42,159 nucleotides of DNA, taken from the IMG/VR virus record IMGVR_UViG_3300020045_007290, positions 1 through 42,159 of that record, one strand, 5' to 3'. Under the pieces are notes generated by a model. The model saw only the letters and a program-made list of their open reading frames with translations, did not search any database and had not been told where the DNA came from. Numbering within the stretch: the first letter of the stretch is position 1; every line of letters begins with the position of its first letter. Shown here in pieces: positions 1 to 42,159 of the stretch. Made by a program: the position numbers and the translations under genes. The stretch is from a virus (Duplodnaviria > Caudoviricetes).

Positions 1-121
1 AGAGGAACTAATTGAACAAAAAGCAGTTGATGGGATACAAAGTGCTTATGAATCAATACTTTTATTTTTTCAAGAACTAACTAAAAAATAATAAACTATG
101 TTCGTACAAGAAACAGCAGAT
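1..121. repeat. Terminal direct repeat, copy 1 (circular assembly overlap)
   Basis: 1-121 is identical to 42039-42159, and ORFs read through the junction. Confidence 0.95.
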
Positions 122-310
122 GTCGCAACTGAAGTAATGGAAACAGTTTTATTCACAAAGTTATCAACAGAATTGATCGACAAAGCAAAAGTATCACAAT
201 TTCTTCCTATCATGCGATACGTTGGCGCAGAATGGAACTTCAATATCAGTAAGAATGCAGATTCAAAAACAGTCAGAAAAATAATTATAAACTCAATAAA
301 AAACAATTAA
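98..310 (+). CDS. Hypothetical protein
   Basis: 70 aa, ATG with A-rich leader, tightly packed in the + strand operon. Confidence 0.65.
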   Translation: MFVQETADVATEVMETVLFTKLSTELIDKAKVSQFLPIMRYVGAEWNFNISKNADSKTVRKIIINSIKNN

Positions 311-315
311 TCAAA

Positions 316-1056
316 ATGAAAAAGCAAGACAGAAAAATTTTAGCACTATCAGCAGTTGGAGGCAACCTAAAAATAGAGGGGCTTTCAGCTTACACGATCA
401 ACAACCTTTCAGCTTACACGATCAACAACCTTTCAGCTTACACGATCAACAACCTTTCAGCTGACACGATCAACAACCTTTCAGCTGACACGATCAACAA
501 CCTTTCAGCTTACACGATCAACAACCTTTCAGCTAACACGATCAACAACCTTTCAGCTTACACGATCAAAAACCTTTCAGCTTACACGATCAAAAACCTT
601 TCAGCTGACACGATCAACAACCTTTCAGCTTACACGATCAACAACCTTTCAGCTGACACGATCAACAACCTTAAAATTTACCAAGACCTCTTCGAGGCCT
701 TGCCTGTGCTTGTTAAGCCTTACACTTCACTTCTTGCAGACATCAACGACAAAAAAAGAATTCACGATCAATCGACATTCGGTGACATTGAAGAATTCGA
801 TCCTGAAGCGAACGTGTGTGGAACTAGAATGTGTACTGCTGGGCATTTTGTTAATATGGCAGGTGAAGTTGGATATAAAGCACAAAACATTTTCGGATGG
901 GAAAAAGCAGCAGCGATGATCTGCTTAAAAGCGCATCCTGATTTTCCAATTCAGAACTTCGGAGGTATTTCTCAAAAGAGCGCATTAGCATTCATTGAAG
1001 AAATGGCGGATTTAGAAGCAAGTGGCTTGACAGTTAAAGAGTGGTTGGAATCATAA
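316..1056 (+). CDS. Octapeptide-repeat protein with C-terminal CGTxxCxAG domain
   Basis: 12 x LSA[Y/D/N]TI[N/K]N; the C-terminal CGTRMCTAGH...AG...G resembles the domain that follows pentapeptide repeats in phage proteins. Confidence 0.75.
   Translation: MKKQDRKILALSAVGGNLKIEGLSAYTINNLSAYTINNLSAYTINNLSADTINNLSADTINNLSAYTINNLSANTINNLSAYTIKNLSAYTIKNLSADTINNLSAYTINNLSADTINNLKIYQDLFEALPVLVKPYTSLLADINDKKRIHDQSTFGDIEEFDPEANVCGTRMCTAGHFVNMAGEVGYKAQNIFGWEKAAAMICLKAHPDFPIQNFGGISQKSALAFIEEMADLEASGLTVKEWLES
382..669 (+). repeat. 12 x 24-bp tandem repeat ctttcagct[t/g/a]acacgatcaa[c/a]aac
   Basis: Read directly from the sequence; in frame within 316..1056. Confidence 0.97.
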
Positions 1057-1057
1057 G

Positions 1058-1537
1058 ATGATAGTCACTGTATGCACTGATGCAAGTTTCAGTTGGTCTT
1101 TAGAAAGAGGCAGCTTCGCTTTTTGGATTGTGTCGAATCAAGGTAAGATTGCGAAGTCTGGAATGCTGAACAAAAGAATTCACAGAGCGGAGCAGGCAGA
1201 ATTTCAGTGCATCATCAATGCGATTCACGTTCTTATTGCTGCTGATTGGAAAGATGTTGAAAAGATAATAATAAACACAGACTGTTTGAATGTGATTCAT
1301 CTGATCAGCGGGAATAAGAATGCGATTCGAAAATACAGATTAGGTTCGTGGGGTAATCATTTGGTATTGCTGCTGAAATTAATGATCGACAAATCAAAGC
1401 TGAAGAAAGTAAAACTTGAATTTCGACATGTACGCGCACATGTATCGACAGCGACACCGAAACAATGGGTAAATGATTGGTGCGATAAAGAAGCAAAGAA
1501 ACAATTAATGAATTTTGTAAACGCTCAGAAAAAATGA
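1058..1537 (+). CDS. rnhA: Ribonuclease HI-like protein
   Basis: TDAS, AE, NTDC, HVRAH and NDWCD motifs supply the D/E/D/H/D catalytic set. Confidence 0.85.
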   Translation: MIVTVCTDASFSWSLERGSFAFWIVSNQGKIAKSGMLNKRIHRAEQAEFQCIINAIHVLIAADWKDVEKIIINTDCLNVIHLISGNKNAIRKYRLGSWGNHLVLLLKLMIDKSKLKKVKLEFRHVRAHVSTATPKQWVNDWCDKEAKKQLMNFVNAQKK

Positions 1538-1914
1538 TAAAAGAAAACGAATTAAGAATTTGGAATTTAGCTTATGATGCTAAAATGAAATCGCCAATAC
1601 AGATTTTATCAATAAACTTTTATGGAGTTAAGATGGCGTATAGTTGGAATAGAGATTTTAATGAAAGAGGGCGTAATGGAGGTGGGATATTTCTTGAATA
1701 TAAATATATTGAAGGAATCCCCCTAACAGAAGAATGGCTGGTTAAGTTTGATTTTTTATTTGAAGATAAAACAGCAAGTCGATTAAAATTAGATACAGAA
1801 TTTGGAGAAGTTTTAATAAGACTAAAAGACCTTTCTGCTAATTGTAAATACGTTCACGAACTTCAGAACATTTATTTCGCGTTATACAAAAAGGAACTAG
1901 AACTAAAAAAATAA
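1534..1914 (+). CDS. Conserved phage protein (ELRIxN...IPLTEEW...HELQN family)
   Basis: Motifs shared with the next ORF; ATGA overlap with the upstream gene. Confidence 0.75.
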   Translation: MIKENELRIWNLAYDAKMKSPIQILSINFYGVKMAYSWNRDFNERGRNGGGIFLEYKYIEGIPLTEEWLVKFDFLFEDKTASRLKLDTEFGEVLIRLKDLSANCKYVHELQNIYFALYKKELELKK

Positions 1915-1917
1915 AAC

Positions 1918-2304
1918 ATGAAAAAAGAATTGAGAATAGGAAACTTCTTTACCTCACACATTGGAATCGAAGGCAGCTGGATCGAACGTCAAAGGGTATC
2001 ACATTTAGGAATGGGAAAAGATATTTATGAATGTACTTCGGAAACATTTCAATATGATAAGTCAAGCATCTTCGCAAGAATACCACTAACAAAAGAATGG
2101 GCAGAAGGGTTCGGGTGGGATAATAATGATGTTCATGAATTCTTTGGAATCTTCGGACTATACTTTCACGATGGAAAATTCTGTTTGGGTTATGTCGATC
2201 AGTATTGTTCGCGTGTATTCTCGCTTGAAATTAAGTGGGTTCATCAGCTTCAGAATTTATACTTTGAATTAACAGGAAATCATTTAAAATTTAAAAAGAA
2301 ATGA
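1918..2304 (+). CDS. Paralog of 1534..1914
   Basis: ELRIGN...IPLTKEW...VHQLQNLYFELTG. Confidence 0.75.
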   Translation: MKKELRIGNFFTSHIGIEGSWIERQRVSHLGMGKDIYECTSETFQYDKSSIFARIPLTKEWAEGFGWDNNDVHEFFGIFGLYFHDGKFCLGYVDQYCSRVFSLEIKWVHQLQNLYFELTGNHLKFKKK

Positions 2305-2531
2305 TGTTTGTTCGATATGTTATGTACAATGAAGAATGGATGATTGAAGCTGAAAACGATTTCGATAAAGTATTTGATCTGCTGCTTAAACAATGGAATG
2401 AAACTAAATCAGAATACGAATTGCATTGCTTGATTACACATTGTAAAACGCCTCTTTGTATTATACAGAAAGATGCTTGTAAGCTGCCTTATGACAAAGA
2501 AATTTTTGAACTATTAAATACTACAAAATGA
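2301..2531 (+). CDS. Hypothetical protein
   Basis: ATGA-coupled on both sides. Confidence 0.65.
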   Translation: MMFVRYVMYNEEWMIEAENDFDKVFDLLLKQWNETKSEYELHCLITHCKTPLCIIQKDACKLPYDKEIFELLNTTK

Positions 2532-2884
2532 TAATTAATCAAGAAGATATTGATAAGATTCGACCTGAAAAGATTTGGTTTCCAAAGCCAATGCGTGCGC
2601 TGTCAAAGAAAGAAAGAATTCGCATTTATGAATACGCGCTGAAGAAAGTTTCGAATGGTTCACATGAATTTATGTGCAACGCAATTGCGAGAGGCGTTGA
2701 AACGTATCACAAAAGATACATCACTGATTTAGATGTCATTCGATTGTTTCCTGAATTCGATAAACATAAACCTGAAGGCGCTGATTATGCAGGAGGATGG
2801 TGGAAACATTATGAGATTGGAGCAAAGCAGTGTAAACAGAATCGAATCGAGTACTTAAATAAAATAATTAATCTATTAAAATAA
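2528..2884 (+). CDS. Hypothetical protein
   Basis: 118 aa, ATGA-coupled. Confidence 0.7.
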   Translation: MIINQEDIDKIRPEKIWFPKPMRALSKKERIRIYEYALKKVSNGSHEFMCNAIARGVETYHKRYITDLDVIRLFPEFDKHKPEGADYAGGWWKHYEIGAKQCKQNRIEYLNKIINLLK

Positions 2885-2895
2885 TTTGCATACCA

Positions 2896-2916
2896 TTTTA
2901 CAAAAACGTAAATTTG
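2896..2916 (+). promoter_or_regulatory. Operator-like inverted repeat TTTTACAAAAACGTAAA overlapping a -7 box (TAAATTTG, 2909-2916)
   Basis: Same motif at 5386, 41222 and 41310; matches the Bacteroidota -7 consensus TAnnTTTG. Confidence 0.75.
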
Positions 2917-2933
2917 CATAAATTAAAAAACAA

Positions 2934-3122
2934 ATGAAAAAAGAGAATTTAGGAAAAGTACTAGCGAAACAAATGCTGAAGAAAGGTGTAAAAAAAATCT
3001 TTGTTTCTAAGCTTTTAAATATCACTCGCCCAACTCTGAACACACGATTGATCGATGGCGACTTCAAAGAACATCAGATCACTAAACTTCAATCCGAAGG
3101 CTTACTGCCGTTCAGTGAATAG
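2934..3122 (+). CDS. Small Cro-like HTH regulator
   Basis: 62 aa, basic; KIFVSKLLNITRPTLNTRL resembles an HTH. Confidence 0.65.
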   Translation: MKKENLGKVLAKQMLKKGVKKIFVSKLLNITRPTLNTRLIDGDFKEHQITKLQSEGLLPFSE

Positions 3123-3255
3123 CATCATACTTATATCGCTCGCTCTTATAGTTTTATTCTTCGTTGGAAGAATAGATCACGGGAAAGAAATGCGTTCGCA
3201 TGATAAAAATAAACGATTCAAACAATTAAAAAACAGATATGGAAGAACAAAATAA
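3115..3255 (+). CDS. Small membrane protein (GTG start at 3115 preferred)
   Basis: Hydrophobic IILISLALIVLFFVG followed by a basic tail. Confidence 0.45.
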   Translation: MNSIILISLALIVLFFVGRIDHGKEMRSHDKNKRFKQLKNRYGRTK

Positions 3256-3919
3256 AAATTTACCGACAGTCGCTCAGCTGTTTGAAGGTAACACAGAATT
3301 GGCAATCAAGACAGAAAACTTGAATTTTTATCTTAATCAAGAACCTCCCGCGAAATGGATCAAAGAACATCCGTACATAAAAGGGTATAGATATTTGCCT
3401 ATTGACAAAATCGAATTGATGCTTCGAAAGATTTTCAAGCGTTACAGAATTGAAATCACAGGTCAAGGGACAGCATTCAATGGCGTGTGGGTAACAGTGC
3501 GCGTGCATTATCTGAACCCTGTTTCAGGAGAAATGGAATGGCATGATGGCATTGGTGCTGATCAGCTGCAAACGAAAGCAGGTACGAGCGCATCTGATCT
3601 GATTAACATCAATAATGGTGCTATCTCAATGGCGTTCCCGAAAGCTAAAACGATGGCTGTAAAAGATGCGTGTGATCACTTCGGTAAGTTGTTTGGCTGT
3701 GACATCAATCGTAAGGATACGCTAGGTTTTAGCTATGATCAAACACTAGGAAATGAAGGCGCTGTTCATCAAGATATACTTGATCAGTTCGACTTAATGA
3801 CTTCAGTTGATGAACTTACAAATTATGCTGATACATTACCGAAATCAGATACGAACACACTTGCTTTCAGAAAAGCATTCAACAAAAGAAGACTTGAACT
3901 TTTACCTAAAAACGCCTAA
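3239..3919 (+). CDS. Rad52/Sak-like single-strand annealing protein
   Basis: YLPIDKIE...VTVRV...HDGIG...KAKTMAVKDAC..FG pattern; adjacent to an exonuclease. Confidence 0.7.
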   Translation: MEEQNKNLPTVAQLFEGNTELAIKTENLNFYLNQEPPAKWIKEHPYIKGYRYLPIDKIELMLRKIFKRYRIEITGQGTAFNGVWVTVRVHYLNPVSGEMEWHDGIGADQLQTKAGTSASDLININNGAISMAFPKAKTMAVKDACDHFGKLFGCDINRKDTLGFSYDQTLGNEGAVHQDILDQFDLMTSVDELTNYADTLPKSDTNTLAFRKAFNKRRLELLPKNA

Positions 3920-3921
3920 TA

Positions 3922-4719
3922 ATGGAAACGCTACCACAAAATGACAAAGAATATTTTGCACTTGATCGAATGAGTAACAGTGCGCTGAAGCATTTCAAAC
4001 GCTCTCCGCGACATTATCTATGGAACAAACAACACAAGCAGCAGCCAACACCTGCAATGATCTTTGGCAGTGCATTTCATTGTTTCATTTTGGAACAAGA
4101 AAGATTTAAAAAAGATTATGCAGTGATGCAAAACGCTGATGGGCGCACGCGAGAAGGAAAAGCGTACAAAGAACAATTTTATTTGGAGCATGGCGGCAAA
4201 GAAATAATCACGATGGAAGATTATTTCACGCTTCAGAAGATGCAAGAAAAATTAAGCAAGAATGTTTTTGCAATGGAATTGCTTAATGAACAAGGGGAAG
4301 TTGAAAAGCCTTTTCTTTGGCAAGATGAAATCAGTGGTGTTCAAATGAAAGCGAAAATGGATAAAGTTTGTCCTGACTTCACGCTTGATCTAAAGACTAC
4401 GATCAACGCTCAGCCTGATTCATTTGCAAATACTTGTTTCAATGAATACTTGACACAGCCATCAGTTTATGTTGATGCGCGACATCAGAACGGAATGAAG
4501 CAAGGTGTTTTTTATTTCATCGCAATCGAAAAGGAACAGCCTTACGGAATTTCGATTCACAAAGTTGCACGCGATTTCATTGAAGCAGGCAGAATGTCTT
4601 ATACAACTATTCTTCAAGATTATGCGTACTGGCTAGAAATGGGCAGCCCTGATGTCGATTATTCATGGCACGCACCGAAAGGATACTTCACTTTAAATTT
4701 ACCGTCATGGGCAAAATAA
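3922..4719 (+). CDS. PD-(D/E)XK exonuclease VIII-like protein (DUF3799/RecE-like)
   Basis: SNSALK...FGSAFHCFILE...EKPF...KAKMD...DLKTT...Q..VY motifs. Confidence 0.85.
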   Translation: METLPQNDKEYFALDRMSNSALKHFKRSPRHYLWNKQHKQQPTPAMIFGSAFHCFILEQERFKKDYAVMQNADGRTREGKAYKEQFYLEHGGKEIITMEDYFTLQKMQEKLSKNVFAMELLNEQGEVEKPFLWQDEISGVQMKAKMDKVCPDFTLDLKTTINAQPDSFANTCFNEYLTQPSVYVDARHQNGMKQGVFYFIAIEKEQPYGISIHKVARDFIEAGRMSYTTILQDYAYWLEMGSPDVDYSWHAPKGYFTLNLPSWAK

Positions 4720-4871
4720 ATCATCTGTATTCAATTAAAATACTTCAGAATGTTGTCGATAACATCAGAAAGAAATCAAACGACTTGAAAAAGAAGATGG
4801 CGAAAGTCATGCAGCTGAATTATTTATTGAAGAGGAGATCGCTGAGCGCAAAGAATACATCAAGCAAGTGA
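4707..4871 (+). CDS. Hypothetical protein
   Basis: Short basic ORF filling the gap; start uncertain. Confidence 0.35.
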   Translation: MGKINHLYSIKILQNVVDNIRKKSNDLKKKMAKVMQLNYLLKRRSLSAKNTSSK

Positions 4872-4893
4872 GTGAATCAATTAAACTTTTAAA

Positions 4894-5370
4894 ATGAAAT
4901 ACGAATTTATATCTGTAATAAAAAACAATCGACTTCAGCCTTCAGTTACTAGAAATATTCTGAAGCTGATTGAAGGAAAAGATGGAAAGAGATATAAAAT
5001 CACGCTTGAAAAAATATCTGCAAAAAGAAGCTTAGCACAAAACAATTACATTCATTTGCTGTTCACTCTATTCACTGAAGCTTTGAATGAATTAGGAAAC
5101 GAATTTTCAATGCTGACAGTAAAAGAATTATGCAAAACAAAGTTCCCTTTTTATGTTGATGTCGTTGATATGTCTTCAGGCGAAGTGATCGGGCAAGAAA
5201 GAAAAGGAACGCATGATTTCACAAAAGAAGAAATGTCGATCTTCGTTGATAAAGTGATACAGTGGGCAGCAGAATCATTCAGAATAAAGCTACCTTATCC
5301 GAATGAACACTTCGAACTTGACTTCGATAAGAGCGATAAAATGTTCAATCATTTCACGAAGGAACAATAA
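4894..5370 (+). CDS. NinB/Orf-like recombination accessory protein
   Basis: KRSLAQNNYIH motif; T...TKEEMS.F...V..WA C-terminus. Confidence 0.6.
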   Translation: MKYEFISVIKNNRLQPSVTRNILKLIEGKDGKRYKITLEKISAKRSLAQNNYIHLLFTLFTEALNELGNEFSMLTVKELCKTKFPFYVDVVDMSSGEVIGQERKGTHDFTKEEMSIFVDKVIQWAAESFRIKLPYPNEHFELDFDKSDKMFNHFTKEQ

Positions 5371-5385
5371 ATAGTTCCTAAGTTA

Positions 5386-5427
5386 TTTTACAAAAACGTA
5401 AAACATAAAAGAAAAGTATTATATTTG
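5386..5427 (+). promoter_or_regulatory. Operator TTTTACAAAAACGTAAAA (5386-5403) plus -7 box TATATTTG (5420-5427) upstream of folE
   Basis: Repeated motif and promoter consensus. Confidence 0.75.
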
Positions 5428-5448
5428 TCAAAAATTATTAGTCGCTCA

Positions 5449-5997
5449 ATGAAAATAAACACTAATGAACTGAAAGCAGTTCAAACACTTTTGAAATCAA
5501 TTGGACAAGATACGAGCCGCGAAGGCTTGATCGACACGCCAAAAAGATATGTGAAATTCCTGAAAGAGTTTTGCACTCCCAAAAAATTTAAGTTCACAAT
5601 GTTTCAGAATGAAGGTTCTGATCGTATGATCATTGTAAAAGATATTCCTTTCTTTTCGTTGTGTGAACATCATTTAGCGCCTTTCTTCGGGACTGCTGCA
5701 ATAGCTTACATCCCGAATGATAAGATCGTAGGCTTATCAAAACTACCTCGCACGCTTGACATGTTCGCACGACAGCCACAGAATCAAGAACGAATCGGGA
5801 AGCATGTTGCTGATTATTTAATGAAACAGCTGAACCCTAAAGGCGTTGCTGTTATGATTGAAGCACGACATCTTTGCGTTGAAATGCGCGGAGTACAAAA
5901 GCATAATGTTTCGACAGTTACTTCAGAAATGCGTGGCGTGTTTCTTGATGATCTGAACTGTCGCCAAGAATTCTTATCACTAATAAAAAACAAATAA
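5449..5997 (+). CDS. folE: GTP cyclohydrolase I
   Basis: REGLIDTPKR, SLCEHHLAPF, GLSKL, QE, HLCVEMRGV; ATG 5449 is preferred because TTG 5425 lies inside the -7 box. Confidence 0.95.
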   Translation: MKINTNELKAVQTLLKSIGQDTSREGLIDTPKRYVKFLKEFCTPKKFKFTMFQNEGSDRMIIVKDIPFFSLCEHHLAPFFGTAAIAYIPNDKIVGLSKLPRTLDMFARQPQNQERIGKHVADYLMKQLNPKGVAVMIEARHLCVEMRGVQKHNVSTVTSEMRGVFLDDLNCRQEFLSLIKNK

Positions 5998-6489
5998 ATG
6001 ATCACAGCTGAACGATACCACGATATTTCGTGTGGGCATAGAGTTTATGGACACGAAAGCAAATGCGCTCACTTGCATGGGCATAATTACAGAATTCATT
6101 TCAAGGTTAAAGCGGATGATGATACACTTGATACAGTCGGGCGCGTTGTTGATTTCTCAGTGATCAAAGAAAAACTTTGCATGTGGTTAGAAAACACATG
6201 GGATCATAAAATGTTGATTTGGGAACTAGATCCTTTTTGCAAGAAGATTGCTGAACTTGACCCGAACGGATTAGTGATCACAAACTTTAATCCCACAGCT
6301 GAAAATATTGCTAAATACCTTGTCGAGGTGATCGCACCAAAGCAGCTTTCAGAAACAGGATGCACATTGATCGAATGCAGAATCGAAGAAACTGCAAAGT
6401 GTTCAGCAACTTATTCGAAAGCTGACTGCTTAGAACGCGTTGAAATTTTAGAAAGCAAGATGGAAGAAGTTTTGCCTAGCATATCATAA
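5998..6489 (+). CDS. queD: 6-carboxytetrahydropterin synthase
   Basis: GHR, CAHLHGHNY, DF, WDH, PTAENIA, ET motifs. Confidence 0.93.
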   Translation: MITAERYHDISCGHRVYGHESKCAHLHGHNYRIHFKVKADDDTLDTVGRVVDFSVIKEKLCMWLENTWDHKMLIWELDPFCKKIAELDPNGLVITNFNPTAENIAKYLVEVIAPKQLSETGCTLIECRIEETAKCSATYSKADCLERVEILESKMEEVLPSIS

Positions 6490-6518
6490 TAAATACTAAC
6501 CCTTAAAAAATAGAAAAC

Positions 6519-6932
6519 ATGTTTAGATTAATTCAAGGATTCTCGAAATACGAAATTTCTGAAACAGGAATCATTCGTAATGTTAAAACAAAAATGATCG
6601 TTACAAAAGAGCAAGGCGGTACAACTTGCCGAATGATCGATGATTCAGGCGTAAGAAAGTCTGTGAAAATTTCTGAAATTAAAGCTGCTGGCGTTTCTGC
6701 TGCTGCTCCAAAGAAAGAAGCGAAAAAAGAAATCACAGCAACAAAAGCACCAAAGAAAGTGAAAGAAAAGAAAGAAGCGAAAGAGCGCGGGAAACTTTCT
6801 GATGCTCAAACTGCTGAGATTAGAACGATTTTCAAGAAAGGCGATACAAAGCAAAAAGACCTTGCAGCGCGTTTCAAAGTACACCCATCAACAATTTCTG
6901 AAATCATTAACTTAAAAACTAGAAACAAATAA
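6519..6932 (+). CDS. NUMOD4-like / K-A-E-rich linker / HTH protein lacking an HNH core
   Basis: IQGFSKYEISETGIIRN at the N-terminus; KLS...EIR...QKDLAARFKVHPSTISEI at the C-terminus. Confidence 0.65.
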   Translation: MFRLIQGFSKYEISETGIIRNVKTKMIVTKEQGGTTCRMIDDSGVRKSVKISEIKAAGVSAAAPKKEAKKEITATKAPKKVKEKKEAKERGKLSDAQTAEIRTIFKKGDTKQKDLAARFKVHPSTISEIINLKTRNK

Positions 6933-7597
6933 TGAGCAAAGCAGTCGTTATATTTTCGGGCGGTCAAGATTCTACAACGTGCCTTTTTTGGGCGCTGAAT
7001 CGATTCGCTGAGGTTGAATGTATTACATTTAACTATGGGCAAAAGCATGTGATCGAACTGAAGCAATCAAAGATCATTTGCGAAAAAGCAAAAGTGAAAC
7101 AAACGATCATCGACATTTCTTTCTTAGATCAGATCGTGGAATCAGCATTGATTTCGAATGGCGACATTAATGCAACGAACGAAAAAGGACTGCCTGCTTC
7201 ATTCGTCCCGAACAGAAATCAGCTGTTCATTACATTAGCACACGCATACGCTCAGAAGATTAATGCAACGCATCTGATTACTGGAGTTTGTCAGACAGAT
7301 TATTCAGGCTATCCTGATTGCCGTCAAGACTTCATCGATGCTGTTCAGCTTGCTTCGAACATCGGGTCAGATTCTAAAATCACAATCTTAACTCCACTGA
7401 TGCACCTCAGCAAAGCGCAAATTTTTAATCTTGCAGCTGTTAATAATTGCTTAGAAGATGTGATCGAATTAAGTCATACTTGCTACAACGGGAACAGATT
7501 TAAAAGACACAATTGGGGGCATGGCTGTGGTGAATGTGCTGCTTGCAAATTACGAATGAATGGATATAAGGAATATAAACTATTAACAACAAACTAA
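6932..7597 (+). CDS. queC: 7-cyano-7-deazaguanine (preQ0) synthase
   Basis: SGGQDST, YGQKH, FVPNRN, YPDCR, TCY...CGECAAC. Confidence 0.96.
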
Positions 7598-7602
7598 AAA
7601 CG

Positions 7603-8016
7603 ATGCAAAAAGTAAATCCAAAAGTAGGACAAACAGCAGAAGGAAAATTGATTCCTTTCGTGAGTGAAAAATTTATCAAAGCAAAAGAATTGAAAACTTT
7701 TATCTTCAGTTCAAAGCAAAAGATCGAGATCAAAACATCTGAATTTTCAGCTGTGTGCCCTTTCTCGGGATTGCCTGATCTTGCAAAAGTGATCATCACT
7801 TATTTTCCTGATGGGAAGAAAGCAATCGAGTTGAAAAGCTTAAAATATTATTTCGTATCATTCAGAAACGTTGGTATTTATCAAGAAGCTGTTACAAAAA
7901 GAATCTTCACTGATCTGAAGAAAGTTTTGAAAACGAATCGCATTCATGTTGAAACTATTTATGCTACTCGTGGCGGGTTTGATGTAACATGCGAAGAAGG
8001 AAAGAAACTTGCATGA
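7603..8016 (+). CDS. queF: PreQ0 reductase, single-domain QueF
   Basis: CPFSGLPD catalytic Cys/Asp, QueF motif [11 protein letters not shown]. Confidence 0.88.
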
Positions 8017-8735
8017 AGTATTTTTTCAGCAGTCCAGGAAACTCAGAACAAATCCTGAACGAATACAACGTGAAAAACTATTTGCTTTCATTCGCTGTCG
8101 ATGCGAAAGCTGCAAAGAAGTTCATCGGGCATGACATCATTATCGATTCAGGTGCATTCAGTGTTTGGAACAAAGGTGGATCGATAGATATAAATGAGTA
8201 TCTTAAATTTTGCAAACAGCAACCGCAAGAATGGACGTTCATAAATTTAGATGTTATCCCGAAGACAGGTTCATCAGCTGAAGATATTGAAGAATGCTGC
8301 AAACAAGGTTTTGAAAATTTCTTGTTTCTGAAACAGCATTTGAAAAATGTGATGCCTGTTTTCCATTACGGTGATGATATAAAGTGGCTACATGAATATA
8401 TTAAACATGCTGACTACATAGGTATATCTCCCGCGAACGATACGCATGAGAACATTAAACGTGCTTTCTTGACTGAAGTGTTCGACATCACGAAAGATCG
8501 CATTAAAACGCACGGATTAGGTTATTCATCATTTAAAGGCTTATCGATGTTTCCTTTTTACTCTGTTGATTCGATCAGCTGGAAACGTTATCAGATTCAG
8601 ATCGATCAAGAAAAGATTGGGATGTTGAAGTGTAAAGCACTAAGATTCTTGGAGCGAAACAGAATAAAAGAGTTTTTGGAATTAGAACAGAACATCACAA
8701 ACATCTGGAAAAAACGAGGCGTACTATGGCATTAG
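8013..8735 (+). CDS. dpdA: DNA-guanine transglycosylase (TGT fold)
   Basis: IDSGAFS, NLDVIP, PVFH, HGLG, SVDSISW motifs; cluster context; ATGA overlap with queF. Confidence 0.88.
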
Positions 8736-9205
8736 AGAACTTTAAAAAGATAAATTCAAAACTGATTGATGTTGCTGCTTGGAGCATTAAGAATGAGAAC
8801 AGCGATTCTTATAAGAAGCTTCGCGCATCAGTTCTGAAGAATAGTCAAACGCAATTATTTCTTGTCAGAGAAAAAGAAGACGGACGCTTCGAAGTGTTTA
8901 AAGGAAAGAAAGCTTTCAAAATAATATCTGAAAAAGAAGACATCGACTTGATCTGTTACAATTACGGGAAGATTTCTGAAGTTCAATCAAAGCTTATCTA
9001 TTTAGAAAATTCGATCATTCATTCAAATAACTATATCGAGGTAGGTGAATTGATAAAAAGCTTGCTGAGTGAGTTTAAGGACTACGAAATCGAACCTTAC
9101 ATCAATTTCAATCTTGAAGAAATGAAGGACTTAATAAATCTTGCAAACTTCGATTGGGACAAATACAAGAAGAAAAAAGTAAACGCAATTCAAACACTAT
9201 TTTAA
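8726..9205 (+). CDS. Degenerate ParB/Srx-like N-terminal-domain protein
   Basis: YKKLRASV.KN.Q...VRE..DGRFEV..G pattern; the canonical GxHR is replaced by GKKA. Confidence 0.5.
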   Translation: MALENFKKINSKLIDVAAWSIKNENSDSYKKLRASVLKNSQTQLFLVREKEDGRFEVFKGKKAFKIISEKEDIDLICYNYGKISEVQSKLIYLENSIIHSNNYIEVGELIKSLLSEFKDYEIEPYINFNLEEMKDLINLANFDWDKYKKKKVNAIQTLF

Positions 9206-9206
9206 A

Positions 9207-9905
9207 ATGCAGAAAGAACCACATTTAGTAATTTCAGAAAAGTTTTATTCGTTGCAAGGCGAAGGAGTAACAACAGGCTGCCCATCGATCTTCATTCGTT
9301 TAGCGGGCTGCAACATACTCTGTCAAGGTAAAGGGTGGGTGTGCGATACTATTGAAGTATGGAAATCAGGATTGAAAATTGATTTCGAACGTGTGCTTAG
9401 TAAAGGAGAAGTTGAAAGCTTAAAAAAAGGTGTACACTTAATCTTTACGGGTGGAGAACCGTTGCTTCATCAGCAAAAAATTATTGATTATTTAGACTAT
9501 CTGAATAAAACTTATTCAATGATTCCTTTTGTAGAGATCGAAACGAACGGGACAATCATTCCTGATCCGCGCCTTGTTGAATACGTTTCACAATGGAACG
9601 TATCTCCGAAGCTGTCGAACTCGGGAGTGACAGAAGAAAAGCGAATCAATCCTTTTGCGCTTGCAAAGTTTGACAACATCGAAAATCTGATCTTTAAATT
9701 TGTGATCGCGAATGATAAAGATGTCGAGGAGTTGCAATATTTTTTGCCCATGAGCCAACACAAGATTGTTTTAATGCCTGCAGGCGCAACACAAGAAGAA
9801 TTAAACATCACTCGCATGATTGTTGTTGAAGCTTGCAAAGCTTACGGTTACAGGTATTCAGAAAGATTGCACATTGTTATTTGGAATAAAAAAACAGGTG
9901 TATAA
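9207..9905 (+). CDS. queE: 7-carboxy-7-deazaguanine synthase (radical SAM)
   Basis: FYSLQGEG, FIRLAGCN, TGGEPLL, IETNGT, VSPKL, RLH. Confidence 0.94.
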   Translation: MQKEPHLVISEKFYSLQGEGVTTGCPSIFIRLAGCNILCQGKGWVCDTIEVWKSGLKIDFERVLSKGEVESLKKGVHLIFTGGEPLLHQQKIIDYLDYLNKTYSMIPFVEIETNGTIIPDPRLVEYVSQWNVSPKLSNSGVTEEKRINPFALAKFDNIENLIFKFVIANDKDVEELQYFLPMSQHKIVLMPAGATQEELNITRMIVVEACKAYGYRYSERLHIVIWNKKTGV

Positions 9906-9959
9906 ATTTTTGTTTGTCGATTCTATTTTGTAGTTTTACAAAATATTATTGAAAACAAA

Positions 9960-10064
9960 TCTTTTGTGTCGCTCCAAAAGACTAAGATAAACGGTTTAAC
10001 AACCCGATCCCTTAGACAATTGCCAGTTGAGCGACATGGTGAAAGTTTAGGGGATTATTTTTTT
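9960..10064 (+). promoter_or_regulatory. Structured leader: two hairpins with complementary loops, the second followed by a U-tract (attenuator-like)
   Basis: HP1 9960-9981 with loop TGTCGCTC; HP2 10007-10055 with loop containing GAGCGACA; T-run 10058-10064. Confidence 0.65.
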
Positions 10065-10077
10065 AATACAATATCGA

Positions 10078-10839
10078 ATGAGTAAAATGCCTTACATTTC
10101 TTTTTATGTTGGTGACTACATTAAAAGCACACGCGTTCTTAATTTAGAAGAAAAGGGAGCATGGACAGAAATACTTTGGCACATTTGGGAACATGGGCAA
10201 GCTGGAATTATTGAAGGAACGTGGGAAGATATTTGTCTGATCATCGGCTGTCCTGATCTTCAGAAATGCAAAAGTATTTTTAGCAAAATTCTAGCAAAAA
10301 AAGTTTGTGAATTAGTCGTGATTAATGCTAATAATGACTTATCTTTAGAAACAGTTAGGATCGTTAATAGACGGATGGAGCGGGAGTTTAATTTAAAAAA
10401 AAAACGTAGTGAAATAGGAAAATCAGGTGGCGAAGCTAAAGCAGAAAATTCTAGCAAAGCTTTAGCAAAAACCTACCAAATTACTGATAATGATATTGAA
10501 GATGATATTGAAGATGATTTTAAAAATAAAATTGATATACAAAGTAAGCTGTCGGAATTTTATCTATTCCGTAAACAATTAAAAAAACCGATTATAAAAG
10601 CTTCAGTTAAATCATTTAGAGCGAAGTTGATCAAACTATCAAACGCGAACGAAGCTGATGCAATCGCGATTCTTGAACAGTCTATCGCTAATGGATGGCA
10701 AGGTATATTCGCACTTCAACAACAAAGAAATGGACAACAAAATTCAAATAACAGAACAGAAAGGACAGGATCTATTGCAAATGCTAAAGGCCTCTCCGAA
10801 GCAATATTGGACGATTATAGCTCCAAAAACGGCAGTTGA
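10078..10839 (+). CDS. Replication initiator (DUF1376/YdaU-like N-terminus)
   Basis: PYISFYVGDY...LNLEEKGAW at the N-terminus; ILEQSIANGWQGIF at the C-terminus. Confidence 0.8.
   Translation: MSKMPYISFYVGDYIKSTRVLNLEEKGAWTEILWHIWEHGQAGIIEGTWEDICLIIGCPDLQKCKSIFSKILAKKVCELVVINANNDLSLETVRIVNRRMEREFNLKKKRSEIGKSGGEAKAENSSKALAKTYQITDNDIEDDIEDDFKNKIDIQSKLSEFYLFRKQLKKPIIKASVKSFRAKLIKLSNANEADAIAILEQSIANGWQGIFALQQQRNGQQNSNNRTERTGSIANAKGLSEAILDDYSSKNGS
10279..10540. repeat. Putative iterons and AT-rich tract (candidate origin)
   Basis: T[T/C]TAGCAAA x4 (about 10279, 10290, 10450, 10461); GATATTGAAGAT x2 at 10492-10515. Confidence 0.5.
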
Positions 10840-11482
10840 AGCGTTCGAAAGTCAGAGCATGTCAGTTGCATTGATGCGAAAAGAAATGAGTGAAGTCGTG
10901 ACTAAAGCATTTTTAATGTACATCGTAACTGATCTTGTAGAATCTTTCAACGTTGGGAAGACAATGGATGCAATGCAAGCAGCATTCACAGTGAATGGGA
11001 TAATTGCTGATTATTGGTTTTTAAAGCCTGAAGAATTAAAATATTGTTTTAATGAAGCTAAAAAAGGAAGATATGGAACAATGTACGATAGAATTGATGC
11101 TGCTGTAATATTCGGATGGATTGAAACATTTTTAAAAGAACGAACACAAATTTGTTATCAGAAGAATGAGGAGCAGAATAAGCAATACAATACGGGCACA
11201 ATACACCCTGATGTTGCGGCTAAGTTGAAGTTGAATATCAAACAACCTGAACCAGTTAATTTAGATTTGATCACGCCTAAAAAAAGAGAACAAACAGAAC
11301 AGGAAAAAATTATTCAAGATTTATTTAAAGAGTTTGATGAATTGTATAAGGAACAAAACAAAACTTTTGATGATACAGGTTTTAGAGTTGTGTTATTTAA
11401 AGGAGAATTGTTGTCAAGCAGTCAATACATATCAACACGAATTGAAGAAATACTAAATGATAAAAAAAATAAAAAAGATTAG
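10730..11482 (+). CDS. Putative helicase loader or replication partner
   Basis: Overlaps the 3' end of the initiator (lambda O/P-like layout); L..EEL..CF..AKKGRYG..YDRID motif. Confidence 0.55.
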   Translation: MDNKIQITEQKGQDLLQMLKASPKQYWTIIAPKTAVEAFESQSMSVALMRKEMSEVVTKAFLMYIVTDLVESFNVGKTMDAMQAAFTVNGIIADYWFLKPEELKYCFNEAKKGRYGTMYDRIDAAVIFGWIETFLKERTQICYQKNEEQNKQYNTGTIHPDVAAKLKLNIKQPEPVNLDLITPKKREQTEQEKIIQDLFKEFDELYKEQNKTFDDTGFRVVLFKGELLSSSQYISTRIEEILNDKKNKKD

Positions 11483-11780
11483 TATCGAAGTCAAAAGACT
11501 TCTTGAAAAGTACCCACACTTACGCGATTCAGACAATAAGCTTGTAGCTACAATATGGAGAAACGAAATGGGAAAAGATGATCAGCAACAAAGCAAGTCG
11601 CTGAGTACAACAGCATTCTGTTTCTTAGAAGCACTGTCTTCAGGAAAGCATACTTCAGCTGACATCATCACGCGAGCAAGGAGAAAAGTTCAAGAACAAA
11701 ATCCTTTCTTGCGAGGCACATCATACAGACAAAGAAAAGATAAACAAGAGGAAGTTAGATCACAAATAAAATCAATATGA
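11457..11780 (+). CDS. Conserved phage hypothetical protein
   Basis: LRDSDNKL...ITRARRKVQE.NP.LRG. Confidence 0.7.
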   Translation: MIKKIKKISIEVKRLLEKYPHLRDSDNKLVATIWRNEMGKDDQQQSKSLSTTAFCFLEALSSGKHTSADIITRARRKVQEQNPFLRGTSYRQRKDKQEEVRSQIKSI

Positions 11781-12106
11781 AAGCAGTAAACTGGGGAAAT
11801 AGACCTTTTGAGGAATTAAAGTTAGTAGTTTTTAAAGTGTTTGATCAAGAAGAAACGCTGCCTTTTTTCGATGCAACAGATAAACAGATAATCGATTTCT
11901 TAGCAAAGAAGTACCACGAAACGGTAGTAATTGTAAGAACAGAAAAAGTTGAAGTTCTTAATGTAATAACTTATAAACCTGTAGAATACAAACTGGAAAT
12001 ATCTAAATTAAAATCAAGCATCGATCTTGCTAAACGTGATGAAATACACAAAAATGTTTTAGCAATTAAAGAAAAATATGAAGAAAAAGAAAAAGGAAAA
12101 AAATGA
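11777..12106 (+). CDS. Hypothetical protein
   Basis: ATGA-coupled ORF. Confidence 0.65.
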   Translation: MKAVNWGNRPFEELKLVVFKVFDQEETLPFFDATDKQIIDFLAKKYHETVVIVRTEKVEVLNVITYKPVEYKLEISKLKSSIDLAKRDEIHKNVLAIKEKYEEKEKGKK

Positions 12107-12279
12107 TTCACAACGCGAATAGATATGCAAAAACAAACGGACTGAAGAAAGAAATTCAAGTCAGCGAAAACTTAACACATCGATTCGTTGTCGTTACGAA
12201 AGATCATTCAATCATTGAAGCATACAACAGAATGCTGTCGAATAAGAATTCAGATTTAGAATTGAAAAAAATAATATAA
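12103..12279 (+). CDS. Hypothetical protein (58 aa, not in the ORF track)
   Basis: MIHNANRYAK...LKKII fills the gap with an ATGA overlap. Confidence 0.55.
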   Translation: MIHNANRYAKTNGLKKEIQVSENLTHRFVVVTKDHSIIEAYNRMLSNKNSDLELKKII

Positions 12280-12281
12280 AA

Positions 12282-12683
12282 ATGACACATCCACTTTTAA
12301 ACGGTTTCGGAAGCAGCAGATTCAGACCTGATCCAAAGAAGCCACCGACTGAAAAGAAAAAGCCTCAGCCGATAAAAAAGCAAAGCGCAAAGAACATTCG
12401 CAACACACGCGAGTACTCAGAAGGAAGAAAGATCTTTCTTGCGATGCCTGAAAATAAATGGTGCTATGTTGAAGGATGTGGAAAGAGAGCGAACACAGTT
12501 GATCACATTATGGGTCGAGAAGGATTCGCAGATGATCACGCAAGAACAAACAACATACCTCTGCTGCTTGATGAACGCTACTGGAAACCTTGCTGCTTAG
12601 AACACAATTTAGAAATGGAAACAAATCAAGAACTTAAAAACAAATATCATCTTAGCCAAATACACGGAGGGAAAATAAAGTAA
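12282..12683 (+). CDS. HNH-like nuclease
   Basis: CYVEGC...VDHIMGR...W.PCC..HN. Confidence 0.65.
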   Translation: MTHPLLNGFGSSRFRPDPKKPPTEKKKPQPIKKQSAKNIRNTREYSEGRKIFLAMPENKWCYVEGCGKRANTVDHIMGREGFADDHARTNNIPLLLDERYWKPCCLEHNLEMETNQELKNKYHLSQIHGGKIK

Positions 12684-13018
12684 TGCAAAGAAAAAGTGCA
12701 AAAGTTTTAGCAACTGAAAAGTGGGTTGATGCGTACACAGAAATGAATCGCAGACCGCCTACCTATAAAGAAATACAAGAAGCATTCGGCATTGGAAAAT
12801 GTGCTGCATACGCTCGCTGTTCGAAGTTCAGACACAAAATGAGCCAGCACACTAAACCGAAAAAGATTCTTTCGCCTTTAGAAATAGATGAAATACTTCT
12901 GAAGCAATTTCCTAGAACAGATACACTTGGCGGCATATTGATGGATTTACCTACAAACAATTACAGAATCGAAGGCGCTGTGTGGGCAATTAATAATATT
13001 CACTTATTCAATAAATAA
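12683..13018 (+). CDS. Protein with a LexA-type winged-HTH-like N-terminus
   Basis: RPPTYKEIQEAFGI. Confidence 0.5.
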   Translation: MQRKSAKVLATEKWVDAYTEMNRRPPTYKEIQEAFGIGKCAAYARCSKFRHKMSQHTKPKKILSPLEIDEILLKQFPRTDTLGGILMDLPTNNYRIEGAVWAINNIHLFNK

Positions 13019-13019
13019 A

Positions 13020-13421
13020 ATGATAAAATTTGATTCAGAACAGGTTGTCACAGATAAGACAGCTTTAATAGTTAAACACCCAACAGGTATTGTTTACGAA
13101 GTGCAAGCAGGCGGTATTGGTTGTACTCACCCTAAAGTTGAAGGATTCATTCTTGATTGGGGAAATTTAGGACAAGATTTTGATGATTGTTCTTTTGGAT
13201 GTGCATACATTTCACAAGATGAAGGATTGCGCGATAAGCTTGCAAAAGCTTTGTCAGAATATTTATTAAAAGAAACAGAGCGAAGCACATGTCAAACGCT
13301 ATTTGATTTTGACAGAGTGAGCGAACTTGAAGAAGGTTGGTGGCCAGTTGTTGTGATTGGAAAAATAGCTGATCAAAGTGTAAACTGGAAAGGATATTTA
13401 CACACACAAAATTGCGACTAA
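13020..13421 (+). CDS. DUF6210-like protein
   Basis: LIV..PTGIVY..QAGG..C.HP.VEG...EGWWPV...NCD. Confidence 0.6.
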   Translation: MIKFDSEQVVTDKTALIVKHPTGIVYEVQAGGIGCTHPKVEGFILDWGNLGQDFDDCSFGCAYISQDEGLRDKLAKALSEYLLKETERSTCQTLFDFDRVSELEEGWWPVVVIGKIADQSVNWKGYLHTQNCD

Positions 13422-13609
13422 TGAAAACAACAACATTCACTTGCAACTTATGCCGAGATAAAAAAGAAAGAAAAGACTTGAAATGTTTTTATTTCAAATG
13501 CGATATAATTCCACAACAGTTTGTGATCGTAGATGATGTCGAAAAATCTGATGTTCACATTTGTACATCTTGCTTAACTGTAATTGAAAAGAATTTTTTA
13601 ACTAAATAA
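13421..13609 (+). CDS. Small Zn-finger protein
   Basis: CNLC...HICTSC; ATG at 13421 overlaps the upstream stop. Confidence 0.6.
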   Translation: MKTTTFTCNLCRDKKERKDLKCFYFKCDIIPQQFVIVDDVEKSDVHICTSCLTVIEKNFLTK

Positions 13610-13617
13610 ATAAAACA

Positions 13618-13752
13618 ATGAAAGAAAGAACAGCAACCTACAACGGAACAACGATAAAAGTTTATCGTTCATCAGTAAGAGCAAACACTTGGATTAATTC
13701 GAATGATTGCAAAACAGAATACAAAGAAAGCGACTTAAAATTTATTGACTAA
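13618..13752 (+). CDS. Hypothetical protein (44 aa, not in the ORF track)
   Basis: MKERTATYNG...LKFID; its stop overlaps the next ATG. Confidence 0.5.
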   Translation: MKERTATYNGTTIKVYRSSVRANTWINSNDCKTEYKESDLKFID

Positions 13753-13973
13753 TGAAAAAGTATCTGCTAAAACTTTGGTGGTGCAAGCTGTGGAGATTTC
13801 ACGATTGGACTTCGCAAGTTTACAAAAAAGAGCCTCCACCTGAAATCAATACGATTGAAGATTACTGCAAGTGGGCTGAAATGTACTGTGATCGATGTGG
13901 ACACGTTTCAGAATTATCAAAAAACTTCACTAAAGAAATGAAAGAACGATGCAAAAATTTGGAATTGAAATAA
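13752..13973 (+). CDS. Small Cys/His protein
   Basis: C....HDW...CDRCG. Confidence 0.6.
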   Translation: MKKYLLKLWWCKLWRFHDWTSQVYKKEPPPEINTIEDYCKWAEMYCDRCGHVSELSKNFTKEMKERCKNLELK

Positions 13974-14293
13974 GAAAGATTGGCGATGTGAAAGCATTGT
14001 TCGCGGACGTTGATTTAGTGCTGAAGAAATTCAACATGAATCCTCAGAGCGTAAGCGATGAAGCAAAAGCATCAACAGTCGCCCACGCACTTCAGAAGAT
14101 GTTGAAAGTCGAAAGTCACTTTTCTGTTTGCACAATTACAAATTGCGCGAACATTTGTCAAGTATGTATTTCGAAAGAGCGACTTGATTTGTATCATGCA
14201 GCACATTGTATAAGCTGGAATGAAATGCTTCCCGATTACAGACAATGCCTTGTTGCTATGATTTTAGATGATTTCAGAACAGTTTTAAGCTAA
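13949..14293 (+). CDS. Hypothetical protein
   Basis: 114 aa ORF within the operon. Confidence 0.65.
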   Translation: MQKFGIEIRKIGDVKALFADVDLVLKKFNMNPQSVSDEAKASTVAHALQKMLKVESHFSVCTITNCANICQVCISKERLDLYHAAHCISWNEMLPDYRQCLVAMILDDFRTVLS

Positions 14294-14297
14294 TCAC

Positions 14298-14456
14298 ATG
14301 ATAAGTATATCAACAATCTGCAATAATGCTGAGCGCGAAAAGATCGCTGAAGCAAGAAAGAAGAAACAAGTCTGTGACTATGCTTGCCACAATGTTCAAG
14401 TAAAAACAGAAAGAGGCTGTCGCAAGTGTAGTGAAACAATTTCAAAAACAAAATAA
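14298..14456 (+). CDS. Small Cys-rich protein (52 aa, not in the ORF track)
   Basis: MISISTIC...CDYAC...CRKC. Confidence 0.45.
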   Translation: MISISTICNNAEREKIAEARKKKQVCDYACHNVQVKTERGCRKCSETISKTK

Positions 14457-14457
14457 C

Positions 14458-14631
14458 ATGGAAAAAATATTCGCAGAATTTATGCACACTTACTTTTGGG
14501 TTTTCATATCGTTAATGGCACTAATGGTTATTAATAATTGGGACAAGAATCCTAGCGACACTCAAATTAAAAAGATTAACTTTTGGCAAATTGTCGCAAT
14601 CGCTTTATTCATAATGAGTTTTAGATATTAG
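14458..14631 (+). CDS. Small two-TM membrane protein
   Basis: Two hydrophobic segments; ATG 14458. Confidence 0.55.
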   Translation: MEKIFAEFMHTYFWVFISLMALMVINNWDKNPSDTQIKKINFWQIVAIALFIMSFRY

Positions 14632-14632
14632 A

Positions 14633-15184
14633 ATGAAAACAGAACTGATCAAACCGCTTCCACATAAAGAAATTGAAATGCCCGAATGGTTTGCCGAAGA
14701 CCCTCAAAGAATACTATATTGGAATAAGCGAATGCGTTTGATTTTTTTTGATCCAAAAGAAATTTATGAAAGAATTGATCACTTGATCGACCCTTTTTCA
14801 AGAAGACAAAAGCTAGACATGCACACAATGTTTCCAAAGATTGAAGGCTTTTGTGCTTGCGGCTGTGGTAAAGAAACAAAGTATAAGTGGGCAAATGAAA
14901 TCTGTTCAGGATTTGGATATGTTGTTTATTCGATCATTGCTTATGGAACACCTGATGCAAGAAAGCTGATCGAAACTTATTATGGAAGTAATTGTGTTGA
15001 ATGCGGCGCTTCAGATCGTTGCGACATTGATCACATAGTTCCAGTAAAACACGGAGGAGGAGCGTGTTGGCTTAGCAACTTCGTTCCGCTTTGCAAAGAA
15101 TGTCACAAGAAAAAAACAAAGAAAGATTTCAATTGGGCTGAATTTAAAATCGATACATCGAATCAAATAAAAATTAATCTATAA
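14633..15184 (+). CDS. HNH endonuclease
   Basis: CVECG...DIDHIVPVKHGG...SNFVPLCKECH; extra CACGC motif. Confidence 0.85.
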   Translation: MKTELIKPLPHKEIEMPEWFAEDPQRILYWNKRMRLIFFDPKEIYERIDHLIDPFSRRQKLDMHTMFPKIEGFCACGCGKETKYKWANEICSGFGYVVYSIIAYGTPDARKLIETYYGSNCVECGASDRCDIDHIVPVKHGGGACWLSNFVPLCKECHKKKTKKDFNWAEFKIDTSNQIKINL

Positions 15185-15190
15185 AACTAA

Positions 15191-16090
15191 ATGGCAAAAA
15201 AATCAGAAGAAAAAGAAGCGAAATCACCTTACACAAGCAAGTGGATTTTAGAAAAAGCAATTCCTATCATTAGAGAATACAATGGGAATTTCACGATTCG
15301 TGCTTTGCATTACAGACTTGTAGGCGAAGGCATGACAAACAATGACAAGCACTATAAAAAAGTAGTGAACACGATGATCAAAGCGCGATGGGATGGAGAT
15401 GTGGAGATGGATGCTTTCATGGATCACGAAAGAGAAACAATCGGTCAAACAGATTACGAAGCAACTGATGTGCAAACAGCTGTTGATGAAGCGAAAGAAT
15501 CGATTCGTTTTTGGGCAGGCTATTACAAAAAGAATAAGTGGGAGAATCAGCCAAACTATGTTGAAGTGTTCATTGAAAAGAAAGCTTTGCAAGGCGTGTT
15601 TGAGCGCCCATGTAAAGAATGGAAAGTTGCATTGAATCCTTGCAAGGGCTACCCATCATTAACGTTCTTAAATGATGCAAAAGATCGTTTTGAAGCTGCT
15701 ATTGAAGAAGGAAAGAATCCAATCATTCTTTATTTCGGTGACTACGATTGCAGCGGTGAAGATATTCCACGCAGCATTGTTGAAAATCTTGAAAAGATGG
15801 GCGTGACAGTTGATCTCAGAAGGGTTGCACTGAAGAAGGAACAAGTGATCAAATGGAAACTGCCGCCAGCACCAACGAAAGAAAGTGATTCGCGAGGTGC
15901 TAAGTGGGACGGGTTAGGACAAGTCGAACTGGATGCTGTGATGCCTGACAAGATCGAAAAGCTTTTAGTCGATTCACTTGAAAGTGTTTTCGATGAAGAT
16001 TTGTATGATGAATTAAAAGAACAGCAAGCGACTGAAAAAACAGAATACAAAAAAATTCTGAAGCGAGATTTCAAACAGCTGCTTGATTAA
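15191..16090 (+). CDS. Toprim-domain protein, TopoVI-A/Spo11/JetD-like
   Basis: TIRALHYRL (winged-helix Tyr), VFIEK, KGY, YFGDYDxSG, ELDA. Confidence 0.7.
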   Translation: MAKKSEEKEAKSPYTSKWILEKAIPIIREYNGNFTIRALHYRLVGEGMTNNDKHYKKVVNTMIKARWDGDVEMDAFMDHERETIGQTDYEATDVQTAVDEAKESIRFWAGYYKKNKWENQPNYVEVFIEKKALQGVFERPCKEWKVALNPCKGYPSLTFLNDAKDRFEAAIEEGKNPIILYFGDYDCSGEDIPRSIVENLEKMGVTVDLRRVALKKEQVIKWKLPPAPTKESDSRGAKWDGLGQVELDAVMPDKIEKLLVDSLESVFDEDLYDELKEQQATEKTEYKKILKRDFKQLLD

Positions 16091-16095
16091 AAAAG

Positions 16096-16128
16096 AAAAG
16101 CGCCCAACTATTTGTTAGGCGCTTTTTT
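16096..16128. terminator. Bidirectional intrinsic terminator between the convergent arms
   Basis: AAAAGCGCCCAAC-tattt-GTTAGGCGCTTTT flanked by A and T runs. Confidence 0.8.
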
Positions 16129-16182
16129 ATTAACATGTCGCTGAAAAGTGCGCTTGAATCAGAGGCGTTCAGCAATTGATTA

Positions 16183-16725
16183 TTAAAAACCGATCACGAC
16201 TGTTTCTTTCTCGTTTCTGTGTCGAATGTAGTCCATCGGAAATGCAACACGATTTTCAAATGGCTTGATCTTATTAGTCGTTAAAGCATATTCATAAACG
16301 AAATCCGAACAAATATCTTTTCGATCATTCTTCTTGATCTTCAGATTCCATCCGAACTTGCGATTTAATAACTCTTTAAACCCGTTTCCGTAGTCATACA
16401 AAACAGTGTTCATATCTTGACGAGCCATCAATAATTCCATCGCTTCGTTTTCTTTTGAATCATCTATTGATTGAATCACGCAAAAATCTCCGTTTTTATA
16501 GTCATTTATGCGCTCAGACAAACGATCTGACTCCACTCCGTTGCTTTGGCTGTCAAGTATAAATAAACCCTTGTGTGATTCTATAACGATGCCAATGTGA
16601 TTAAAGTAAGCTTTGTCACAATTCTGAATGATCTTAGCTAGTAATCTTGTCCCTCTGAACAAAACTAAATCACCGTCTTTTATCAGTGGACGAATGCGCG
16701 CGTATTTTTCTTGAATAGTTTCCAT
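16183..16725 (-). CDS. Permuted papain-like NlpC/P60 (YiiX/YebB-like) protein
   Basis: DGDLVLFRG, HIGI (His) located before ICSDFV (Cys). Confidence 0.75.
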   Translation of the reverse strand: METIQEKYARIRPLIKDGDLVLFRGTRLLAKIIQNCDKAYFNHIGIVIESHKGLFILDSQSNGVESDRLSERINDYKNGDFCVIQSIDDSKENEAMELLMARQDMNTVLYDYGNGFKELLNRKFGWNLKIKKNDRKDICSDFVYEYALTTNKIKPFENRVAFPMDYIRHRNEKETVVIGF

Positions 16726-16759
16726 ATTGATTGCCGCTTTAGGTTGGCGCTCCCTTGTT

Positions 16760-17260
16760 TTATGGTTTAACGATTAAAATATGTTTTTGATTTGGAATGT
16801 ATGCGAAATCAGTGTGAAGCCAGCCCGATGCTATCGAAACATCCTCGATTCGCGTAACTCCGTTTGCCATGAATGTCACTTCATTATCTTTTATGATCTG
16901 ATGAATTTCGTTGTAATCAACTTCTTTTCTAGTTCCGTCCATCATTACAATGAAAATTTCACAATCAAAAGCATTTATAAAACGATGCTGTGACAACTTC
17001 GCACCCTCAGTACAATCAGGAGGACGGAATCCTGAAAATTGTTTCACTCCACCAACGTGCCAATTGTTGATCACGATTGAAACGCCTTTCACTTTATCAG
17101 CGCCAAGCTTGTTTTTATAATAAGTACCGAAAAATGATTTATAAAACTCAGCGCATTTCACAGCTTTTTCAGAAACGAACCACGTTGCATTCACTCCAAA
17201 CGAATCGAAAATGCTTTTAGGAACGAATTCTTGAACTTTAAAATTTTGGCTTATCTGCAT
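16760..17260 (-). CDS. Endolysin, peptidase M15-like
   Basis: SGFRP...SQH...AFD...WLHTD Zn-peptidase motifs. Confidence 0.8.
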   Translation of the reverse strand: MQISQNFKVQEFVPKSIFDSFGVNATWFVSEKAVKCAEFYKSFFGTYYKNKLGADKVKGVSIVINNWHVGGVKQFSGFRPPDCTEGAKLSQHRFINAFDCEIFIVMMDGTRKEVDYNEIHQIIKDNEVTFMANGVTRIEDVSIASGWLHTDFAYIPNQKHILIVKP

Positions 17261-17262
17261 GA

Positions 17263-17586
17263 TTATTTATTATTTAGTTTTGATAGAACACCTTCAAGAC
17301 TTAACCCTAGCTTGTGTATTTCTTCATTCTGCTTATCAAGCTTAGCAAAAATTCCTTTTCTGAAATCAGCACTGCCATCTTCAAACTTTACGATCTTTGC
17401 TTCTAGCTTTATTACATCTTCCATTAAATCTGTGATTTTGTCTGTGTTCTTTTCGCTCTTTTGTTTTAGCACAAAGAATGTAGTTAGCATTGAAATCACA
17501 CCGCCAATTATCAAAACAACGTCCATGATTCTGAACGTGATGTCGGTTACATTAGTTTGAAGAAATATTGAATAGATCATACGCAT
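17263..17586 (-). CDS. Putative holin-like protein (1 TM plus coiled coil)
   Basis: One TM segment; immediately upstream of the endolysin. Confidence 0.5.
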   Translation of the reverse strand: MRMIYSIFLQTNVTDITFRIMDVVLIIGGVISMLTTFFVLKQKSEKNTDKITDLMEDVIKLEAKIVKFEDGSADFRKGIFAKLDKQNEEIHKLGLSLEGVLSKLNNK

Positions 17587-17596
17587 TTTATTTTTT

Positions 17597-17604
17597 CAAA
17601 TATA
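17597..17604 (-). promoter_or_regulatory. -7 box TATATTTG for the lysis genes
   Basis: Bacteroidota consensus in an intergenic gap. Confidence 0.55.
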
Positions 17605-17615
17605 GATAATTTTTT

Positions 17616-18833
17616 TTAATTCGCAGTCGTAATTGTGATTGGTTGTGTAGGTAATGTATTCCAGTTTGTTGCATTTGAAAGTGTACCAATAGTCCATCCA
17701 CTAGCACCACCGCTAGAATCTATATCAGTAATATCCAAATAAATATTGCTTTGGGTTGGAGGGTTTGTAATAACTAAAATTGCCTGGCTTCCACCTGAAC
17801 TTGATTTGATTAAAGAATGTGCCGCACTTGTTCCGACAGAACAATTAATTCCAGTTGTTATTGTATATGTTTGTGTTGCAACTAAAGTTAAATCTCTTGC
17901 GTTAGCAATTGTTCCACCCGAAAAACTTAAAGTTCCAGCAGTAAATACGCCTGATCCAGCAAATATAGTAGTTGAAACAATTGTCAAATTTGTTAGTGAA
18001 ATATTTGAACTCAATGTTATTGTTGATGCTAGAACACAAGATAGCGTTGTTATTGTTGAACCTGTTAAATTCAATGTGCATGAAGAACGAATTGCCAATG
18101 TTCCCATAGTAAAGGAACCGCCACTCAATGTTAATGTATTAGTTCCATAGCAAACAGTATTTGTTCCTGTGCCAGTATATGTACCTGTAATAGTTGTTGT
18201 TAATCTTAATTCAGAATTTGAACCTGCACTCCATGTTCCTGTACCATCTAGTATTAAATTTGTTGTGCCTGTGAGTATTCTATTACCAGCAGAAAACACA
18301 TTTAAGTTCCCGCCAACATTCATCGTGTTTCCATTAATCGTAACAGCTGCACCTGCGCCTGTTGCCGAAACTGTTAGGTTATTAAAATCCCAGTTATCAG
18401 CAAGAGTTATTGTTGTAGTTACTCCATTTAAAGTTATATTACCAGCAATTACTCCATTAGATGTTAATGTAGCAGTTGCATTTACAGCCAATATTCCTGT
18501 GCCTGCAATAGTCATAGCAGCATCCAAAGTAACATTACCCGAAACAGTTAATGTATTATTAAATGTTAATGTTCCTGTATGACCCCCGCTAATAGTTAAG
18601 GACAAACAAGCAGATGCTACATTCGCTGTTATATTTGCATTAGCACTATTCGCATCTATGATAACATCATCCACTGAAGTAGGAAACGCAGCACCACTAG
18701 CACCACCACTTAGCAAAGACCAATTTGTGTTTGAGTTCCAATTGCCCGTTCCACCAGCAACTAAATATTTTGTTAATGCAAAGCTGTTTAATGAAAACAG
18801 AATTGCAAAAAGTGTTATAATATATTTTCTCAT
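17616..18833 (-). CDS. Signal-peptide-bearing G/T/N-rich beta-helix-like protein (fibre or adhesin)
   Basis: [19 protein letters not shown]|; GNWN...NW...P...DDV..D start followed by repeated beta-strand pattern. Confidence 0.7.
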
Positions 18834-19492
18834 GGTACAATTGTTATTACAAGTTTGACTTTAATACCTAAACTGTTTGCATCGAAATTGCATTTAAGAA
18901 TATCCCCAGCCGTGACGGCAATAGATAGTCCTGTAGCTTGATTTTTTATAGCTGAACTTAAATTTGGTTTTGTTGCCCAAATTGCATCTGCTACTGTTGG
19001 TGGATAATTCGCATACGTATCTTTCCAAGTGTCAATTGTCACACTACAAGTTACAGGTGTGCTAGATATTTCTTCAATTGTCCATCCTGTTATTGTTCCA
19101 TTGAAATCTATTGTCGCTATCGCTGTTGAATTCACAGCAATCGTTCCACCCTGTCCATCAAACGTGAAGACTTTGCTCACAGTGCTAGGCCCAGTCGGGC
19201 CTGTTGCTCCAGTGCTTCCCGTTGCACCTGTCGTGCCTGTTGCACCTGTAGGCCCAGTTGCTCCAGTAGCACCAGCACTTCCTGTGGGCCCTGTCGCACC
19301 TGTTATTCCAGTCGCGCCTGTTGCGCCTGTCGCTCCAGTCGCGCCTGCGCTTCCCGCAATCCATTCTAAGTTATAGTTGTCTGAAGAAATCGTAAGCACA
19401 TCGCCCGACACACCATCAGAAGGAATTGTTCTTTGAGCAGAAACAAATCCAGCTACTAAGAAAAATGTCAATATTAAAATTATTTTTTTCAT
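18830..19492 (-). CDS. Signal-peptide-bearing collagen-like protein
   Basis: [19 protein letters not shown]|Q; 19 G-X-Y triplets; globular C-terminal domain. Confidence 0.8.
19184..19354 (-). repeat. Collagen-like (Gly-X-Thr)n coding repeat, 19 triplets
   Basis: GAT/GPT triplets. Confidence 0.9.
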
Positions 19493-19505
19493 GTGTATTA
19501 ATTAT

Positions 19506-20003
19506 TTAAGTGAAACGCCAAATCCCATTTGTATAACAGATCAAGCGCAAACTATTTCCTTTCTTTATTGTTATTGAAGCGTTGATCGCAAGCAAAGTAT
19601 TAACTTGCTTGAAACGTTCGCCTGTGGCTGGAAACAAAGCTAAATCTTTTGCTGAAGTATTAAATATTTCTCGAATAGAATTTTTTATTGCAGCAGTTAA
19701 TTTCGCACTGTCGCCATTCGTTGCAACAGTTTCAACAACGTTATAATGTGAAGTGATAACAGTTGCATTCGCCTGACCTCCACCCGCAAAAGCAGTGATG
19801 CCTTCTTCAGTTGAATTTTTTAATTCAGGATTTAATTCTATATGATTTTGAATCAGAACGAGCCCTGTATAGTCTAATGAATTCCACGCAAGAACACCAT
19901 CACCAACTTTTGTTTTGTTAGTGTCCGTTTCTCTGCCTGTTTGCTCATATTTAAGTATGGGGTTTTCGGCTGCAAATTCGGCTGCTGTTCTTTCATCGAT
20001 CAT
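19506..20003 (-). CDS. Fibre protein with Mtd-N/hyaluronidase-type N-terminal anchor
   Basis: NPIL...ETDT...KVGDG..AWNSL.Y. Confidence 0.7.
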   Translation of the reverse strand: MIDERTAAEFAAENPILKYEQTGRETDTNKTKVGDGVLAWNSLDYTGLVLIQNHIELNPELKNSTEEGITAFAGGGQANATVITSHYNVVETVATNGDSAKLTAAIKNSIREIFNTSAKDLALFPATGERFKQVNTLLAINASITIKKGNSLRLICYTNGIWRFT

Positions 20004-21076
20004 CGTATCACAGTTATTGTTTCACAAGCTGAACTTTTTATCACTCCTTGAATGCCTTCTTTGAATTCTGTTTTAACCCAACTCAATCGACTTCCTTTTG
20101 GATATACTGGTTCATAGCCTGCTGATTTAACGATCATTTTTCTTTTCAGATTATAGTCAGCATTGTTCTTATTATAATCTGATACCCACATCGAATCAGC
20201 CATCATTCCATACGTTTTAAAACGATCATGGATGTATTTAGGCATAGGTTTAGATAACCAATCATATCGCTGAACAGCTTCATCATTGACACGATCTTGT
20301 AATCCTGTTTGATGTTCAAGCATTATTTCCAAGTAGCCTGATTTCTCATAACCGAAAAATCCTTTTTGACGAATCGAATCATACAATCTGATGCCACACA
20401 AATCAAACACATATCCGTCAGTCGTTTTGCTTCCAATTTTTCCTGATTGATTTGCTTCGAACTTTGCTGTGCCATGCGCTCTGTTGCAATTCCAAAGAAA
20501 CAATTCGAAAGGCTCAGATACAAGACAGTACCCGTATGGTTTTGGTTTCTGATCAACGACTGAAGGCGATTCAACCATCAATCGGTATGTTCCGCTGCCG
20601 TTATTCGTGTACACATAGCCCCAATTTATTTGAACTCCAATGTAATTTTTGTGAGCAGGGAAATAATTGTACTTGTAAAATGTTCCATAAGTAGTAACGT
20701 AAGGAAAGAGAGCAGGCAACGTTGATCCAATCACTGCAATATCTTCCCACTCACGAAAAGAATTTAATTTTTGCATCGTGAAGATCGTTGTCCTACGAAG
20801 TGAATCATCTAAAAAGAATGTGCTAAGATCATTTTCATAAGTCGATGTCGAAACATTCAGCGACCCGAACACAGGATTTTTATAACATTGTCCTTCAAAC
20901 TTTCTGCATTCATCAAGCGAACAGCTTACTAAAGGCACGAATCCAAGCAACTGAATGGGCACAATGTTTTTCACAGCTACGATAGCAGGCGAAGCGACAG
21001 CGCCTGAAATGACACCAACAGAGCCGCCAACAGGGTTCACTGATATAGGAGTATATGAAATAGGATTTGCTGACAT
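20000..21076 (-). CDS. Putative tail/baseplate structural protein
   Basis: Position in the tail module; 358 aa. Confidence 0.55.
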   Translation of the reverse strand: MSANPISYTPISVNPVGGSVGVISGAVASPAIVAVKNIVPIQLLGFVPLVSCSLDECRKFEGQCYKNPVFGSLNVSTSTYENDLSTFFLDDSLRRTTIFTMQKLNSFREWEDIAVIGSTLPALFPYVTTYGTFYKYNYFPAHKNYIGVQINWGYVYTNNGSGTYRLMVESPSVVDQKPKPYGYCLVSEPFELFLWNCNRAHGTAKFEANQSGKIGSKTTDGYVFDLCGIRLYDSIRQKGFFGYEKSGYLEIMLEHQTGLQDRVNDEAVQRYDWLSKPMPKYIHDRFKTYGMMADSMWVSDYNKNNADYNLKRKMIVKSAGYEPVYPKGSRLSWVKTEFKEGIQGVIKSSACETITVIR

Positions 21077-21600
21077 TATAATTTAATTACAAGTTCGTAA
21101 CGAATTCTCCATTTGAAATCTGAATCGCCTGCTGTTTCATCAAGCCCATCTTGTGTAGTGAAATAAACTCCTTCATCCTCCACAAGTTGAATATCGCCAG
21201 CAGCAGCAGCATTCTGTTGTTGTCCCATTACAGTATTCGATCCTGTTGCAATAAACGCTGAAGCAAAACCGAACTGCTGTTTCGTAGCAGTCCCGCCCGT
21301 TTTTAATACTAACGTTCTGCCTGAAGCGTAAGGCGTAGTGCCGAACTCAGGCTTTAGATCACAACGAATGATTCTCGCATAATACCCGACAGGCACACTA
21401 GCTGAAGGAATTGCAGGCACAGGAATAGTTCCACAAGTCAGCGCATCAGCTGAAGCGAGTACACCCGTTAATTCATATTCACCTGTCAAATCTTCGATGG
21501 TGATTTTTTCTGTTGTGCCTGCAATTACTCCTGGTATTGGAGTGTTTCTAGGTATCGGTGCTGTCGATGCAGGTAAGTTGTCGATTGTTGAATTTGCCAT
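21076..21600 (-). CDS. Putative short fibre or decoration protein
   Basis: N-terminal MANSTIDNLPA...TEKITIEDL anchor-like segment. Confidence 0.5.
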   Translation of the reverse strand: MANSTIDNLPASTAPIPRNTPIPGVIAGTTEKITIEDLTGEYELTGVLASADALTCGTIPVPAIPSASVPVGYYARIIRCDLKPEFGTTPYASGRTLVLKTGGTATKQQFGFASAFIATGSNTVMGQQQNAAAAGDIQLVEDEGVYFTTQDGLDETAGDSDFKWRIRYELVIKL

Positions 21601-21604
21601 TTGT

Positions 21605-24097
21605 CTAAGTATTTAATAAAATATAATCTCCGTTTTCTTGTAACAATGCGCTTCCGTCTTCTTTCAATAAGATGTTCGCAACTGAATAGCCTAAACGCGG
21701 AACGATAATGATGTTCGTTGAATTATCATCTTCAGGAATCGTGTACCAAGATTCAAGAATCACACGATTTGCAAAAACGCTTAATCGAATGTTTGCTGAT
21801 TCTATTTCAGGAACAGGAGGATTGTAATTCGGCAACCCGACTGAAGAAAAAGGCGAATCATCTTCTGAATCAAAATCAGTACATGCAATTCTTCTATCAA
21901 ATATACTGCCGAATTCATCACACGCAAACATCCACCCGTTGAACTCCGTCATGCCTGCAGGAAATACACTTGTATCGCCTCTGAATGTTGCTTTGATTCT
22001 TGTTTTTTCTTCCTTCATTAAGCCTTCAACTTCATCGCCTGCTTCATTAAAATACTGAATCGTAAGATCAAAATCGTTTCCAGCTGTTGGCGCATCGCTC
22101 GCTTCTAAAATTGAAACGTTTGTTTCAGCTTGATAAGTAGTCACGAAATCATCATACCCAGCGACTTGCGCTGTCATGCGTATTTTAAGAGCCCAACCGT
22201 ATCCTGTTGAATAACGTTTCCATGCTTGTACAACGTTTTCAATGTCTTTAAAGATGTCGTATGAATCACCCAGCGAAGCTTGTACAACTTCTAACCATGA
22301 TTCGAAACGCAATGCGAATGCGTAACGCAGCTTATACGCAACTAGCGTACCTGAATCACCTTCTTCATAACGAACGATGTCAGCGCGATTAAAAGGGTTA
22401 TCATCGGGCAAAATAAATCCGCGAGATGTTTCAATATTTATGATCTGCTTATCATCAAGCTTTCTGAAAAGTGATGTATCAAATATTTTTTCTTCAAGTA
22501 CAAAATCATCGTTATCTGTTTTTGTCGAAACGATCTGAATTTTTATATTCTTCAGAGTAGGCGACTTCTGATCAACGACAGCTGATTCAATTCTGAAAGG
22601 GATTTCGATGTACGATGGATCGCCCTCATATCCTACAACATCATTCGATTCAAACACTCCAGCATTAGGGAACTTGAAGCAATGAATGTAGTCAATCAAT
22701 GTTAAAAGTGAATCATCGCGAAGATCATAATCAGCATTTTGAAAGTCAGCAAGCACATTCACTCTGTCGATGTTTTTTGTTGTTGTGATCGCTTCATCTT
22801 GACACGAAACTACAAACGCATAGTAACGATCATTAGCTGATTTTGCTTTTAAAAGTGCTTTTGTAATAGAAGAATAATCAACTTTGAAAGTTATTATGAC
22901 ATAATTCGCATCAACAAAACTCGCCTGAATGTCTGTTAATGATTGATAATCTGTGCCGAATTCAATGCCATTCACTGCTGCCGCATCCATCAAGATTTTC
23001 TTTTTGTCTAAGCGAATGTTTTGCAGCAATGTTGTTGAAGTATTAACGTATTCGGCTTCGTTAAGAGGACAAAGAAAATGATTGACAATAAATTCTGAAG
23101 CGCCTGCAACAAATTTTCCTGAGCGAGAATAGATCGACAGTGTAACTAAATTGACAATTGAGCCATCAAGTTCAGTTAAAAATTCGCTCGTTACATCGTT
23201 CTGATATTGTATTGAAGCGATGGAATATTCAGGCAGCGTTTGGCAGTTCGATTGATTGAACCATCCCGCTTCGCCTTTCTCATTGATAATACTGCCTTTA
23301 TGTGGAATAAAAGGATTGCATTCTTCATACAGTCCTTCGATCTGACAAATGTGTTTTAAGTGATTCCCTTTGACAAATTCTTCAGGAGCAACGCGATTCA
23401 CAAAGTTTTGAATCAGTTCCTTCGTCCACATTCTTGTCATGTAGAAAACATGTGTGATCTTGAATTTCTGTTTGTAATCGACTATGCCATCACCCTCCAC
23501 AAACCCTTCGCCTTCAACATCATTCGAAACAATATCTGTCACCCATCCAAAAGATTTTGTCGCAATAGTAAGCGGCACAGGCGTTGCGACTGTTGCATCT
23601 AAGCCCGTTGCAGAATATTTTTGAACTGTTTCTTTATCTGTTGCAGAAACAAAATCAACTTTCGTGCTGTTGTTTGCGATCAGATCATAAAAGAAATTCA
23701 TGTCAGTGATCGGAGTTGTGCCCCAAACATTAGCTGAATTCGCTGTTTCATCAACAACAACTTCAGCAACAGTGATCTGTCCATCAGTGATCGCAGTAAT
23801 AGTGAATGAACTATTGTTCAACGCTGAGCCTGTCACATCAAACGTATCATCTAGCGTGAATCCAGCAGCAATAAAGCCTTTTGTTTGCCCAAGCCCATTG
23901 ACAGGTGAATAAGCAATCGTGATCGTTTTATTCGCTGCATTGAAGATGAATTTCTGATTTTGAATCGCCCAAAAGAAGTATCCTTCGATCTCGCAAGTAA
24001 CTTTGTCGCCTTGCAGCTGATTCAAATACTTAACACCTCCACCGCCTGAACCCGTGAATTCGTCAAAAAATAGTCGTGAAGTTGCTATAAATCCCAT
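21605..24097 (-). CDS. Large tail-tip structural protein
   Basis: 830 aa, downstream of the TMP; ends LLKEDGSALLQENGDYILL. Confidence 0.6.
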   Translation of the reverse strand: MGFIATSRLFFDEFTGSGGGGVKYLNQLQGDKVTCEIEGYFFWAIQNQKFIFNAANKTITIAYSPVNGLGQTKGFIAAGFTLDDTFDVTGSALNNSSFTITAITDGQITVAEVVVDETANSANVWGTTPITDMNFFYDLIANNSTKVDFVSATDKETVQKYSATGLDATVATPVPLTIATKSFGWVTDIVSNDVEGEGFVEGDGIVDYKQKFKITHVFYMTRMWTKELIQNFVNRVAPEEFVKGNHLKHICQIEGLYEECNPFIPHKGSIINEKGEAGWFNQSNCQTLPEYSIASIQYQNDVTSEFLTELDGSIVNLVTLSIYSRSGKFVAGASEFIVNHFLCPLNEAEYVNTSTTLLQNIRLDKKKILMDAAAVNGIEFGTDYQSLTDIQASFVDANYVIITFKVDYSSITKALLKAKSANDRYYAFVVSCQDEAITTTKNIDRVNVLADFQNADYDLRDDSLLTLIDYIHCFKFPNAGVFESNDVVGYEGDPSYIEIPFRIESAVVDQKSPTLKNIKIQIVSTKTDNDDFVLEEKIFDTSLFRKLDDKQIINIETSRGFILPDDNPFNRADIVRYEEGDSGTLVAYKLRYAFALRFESWLEVVQASLGDSYDIFKDIENVVQAWKRYSTGYGWALKIRMTAQVAGYDDFVTTYQAETNVSILEASDAPTAGNDFDLTIQYFNEAGDEVEGLMKEEKTRIKATFRGDTSVFPAGMTEFNGWMFACDEFGSIFDRRIACTDFDSEDDSPFSSVGLPNYNPPVPEIESANIRLSVFANRVILESWYTIPEDDNSTNIIIVPRLGYSVANILLKEDGSALLQENGDYILLNT

Positions 24098-24101
24098 AAT
24101 G

Positions 24102-24109
24102 CAAATGTA
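24102..24109 (-). promoter_or_regulatory. -7 box TACATTTG
   Basis: Consensus match a few nt before ATG 24097. Confidence 0.45.
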
Positions 24110-24110
24110 A

Positions 24111-24398
24111 TTATTTTAATGCTTCAAAATATTTCTTCATCGCATCTTTATCCTTAAAGTCCATGCAAAGTATATTGTTCATTGATATGTAAGCATCAAT
24201 TTTATATTCTGTCACTTTTCTTCCGATTCCAAAGATGCCTTTCTTGTGAACGACTTCAATCGTGATCTGTTTCGGTGGAGATGTTGGACAAAGATTTGTT
24301 ATTAAATTATTAAACAGCTTGTCAGCCTCACCAATTCCTTTTTTAAATTGTTCAAACCCTTCTGTAAAACTCTGTTCATTCATCGTGTTATCCACCAT
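24111..24398 (-). CDS. Hypothetical protein
   Basis: Fills the gap in the tail module. Confidence 0.55.
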   Translation of the reverse strand: MVDNTMNEQSFTEGFEQFKKGIGEADKLFNNLITNLCPTSPPKQITIEVVHKKGIFGIGRKVTEYKIDAYISMNNILCMDFKDKDAMKKYFEALK

Positions 24399-26667
24399 CT
24401 GATGTCGTTTTTAAGTTATAATTATTTGTATATTTTTCTTTGATTCTGTATGTTACATCTTCAGCAATATCGTTGTGCAAGTTCCAGACTATCTTTTCAA
24501 ACTTCCCATAACGCCCATCAGCTGTTCGAAGCACATTATTATTATTTATCTGCAACCAATCTGCTATCCCAAATTTAAACTTTTTATTCTTAAAAACCAA
24601 CCATTGATTGTCGGAAATCAAAGCATTAAAGTGAAAGTCATTCATCAGTGATAACGCAGACCCCCACCCTTCAGTCGTGATCGTTGAAGATGCTGAAACA
24701 TTAAGAACAGCAAATCCATTAAAGAACCCGCCAGTCATTACACCAGTAACTACTGCTGTAAATATAACACCAGGATAACCTGCAACAGTTCCTGTAACAA
24801 TAACAGACGCAGGTCCTAGCATAGCTGTTGGTATCGTGATTTGTATGATTCCACTAGTTACTGTGGCAGCTGCAATTACAGTAGGCCCGAAAGGTCCTCC
24901 GATTGAATTGCCCGTGAACGTTCCATTTAGTGTGCTAGTTATAGTAGTCACAAAAGTTCCTTGAGAATTATTAGGCGATAAGAACCAGTCGTCACCGCTC
25001 TGAACTCCAATGAATCTTTTCTTTACGCCAATAAAATCAGACGAAAGCAGCATCCACCCGATGCGATCATTCCCGAAGAAAGGGATCGTGACTGACGGCA
25101 TGATCGGCAACCCATCACTTCCAAGTACTATCGAAAGTACTGAAAACACAGGCTGCCCTGTCAAGAATCCAACCGCAATACCTACTTGCGTATTCGAAAG
25201 CCCAACATCTTCAGCACTCACAATCGATGGCATCCAGGACGAAAGTTTATCATTGATATTATCAACACGATCACCGATACTGTTGATAAACGTTGCACAT
25301 GTATTCAATAATTCAAGCAATGCTTTTTCTAGTTTCGTATATCCTACCTTTCTACGCGCGAGCGCGAACGGCAATTCTACACGAACATTCCCGTGCAACA
25401 ATTGATTCTTAGGATTATTCACGATTGCTGGCGTTGCTTGCGAGATCACATAAGTACCTTTATAGTCGTTGTAAGTATTCAAGTCCTGTTCATCTTTCTG
25501 AAAACGAATGATGTAAACAGCAGGAATTTCGTGTGCATTCGTCCCGTATGGTTCAGGATAAAGGAACGTATTTCCAACATCTCCTTCGTTCGGCAATCGA
25601 TACGAATCAGCAACGTTCCAATTATTTATTTCTTCGAAGTACGCAGTGTTTCCTATGATGATAAGTTTCGCATGATACATCTGTTCCATATCATCGATGA
25701 ACTGTTTGAATGTTCCTTCGTAATATCCATACGATTTAGGGTTCGTTGTTTCATCAGGCGGACGTTCAAAAATTTGCAATGCTGGATCACCGTCAGGAAT
25801 CTTGATTTTAACAGGCATCAGCGTTGCACCCACATAACGTCCTTCGTATCTATCAGCTGTGCCTTCTCCATAAATAGAACTCACAAAATTGAGCCCGAAA
25901 TATTCACAACCCTTCTTGAACAGATCAACTTCGCGCATACAAAGTTTTCTTTTGATAGGCTGAAGCAAGTTGTCAGCGATCTGCTGCATTAACTTAGCTG
26001 AAGCAACAACAATCGCCACTAAATAAATTAAATACAATACAATTTCAACAATCGTACCTATCAGCTGTAACCATGACAATGATTGAGAGATCGCGCGTGT
26101 GACAAGTGATGCAATTTTAGCAACACAATCGACAGATTCTTTTATGATAATGAAAAGTGAAATCGATAACAACATCGCCTGAGTGTAATCAGGGATGGAA
26201 GAAATTGCATAGGGAGTTTGTTTGTAATCTGATCGCGTGATTCTGCCTGGTGTTCCTGGAGCAAGTGAAGTCAAGTATTCGAATGTGATCGATTGTGCTT
26301 GCGTGTTCATCCAGTCAATCTTCCCGCTCTCTTTTATCGGACAAGTGATGAAATCTTTTTGAATGTCAAATGCTTCATGCGCTGTTTCAATACAGCCAAG
26401 AAATATTTGCTGCGGAGAGATCGAGCCTGCAAATATTCTCAATCCTATTCCTTCAAATATACCTGTCCCGCCTGTCAGACCTGCTTTATAGTAGTTATAA
26501 ATCTTGACTGCATTTTCTTTTACCCATTCAAAATTGATCGATTGCAATTGCGATTGATAAACTTTTCCATCGAAAACTGTCTGAATCTTCATTGCTTTCC
26601 AGTTTCTAGGAGGCGGCACTTTTACCCAGCCCGCACCAAAATTCATTTCAAACTTTAAATCTACCAT
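24388..26667 (-). CDS. Tail-tip protein with hydrophobic segments
   Basis: 759 aa after the TMP; TM-like LIGTIVEIVLYLIYLVAIVV. Confidence 0.6.
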   Translation of the reverse strand: MVDLKFEMNFGAGWVKVPPPRNWKAMKIQTVFDGKVYQSQLQSINFEWVKENAVKIYNYYKAGLTGGTGIFEGIGLRIFAGSISPQQIFLGCIETAHEAFDIQKDFITCPIKESGKIDWMNTQAQSITFEYLTSLAPGTPGRITRSDYKQTPYAISSIPDYTQAMLLSISLFIIIKESVDCVAKIASLVTRAISQSLSWLQLIGTIVEIVLYLIYLVAIVVASAKLMQQIADNLLQPIKRKLCMREVDLFKKGCEYFGLNFVSSIYGEGTADRYEGRYVGATLMPVKIKIPDGDPALQIFERPPDETTNPKSYGYYEGTFKQFIDDMEQMYHAKLIIIGNTAYFEEINNWNVADSYRLPNEGDVGNTFLYPEPYGTNAHEIPAVYIIRFQKDEQDLNTYNDYKGTYVISQATPAIVNNPKNQLLHGNVRVELPFALARRKVGYTKLEKALLELLNTCATFINSIGDRVDNINDKLSSWMPSIVSAEDVGLSNTQVGIAVGFLTGQPVFSVLSIVLGSDGLPIMPSVTIPFFGNDRIGWMLLSSDFIGVKKRFIGVQSGDDWFLSPNNSQGTFVTTITSTLNGTFTGNSIGGPFGPTVIAAATVTSGIIQITIPTAMLGPASVIVTGTVAGYPGVIFTAVVTGVMTGGFFNGFAVLNVSASSTITTEGWGSALSLMNDFHFNALISDNQWLVFKNKKFKFGIADWLQINNNNVLRTADGRYGKFEKIVWNLHNDIAEDVTYRIKEKYTNNYNLKTTSDGG

Positions 26668-27059
26668 GCTAAATCTGTATAAATACTATCCGTTCCAGTA
26701 ACTTCAGACATCACAACGCCATCGATCAGTATCTTGCAGATCATTGAATCGGCTGGAGCAGCTGAATTCTTAACACTCAGATAAAAATATTGTAAGCTAG
26801 TGTGCCCAACAATATGCTGTTCTGAAAATGAAGTATAAAAATTGTTTATAAGCGAATTGAAGTCACCGCCTTTCCCTAATCTTACGACTGTTGGAGTTGA
26901 TGGCGTGAGGACAATGAATTCGACTGTGTGCGAAGTGTAAACAGGCTCAGGTTCAATGACAGGAGCGACATTGTTTTCTTTCTCACAGCTTGCGAAAACG
27001 CAGCAAATAAATCCTAATAATGTTAGGCACATTAATACAAAATAGATTTTCCTTCTCAT
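26661..27059 (-). CDS. Predicted lipoprotein (moron-like)
   Basis: Basic N-terminus, hydrophobic core, FAS|CEKE lipobox. Confidence 0.7.
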   Translation of the reverse strand: MRRKIYFVLMCLTLLGFICCVFASCEKENNVAPVIEPEPVYTSHTVEFIVLTPSTPTVVRLGKGGDFNSLINNFYTSFSEQHIVGHTSLQYFYLSVKNSAAPADSMICKILIDGVVMSEVTGTDSIYTDLAW

Positions 27060-27114
27060 TTTTTTACGATTTTAAAGTGATCATCAAATGCAATTATTTC
27101 AAATTCTGTTTCCA

Positions 27115-29712
27115 TTAATCTAAGAACGTTTTCTTTTTAGTGATGTAAGTGATTCCTCTTTCAATTCTTGTTTCTATCAAGTGACCTAATCCATCGAAGC
27201 TGTATGATGTTTCAGGCTTATCTTTTACTGTTTGCGTTAAGTTGCGAATCTCGCTGATCAATGTTCCTGTTAATGAATCGCCTACTTGTTTTGATCTGCT
27301 GACATCTGATAAAGCTAAAGAAGAATCGAAATTCGGCTTCATAATACTGTCAAACATTAACGCATTGCGAACTAGATCATCATTCGAAATTCCTTTCAAT
27401 TGATCATTCTGTTCTTTGCTTAACACTCTTTCATTCGGGTGTAATACCCACAACTTACCGCCTTTCGAATCAACCGAACCCGCTCCGCCTGTATCTTCAG
27501 TACCTTCAAAAGCACTTCCCGCAATCGCTTTGCTCAAAAGTTTAGCAGTCATTATATCTCCACTCGCGCGTAACAACGCTTGACCTGATTTCATGTCTTG
27601 ACTGATATAAGTTTCATACGCTTTCAAGAATGCTAATGCTAATTCGACAGCTTCCTGTTGTTTAGCAACTTTCTTTTGTCGTTCTAATTCTTGCACTCTT
27701 TCTTTTTCAAGTCTGTTTTGTTTATCCATCTCATAAGCAAGCGTACTATCATTTCCAGCCGTTGCAAGTGCTAATTGCTGATCGATAGCAGATTTATTTT
27801 GTTCTAACTGATGATCATTATAAGCCATATTCTCAGCAGCTTTGCGATCTTCAGCCTCTCTCCAAATGTTCAGTAAATCTTCAGCATGTGTGATCGCGTT
27901 TTCTCTGTCTTTTTTATCTTGCTCCTTTTGCAATTCAGCTTTCTTCTTTTTATTCTCAATATCAGCAGCAACAGACTTCGAAAAGCCTACATCCTCAGCC
28001 TCCATCTTCGCCATTCCTTCTTGCTTGATCGCATTGTCACGAATTTTCTGCATTTCTTTTTCGTGATCGCGCCACAAATCTTCTAATGCGTTTCCTCTCT
28101 TAATCGCAAGCTGAACAAGGATTTCTGTGTGCCCTGCATATTTTTTTGTTTCATCATCGAAATTATCTTGAATTTCTTTCTTCTTTCTATCGTAAGAAAT
28201 GCGGATGTTTTCAGTTTCTAAATCACGCAACTTCTTTCCGAAGTCTTCAACTGATTTTTCTTTCGCTCCAGCAGTTGCATCATCTTCGATCACTTGCTTT
28301 TCAGCCATTCTGTTTAATTCATCAAGAAGATTCTGTTGATTCTTCAGCTGAGCAGCCATCACCTTTTTAGAATTCGCGTTCGTTGCAGCAAGTCCGTCTT
28401 TAGCAATCTTCTGAATGTTTCTTTCAGTCATTGCAACAGCTTCAAGCCTTTGCGCTTCACTTTTCTTCGCGTTTTCTAAAGTCTTGATATTAACTTCATC
28501 CATCGCTTTGATAACTTTTTCAGTTGTCTGACGGACTTTCACGACATTCGCATCACCGAATACTGTTTCGAAATTATCAAGTATCTTAACGCCTTCATTC
28601 ACTAAATATTCACCAACAATTTCTTTGAAATCATCGAATGCGTTCGCTAAACGCTTAGTTTTTCCTATCGTTGTTTCAAGTGCTTCAGCATTCGCGCCTT
28701 GAAATTTCGTTAATTTTTCAGTCAATAAAGCAAGATTTTCTGTCTTACTTCCTGTATCTTTAAACGTGATGCCTGCTAATTTTAATCCTTTCGTCTGACC
28801 GTTAATCGCGCTGATTGATTTTTCAGTCGCTTCAGCAAGTGACCATTTCATTTTTGCAGCTAAGTCAGCGATTTGTGGCGTAAGTTTTTCAACCTGATCG
28901 CCTGTCAATCCGAATACTGCAAGTTGTTGTTGGGCGATCTGAACATCATCATCAGAAAAAATTCCTTTATCTTGTAACTCAGCTGACTGTTTCATCAAGT
29001 GAGAAAACGCAAGCGAATTGCCTTCTAAAGCAGATTTCAAACGATGTGCGTTTTCTTCAGCTTCTAAAAATGCTCCAACACTTTCTTTTCCGAAATCAAC
29101 GACCTGATGAACACCGAATGCAATACCCATCGCAGCGCCAATCTGCATTAATCCTGTTTTAGCATCTTGTAAAGCAGATGTATAATTTCCAACATTACGC
29201 TGATGCTGTCCTACTGTTGCATCAACATGTTTTAATTTTGCATCAAGATCAGTTAAATTTTTCAGCAATGCTTTCCCTGCAACGGAATCTTCTTTTTTTG
29301 CAAGAACTAAATCTTTGTAGGCTTTTCTGAGATCGTTCAAACGAATGCTTTCTTTCTGATAAAGAGAGATCATCCCTAGTTCGTCCTTCGCTGCATTCTT
29401 TACGATCTGATTATAATTCGCCTCTTCTTGTTTTAGTTTGGCGGTTTCGATTGATAATCTTTTCTTTTGTGTTTCTGCTTTTACTAAAACATCATTGAAT
29501 TCATTTACTTTTTTAATGGAATTATTTATCTGTTCAACATCAGCAACATTTTTTGGAGAGCCACCCGAAATAGAACCCTTCAGCGAAGTGATTGCCTTCT
29601 TCATTGTTTCAGCAGTCTTCGAAAAAACAGTTTCCAGTTCTCTACCTTCAGCGATTAGCTTTTCAAGCGCGCCAGGTTGAACGAAATCTTCGTACTTTAT
29701 TACATCACTCAT
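27115..29712 (-). CDS. Tape measure protein
   Basis: 865 aa, helical; QRNVGNY motif; C-terminal FEGT...LHPNERVL. Confidence 0.85.
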   Translation of the reverse strand: MSDVIKYEDFVQPGALEKLIAEGRELETVFSKTAETMKKAITSLKGSISGGSPKNVADVEQINNSIKKVNEFNDVLVKAETQKKRLSIETAKLKQEEANYNQIVKNAAKDELGMISLYQKESIRLNDLRKAYKDLVLAKKEDSVAGKALLKNLTDLDAKLKHVDATVGQHQRNVGNYTSALQDAKTGLMQIGAAMGIAFGVHQVVDFGKESVGAFLEAEENAHRLKSALEGNSLAFSHLMKQSAELQDKGIFSDDDVQIAQQQLAVFGLTGDQVEKLTPQIADLAAKMKWSLAEATEKSISAINGQTKGLKLAGITFKDTGSKTENLALLTEKLTKFQGANAEALETTIGKTKRLANAFDDFKEIVGEYLVNEGVKILDNFETVFGDANVVKVRQTTEKVIKAMDEVNIKTLENAKKSEAQRLEAVAMTERNIQKIAKDGLAATNANSKKVMAAQLKNQQNLLDELNRMAEKQVIEDDATAGAKEKSVEDFGKKLRDLETENIRISYDRKKKEIQDNFDDETKKYAGHTEILVQLAIKRGNALEDLWRDHEKEMQKIRDNAIKQEGMAKMEAEDVGFSKSVAADIENKKKKAELQKEQDKKDRENAITHAEDLLNIWREAEDRKAAENMAYNDHQLEQNKSAIDQQLALATAGNDSTLAYEMDKQNRLEKERVQELERQKKVAKQQEAVELALAFLKAYETYISQDMKSGQALLRASGDIMTAKLLSKAIAGSAFEGTEDTGGAGSVDSKGGKLWVLHPNERVLSKEQNDQLKGISNDDLVRNALMFDSIMKPNFDSSLALSDVSRSKQVGDSLTGTLISEIRNLTQTVKDKPETSYSFDGLGHLIETRIERGITYITKKKTFLD

Positions 29713-29878
29713 TTGTTCCAGTTCTAATACTGTTTATATTGCTGCCCTCTTTCGTTTCGATCTTCTTGATCTCAATGTTCAACATTTTAACGCGTTCTTT
29801 GTCAGGATTAGGCTGCTTTCCTAAGTCAGCTAATTGTTTTTTGAACGTCCTCAAATTTTTTGCATCATTGTTTTCCAT
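29705..29878 (-). CDS. Hypothetical protein (57 aa, not in the ORF track)
   Basis: MENNDAKNLR...GTNE overlaps both neighbours. Confidence 0.5.
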   Translation of the reverse strand: MENNDAKNLRTFKKQLADLGKQPNPDKERVKMLNIEIKKIETKEGSNINSIRTGTNE

Positions 29879-30320
29879 CGTTGATCATCTTTAAGTCAGT
29901 GTAAAATTCCACAACAGTCATTTTTCTTATGTCGATCTGAAACCCTTTCGCTTTTTCAACGAACGATTTTATCTCATAAAAGTTTTCGCCTCCTGATTGT
30001 TCTTTTATCGTTCGTGCTAATTCGATTTCTCTGATCTCAATAATTGTATCGATAGTATCATTGTTTGTTTCTGCTTTTTCGATGATTAACAGCGCGATTT
30101 CACGCTTTTTTTCTAAGATAGACAGAAAACCATCATTAAACCCGAATAAATCGATATAAGCATCGTATAAAACGCGCCATTTATCGCTCAAAATCAACGA
30201 TTCTTTGTCAGAAATCTTCCTTTTTTTAACCAATAACCAAGCATAATCGCCCGTCTGATGCACCTTAAACCAGTTATAAATAGGCATTTCTTCTATATCT
30301 TCGTAGCAATTTAGCTTCAT
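29865..30320 (-). CDS. Putative tail assembly chaperone
   Basis: Position before the TMP; helical, with a ..MTVVEFY C-terminus. Confidence 0.5.
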   Translation of the reverse strand: MKLNCYEDIEEMPIYNWFKVHQTGDYAWLLVKKRKISDKESLILSDKWRVLYDAYIDLFGFNDGFLSILEKKREIALLIIEKAETNNDTIDTIIEIREIELARTIKEQSGGENFYEIKSFVEKAKGFQIDIRKMTVVEFYTDLKMINDGKQ

Positions 30321-30763
30321 TTTCTGGCTTTTTTCAGTATTTTTTCGATCAAATTTTCATTAACTTCGGGCAATAACTCTGTTTTGCTGTCTTGTGTAAG
30401 CCCTAGTGCATCAGGGAAACGCTGTTTTATTGAATCAGGAAAATCTCCTTTAATCGCTAACCCTGAATTGTCTGTTTCTACTTTCATGCTGTCATACGAA
30501 CCGCCCGAATCTTTCAATGTGATGTGATCATACCTCTGACCTTTCGCAATCTTTCCTTCAAATTTTGTTGTTCCGTAAATAGTTGCTAAAGAGTATTCGC
30601 CTAATGATCTCCCATCTGAATCGACACCCTTATCATACATTTGTGCTTGATTGAAATCAATAATTTGCGACTGAAGCGATCTCGTTGAAAAGATTTCTTC
30701 CATCATCTGACCTTTGTTGATCGATGCAATATTCTTTCCCAATTTTACAAACACTGACAACAT
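30317..30763 (-). CDS. Tail completion/morphogenesis protein
   Basis: G.DSDG..LGEYS..T...KG...ITLKDSG motif. Confidence 0.6.
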   Translation of the reverse strand: MLSVFVKLGKNIASINKGQMMEEIFSTRSLQSQIIDFNQAQMYDKGVDSDGRSLGEYSLATIYGTTKFEGKIAKGQRYDHITLKDSGGSYDSMKVETDNSGLAIKGDFPDSIKQRFPDALGLTQDSKTELLPEVNENLIEKILKKARK

Positions 30764-30783
30764 GATCTTAGTATTTACAAAAA

Positions 30784-30806
30784 TAGCCGAGAAACGATCT
30801 CGGCTA
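30784..30806 (-). terminator. Hairpin terminator after the major tail gene
   Basis: TAGCCGAGA-aacga-TCTCGGCTA followed by a T-run on the minus strand. Confidence 0.75.
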
Positions 30807-30838
30807 CTTTCCCAATTAACAAAATTATTTTTTTCAGA

Positions 30839-31786
30839 TTAAGGAATCTCAATCGTGTTCGCTTCAACTTCAGTGAAATCAAAACCTGCTTTGAGAGGTT
30901 TCAAGACAATGATGTCACCACTCGTTTGAGCAGGGAACGTGAATGTATAAACTCCCGCAGGCGATTCAACAACATCACCCGTGATGTCAATGTTCGCGTT
31001 GTCAGTTTCATTGAAAAGTTTTGCTGTCACAGCATCATCAGAAGAAACGAAATCTGTATCAATTAAATTCTTAACTAATACTGGAGTGATCACCGATCCA
31101 CCATCTGTCACAAGTTTAGCTGTGAAAGTTGTTGTCGTGATTCCTGTGATTACACTTGTTACATCAATCAAGCCGCGTAACCCTGAAACGTTGTAAGACA
31201 TTTCAGAAGCTTTGATCATTCTTAAATTAGCATCATCCTCGTTGATGTTAATGTCAAATGACAATTTTATTTTCTGAATCGCGCCATCTTGTGACATTTG
31301 CAAGATTGCATCGATTGTATCGCTTTCTAATTCGATCGGAGCGAATGTTGTTGCAGTTGAACCAACTTTTCCGATGATGTTATTTTCTTTATCAACACCA
31401 AAGATACTAATTCCGATTCCACGCATTGAACGAATCTTGCGAATCATTTGTGGAGGCGCATCTGAAGCAATGATGAAAGCTGCTACACTACGAACACCTT
31501 GTTCGATAAACACTTTCGTTTGATCACCGAATGTTTCCATCAGCGAATCACCTCTTTCGTTCACAACGTTTTTCACTTCAGGAAGTGGATACCAACGCTT
31601 AGAAGCATCAAGATCGTTTACACGCGCTGCAAAATAAGCCGCGTTTAAAGTCACAGTTGTATCGATTTCGTTTACCGCGCCCGTACTGTCATACGTTTGA
31701 ACAGCGATAAACTTTTTAATTATTTTCATTACATCGACACAAGTTTGTCCTGTGTTCAACATGCCTATGTTACAATTTGCATCCAT
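30839..31786 (-). CDS. Major tail tube protein
   Basis: 315 aa with its own promoter and terminator; position; C-terminal beta-rich extension. Confidence 0.65.
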   Translation of the reverse strand: MDANCNIGMLNTGQTCVDVMKIIKKFIAVQTYDSTGAVNEIDTTVTLNAAYFAARVNDLDASKRWYPLPEVKNVVNERGDSLMETFGDQTKVFIEQGVRSVAAFIIASDAPPQMIRKIRSMRGIGISIFGVDKENNIIGKVGSTATTFAPIELESDTIDAILQMSQDGAIQKIKLSFDININEDDANLRMIKASEMSYNVSGLRGLIDVTSVITGITTTTFTAKLVTDGGSVITPVLVKNLIDTDFVSSDDAVTAKLFNETDNANIDITGDVVESPAGVYTFTFPAQTSGDIIVLKPLKAGFDFTEVEANTIEIP

Positions 31787-31816
31787 GATAGTTTGGTTTT
31801 TTAGTGATTAGTTGTA

Positions 31817-31824
31817 CAAATATA
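31817..31824 (-). promoter_or_regulatory. -7 box TATATTTG
   Basis: Consensus match, intergenic. Confidence 0.6.
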
Positions 31825-31845
31825 ATAATAAAATACTATTCAATA

Positions 31846-32079
31846 TTATTTTTTTTCAGGTCGTGTTGGGAACTCTTTGTCAAAAGCTTTCTGATCAGCT
31901 GCATTCATTCCATTTTCATTTACTTCCTCTTTTATTGAAAAAGGCGTGATAAGTTTTGCATCTTTCTTCTTGCTTTCAGGAATCATCAGATTCTTATTTG
32001 CAGAAAGTTTATCAAAGGTTTCTTGTGACATTACAGTCACGACACCCGTTACATTGTTTTTTACTTTAAAATATTTCAT
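31846..32079 (-). CDS. Hypothetical protein
   Basis: 77 aa in the structural operon. Confidence 0.6.
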   Translation of the reverse strand: MKYFKVKNNVTGVVTVMSQETFDKLSANKNLMIPESKKKDAKLITPFSIKEEVNENGMNAADQKAFDKEFPTRPEKK

Positions 32080-32080
32080 A

Positions 32081-33355
32081 TTAGTATGGGATTACGCTTG
32101 CGCTGATTAACATTGAACTTACATCTTCAGTAATATCGACACTCGGAGCGAGATTCGAAACAGCACCAGGATAAGTGGTGATTGTTTTTGCTCCCGTTGC
32201 AGAATAAACAGATTCAGAAGCACCGCCAATATAAATTACAGCGTCCTGTTTTATCAACAACCCTGCTCCAGCAACTAGAATAGCAGTTGCGCCATTCAAT
32301 TCAAATGCTCCGCTTAATACAGTCGTGCCGCTATTGTGTGTTATGGCATCAGCTTCAGCACCGAACATTCCTTTGTTGATCTTTATGATGCCGCCCGAAT
32401 TCACGATCTTTCCTGAAGCATAAATATGATCATTGAATTCAAGTGTTGTCGTGCCACTGATTGTTGCTATACCATCAGTATTAGTATTGAATACAGTTCC
32501 ATTTATTCTGATCGTTCCACTCCCTGTATTGTAAATAGATGGAAGCCCATAGATACCCGCATTGTTGAAATAACATTTTCCATTTAATTCTACTGTTCCT
32601 ATTGCAGCACTCACGCCCACATATCCAGCCCCTGCGGCATTATAAATAAATTCTTTAGCGTATGCAATTACTTTTCCATTATCACATTGCACAAGCCCGC
32701 CCGCTCCTATCATTCTGTTGCATGTGACAAATACTTGCCCGCTCGCTCCGTTAGTTCTGATAACCTGTTCAAGTCCCGACAATACTAAATCTGTTTCGAT
32801 CTCAGCAACTAGAATAGAATTCCCCGTTGTCCAAAGCGTTCTTGAACTTGCTCCACCGCCCTCAGCATACATCGCTTGAAAGAAGAATGTTCCTACACCA
32901 CTTGAAAAGAAGACAGCAGCAGCATTCGAATTGAATCTTCCGAAACCTGTAACAGAAAAAGAACCGTTCCCGAAATCATTAAAACAATTTCCGCTTGTCA
33001 CTGTATTTGCTCCATGTTCGTAGTGATAACGAACACCATCAACGCCTAAAGAAGCTGAAGAATAATTGTTTGGCGATGGTTTGAATAGAATACAATCGCC
33101 AGCAGTTACAACGCTTTGAGCGCCTGCACCTGTTTTGAAAGGGAACTGTGTGCTGTATGGAATACCTGTTCCATCATCTCCGAACACATCATCGACAATG
33201 ATCGTGCCGCCCGTTTGCTTTAAGCCTGCGAGTGCATACGCTTTCACTTGATCCCATGTGAACTTTTCTGAAACGCCCAATGCTGTTTCTTTTTCTCCTA
33301 AGTCAGTATCGCTGATTGATGCCGATACGCCTACTATTTCTGAAATTAATGTCAT
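32081..33355 (-). CDS. Gly-rich beta-helix fibre, possible neck appendage
   Basis: V...GDDGTG...PFKT...A...GD.I motif typical of beta-helix starts; lies among the neck genes. Confidence 0.6.
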   Translation of the reverse strand: MTLISEIVGVSASISDTDLGEKETALGVSEKFTWDQVKAYALAGLKQTGGTIIVDDVFGDDGTGIPYSTQFPFKTGAGAQSVVTAGDCILFKPSPNNYSSASLGVDGVRYHYEHGANTVTSGNCFNDFGNGSFSVTGFGRFNSNAAAVFFSSGVGTFFFQAMYAEGGGASSRTLWTTGNSILVAEIETDLVLSGLEQVIRTNGASGQVFVTCNRMIGAGGLVQCDNGKVIAYAKEFIYNAAGAGYVGVSAAIGTVELNGKCYFNNAGIYGLPSIYNTGSGTIRINGTVFNTNTDGIATISGTTTLEFNDHIYASGKIVNSGGIIKINKGMFGAEADAITHNSGTTVLSGAFELNGATAILVAGAGLLIKQDAVIYIGGASESVYSATGAKTITTYPGAVSNLAPSVDITEDVSSMLISASVIPY

Positions 33356-33372
33356 TGTGTTTATGTATTAAA

Positions 33373-34206
33373 TTATGCTGATACTGTTCTTGTTTCTAAT
33401 GTCGAAAGCGTTCTATCTCCTCCCTCTGATACTGTTCGCGCCAATGATGGCGGAGGAATTGGTGTTGGCTCAAATGGCGGACACTCGCAAGCATCCTTAA
33501 AATATAGTCTTAGCGTTGTGTATAAAGCAACGCCTGAAAGATTTGTTAAATATAAAGATTTTTCAGCACCCTTGCTTCTTGCAACGATTCCAAACTTCGG
33601 GAAGTTTTCTGTTTCGTATTCTTGAAAATCTGTATCGAAAATATCTGATCTTGTTACAAGTTCAATCAAGAATTGTTCGATCAATCTTCGCATGGGTTCA
33701 ACACAGTGATGATGAATATCATCGTTCACCATTGCTGCAAGCTTTTCATCATACGATTGAGTGAGCGCATAAAGTTCGACATCGATTTCGCGTTCAACCA
33801 TTTCTGAATCGAAATTCCTTTCTTTAAACGTTTCCCATAACCATAGCATAGGAGTTTTATCAGCAGCATCAACGACTTTTTCAATTTCTTGCTGAGTGCT
33901 GATCGGTGTTCCGTGATAGAATTTCACAGCATACAGATCGAAAGTGTCGTTCACATTGATCGTATTAACGCCCTCAAAGTTTGCTTTCAGCGTGACTGTT
34001 TCATTTTCTTGCGAAAAAGCAGTCACGACATAACTCAAATTATTGATCGTAACATTAAAGCCCGCTTGAATATAGAAGATGTCACATGCTGTGATTGTTT
34101 GAGTGCCATCAACATTAGCAACAACGTCTTCAACGATCACAGTTCGAACCATGCCCGTGATCACTTCATTTAAAATATCTATTATCGGACGTTTATACTT
34201 TGCCAT
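33373..34206 (-). CDS. Neck/tail terminator-like protein with a Pro-rich C-terminal extension
   Basis: Position; ends PPFEPTPIPPPSLARTVSEGGDRTLSTLETRTVSA. Confidence 0.5.
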   Translation of the reverse strand: MAKYKRPIIDILNEVITGMVRTVIVEDVVANVDGTQTITACDIFYIQAGFNVTINNLSYVVTAFSQENETVTLKANFEGVNTINVNDTFDLYAVKFYHGTPISTQQEIEKVVDAADKTPMLWLWETFKERNFDSEMVEREIDVELYALTQSYDEKLAAMVNDDIHHHCVEPMRRLIEQFLIELVTRSDIFDTDFQEYETENFPKFGIVARSKGAEKSLYLTNLSGVALYTTLRLYFKDACECPPFEPTPIPPPSLARTVSEGGDRTLSTLETRTVSA

Positions 34207-34209
34207 CGA

Positions 34210-34935
34210 TTACAAGGGTGAAAATTTTGTTCGTTCAATTATTCCTTTGAACTCAGGATAAATTTCAGGATACTTGTATTTGCAGAACCAGTGTATCGCA
34301 TACCAAGTATCAAGTCCTCCTGTATTCCATTTCACTTCAGCTTTTCTGATCGCGTTCGCAGGTGATTGAACACTTGAATTTTCTGCTGTCTGTGATGCAA
34401 TTCCGCTCTGTGAACTTATCATTTGCTCCTCTGAAATATACGCATAATAAATCACAATCAAAAGAAGATCAAGCAATCCTTTTGAAGTTGCGTATCTCAA
34501 TTGTGTTTCATCTTCCCACCACTCAGTTGCAACATCAGCTTCAAGATAGAACGGAAGAATAATATCTTCGTATCGTTTCACTAAAGTTGTCAAGACTGAA
34601 GCATTCGTGTAGTCAGTAGGCAGTGTTCCTGTTGCAACAAAGCGAGTACCCACAGCGTTCGAAGCTGCTCCAACGTTTGTGAAATCATCGCCAGCAACAT
34701 AAGTCGTGATCTCATAATAAGTATCAACAACTAAAGGCCCGATTGTTTGTGTAGGCTTTACAGATGCAATATAAGCGATCAGAAGGTCTGCCAGTTCTTT
34801 GCCCAGCAATTTGTATAGCGTGATCGTTTCGCCCGTTTCTACGCTATCAATGTACGACTGAATGACAATGTTATCAGCTGTCGATTGCGCGAGTTTGTAA
34901 CGTCCTATGAACTTTGCGATGTTTACTAAAATCAT
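34210..34935 (-). CDS. Head-tail adaptor with an inserted beta domain
   Basis: IQSYID..E...L..LLG..L and KGL..LL....YY.Y pattern; follows the capsid genes. Confidence 0.55.
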   Translation of the reverse strand: MILVNIAKFIGRYKLAQSTADNIVIQSYIDSVETGETITLYKLLGKELADLLIAYIASVKPTQTIGPLVVDTYYEITTYVAGDDFTNVGAASNAVGTRFVATGTLPTDYTNASVLTTLVKRYEDIILPFYLEADVATEWWEDETQLRYATSKGLLDLLLIVIYYAYISEEQMISSQSGIASQTAENSSVQSPANAIRKAEVKWNTGGLDTWYAIHWFCKYKYPEIYPEFKGIIERTKFSPL

Positions 34936-34954
34936 TTCGTGGAAGTGTTAAATT

Positions 34955-34990
34955 AAAAAACCCTACCCAATTAGATAGGTAGGGTTTTTT
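34955..34990. terminator. Intrinsic terminator
   Basis: AAAAAACCCTACC...GGTAGGGTTTTTT. Confidence 0.85.
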
Positions 34991-35011
34991 CGTGTATGAT
35001 TGAAAACGATT

Positions 35012-35440
35012 CTATTTTCGAAACAGTATTCGCGCTTGCAGTTTAGCTGACATAGTGCCCACGCCCGTGTACGATACTCTATACCAATAGTAAGGATTAC
35101 CTGTTGCGGCTGTCTTTGTCCAAATCGTATGTTGCGCTGTTGAAACGTTCGTGATGTTCAACGTATCGCCTGTAATATCGACAAAGTTTGTACCATCAAT
35201 ACTTCCTTGAAGCTTCGCGTTACTGTTCGATGTCAGTGTTCCACTGATCTTCGTAACAACGGGCTGGATGGAAATGTACGAATAAGTACCATCAAATTTG
35301 ATTTGAACATAACCTGTTCCAGTATTCGTTACTGTATCGATGTACACTCCCGTGTAAGAAGATGCCATCGGAAAGGTTGTTTGTGCTACTGATGTGATCG
35401 CGATAAGCGCCACTGCTAAAAAAGATATGATTTTTTTCAT
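35012..35440 (-). CDS. Signal-peptide-bearing beta-sandwich protein, co-transcribed with the capsid gene
   Basis: MKKIISFLAVALIAITSVA|Q; LQGSIDGTNF motif. Confidence 0.7.
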   Translation of the reverse strand: MKKIISFLAVALIAITSVAQTTFPMASSYTGVYIDTVTNTGTGYVQIKFDGTYSYISIQPVVTKISGTLTSNSNAKLQGSIDGTNFVDITGDTLNITNVSTAQHTIWTKTAATGNPYYWYRVSYTGVGTMSAKLQARILFRK

Positions 35441-35489
35441 TGTGTTTTTGATTTAGAAATTTAACGTTTAGTTTTTTGTCTTTATAAAT

Positions 35490-35513
35490 CCCACGCTAAT
35501 TGCTTAGCGTGGG
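35490..35513 (-). terminator. Hairpin after the major capsid gene
   Basis: CCCACGCTAA-ttgc-TTAGCGTGGG; weak U-tract. Confidence 0.65.
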
Positions 35514-35528
35514 TAATGTGTTCGATGC

Positions 35529-36899
35529 TTATGGTGCAACGATAGCCGCTTTGATAGTTGCAATATCATCGTATATGAAAGCCTGTTCATCAAGCTTCTT
35601 AACGAATCCATGCAATCTGCTTTCAGCTACAATCGTGAACTGATTCGTGATCAACTGATCATTGATCCAACCGATTTTCACAGTGTAAGGAACGTAATCA
35701 GTTGTGTTGTATTTGCTCAAATCTGCAACAAAGATTTTCCCAGCAGGAATATCTTCGAAAGGCACGATCAATGCTCCACCAATCACTACTCTGTTGAACA
35801 AAGAAGCTTGCGGATACAACGGGTGACCGAATCCATCTTTCGCAGCAACTAACTGAGTGAAGAAATCCATCGGATTGATCATCACTAAATTCGCCATGTA
35901 TGGAACTTCATCAGTGAAGTTGTGAGTTGTAAAGATGTCAGTGATCGCAGCATTTACAACATCCATGAAGTTCGCTTCAGGTACGCTCGCTGCCATTGCT
36001 CCAGCAACGAAAACACGTCCATATTCAGTTGCTCCTTTCAAGTTTGCACCTAAACCATCGCCAAACAAAATTCCGTTTTGACGTTTCAAATCGTGTTTAG
36101 ATTTCAAATACTGATAAGCGATTGACTGCAAGTTAGGGATGTCGGTGATTGATTCATCAGAAAGAATCATGTGTGCTGCAACTTTCTTAGGCTCAGCATA
36201 ACGAGTTTCAATTTTGAAATCGATCTGAGGCTTATCACCTTTCTCCAATACGAAATCAAAGTTCCCGTCTTTCGGCAATGATTCAGTATAAGGAAATGCA
36301 GCAAGGTTCGTTCCGAACTTAGTTACTAAGCCATCGATGATAGCTGTTCTTAAATTCACATTTGTTGGAGGCGCAACTTGTACACCAACCAATTCAGGAA
36401 TACCATCAGGGTTTGAAGCTGAAGCATCAACCATCGCTCCTACTGCTTTGAACTCCAAGAAGCCTGTTCCAGCATCTTTTAATTCTTTGATTTTTTTAGC
36501 ATTCTTTTCGATGAAGTCGTAAATCTGTGCGCGCACAGACTGACCTTTTTTATCAACACCTTTTTCAACTAATGCTTTCATATCAAGTTCAAGTTGCTTG
36601 ATAGCATCTGTTGTTTTCTTCAAATCATCAGCTGATTGAATAGACTTAGATTTTTCTTCTAAGTCAGTGATTTTCTTTTCCCATGATAATTTTTCAGCAG
36701 CATCTTTGAAAGATTTACTTTCAACTTCTTGCTTCATTCCATCAAGTTGAGATTTAGTTTGTGACTTAATTTCAAGCAAAAGTTTTTCTTGTTTTGCTTT
36801 TGCCTCAGTGTCCAAATCATCTTTGTAACATCTTTTGATACGTTCACGAACTGCGGTTCTGTTGAAGTATGCTGCGGCTGACATGTTTTTATTTTTCAT
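35529..36899 (-). CDS. Major capsid protein, HK97 fold with a coiled-coil delta domain
   Basis: E...KP, KKVAA, IL.GDG.G.NLKG, NP.D, ESR motifs. Confidence 0.92.
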   Translation of the reverse strand: MKNKNMSAAAYFNRTAVRERIKRCYKDDLDTEAKAKQEKLLLEIKSQTKSQLDGMKQEVESKSFKDAAEKLSWEKKITDLEEKSKSIQSADDLKKTTDAIKQLELDMKALVEKGVDKKGQSVRAQIYDFIEKNAKKIKELKDAGTGFLEFKAVGAMVDASASNPDGIPELVGVQVAPPTNVNLRTAIIDGLVTKFGTNLAAFPYTESLPKDGNFDFVLEKGDKPQIDFKIETRYAEPKKVAAHMILSDESITDIPNLQSIAYQYLKSKHDLKRQNGILFGDGLGANLKGATEYGRVFVAGAMAASVPEANFMDVVNAAITDIFTTHNFTDEVPYMANLVMINPMDFFTQLVAAKDGFGHPLYPQASLFNRVVIGGALIVPFEDIPAGKIFVADLSKYNTTDYVPYTVKIGWINDQLITNQFTIVAESRLHGFVKKLDEQAFIYDDIATIKAAIVAP

Positions 36900-37002
36900 G
36901 GGATATAGTTTTTAATTTTAAGATTAGTTTTTAGTTTTGCGGCTGCTGATTTTTTAGTGATTTAATTCATCGGCTAAAAACAATCTGAGTGCGTATCGGA
37001 TG

Positions 37003-37010
37003 CAAATATA
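37003..37010 (-). promoter_or_regulatory. -7 box TATATTTG for the capsid gene
   Basis: Consensus match, intergenic. Confidence 0.6.
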
Positions 37011-37037
37011 TAAATTACTTTTTTACAAAAAACAATT

Positions 37038-37715
37038 TTAATCAAATAATTTTATCTTCCCGATGAAATCATCTGTGATCAAAGGGCTGCTTTTCTTTTC
37101 AACCTCAGCATCAATAAGGATTTCAGGATTCGAATCGATGAAAGCTTTCAAGCGTACATACTCAGCAGCGAACTTTTCGCCCAGCCTATCTGAGATATTC
37201 CCCTTGTGAAGAATGTCATTGATGTTCTTTAAATGCTTCGTGATGTCTTGGAATGACTTAATAGAGATCGTTGGAGTATCAAGATTCGCTGGAATGTTTG
37301 TCACTGAAGTAACGCCCCACAAGCGAAGTTCTTTGATCACGCGTGCTTTCTGAAGCATGTCCATCGTGTCTTTGATCGTTTGGAATTCTTGTGAGTGACC
37401 TTTAATGATGCCCGCCTTGTATTGTTCATAAGTATCTAAGCCAACAACAGTCTTCAACGCTAACTGTGATAAACAGAACGCGCCTTTGTTATCAACTTCA
37501 ACACTCATAGGAACTCCACACGCATGTGTATGATCACGATTGTGATAAAGATTGCTGAAGTTTTCTTTCAACGTTTTAGAGTAAGCACTCTTTTCGATGA
37601 TGTCGCCTTCAAGGTCTTTGTCGAACGCAGCAAAGTAGAAAGCTACCTGCCCTGTCTTATCGTCCATGTCCTTCATCTGTAAAGGAAAAGACTTGATGAT
37701 TTTGTCTGTTTTCAT
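37038..37715 (-). CDS. HK97-type prohead protease
   Basis: D..GDII...AY.KT...H...HS..F...L...S.VT.IPAN. Confidence 0.85.
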   Translation of the reverse strand: MKTDKIIKSFPLQMKDMDDKTGQVAFYFAAFDKDLEGDIIEKSAYSKTLKENFSNLYHNRDHTHACGVPMSVEVDNKGAFCLSQLALKTVVGLDTYEQYKAGIIKGHSQEFQTIKDTMDMLQKARVIKELRLWGVTSVTNIPANLDTPTISIKSFQDITKHLKNINDILHKGNISDRLGEKFAAEYVRLKAFIDSNPEILIDAEVEKKSSPLITDDFIGKIKLFD

Positions 37716-38983
37716 TATTCCGTTTTTTCTTTTTCTTTTGTTTCTTTTGCAAGTTCCACATCAGCATAATCAGCAAACTTTTCTCTGTCGATGATTCCCT
37801 TGTCAAATAACACAGCTAATTTTTCAACTAAGATTTTAGCTGCTGTTTCTTTTTTCACTTCATCAGATTGCATGATAGGCAAGTGATCGAATGAAGCTAA
37901 TAACTTTTCGCCTTTCTCAGAAAGCTTGAAGTCTTCAGCGAGATAGTTGCAAAGCTTTTTCCCGAGCGGTAGCATAGTACTGTTGTACGTTTTCTTTTCG
38001 CCTGCTGCTTTATTCTCAAACGTTGCTCCTTTAGTTGATGGGAAAACGTCACGATCAATGCCCCACGCCCCACAGCATAGCCCGAATGAATCTTCTAATC
38101 CTTCGTACAACATAAGCTGTTTAACATCGAACGTGACAGGATTCCATTTCAGTGATGCTGTCGTAACAAGTACATGGGAACGATCACTGTCAAGCGAACG
38201 ATCACTTTGATACTGATCTTCGATTCGTTTACGTTCAGGGTCTTTCAAAGGAATAATTCCATCGCCATCATTCGTTGGCTTATCTTGTGAGATGAATCCG
38301 ATCAACCCGCGTTCAGTCAAGATGATGTTATTCGATTTGAGTGCTGCAACGATATTCGACAACGGCATCTGAAGCACTTCAATTTTGCTGACAGGCTTTA
38401 AGATTTGATTCCCAATGCCTTCGCAGATGTGAAGAATCTCGCTCGGTTCGAACTTATCATTGTAATACATCAATTCGTAATTCTCAATGATCTCCTCGAT
38501 CTTATACTGTCGAAACATTTTGCCTGTTAAGTTTACTTTCACAAACCCTGTAGGTAACCACCATATAACTTGAGGAATATCACTCAGCATCGATTTGTTT
38601 TTATACATCACAGCTGAAGAATAGATCGCATTGTTCACATAGTAGTCATACAAAAACCCTTCCATGTTTTGCAATGGATTCGGATTGTTCAACAGCTTTA
38701 GTACTTCTGAATTCTCAATATCTTTTCCCTCTTTATCAACATGTCGAATCTGCATGTTCGAAAACATTTTAGCACCCTCACTGATCACAATGTTTAAATG
38801 CGGAACATTCACAGCGACATTCATAAGCTGTGTGATTGATGTATCAAGTAAAATTACTTTTTGATTCGCAGGCTGGAAGCTTCTGTTGAAATTAAATTTC
38901 GCTGAAGACTTGCCTAGAATGGCACGACCGACACCGCCAAGCCAATTGAAGAATTTCTGTTGGTCGTTAAATACGTCTGCCAT
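37715..38983 (-). CDS. Portal protein
   Basis: LLNNPNPLQ, EILHI, ATFEN motifs; position. Confidence 0.9.
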   Translation of the reverse strand: MADVFNDQQKFFNWLGGVGRAILGKSSAKFNFNRSFQPANQKVILLDTSITQLMNVAVNVPHLNIVISEGAKMFSNMQIRHVDKEGKDIENSEVLKLLNNPNPLQNMEGFLYDYYVNNAIYSSAVMYKNKSMLSDIPQVIWWLPTGFVKVNLTGKMFRQYKIEEIIENYELMYYNDKFEPSEILHICEGIGNQILKPVSKIEVLQMPLSNIVAALKSNNIILTERGLIGFISQDKPTNDGDGIIPLKDPERKRIEDQYQSDRSLDSDRSHVLVTTASLKWNPVTFDVKQLMLYEGLEDSFGLCCGAWGIDRDVFPSTKGATFENKAAGEKKTYNSTMLPLGKKLCNYLAEDFKLSEKGEKLLASFDHLPIMQSDEVKKETAAKILVEKLAVLFDKGIIDREKFADYADVELAKETKEKEKTE

Positions 38984-39001
38984 TGTGAGAATTATTTTTT
39001 A

Positions 39002-39009
39002 CAAATATA
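39002..39009 (-). promoter_or_regulatory. -7 box TATATTTG for the portal gene
   Basis: Consensus match, intergenic. Confidence 0.6.
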
Positions 39010-39016
39010 CATTATT

Positions 39017-39238
39017 TTATGATTTAAAGAATCTGAACAATTTTTTTACAGCTGCTAGTCCTCGAGGTAACCAACGAGTTTCACAATCATCGCAAATCCA
39101 TTCATTACACGCATAGCAGTAATAACATTTTTTAAGTGAAGCATCGCCATCAATACCAAAACAAACAGCGCACTGCTGCTGTTCGTACTTCTTTTTATCT
39201 GAATTCGCTTTACCAAGAAAGAATGATCCGCAGCACAT
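39017..39238 (-). CDS. Small Cys-rich Zn-binding protein
   Basis: CAVC...CYAC...CDDC; coupled to the terL stop. Confidence 0.6.
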   Translation of the reverse strand: MCCGSFFLGKANSDKKKYEQQQCAVCFGIDGDASLKKCYYCYACNEWICDDCETRWLPRGLAAVKKLFRFFKS

Positions 39239-40701
39239 TATTTTTCCTCCGTTTCTTTTACTGCATTCTTAAACATGTGATCTACAAAGCCACGTATCAT
39301 CTTCGCCAAGCCTGCGAGCGAATCAGGAGCATCATCAAGCGTACTCTTTCCATTCTTCAGAAATGCTGTGACTTGCTTCATAAACTTATCGTAATCAGAG
39401 CCAGGAAGATAATCGTTTCGGAAGTAAAAGTATTCTTTGATGAATCCCGACTGCATTAAGATTCGCGTGAGTTTGTTCGTTGTGTTCTTAACGCCTAGCA
39501 GCTTTTCTCCAGGCACTAAATCTTCTAGCGATGTTTTGAATTGCTTCCCTTGATTGTTCGTTTCTATTCGAACATAGTCGTGATTGATCTTCTTGATCAT
39601 TGCAGCACATAAAGGAATCGTGACTTCAACGCCATCCTGTGTGAAGATCACATCAGTGATAAATACTTTGTTCGGCATGATGTGTGCTGATGGGAAAGAT
39701 AAGTTGTCAATCCCTTCATCTGCCACATCTATGTACCCTAATTTTGATTCACAGTCAGCAATCTTCAGTTCTTTCAAGCTGAAGCGTTTCAACTCAGCTA
39801 ATGGGAACAGCAATCCTTTTGATTCTTTCGGGTCTTGCATGTGCTGGCGTTCGAACACAACTTCGTTTTCTTTGCGAAGCTTTTCAAGTTCCTCGATAGT
39901 ATGTTTGAAAGGCCACAACGCTGTGCCATCAGCTTTTATCGATGGTAAGCTTAACACATGCCAATCACCAGGCGATTGCTTCGTGATATAACCACACAGA
40001 TCATCTTCGTGAAGTCGCTGCATGATAATGATTATAGGCGTGTTTCTGCTGTTCACACGATTCTTTATAGTTGAATCCCAGCGATTGTTGATTCGGTTTC
40101 TGATCGTATCAGAATCAGCATCATCGGGCTTGATAGGATCATCGATGATCAACGCTCCACCGAACTCATGCGTGTTCTTTTCATTGTCTAAGAAATCAAA
40201 ATCGACTTCCTCTTCAACAGTACCAGCACCGAATCCAGTCACTTGACCTGCTGCTGATGTAGCATACACACCGCCGCCAGCTGTCGTGTACCATTTCTTT
40301 TTTGCTTCAGACTTGGGCTTAATTTTTACGAGTGGGAACAGCTGTTGATATTCTTGCGATGTAACAATGTCGCGTACTTCCTCAGAGTTATCAAGCGCGA
40401 GATCATCAGAGTAAGAAAGGTGAATGAACTTAGCTGCTGGATTAACAGCTAACCCATGCGCGATAAAGTTCTTGACAGCTAATTCAGTTTTCCCGTAACG
40501 AGGTGCAATGTTTATGATCAAGCGTTTGATCTCACCATTAATGACTTTATCAAGCACATCGCTGATCGCTTTATGATGATCGCCAACGATGAACTTTCGC
40601 CCGAATCGCTTTTTGAAAAAGTATCGTGTGAAGTCAAGCGAGGAACTTTGACACAAGTACTTAGCAACTGTCAGTTCCTCAATACTTGCTGTCGAATTCA
40701 T
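39238..40701 (-). CDS. terL: Terminase large subunit
   Basis: Walker A APRYGKT, Walker B LIIDDP, QRLHEDD, nuclease IDVA...DDAPD. Confidence 0.95.
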   Translation of the reverse strand: MNSTASIEELTVAKYLCQSSSLDFTRYFFKKRFGRKFIVGDHHKAISDVLDKVINGEIKRLIINIAPRYGKTELAVKNFIAHGLAVNPAAKFIHLSYSDDLALDNSEEVRDIVTSQEYQQLFPLVKIKPKSEAKKKWYTTAGGGVYATSAAGQVTGFGAGTVEEEVDFDFLDNEKNTHEFGGALIIDDPIKPDDADSDTIRNRINNRWDSTIKNRVNSRNTPIIIIMQRLHEDDLCGYITKQSPGDWHVLSLPSIKADGTALWPFKHTIEELEKLRKENEVVFERQHMQDPKESKGLLFPLAELKRFSLKELKIADCESKLGYIDVADEGIDNLSFPSAHIMPNKVFITDVIFTQDGVEVTIPLCAAMIKKINHDYVRIETNNQGKQFKTSLEDLVPGEKLLGVKNTTNKLTRILMQSGFIKEYFYFRNDYLPGSDYDKFMKQVTAFLKNGKSTLDDAPDSLAGLAKMIRGFVDHMFKNAVKETEEK

Positions 40702-41170
40702 CTTTGAACTTCTTTTTTTGTTCAGGTGATAACTCAGGAATGATCACTGTGTTTTGGGTTTCTGTTTGATCTTTCAGCCCTAGATCACGCGCAATGATGT
40801 TTGGATTCAACAGATTTGCCGCCGCTCCTGTGAACTTCTGATTGTAAATTGTATTTTCAATTTTCTTTATGACCGTGATAAATTCTTCCTTGTTTTGTCT
40901 GTCTTGCGATTTGAAGGAACGGAAATATGATTCATCGCAATCAAGAAATAAGCATAGTCCCATAAGCGTGTACGCTCTCATTTTGTCGAACTTTTCTTTT
41001 GTTACGATTCCTTGATAAGCATAACCTTGTTCCTCAGTCAGAGGATTATCATCACACCATTGGAAGTACTCACATGCAGCCTCCCACAATAGTTCAGGCG
41101 TTTCGAACAGCTTTTCGCGTCCTTGCGTTGCTCTCTGTTTCCAAAATTGATTTCCTTTAGGTGCTGACAT
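40679..41170 (-). CDS. terS: Terminase small subunit, P22 gp3-like
   Basis: APKGNQFW...LWEAACEYFQW...QKFTGAAA.LLNPNIIARDLGL. Confidence 0.92.
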   Translation of the reverse strand: MSAPKGNQFWKQRATQGREKLFETPELLWEAACEYFQWCDDNPLTEEQGYAYQGIVTKEKFDKMRAYTLMGLCLFLDCDESYFRSFKSQDRQNKEEFITVIKKIENTIYNQKFTGAAANLLNPNIIARDLGLKDQTETQNTVIIPELSPEQKKKFKDEFDSKY

Positions 41171-41177
41171 AGTGAAA

Positions 41178-41185
41178 CAAAGTTA
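41178..41185 (-). promoter_or_regulatory. -7 box TAACTTTG for terS
   Basis: Consensus match just upstream of the ATG. Confidence 0.55.
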
Positions 41186-41221
41186 AGTATCTCTGATGAA
41201 TAATGAAAGCTTTTTAGCTGT

Positions 41222-41352
41222 TTTTATCAAAACGTAAAAAAATAATGCGTTTTTTGTGTAATTTTATGGAGTTCATTATCAATAAGTTAGCTGTGTTTTG
41301 ATAAAATTATTTTACGTTTTTGTAAAAGGAATTAAAAAACGTTGTATGTTTG
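41222..41352. promoter_or_regulatory. Divergent control region: operators at 41222-41239 and 41310-41327 (inverted) and + strand -7 box TATGTTTG at 41345-41352
   Basis: 41310-41327 is the exact reverse complement of 5386-5403. Confidence 0.75.
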
Positions 41353-41393
41353 TCATGTAATCAATAAGCAAATAAACTTTAATCGCTCGCAAA

Positions 41394-41693
41394 ATGAAAA
41401 AGATCACTCTAGCAACAATAAAAAGCTTCATCAAGAAGAATGAAGGTAAATTGTTCATTAATGTAAAATCTCGCTTCGATGGAATGACAGATGGTGTTGA
41501 ATCTCAGCATGGCGGTTTTGTTGCAGCTGTTCAAACTGAAGATCACAAATCATACTGTTTAGGAATCAAAGGTGCTTGGTTCGTAGGTCAGTCACGCGAC
41601 TATTTCACAGCTTATGACAATCTCGCAGGTGATATGACTGGATTTGAAGTTTCAAATTCATGCGGTCGATTCATTTTAGCTGTTAAGAAATAA
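41394..41693 (+). CDS. Hypothetical early protein
   Basis: First ORF after the early promoter; ITLATIKSFI...SRFDGMTD...GAWFVG.SRD. Confidence 0.75.
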   Translation: MKKITLATIKSFIKKNEGKLFINVKSRFDGMTDGVESQHGGFVAAVQTEDHKSYCLGIKGAWFVGQSRDYFTAYDNLAGDMTGFEVSNSCGRFILAVKK

Positions 41694-41911
41694 TGAGTTA
41701 CGATGATTGGAAACTAGAAACGCCGCCTGATGATGGGCCTCGTTTCACTCACACGCCTGACATTGCAAAAGAAGCTAAGCAATTCTATCTTCAAAAAGGC
41801 TTTGATCTCGCTTATGAGATCGCTGAGAAATACAGCAAAGGAACATTAGGCGCGAAATATTGGGCTGACATTGCAAAGGAACTATTAAAAATCAAAGAAC
41901 AAGGATTATGA
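41693..41911 (+). CDS. Hypothetical protein
   Basis: MSYDDWKLETPP start; coupled to the upstream stop. Confidence 0.65.
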   Translation: MSYDDWKLETPPDDGPRFTHTPDIAKEAKQFYLQKGFDLAYEIAEKYSKGTLGAKYWADIAKELLKIKEQGL

Positions 41912-42129
41912 TAACATACATACAAGATCAGATCGATGAAATTCTTCCTGAAGGATACAATTTCGAAGTGCATACTTGGAAGCACGATGGCATTATCAAG
42001 ACTAAGATAAGAATTTCTAAGCTGTTGCCCAAAGAAAAAGAGGAACTAATTGAACAAAAAGCAGTTGATGGGATACAAAGTGCTTATGAATCAATACTTT
42101 TATTTTTTCAAGAACTAACTAAAAAATAA
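41908..42129 (+). CDS. Hypothetical protein
   Basis: ATGA-coupled; its 3' end is duplicated at 1-91. Confidence 0.65.
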   Translation: MITYIQDQIDEILPEGYNFEVHTWKHDGIIKTKIRISKLLPKEKEELIEQKAVDGIQSAYESILLFFQELTKK

Positions 42130-42159
42130 TAAACTATGTTCGTACAAGAAACAGCAGAT
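42039..42159. repeat. Terminal direct repeat, copy 2
   Basis: Identical to 1-121. Confidence 0.95.

Follow-up and report, generated by a model that had tools for sequence, protein, structure and literature searches.

Two hairpins with complementary loops lie between a queE-like gene and a likely replication initiator gene in the genome of an uncultivated phage, which raises the question of what they control and how. The window analysed here is the whole record IMGVR_UViG_3300020045_007290, which comprises 42,159 bases with direct terminal repeats and carries terminase, portal, capsid, and tail genes; CheckV gives 63% for it, so the record is possibly incomplete although terminal repeats are present. 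The initial annotation read the hairpins as a kissing-loop RNA built into a terminator right after queE, which might gate replication and couple it to modification capacity.

Anatomy and setting of the element

The positions originally assigned to both hairpins, to the inner stem, and to the T-run all agree with the sequence (Table 1). The arms of hairpin 2 (10007-10017/10045-10055) are extended to 10006/10056 by a G-U pair, and an inner stem (10020-10025/10037-10042) closes a loop (10026-10036) that carries the 8-nt complement of loop 1 at 10029-10036. We refer to the letters presented by loop 1 as code X and to their complement in loop 2 as X'. The stem, which ends 21 nt before the ATG at 10078, is followed by an A and seven U, and the U-tract ends 13 nt before this ATG. 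Among 1,168 local hairpin pairs (at most 130 nt apart, both strands, whole window), X and X' form the sole loop-loop complement of at least 7 nt, and 6-nt complements occur four times; the match is not due to chance. RNA folding of the leader yields both hairpins at -30.7 kcal/mol (z -2.96), and 2/200 shuffles were as good.

Hairpin 2 combines a stable stem with a U-tract, as an intrinsic terminator does, but a simple terminator scan makes no call there because the loop and the internal loop exceed the limits of that scan. "Terminator" is therefore used here as a prediction. The boxes at -33 and -7 follow a consensus that we take to be the Bacteroidota promoter type, and a -7 box of the same type also heads the homologous leaders. 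Transcription is predicted to start at about 9943-9945, as we assume from this consensus. The -7 box sits within an 8-bp inverted repeat (9926-9945), a possible operator that is kept only partly in the relative L166.

Support for the downstream gene as a replication initiator, the function given in the initial annotation, comes from its PHROGs match (replication initiation O-like, 2.9e-11) and its iteron-like repeats, whereas its DUF1376 score of 27.2 bits falls below the Pfam cut-off of 30.1. By analogy with lambda O-type genes, these repeats likely mark the origin. The repeat regions extend over 10278-10300 and 10449-10510, and a tandem repeat in the gene encodes EDDIEDD. Initiator relatives of the MxKDPAFLFY type come mostly from Bacteroidota bins, with some from Clostridia and other bins. 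No solved structure matched the profile of the window's initiator, and no cultured phage was found as a close relative of it. The early region also contains an RNase H gene (1058-1537) and a gene matching PHROGs "DNA topoisomerase" (15191-16090).

Table 1. Coordinates of the element and its neighbouring features in the window.
Feature	Position	Strand	Remarks
queE-like radical SAM gene	9207..9905	+	phrog_2076, 1.1e-54; neighbour, outside the element
Predicted -33 promoter box (TTTG)	9909..9912	+	invariant in L165 and L166; next 18 nt 56-67% identical
Predicted Bacteroidota -7 box (TAnnTTTA variant of TAnnTTTG)	9931..9938	+	six consensus positions invariant in L165/L166
Hairpin 1, presenting code X	9960..9981	+	7 bp; loop 9967-9974; 100% identical in L165 and L166
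Code X, conserved 7-nt core	9968..9974	+	8 nt from 9967 in the window's genome; 7-bp duplex -10.8 kcal/mol
Linker with 4-bp mini-hairpin (9993-10004)	9982..10005	+	33-50% identical in relatives
Hairpin 2, predicted intrinsic terminator	10006..10056	+	-22.4 kcal/mol
Code X', complement of X, in hairpin 2 loop	10029..10035	+	loop 10026-10035 invariant in relatives
U-tract (T7)	10058..10064	+	kept in relatives
Likely replication initiator gene	10078..10839	+	DUF1376-like N-terminus, O-like C-terminus (Pfam, PHROGs)
Iteron-like direct repeats within initiator gene	10278..10482	+	10278-10300, 10449-10482
DUF6633 ORF	10658..11482	+	downstream; true start may be later; likely co-transcribed

The element is a leader of its own

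Three loci, L165, L166, and L167, encode initiators that share 72-78% protein identity with that of the window. Hairpin 1 and loop 2 are unchanged in all three, hairpin 2 is 86-92% identical, and the -33/-7 promoter pattern is kept; the linker and spacer regions of these close relatives have diverged (33-67% identical). Of the perfect 8-nt complement noted in the window, seven loop-loop pairs are retained in these relatives and the eighth is lost, so that the conserved core is 7 bp (9968-9974 with 10029-10035). In the inner stem of hairpin 2, L165 and L166 show a compensatory change from A-U to U-A at 10025/10037. Reading frames in the leader differ between relatives, with no conserved leader ORF in the window's clade, and a leader peptide coupled to the initiator was rejected for this clade; a leader frame is present in other family members.

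The queE-like gene is the last gene of a complete folE-queD-queC-queF-dpdA-parB-queE cluster (5425-9905), which we take to be likely involved in 7-deazaguanine DNA modification and which is conserved in L166 and L167. An HTH/HNH-like gene interrupts the cluster at 6519-6932, and its members include queF-like, dpdA-like (tRNA-ribosyltransferase fold), and ParB-like genes. Using tblastn with seven cluster proteins, we found the cluster beside the element in only 3/84 loci, namely L165, L166, and L167. These 84 loci consist of 77 from a relaxed match call, some of them likely false positives, plus extras; at least 800 nt of upstream DNA was present in 70 of the 78 loci with a mapped start, and 81/84 loci were without the cluster in the DNA examined. 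The genes upstream of the element are unrelated between loci (DnaA-C-like, methyltransferase-like, single-strand-binding, and others). The adjacency to queE, correctly described for the window, is therefore local gene order, and the conserved predicted promoter of the element's own, which had been overlooked, makes it a leader in its own right and not a 3' element of queE. Coupling of replication to modification capacity through queE or preQ0/preQ1 was rejected on three grounds: the rarity of the arrangement, the separate promoter box, and the lack of an Rfam match. The observation that the element has no preQ1-riboswitch consensus was borne out, as the models of classes I-III gave no match in the window. 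In two freshwater-type clades, small genes encoding a DnaA C-terminal helix-turn-helix immediately precede the element (L263, 1450-1875; L333, 1534-1893) and are candidate regulators of its promoter.

Related leaders carry freely changing, compensated codes

Sequence comparison places the element in a family of leaders that head Bacteroidota phage replication operons and share one order: promoter box, hairpin with code X, terminator-type hairpin with complement X', U-tract, and gene. To define this family, we started from 286 loci that had an ATG and matched the N-terminus of the initiator, of which 270 had 260 nt of upstream DNA and 244 were unique. Where the intergenic DNA measured 60 nt or more, a -7 box was present in 99 leaders and a final hairpin in 93, and these formed 33 clusters. 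The 5' leader was searched for a sequence complementary to the 14 apical nt of the final hairpin, with filters that were blind to the match yet designed after examples had been seen. Matches of at least 7 nt were present in 15/33 cluster representatives (61/93 members), as compared to 20/1,056 swapped pairs (1.9%). The initial annotation had proposed looking for loop-loop covariation among homologous leaders; it is present, and the reading of a loop-loop pairing within a terminator-type hairpin before a likely initiator is upheld by these leaders and by their compensated code changes.

In one freshwater-type clade, 45/46 unique leaders pair at 7/7 positions with five different codes and one is mismatched, and in a clade with a leader ORF 14/14 pair at all nine positions, G-U pairs included. 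The diversity of the code columns equals that of four-fold degenerate sites and does not exceed it (0.34 vs 0.36 for seven sites; 0.43 vs 0.49 for nine sites), the initiator genes used for this comparison being mosaic. The stem columns of the same leaders vary by 0-0.08, so that the paired code columns are 4-5 times more variable, and near-identical leaders differ mostly within the code. Thirteen tabulated codes have no invariant position in common, and further codes occur in cultured phages. Scanning viral contigs for the exact code returned 118 stretches, and the code itself is not the conserved feature; a scan for the window's terminator arms returned 112 stretches, with no close relative of the element among the matches listed. 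The L486 leader has a single code mismatch and may be a recombinant or an intermediate between two codes.

The family has two architectures, in which X lies either in a hairpin loop, as in the window, or free at the 5' end, immediately followed by a short leader ORF. The second occurs in L002, L004, the L319 clade, and L678 (phi19:3), and the end of the leader ORF falls within hairpin 2, or the ORF overlaps the start of the initiator gene (ATGA). Two Betaproteobacteria-like loci, L024 and L028, whose host assignment is putative, show the hairpin-loop architecture with covarying codes. The linker measures 11-17 nt in 11 of 14 hand-measured hairpin-hairpin examples; linkers are AU-rich and nearly invariant in one clade. 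The lengths of hairpins 1 and 2 were not significantly anticorrelated in these examples (rho -0.26, p 0.36, n=14), and no steric rule emerged. A gut-type group (L563, L564, L567, L570, L575, L578, L581, and L604, the last at 1201-1248) has a terminator-like hairpin with the window's basal stem and a variable loop, and no matching upstream code was seen in the leaders of this group.

The design is present in cultured phages

All five cultured flavobacterial phages examined (11b, tooticki6-1, Harreka_1, phi19:3, and elemoA_7-9A) carry the design at the head of their replication genes, and in four of them a further small gene lies between element and initiator. Covariation extends to these isolates: tooticki6-1, morran9-1, snusmum9-1, and mumin9-1, which share the same host strains, have three compensated codes. 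These Baltic phages are described as replicating only lytically (PMC7077304). An integrase above cut-off was found in 1/40 records of initiator relatives, with a weak match in one more, and most of these records carry the element. S24 repressor, resolvase, and ParA were detected in 0/30 records of initiator relatives, and none of these, nor an integrase, was found in the window's genome, a record that is possibly incomplete. Judged by gene content, carriers of the element appear to be mostly non-temperate; they would therefore have no lysogen in need of immunity, which lowers the case for a function in lysogenic immunity.

Folding of the leader and proposed switch

Folding of successive 3' ends, an equilibrium prediction without pseudoknots, favoured X:X' for ends between 10036 and 10050, the 5' arm of the terminator being held by the linker, and the terminator from 10056 onwards. 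In the nascent RNA, linker positions 9982-9986 are predicted to pair with 10011-10015 of this arm; the excess of the linker pairing over shuffled linkers is weak, as 19, 18, and 8 of 300 shuffles match it. The probability of X:X' in truncated transcripts was 0.99 for the window, 0.98 for L165, and 0.92 for L166, and the full terminator formed once its 3' arm was present. When X was blocked in the fold, the upper terminator stem formed instead. A nested X:X' helix with a probability of at least 0.9 was obtained in 10/25 leaders folded, the automatic stop point being misplaced in several of these; leaders without it would need a true pseudoknot, which lies outside the scope of the folding program. 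Assembled RNA contigs from eight public runs, of 24 listed with small shares of the relative L265, cover the upstream gene, leader, and initiator of this locus in pieces, a pattern that would fit the presence of a separate leader RNA as well as its absence.

The anatomy, the family, the compensated code changes, and the independence from queE are established, unlike the steps of the mechanism that we propose below. The X:X' pairing is very probably functional in the control of the downstream genes. We suggest that RNA polymerase would expose X' before the 3' arm of the terminator is free, allowing X to pair with X' as a kiss or, in the window's clade, as a nested helix in which the linker holds the terminator 5' arm. 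The terminator would then be unable to close and the initiator operon would be read. Transcripts that do terminate, of about 120 nt, would bear a free X' loop and, once accumulated, might bind X on new transcripts in trans and thereby let the terminator form. As a result, initiator synthesis would peak early and then be shut off; kin that co-infect the cell and share its code would be repressed as well, which would drive the codes to diversify. Since a ligand pocket is missing, the switch must be moved by another factor, for which the terminated RNA itself is the simplest candidate; acting as a repressor in trans, it would also explain the turnover of codes. The 24-nt linker of the window could span a self-kiss if its mini-hairpin were open, and such a self-kiss would mask X' and weaken the release of a free X' loop.

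This full model, in which the leader would be a ligand-free transcription attenuator of the likely initiator with both a cis and a trans step, is our preferred reading, although we hold it tentatively and at somewhat less than an even chance. Its widest form seems doubtful: a protein-free and ligand-free RNA counter in virulent phages, in which the leader of about 120 nt would serve as switch and, via its own terminated copies, as repressor, and in which the 7-letter code would define a replication incompatibility group, so that an established infection silences the initiator of co-infecting kin. A widespread coded attenuator offers a testable answer to how small, repressor-less virulent phages dose their initiator and compete in co-infected cells, for which the cultured phages supply three natural codes on the same Flavobacterium strains. 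If true, the natural codes would provide a ready-made collection of orthogonal switches for transcription in Bacteroidota.

Alternative readings

Anatomy and folding would look the same if the leader worked purely in cis, the competition between X:X' and the terminator setting a fixed or kinetically tuned read-through (through polymerase speed, Mg2+, or a phage or host protein); the short RNA would be a by-product and the code changes neutral, compensated drift. Such a cis geometry needs linkers of the length measured in most examples, and it agrees with the scarcity of lysogeny genes and with a code diversity no higher than at neutral sites. However, drift through mismatched intermediates poorly explains codes that vary so much more than the stems around them and make up most of the difference between near-identical leaders, when only 1/46 leaders is mismatched, and we regard a purely cis attenuator as rather unlikely. 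A processing route like that of P4 is less probable still. Here, termination would be the default or aided by the kiss, the terminated RNA would pair with itself and undergo cleavage within its AU-rich linker, and hairpin 2, once released, would repress via X, in members with a leader ORF by blocking that ORF. P4 CI is indeed described as processed from the transcript that it controls (PMC4825925, PMC10111431), the composition of the linkers and their near-invariance in one clade would suit a cut there, and in L002, L004, and the L319 clade X stands before a short leader ORF. Against this route, we found no C4/IsrK match, no second target near the window's start codon, and no conserved leader ORF in its clade, and its direction would be opposite to that of the guanidine-IV precedent.

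We consider it quite improbable that the switch is translational, with hairpin 2 hindering ribosome loading, X:X' opening the start region, and the U-run forming part of the initiation region. Control of the IncI initiator by a pseudoknot and an antisense RNA (PMC7646527) offers a parallel, and in many members 10-12 nt separate the end of hairpin 2 from the ATG; yet this distance is 21 nt in the window, a small gene intervenes in 4/5 cultured phages, the U-run follows the stem in all types, and antisense promoters are not enriched. The element might also act as DNA, as inverted protein sites or as a single-stranded structure at the origin, for which its place beside an initiator gene with iteron-like repeats would speak. 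The G-U pairs in stems and codes, the fixed orientation between promoter box and U-run, and the change of codes between near-identical phages fit RNA pairing and not a protein site, and this reading is very improbable. Least probable, to an extreme degree, is a riboswitch for preQ0/preQ1 or another small molecule that couples replication to DNA-modification capacity: the element does follow queE in the window and its three close relatives, and its topology equals that described for guanidine-IV/Gd4v (PMC9788692), but the other loci lack the cluster in the DNA examined and have unrelated upstream genes, no Rfam model matches, and the loop letters, unlike those of ligand pockets, are not conserved across the family. 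The combined cis and trans attenuator remains the reading that we prefer.

Relation to known systems

The Rfam comparison proposed in the initial annotation returned no family: there was no match in the window, only chance-level matches around the element, and the element itself was without a match in 37 related loci and five cultured phages. The C4, c4-2, and IsrK models gave no match, and the 37 related loci gave one int-alpA match, in a different element; an int-alpA RNA (RF02996) lies upstream of a DUF1376-type initiator at L006 1823-1898. With the preQ1 riboswitches of classes I-III, as described in PMC11625349, the element shares only the neighbourhood of a que gene; it lies 3' of the que genes and has neither a conserved pocket nor an Rfam match.

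The likeness to P4 CI and P1 C4 drawn earlier is plausible in logic and fails as family membership. P4 CI is described as a leader-derived trans repressor of replication genes, and in P4 CI with seqA/seqC, P1/P7 C4, and Gifsy-1 IsrK, as in the element, a leader with a site and its complement lies upstream of replication genes; premature termination is the means of control, as predicted for the element (PMC4825925, PMC10111431). X at 9968-9974 corresponds to a seqA-like upstream target, and a search of 10037-14176 for a seqC-like second downstream target gave no match with at most one mismatch. The element differs further in that its complement lies in the terminator loop itself and that its carriers are mostly without integrase or repressor. 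Membership in the CI/C4 family was rejected since neither a C4/IsrK model match nor a second downstream target was found.

In IncI/IncB plasmids, the Inc antisense RNA acts against a pseudoknot that controls the initiator (PMC7646527). In those plasmids, as in the predicted structure of the element, a loop that precedes the initiator pairs in cis with its complement further downstream; in both, the loop letters could set specificity, and some members of the element's family have a leader ORF coupled to the initiator. In contrast to IncI/IncB, no antisense promoter was found for the element, minus-strand -7 boxes not being enriched opposite the target loop (1/18 vs 1/18 controls; the nearest in the window at 10269), its output looks like termination, and its carriers are phages, not plasmids.

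Among the candidates catalogued by Fremin et al. (2023; PMC10690425), three without a name lie upstream of DUF1376 genes. As described there, DNAVirus_187 (49 nt, 122 sequences, freshwater, Bacteroidetes host) and DNAVirus_4653 (124 nt) precede DUF1376/DUF4373/YdaU genes by no more than 25 bp; hairpin 2 has about the same size as the 49-nt candidate. Neither of the two counts as an RNIE terminator in that catalogue, and its main text does not use the word "kissing". Compared by description, DNAVirus_187 might correspond to hairpin 2 in a related clade. We found no description of the element in the literature searched, which did not extend to the supplement of Weinberg 2017 (PMC5737381) and the alignments of Fremin 2023, either of which may hold it.

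A close structural parallel is the guanidine-IV riboswitch, in which a kissing interaction with the terminator loop impedes formation of the full stem, with read-through as the outcome (PMC11611296, PMC7736828). Guanidine-IV (GGAM-1/mepA) and Gd4v are described as two hairpins with a loop-loop pseudoknot, the 3' one a Rho-independent terminator, of about 100 nt and 5' of the controlled gene (PMC7736828, PMC11611296, PMC9788692), and prediction and covariation indicate the same topology for the element. Unlike them, it has free, compensated codes in place of conserved loop nucleotides and no evident ligand, and it stands before an initiator-like phage replication gene instead of sugE, MATE, GNAT, or transaminase genes. 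It thereby bears on whether a kissing loop of the guanidine-IV type on a terminator loop can act without a ligand. By these analogies, the element would resemble the expression platform of guanidine-IV in its action and P4 or IncI in its logic, while lying outside each of these systems, and it is a real, conserved, and apparently undescribed regulatory RNA that would represent a new form of RNA-based replication control, unrelated to queE.
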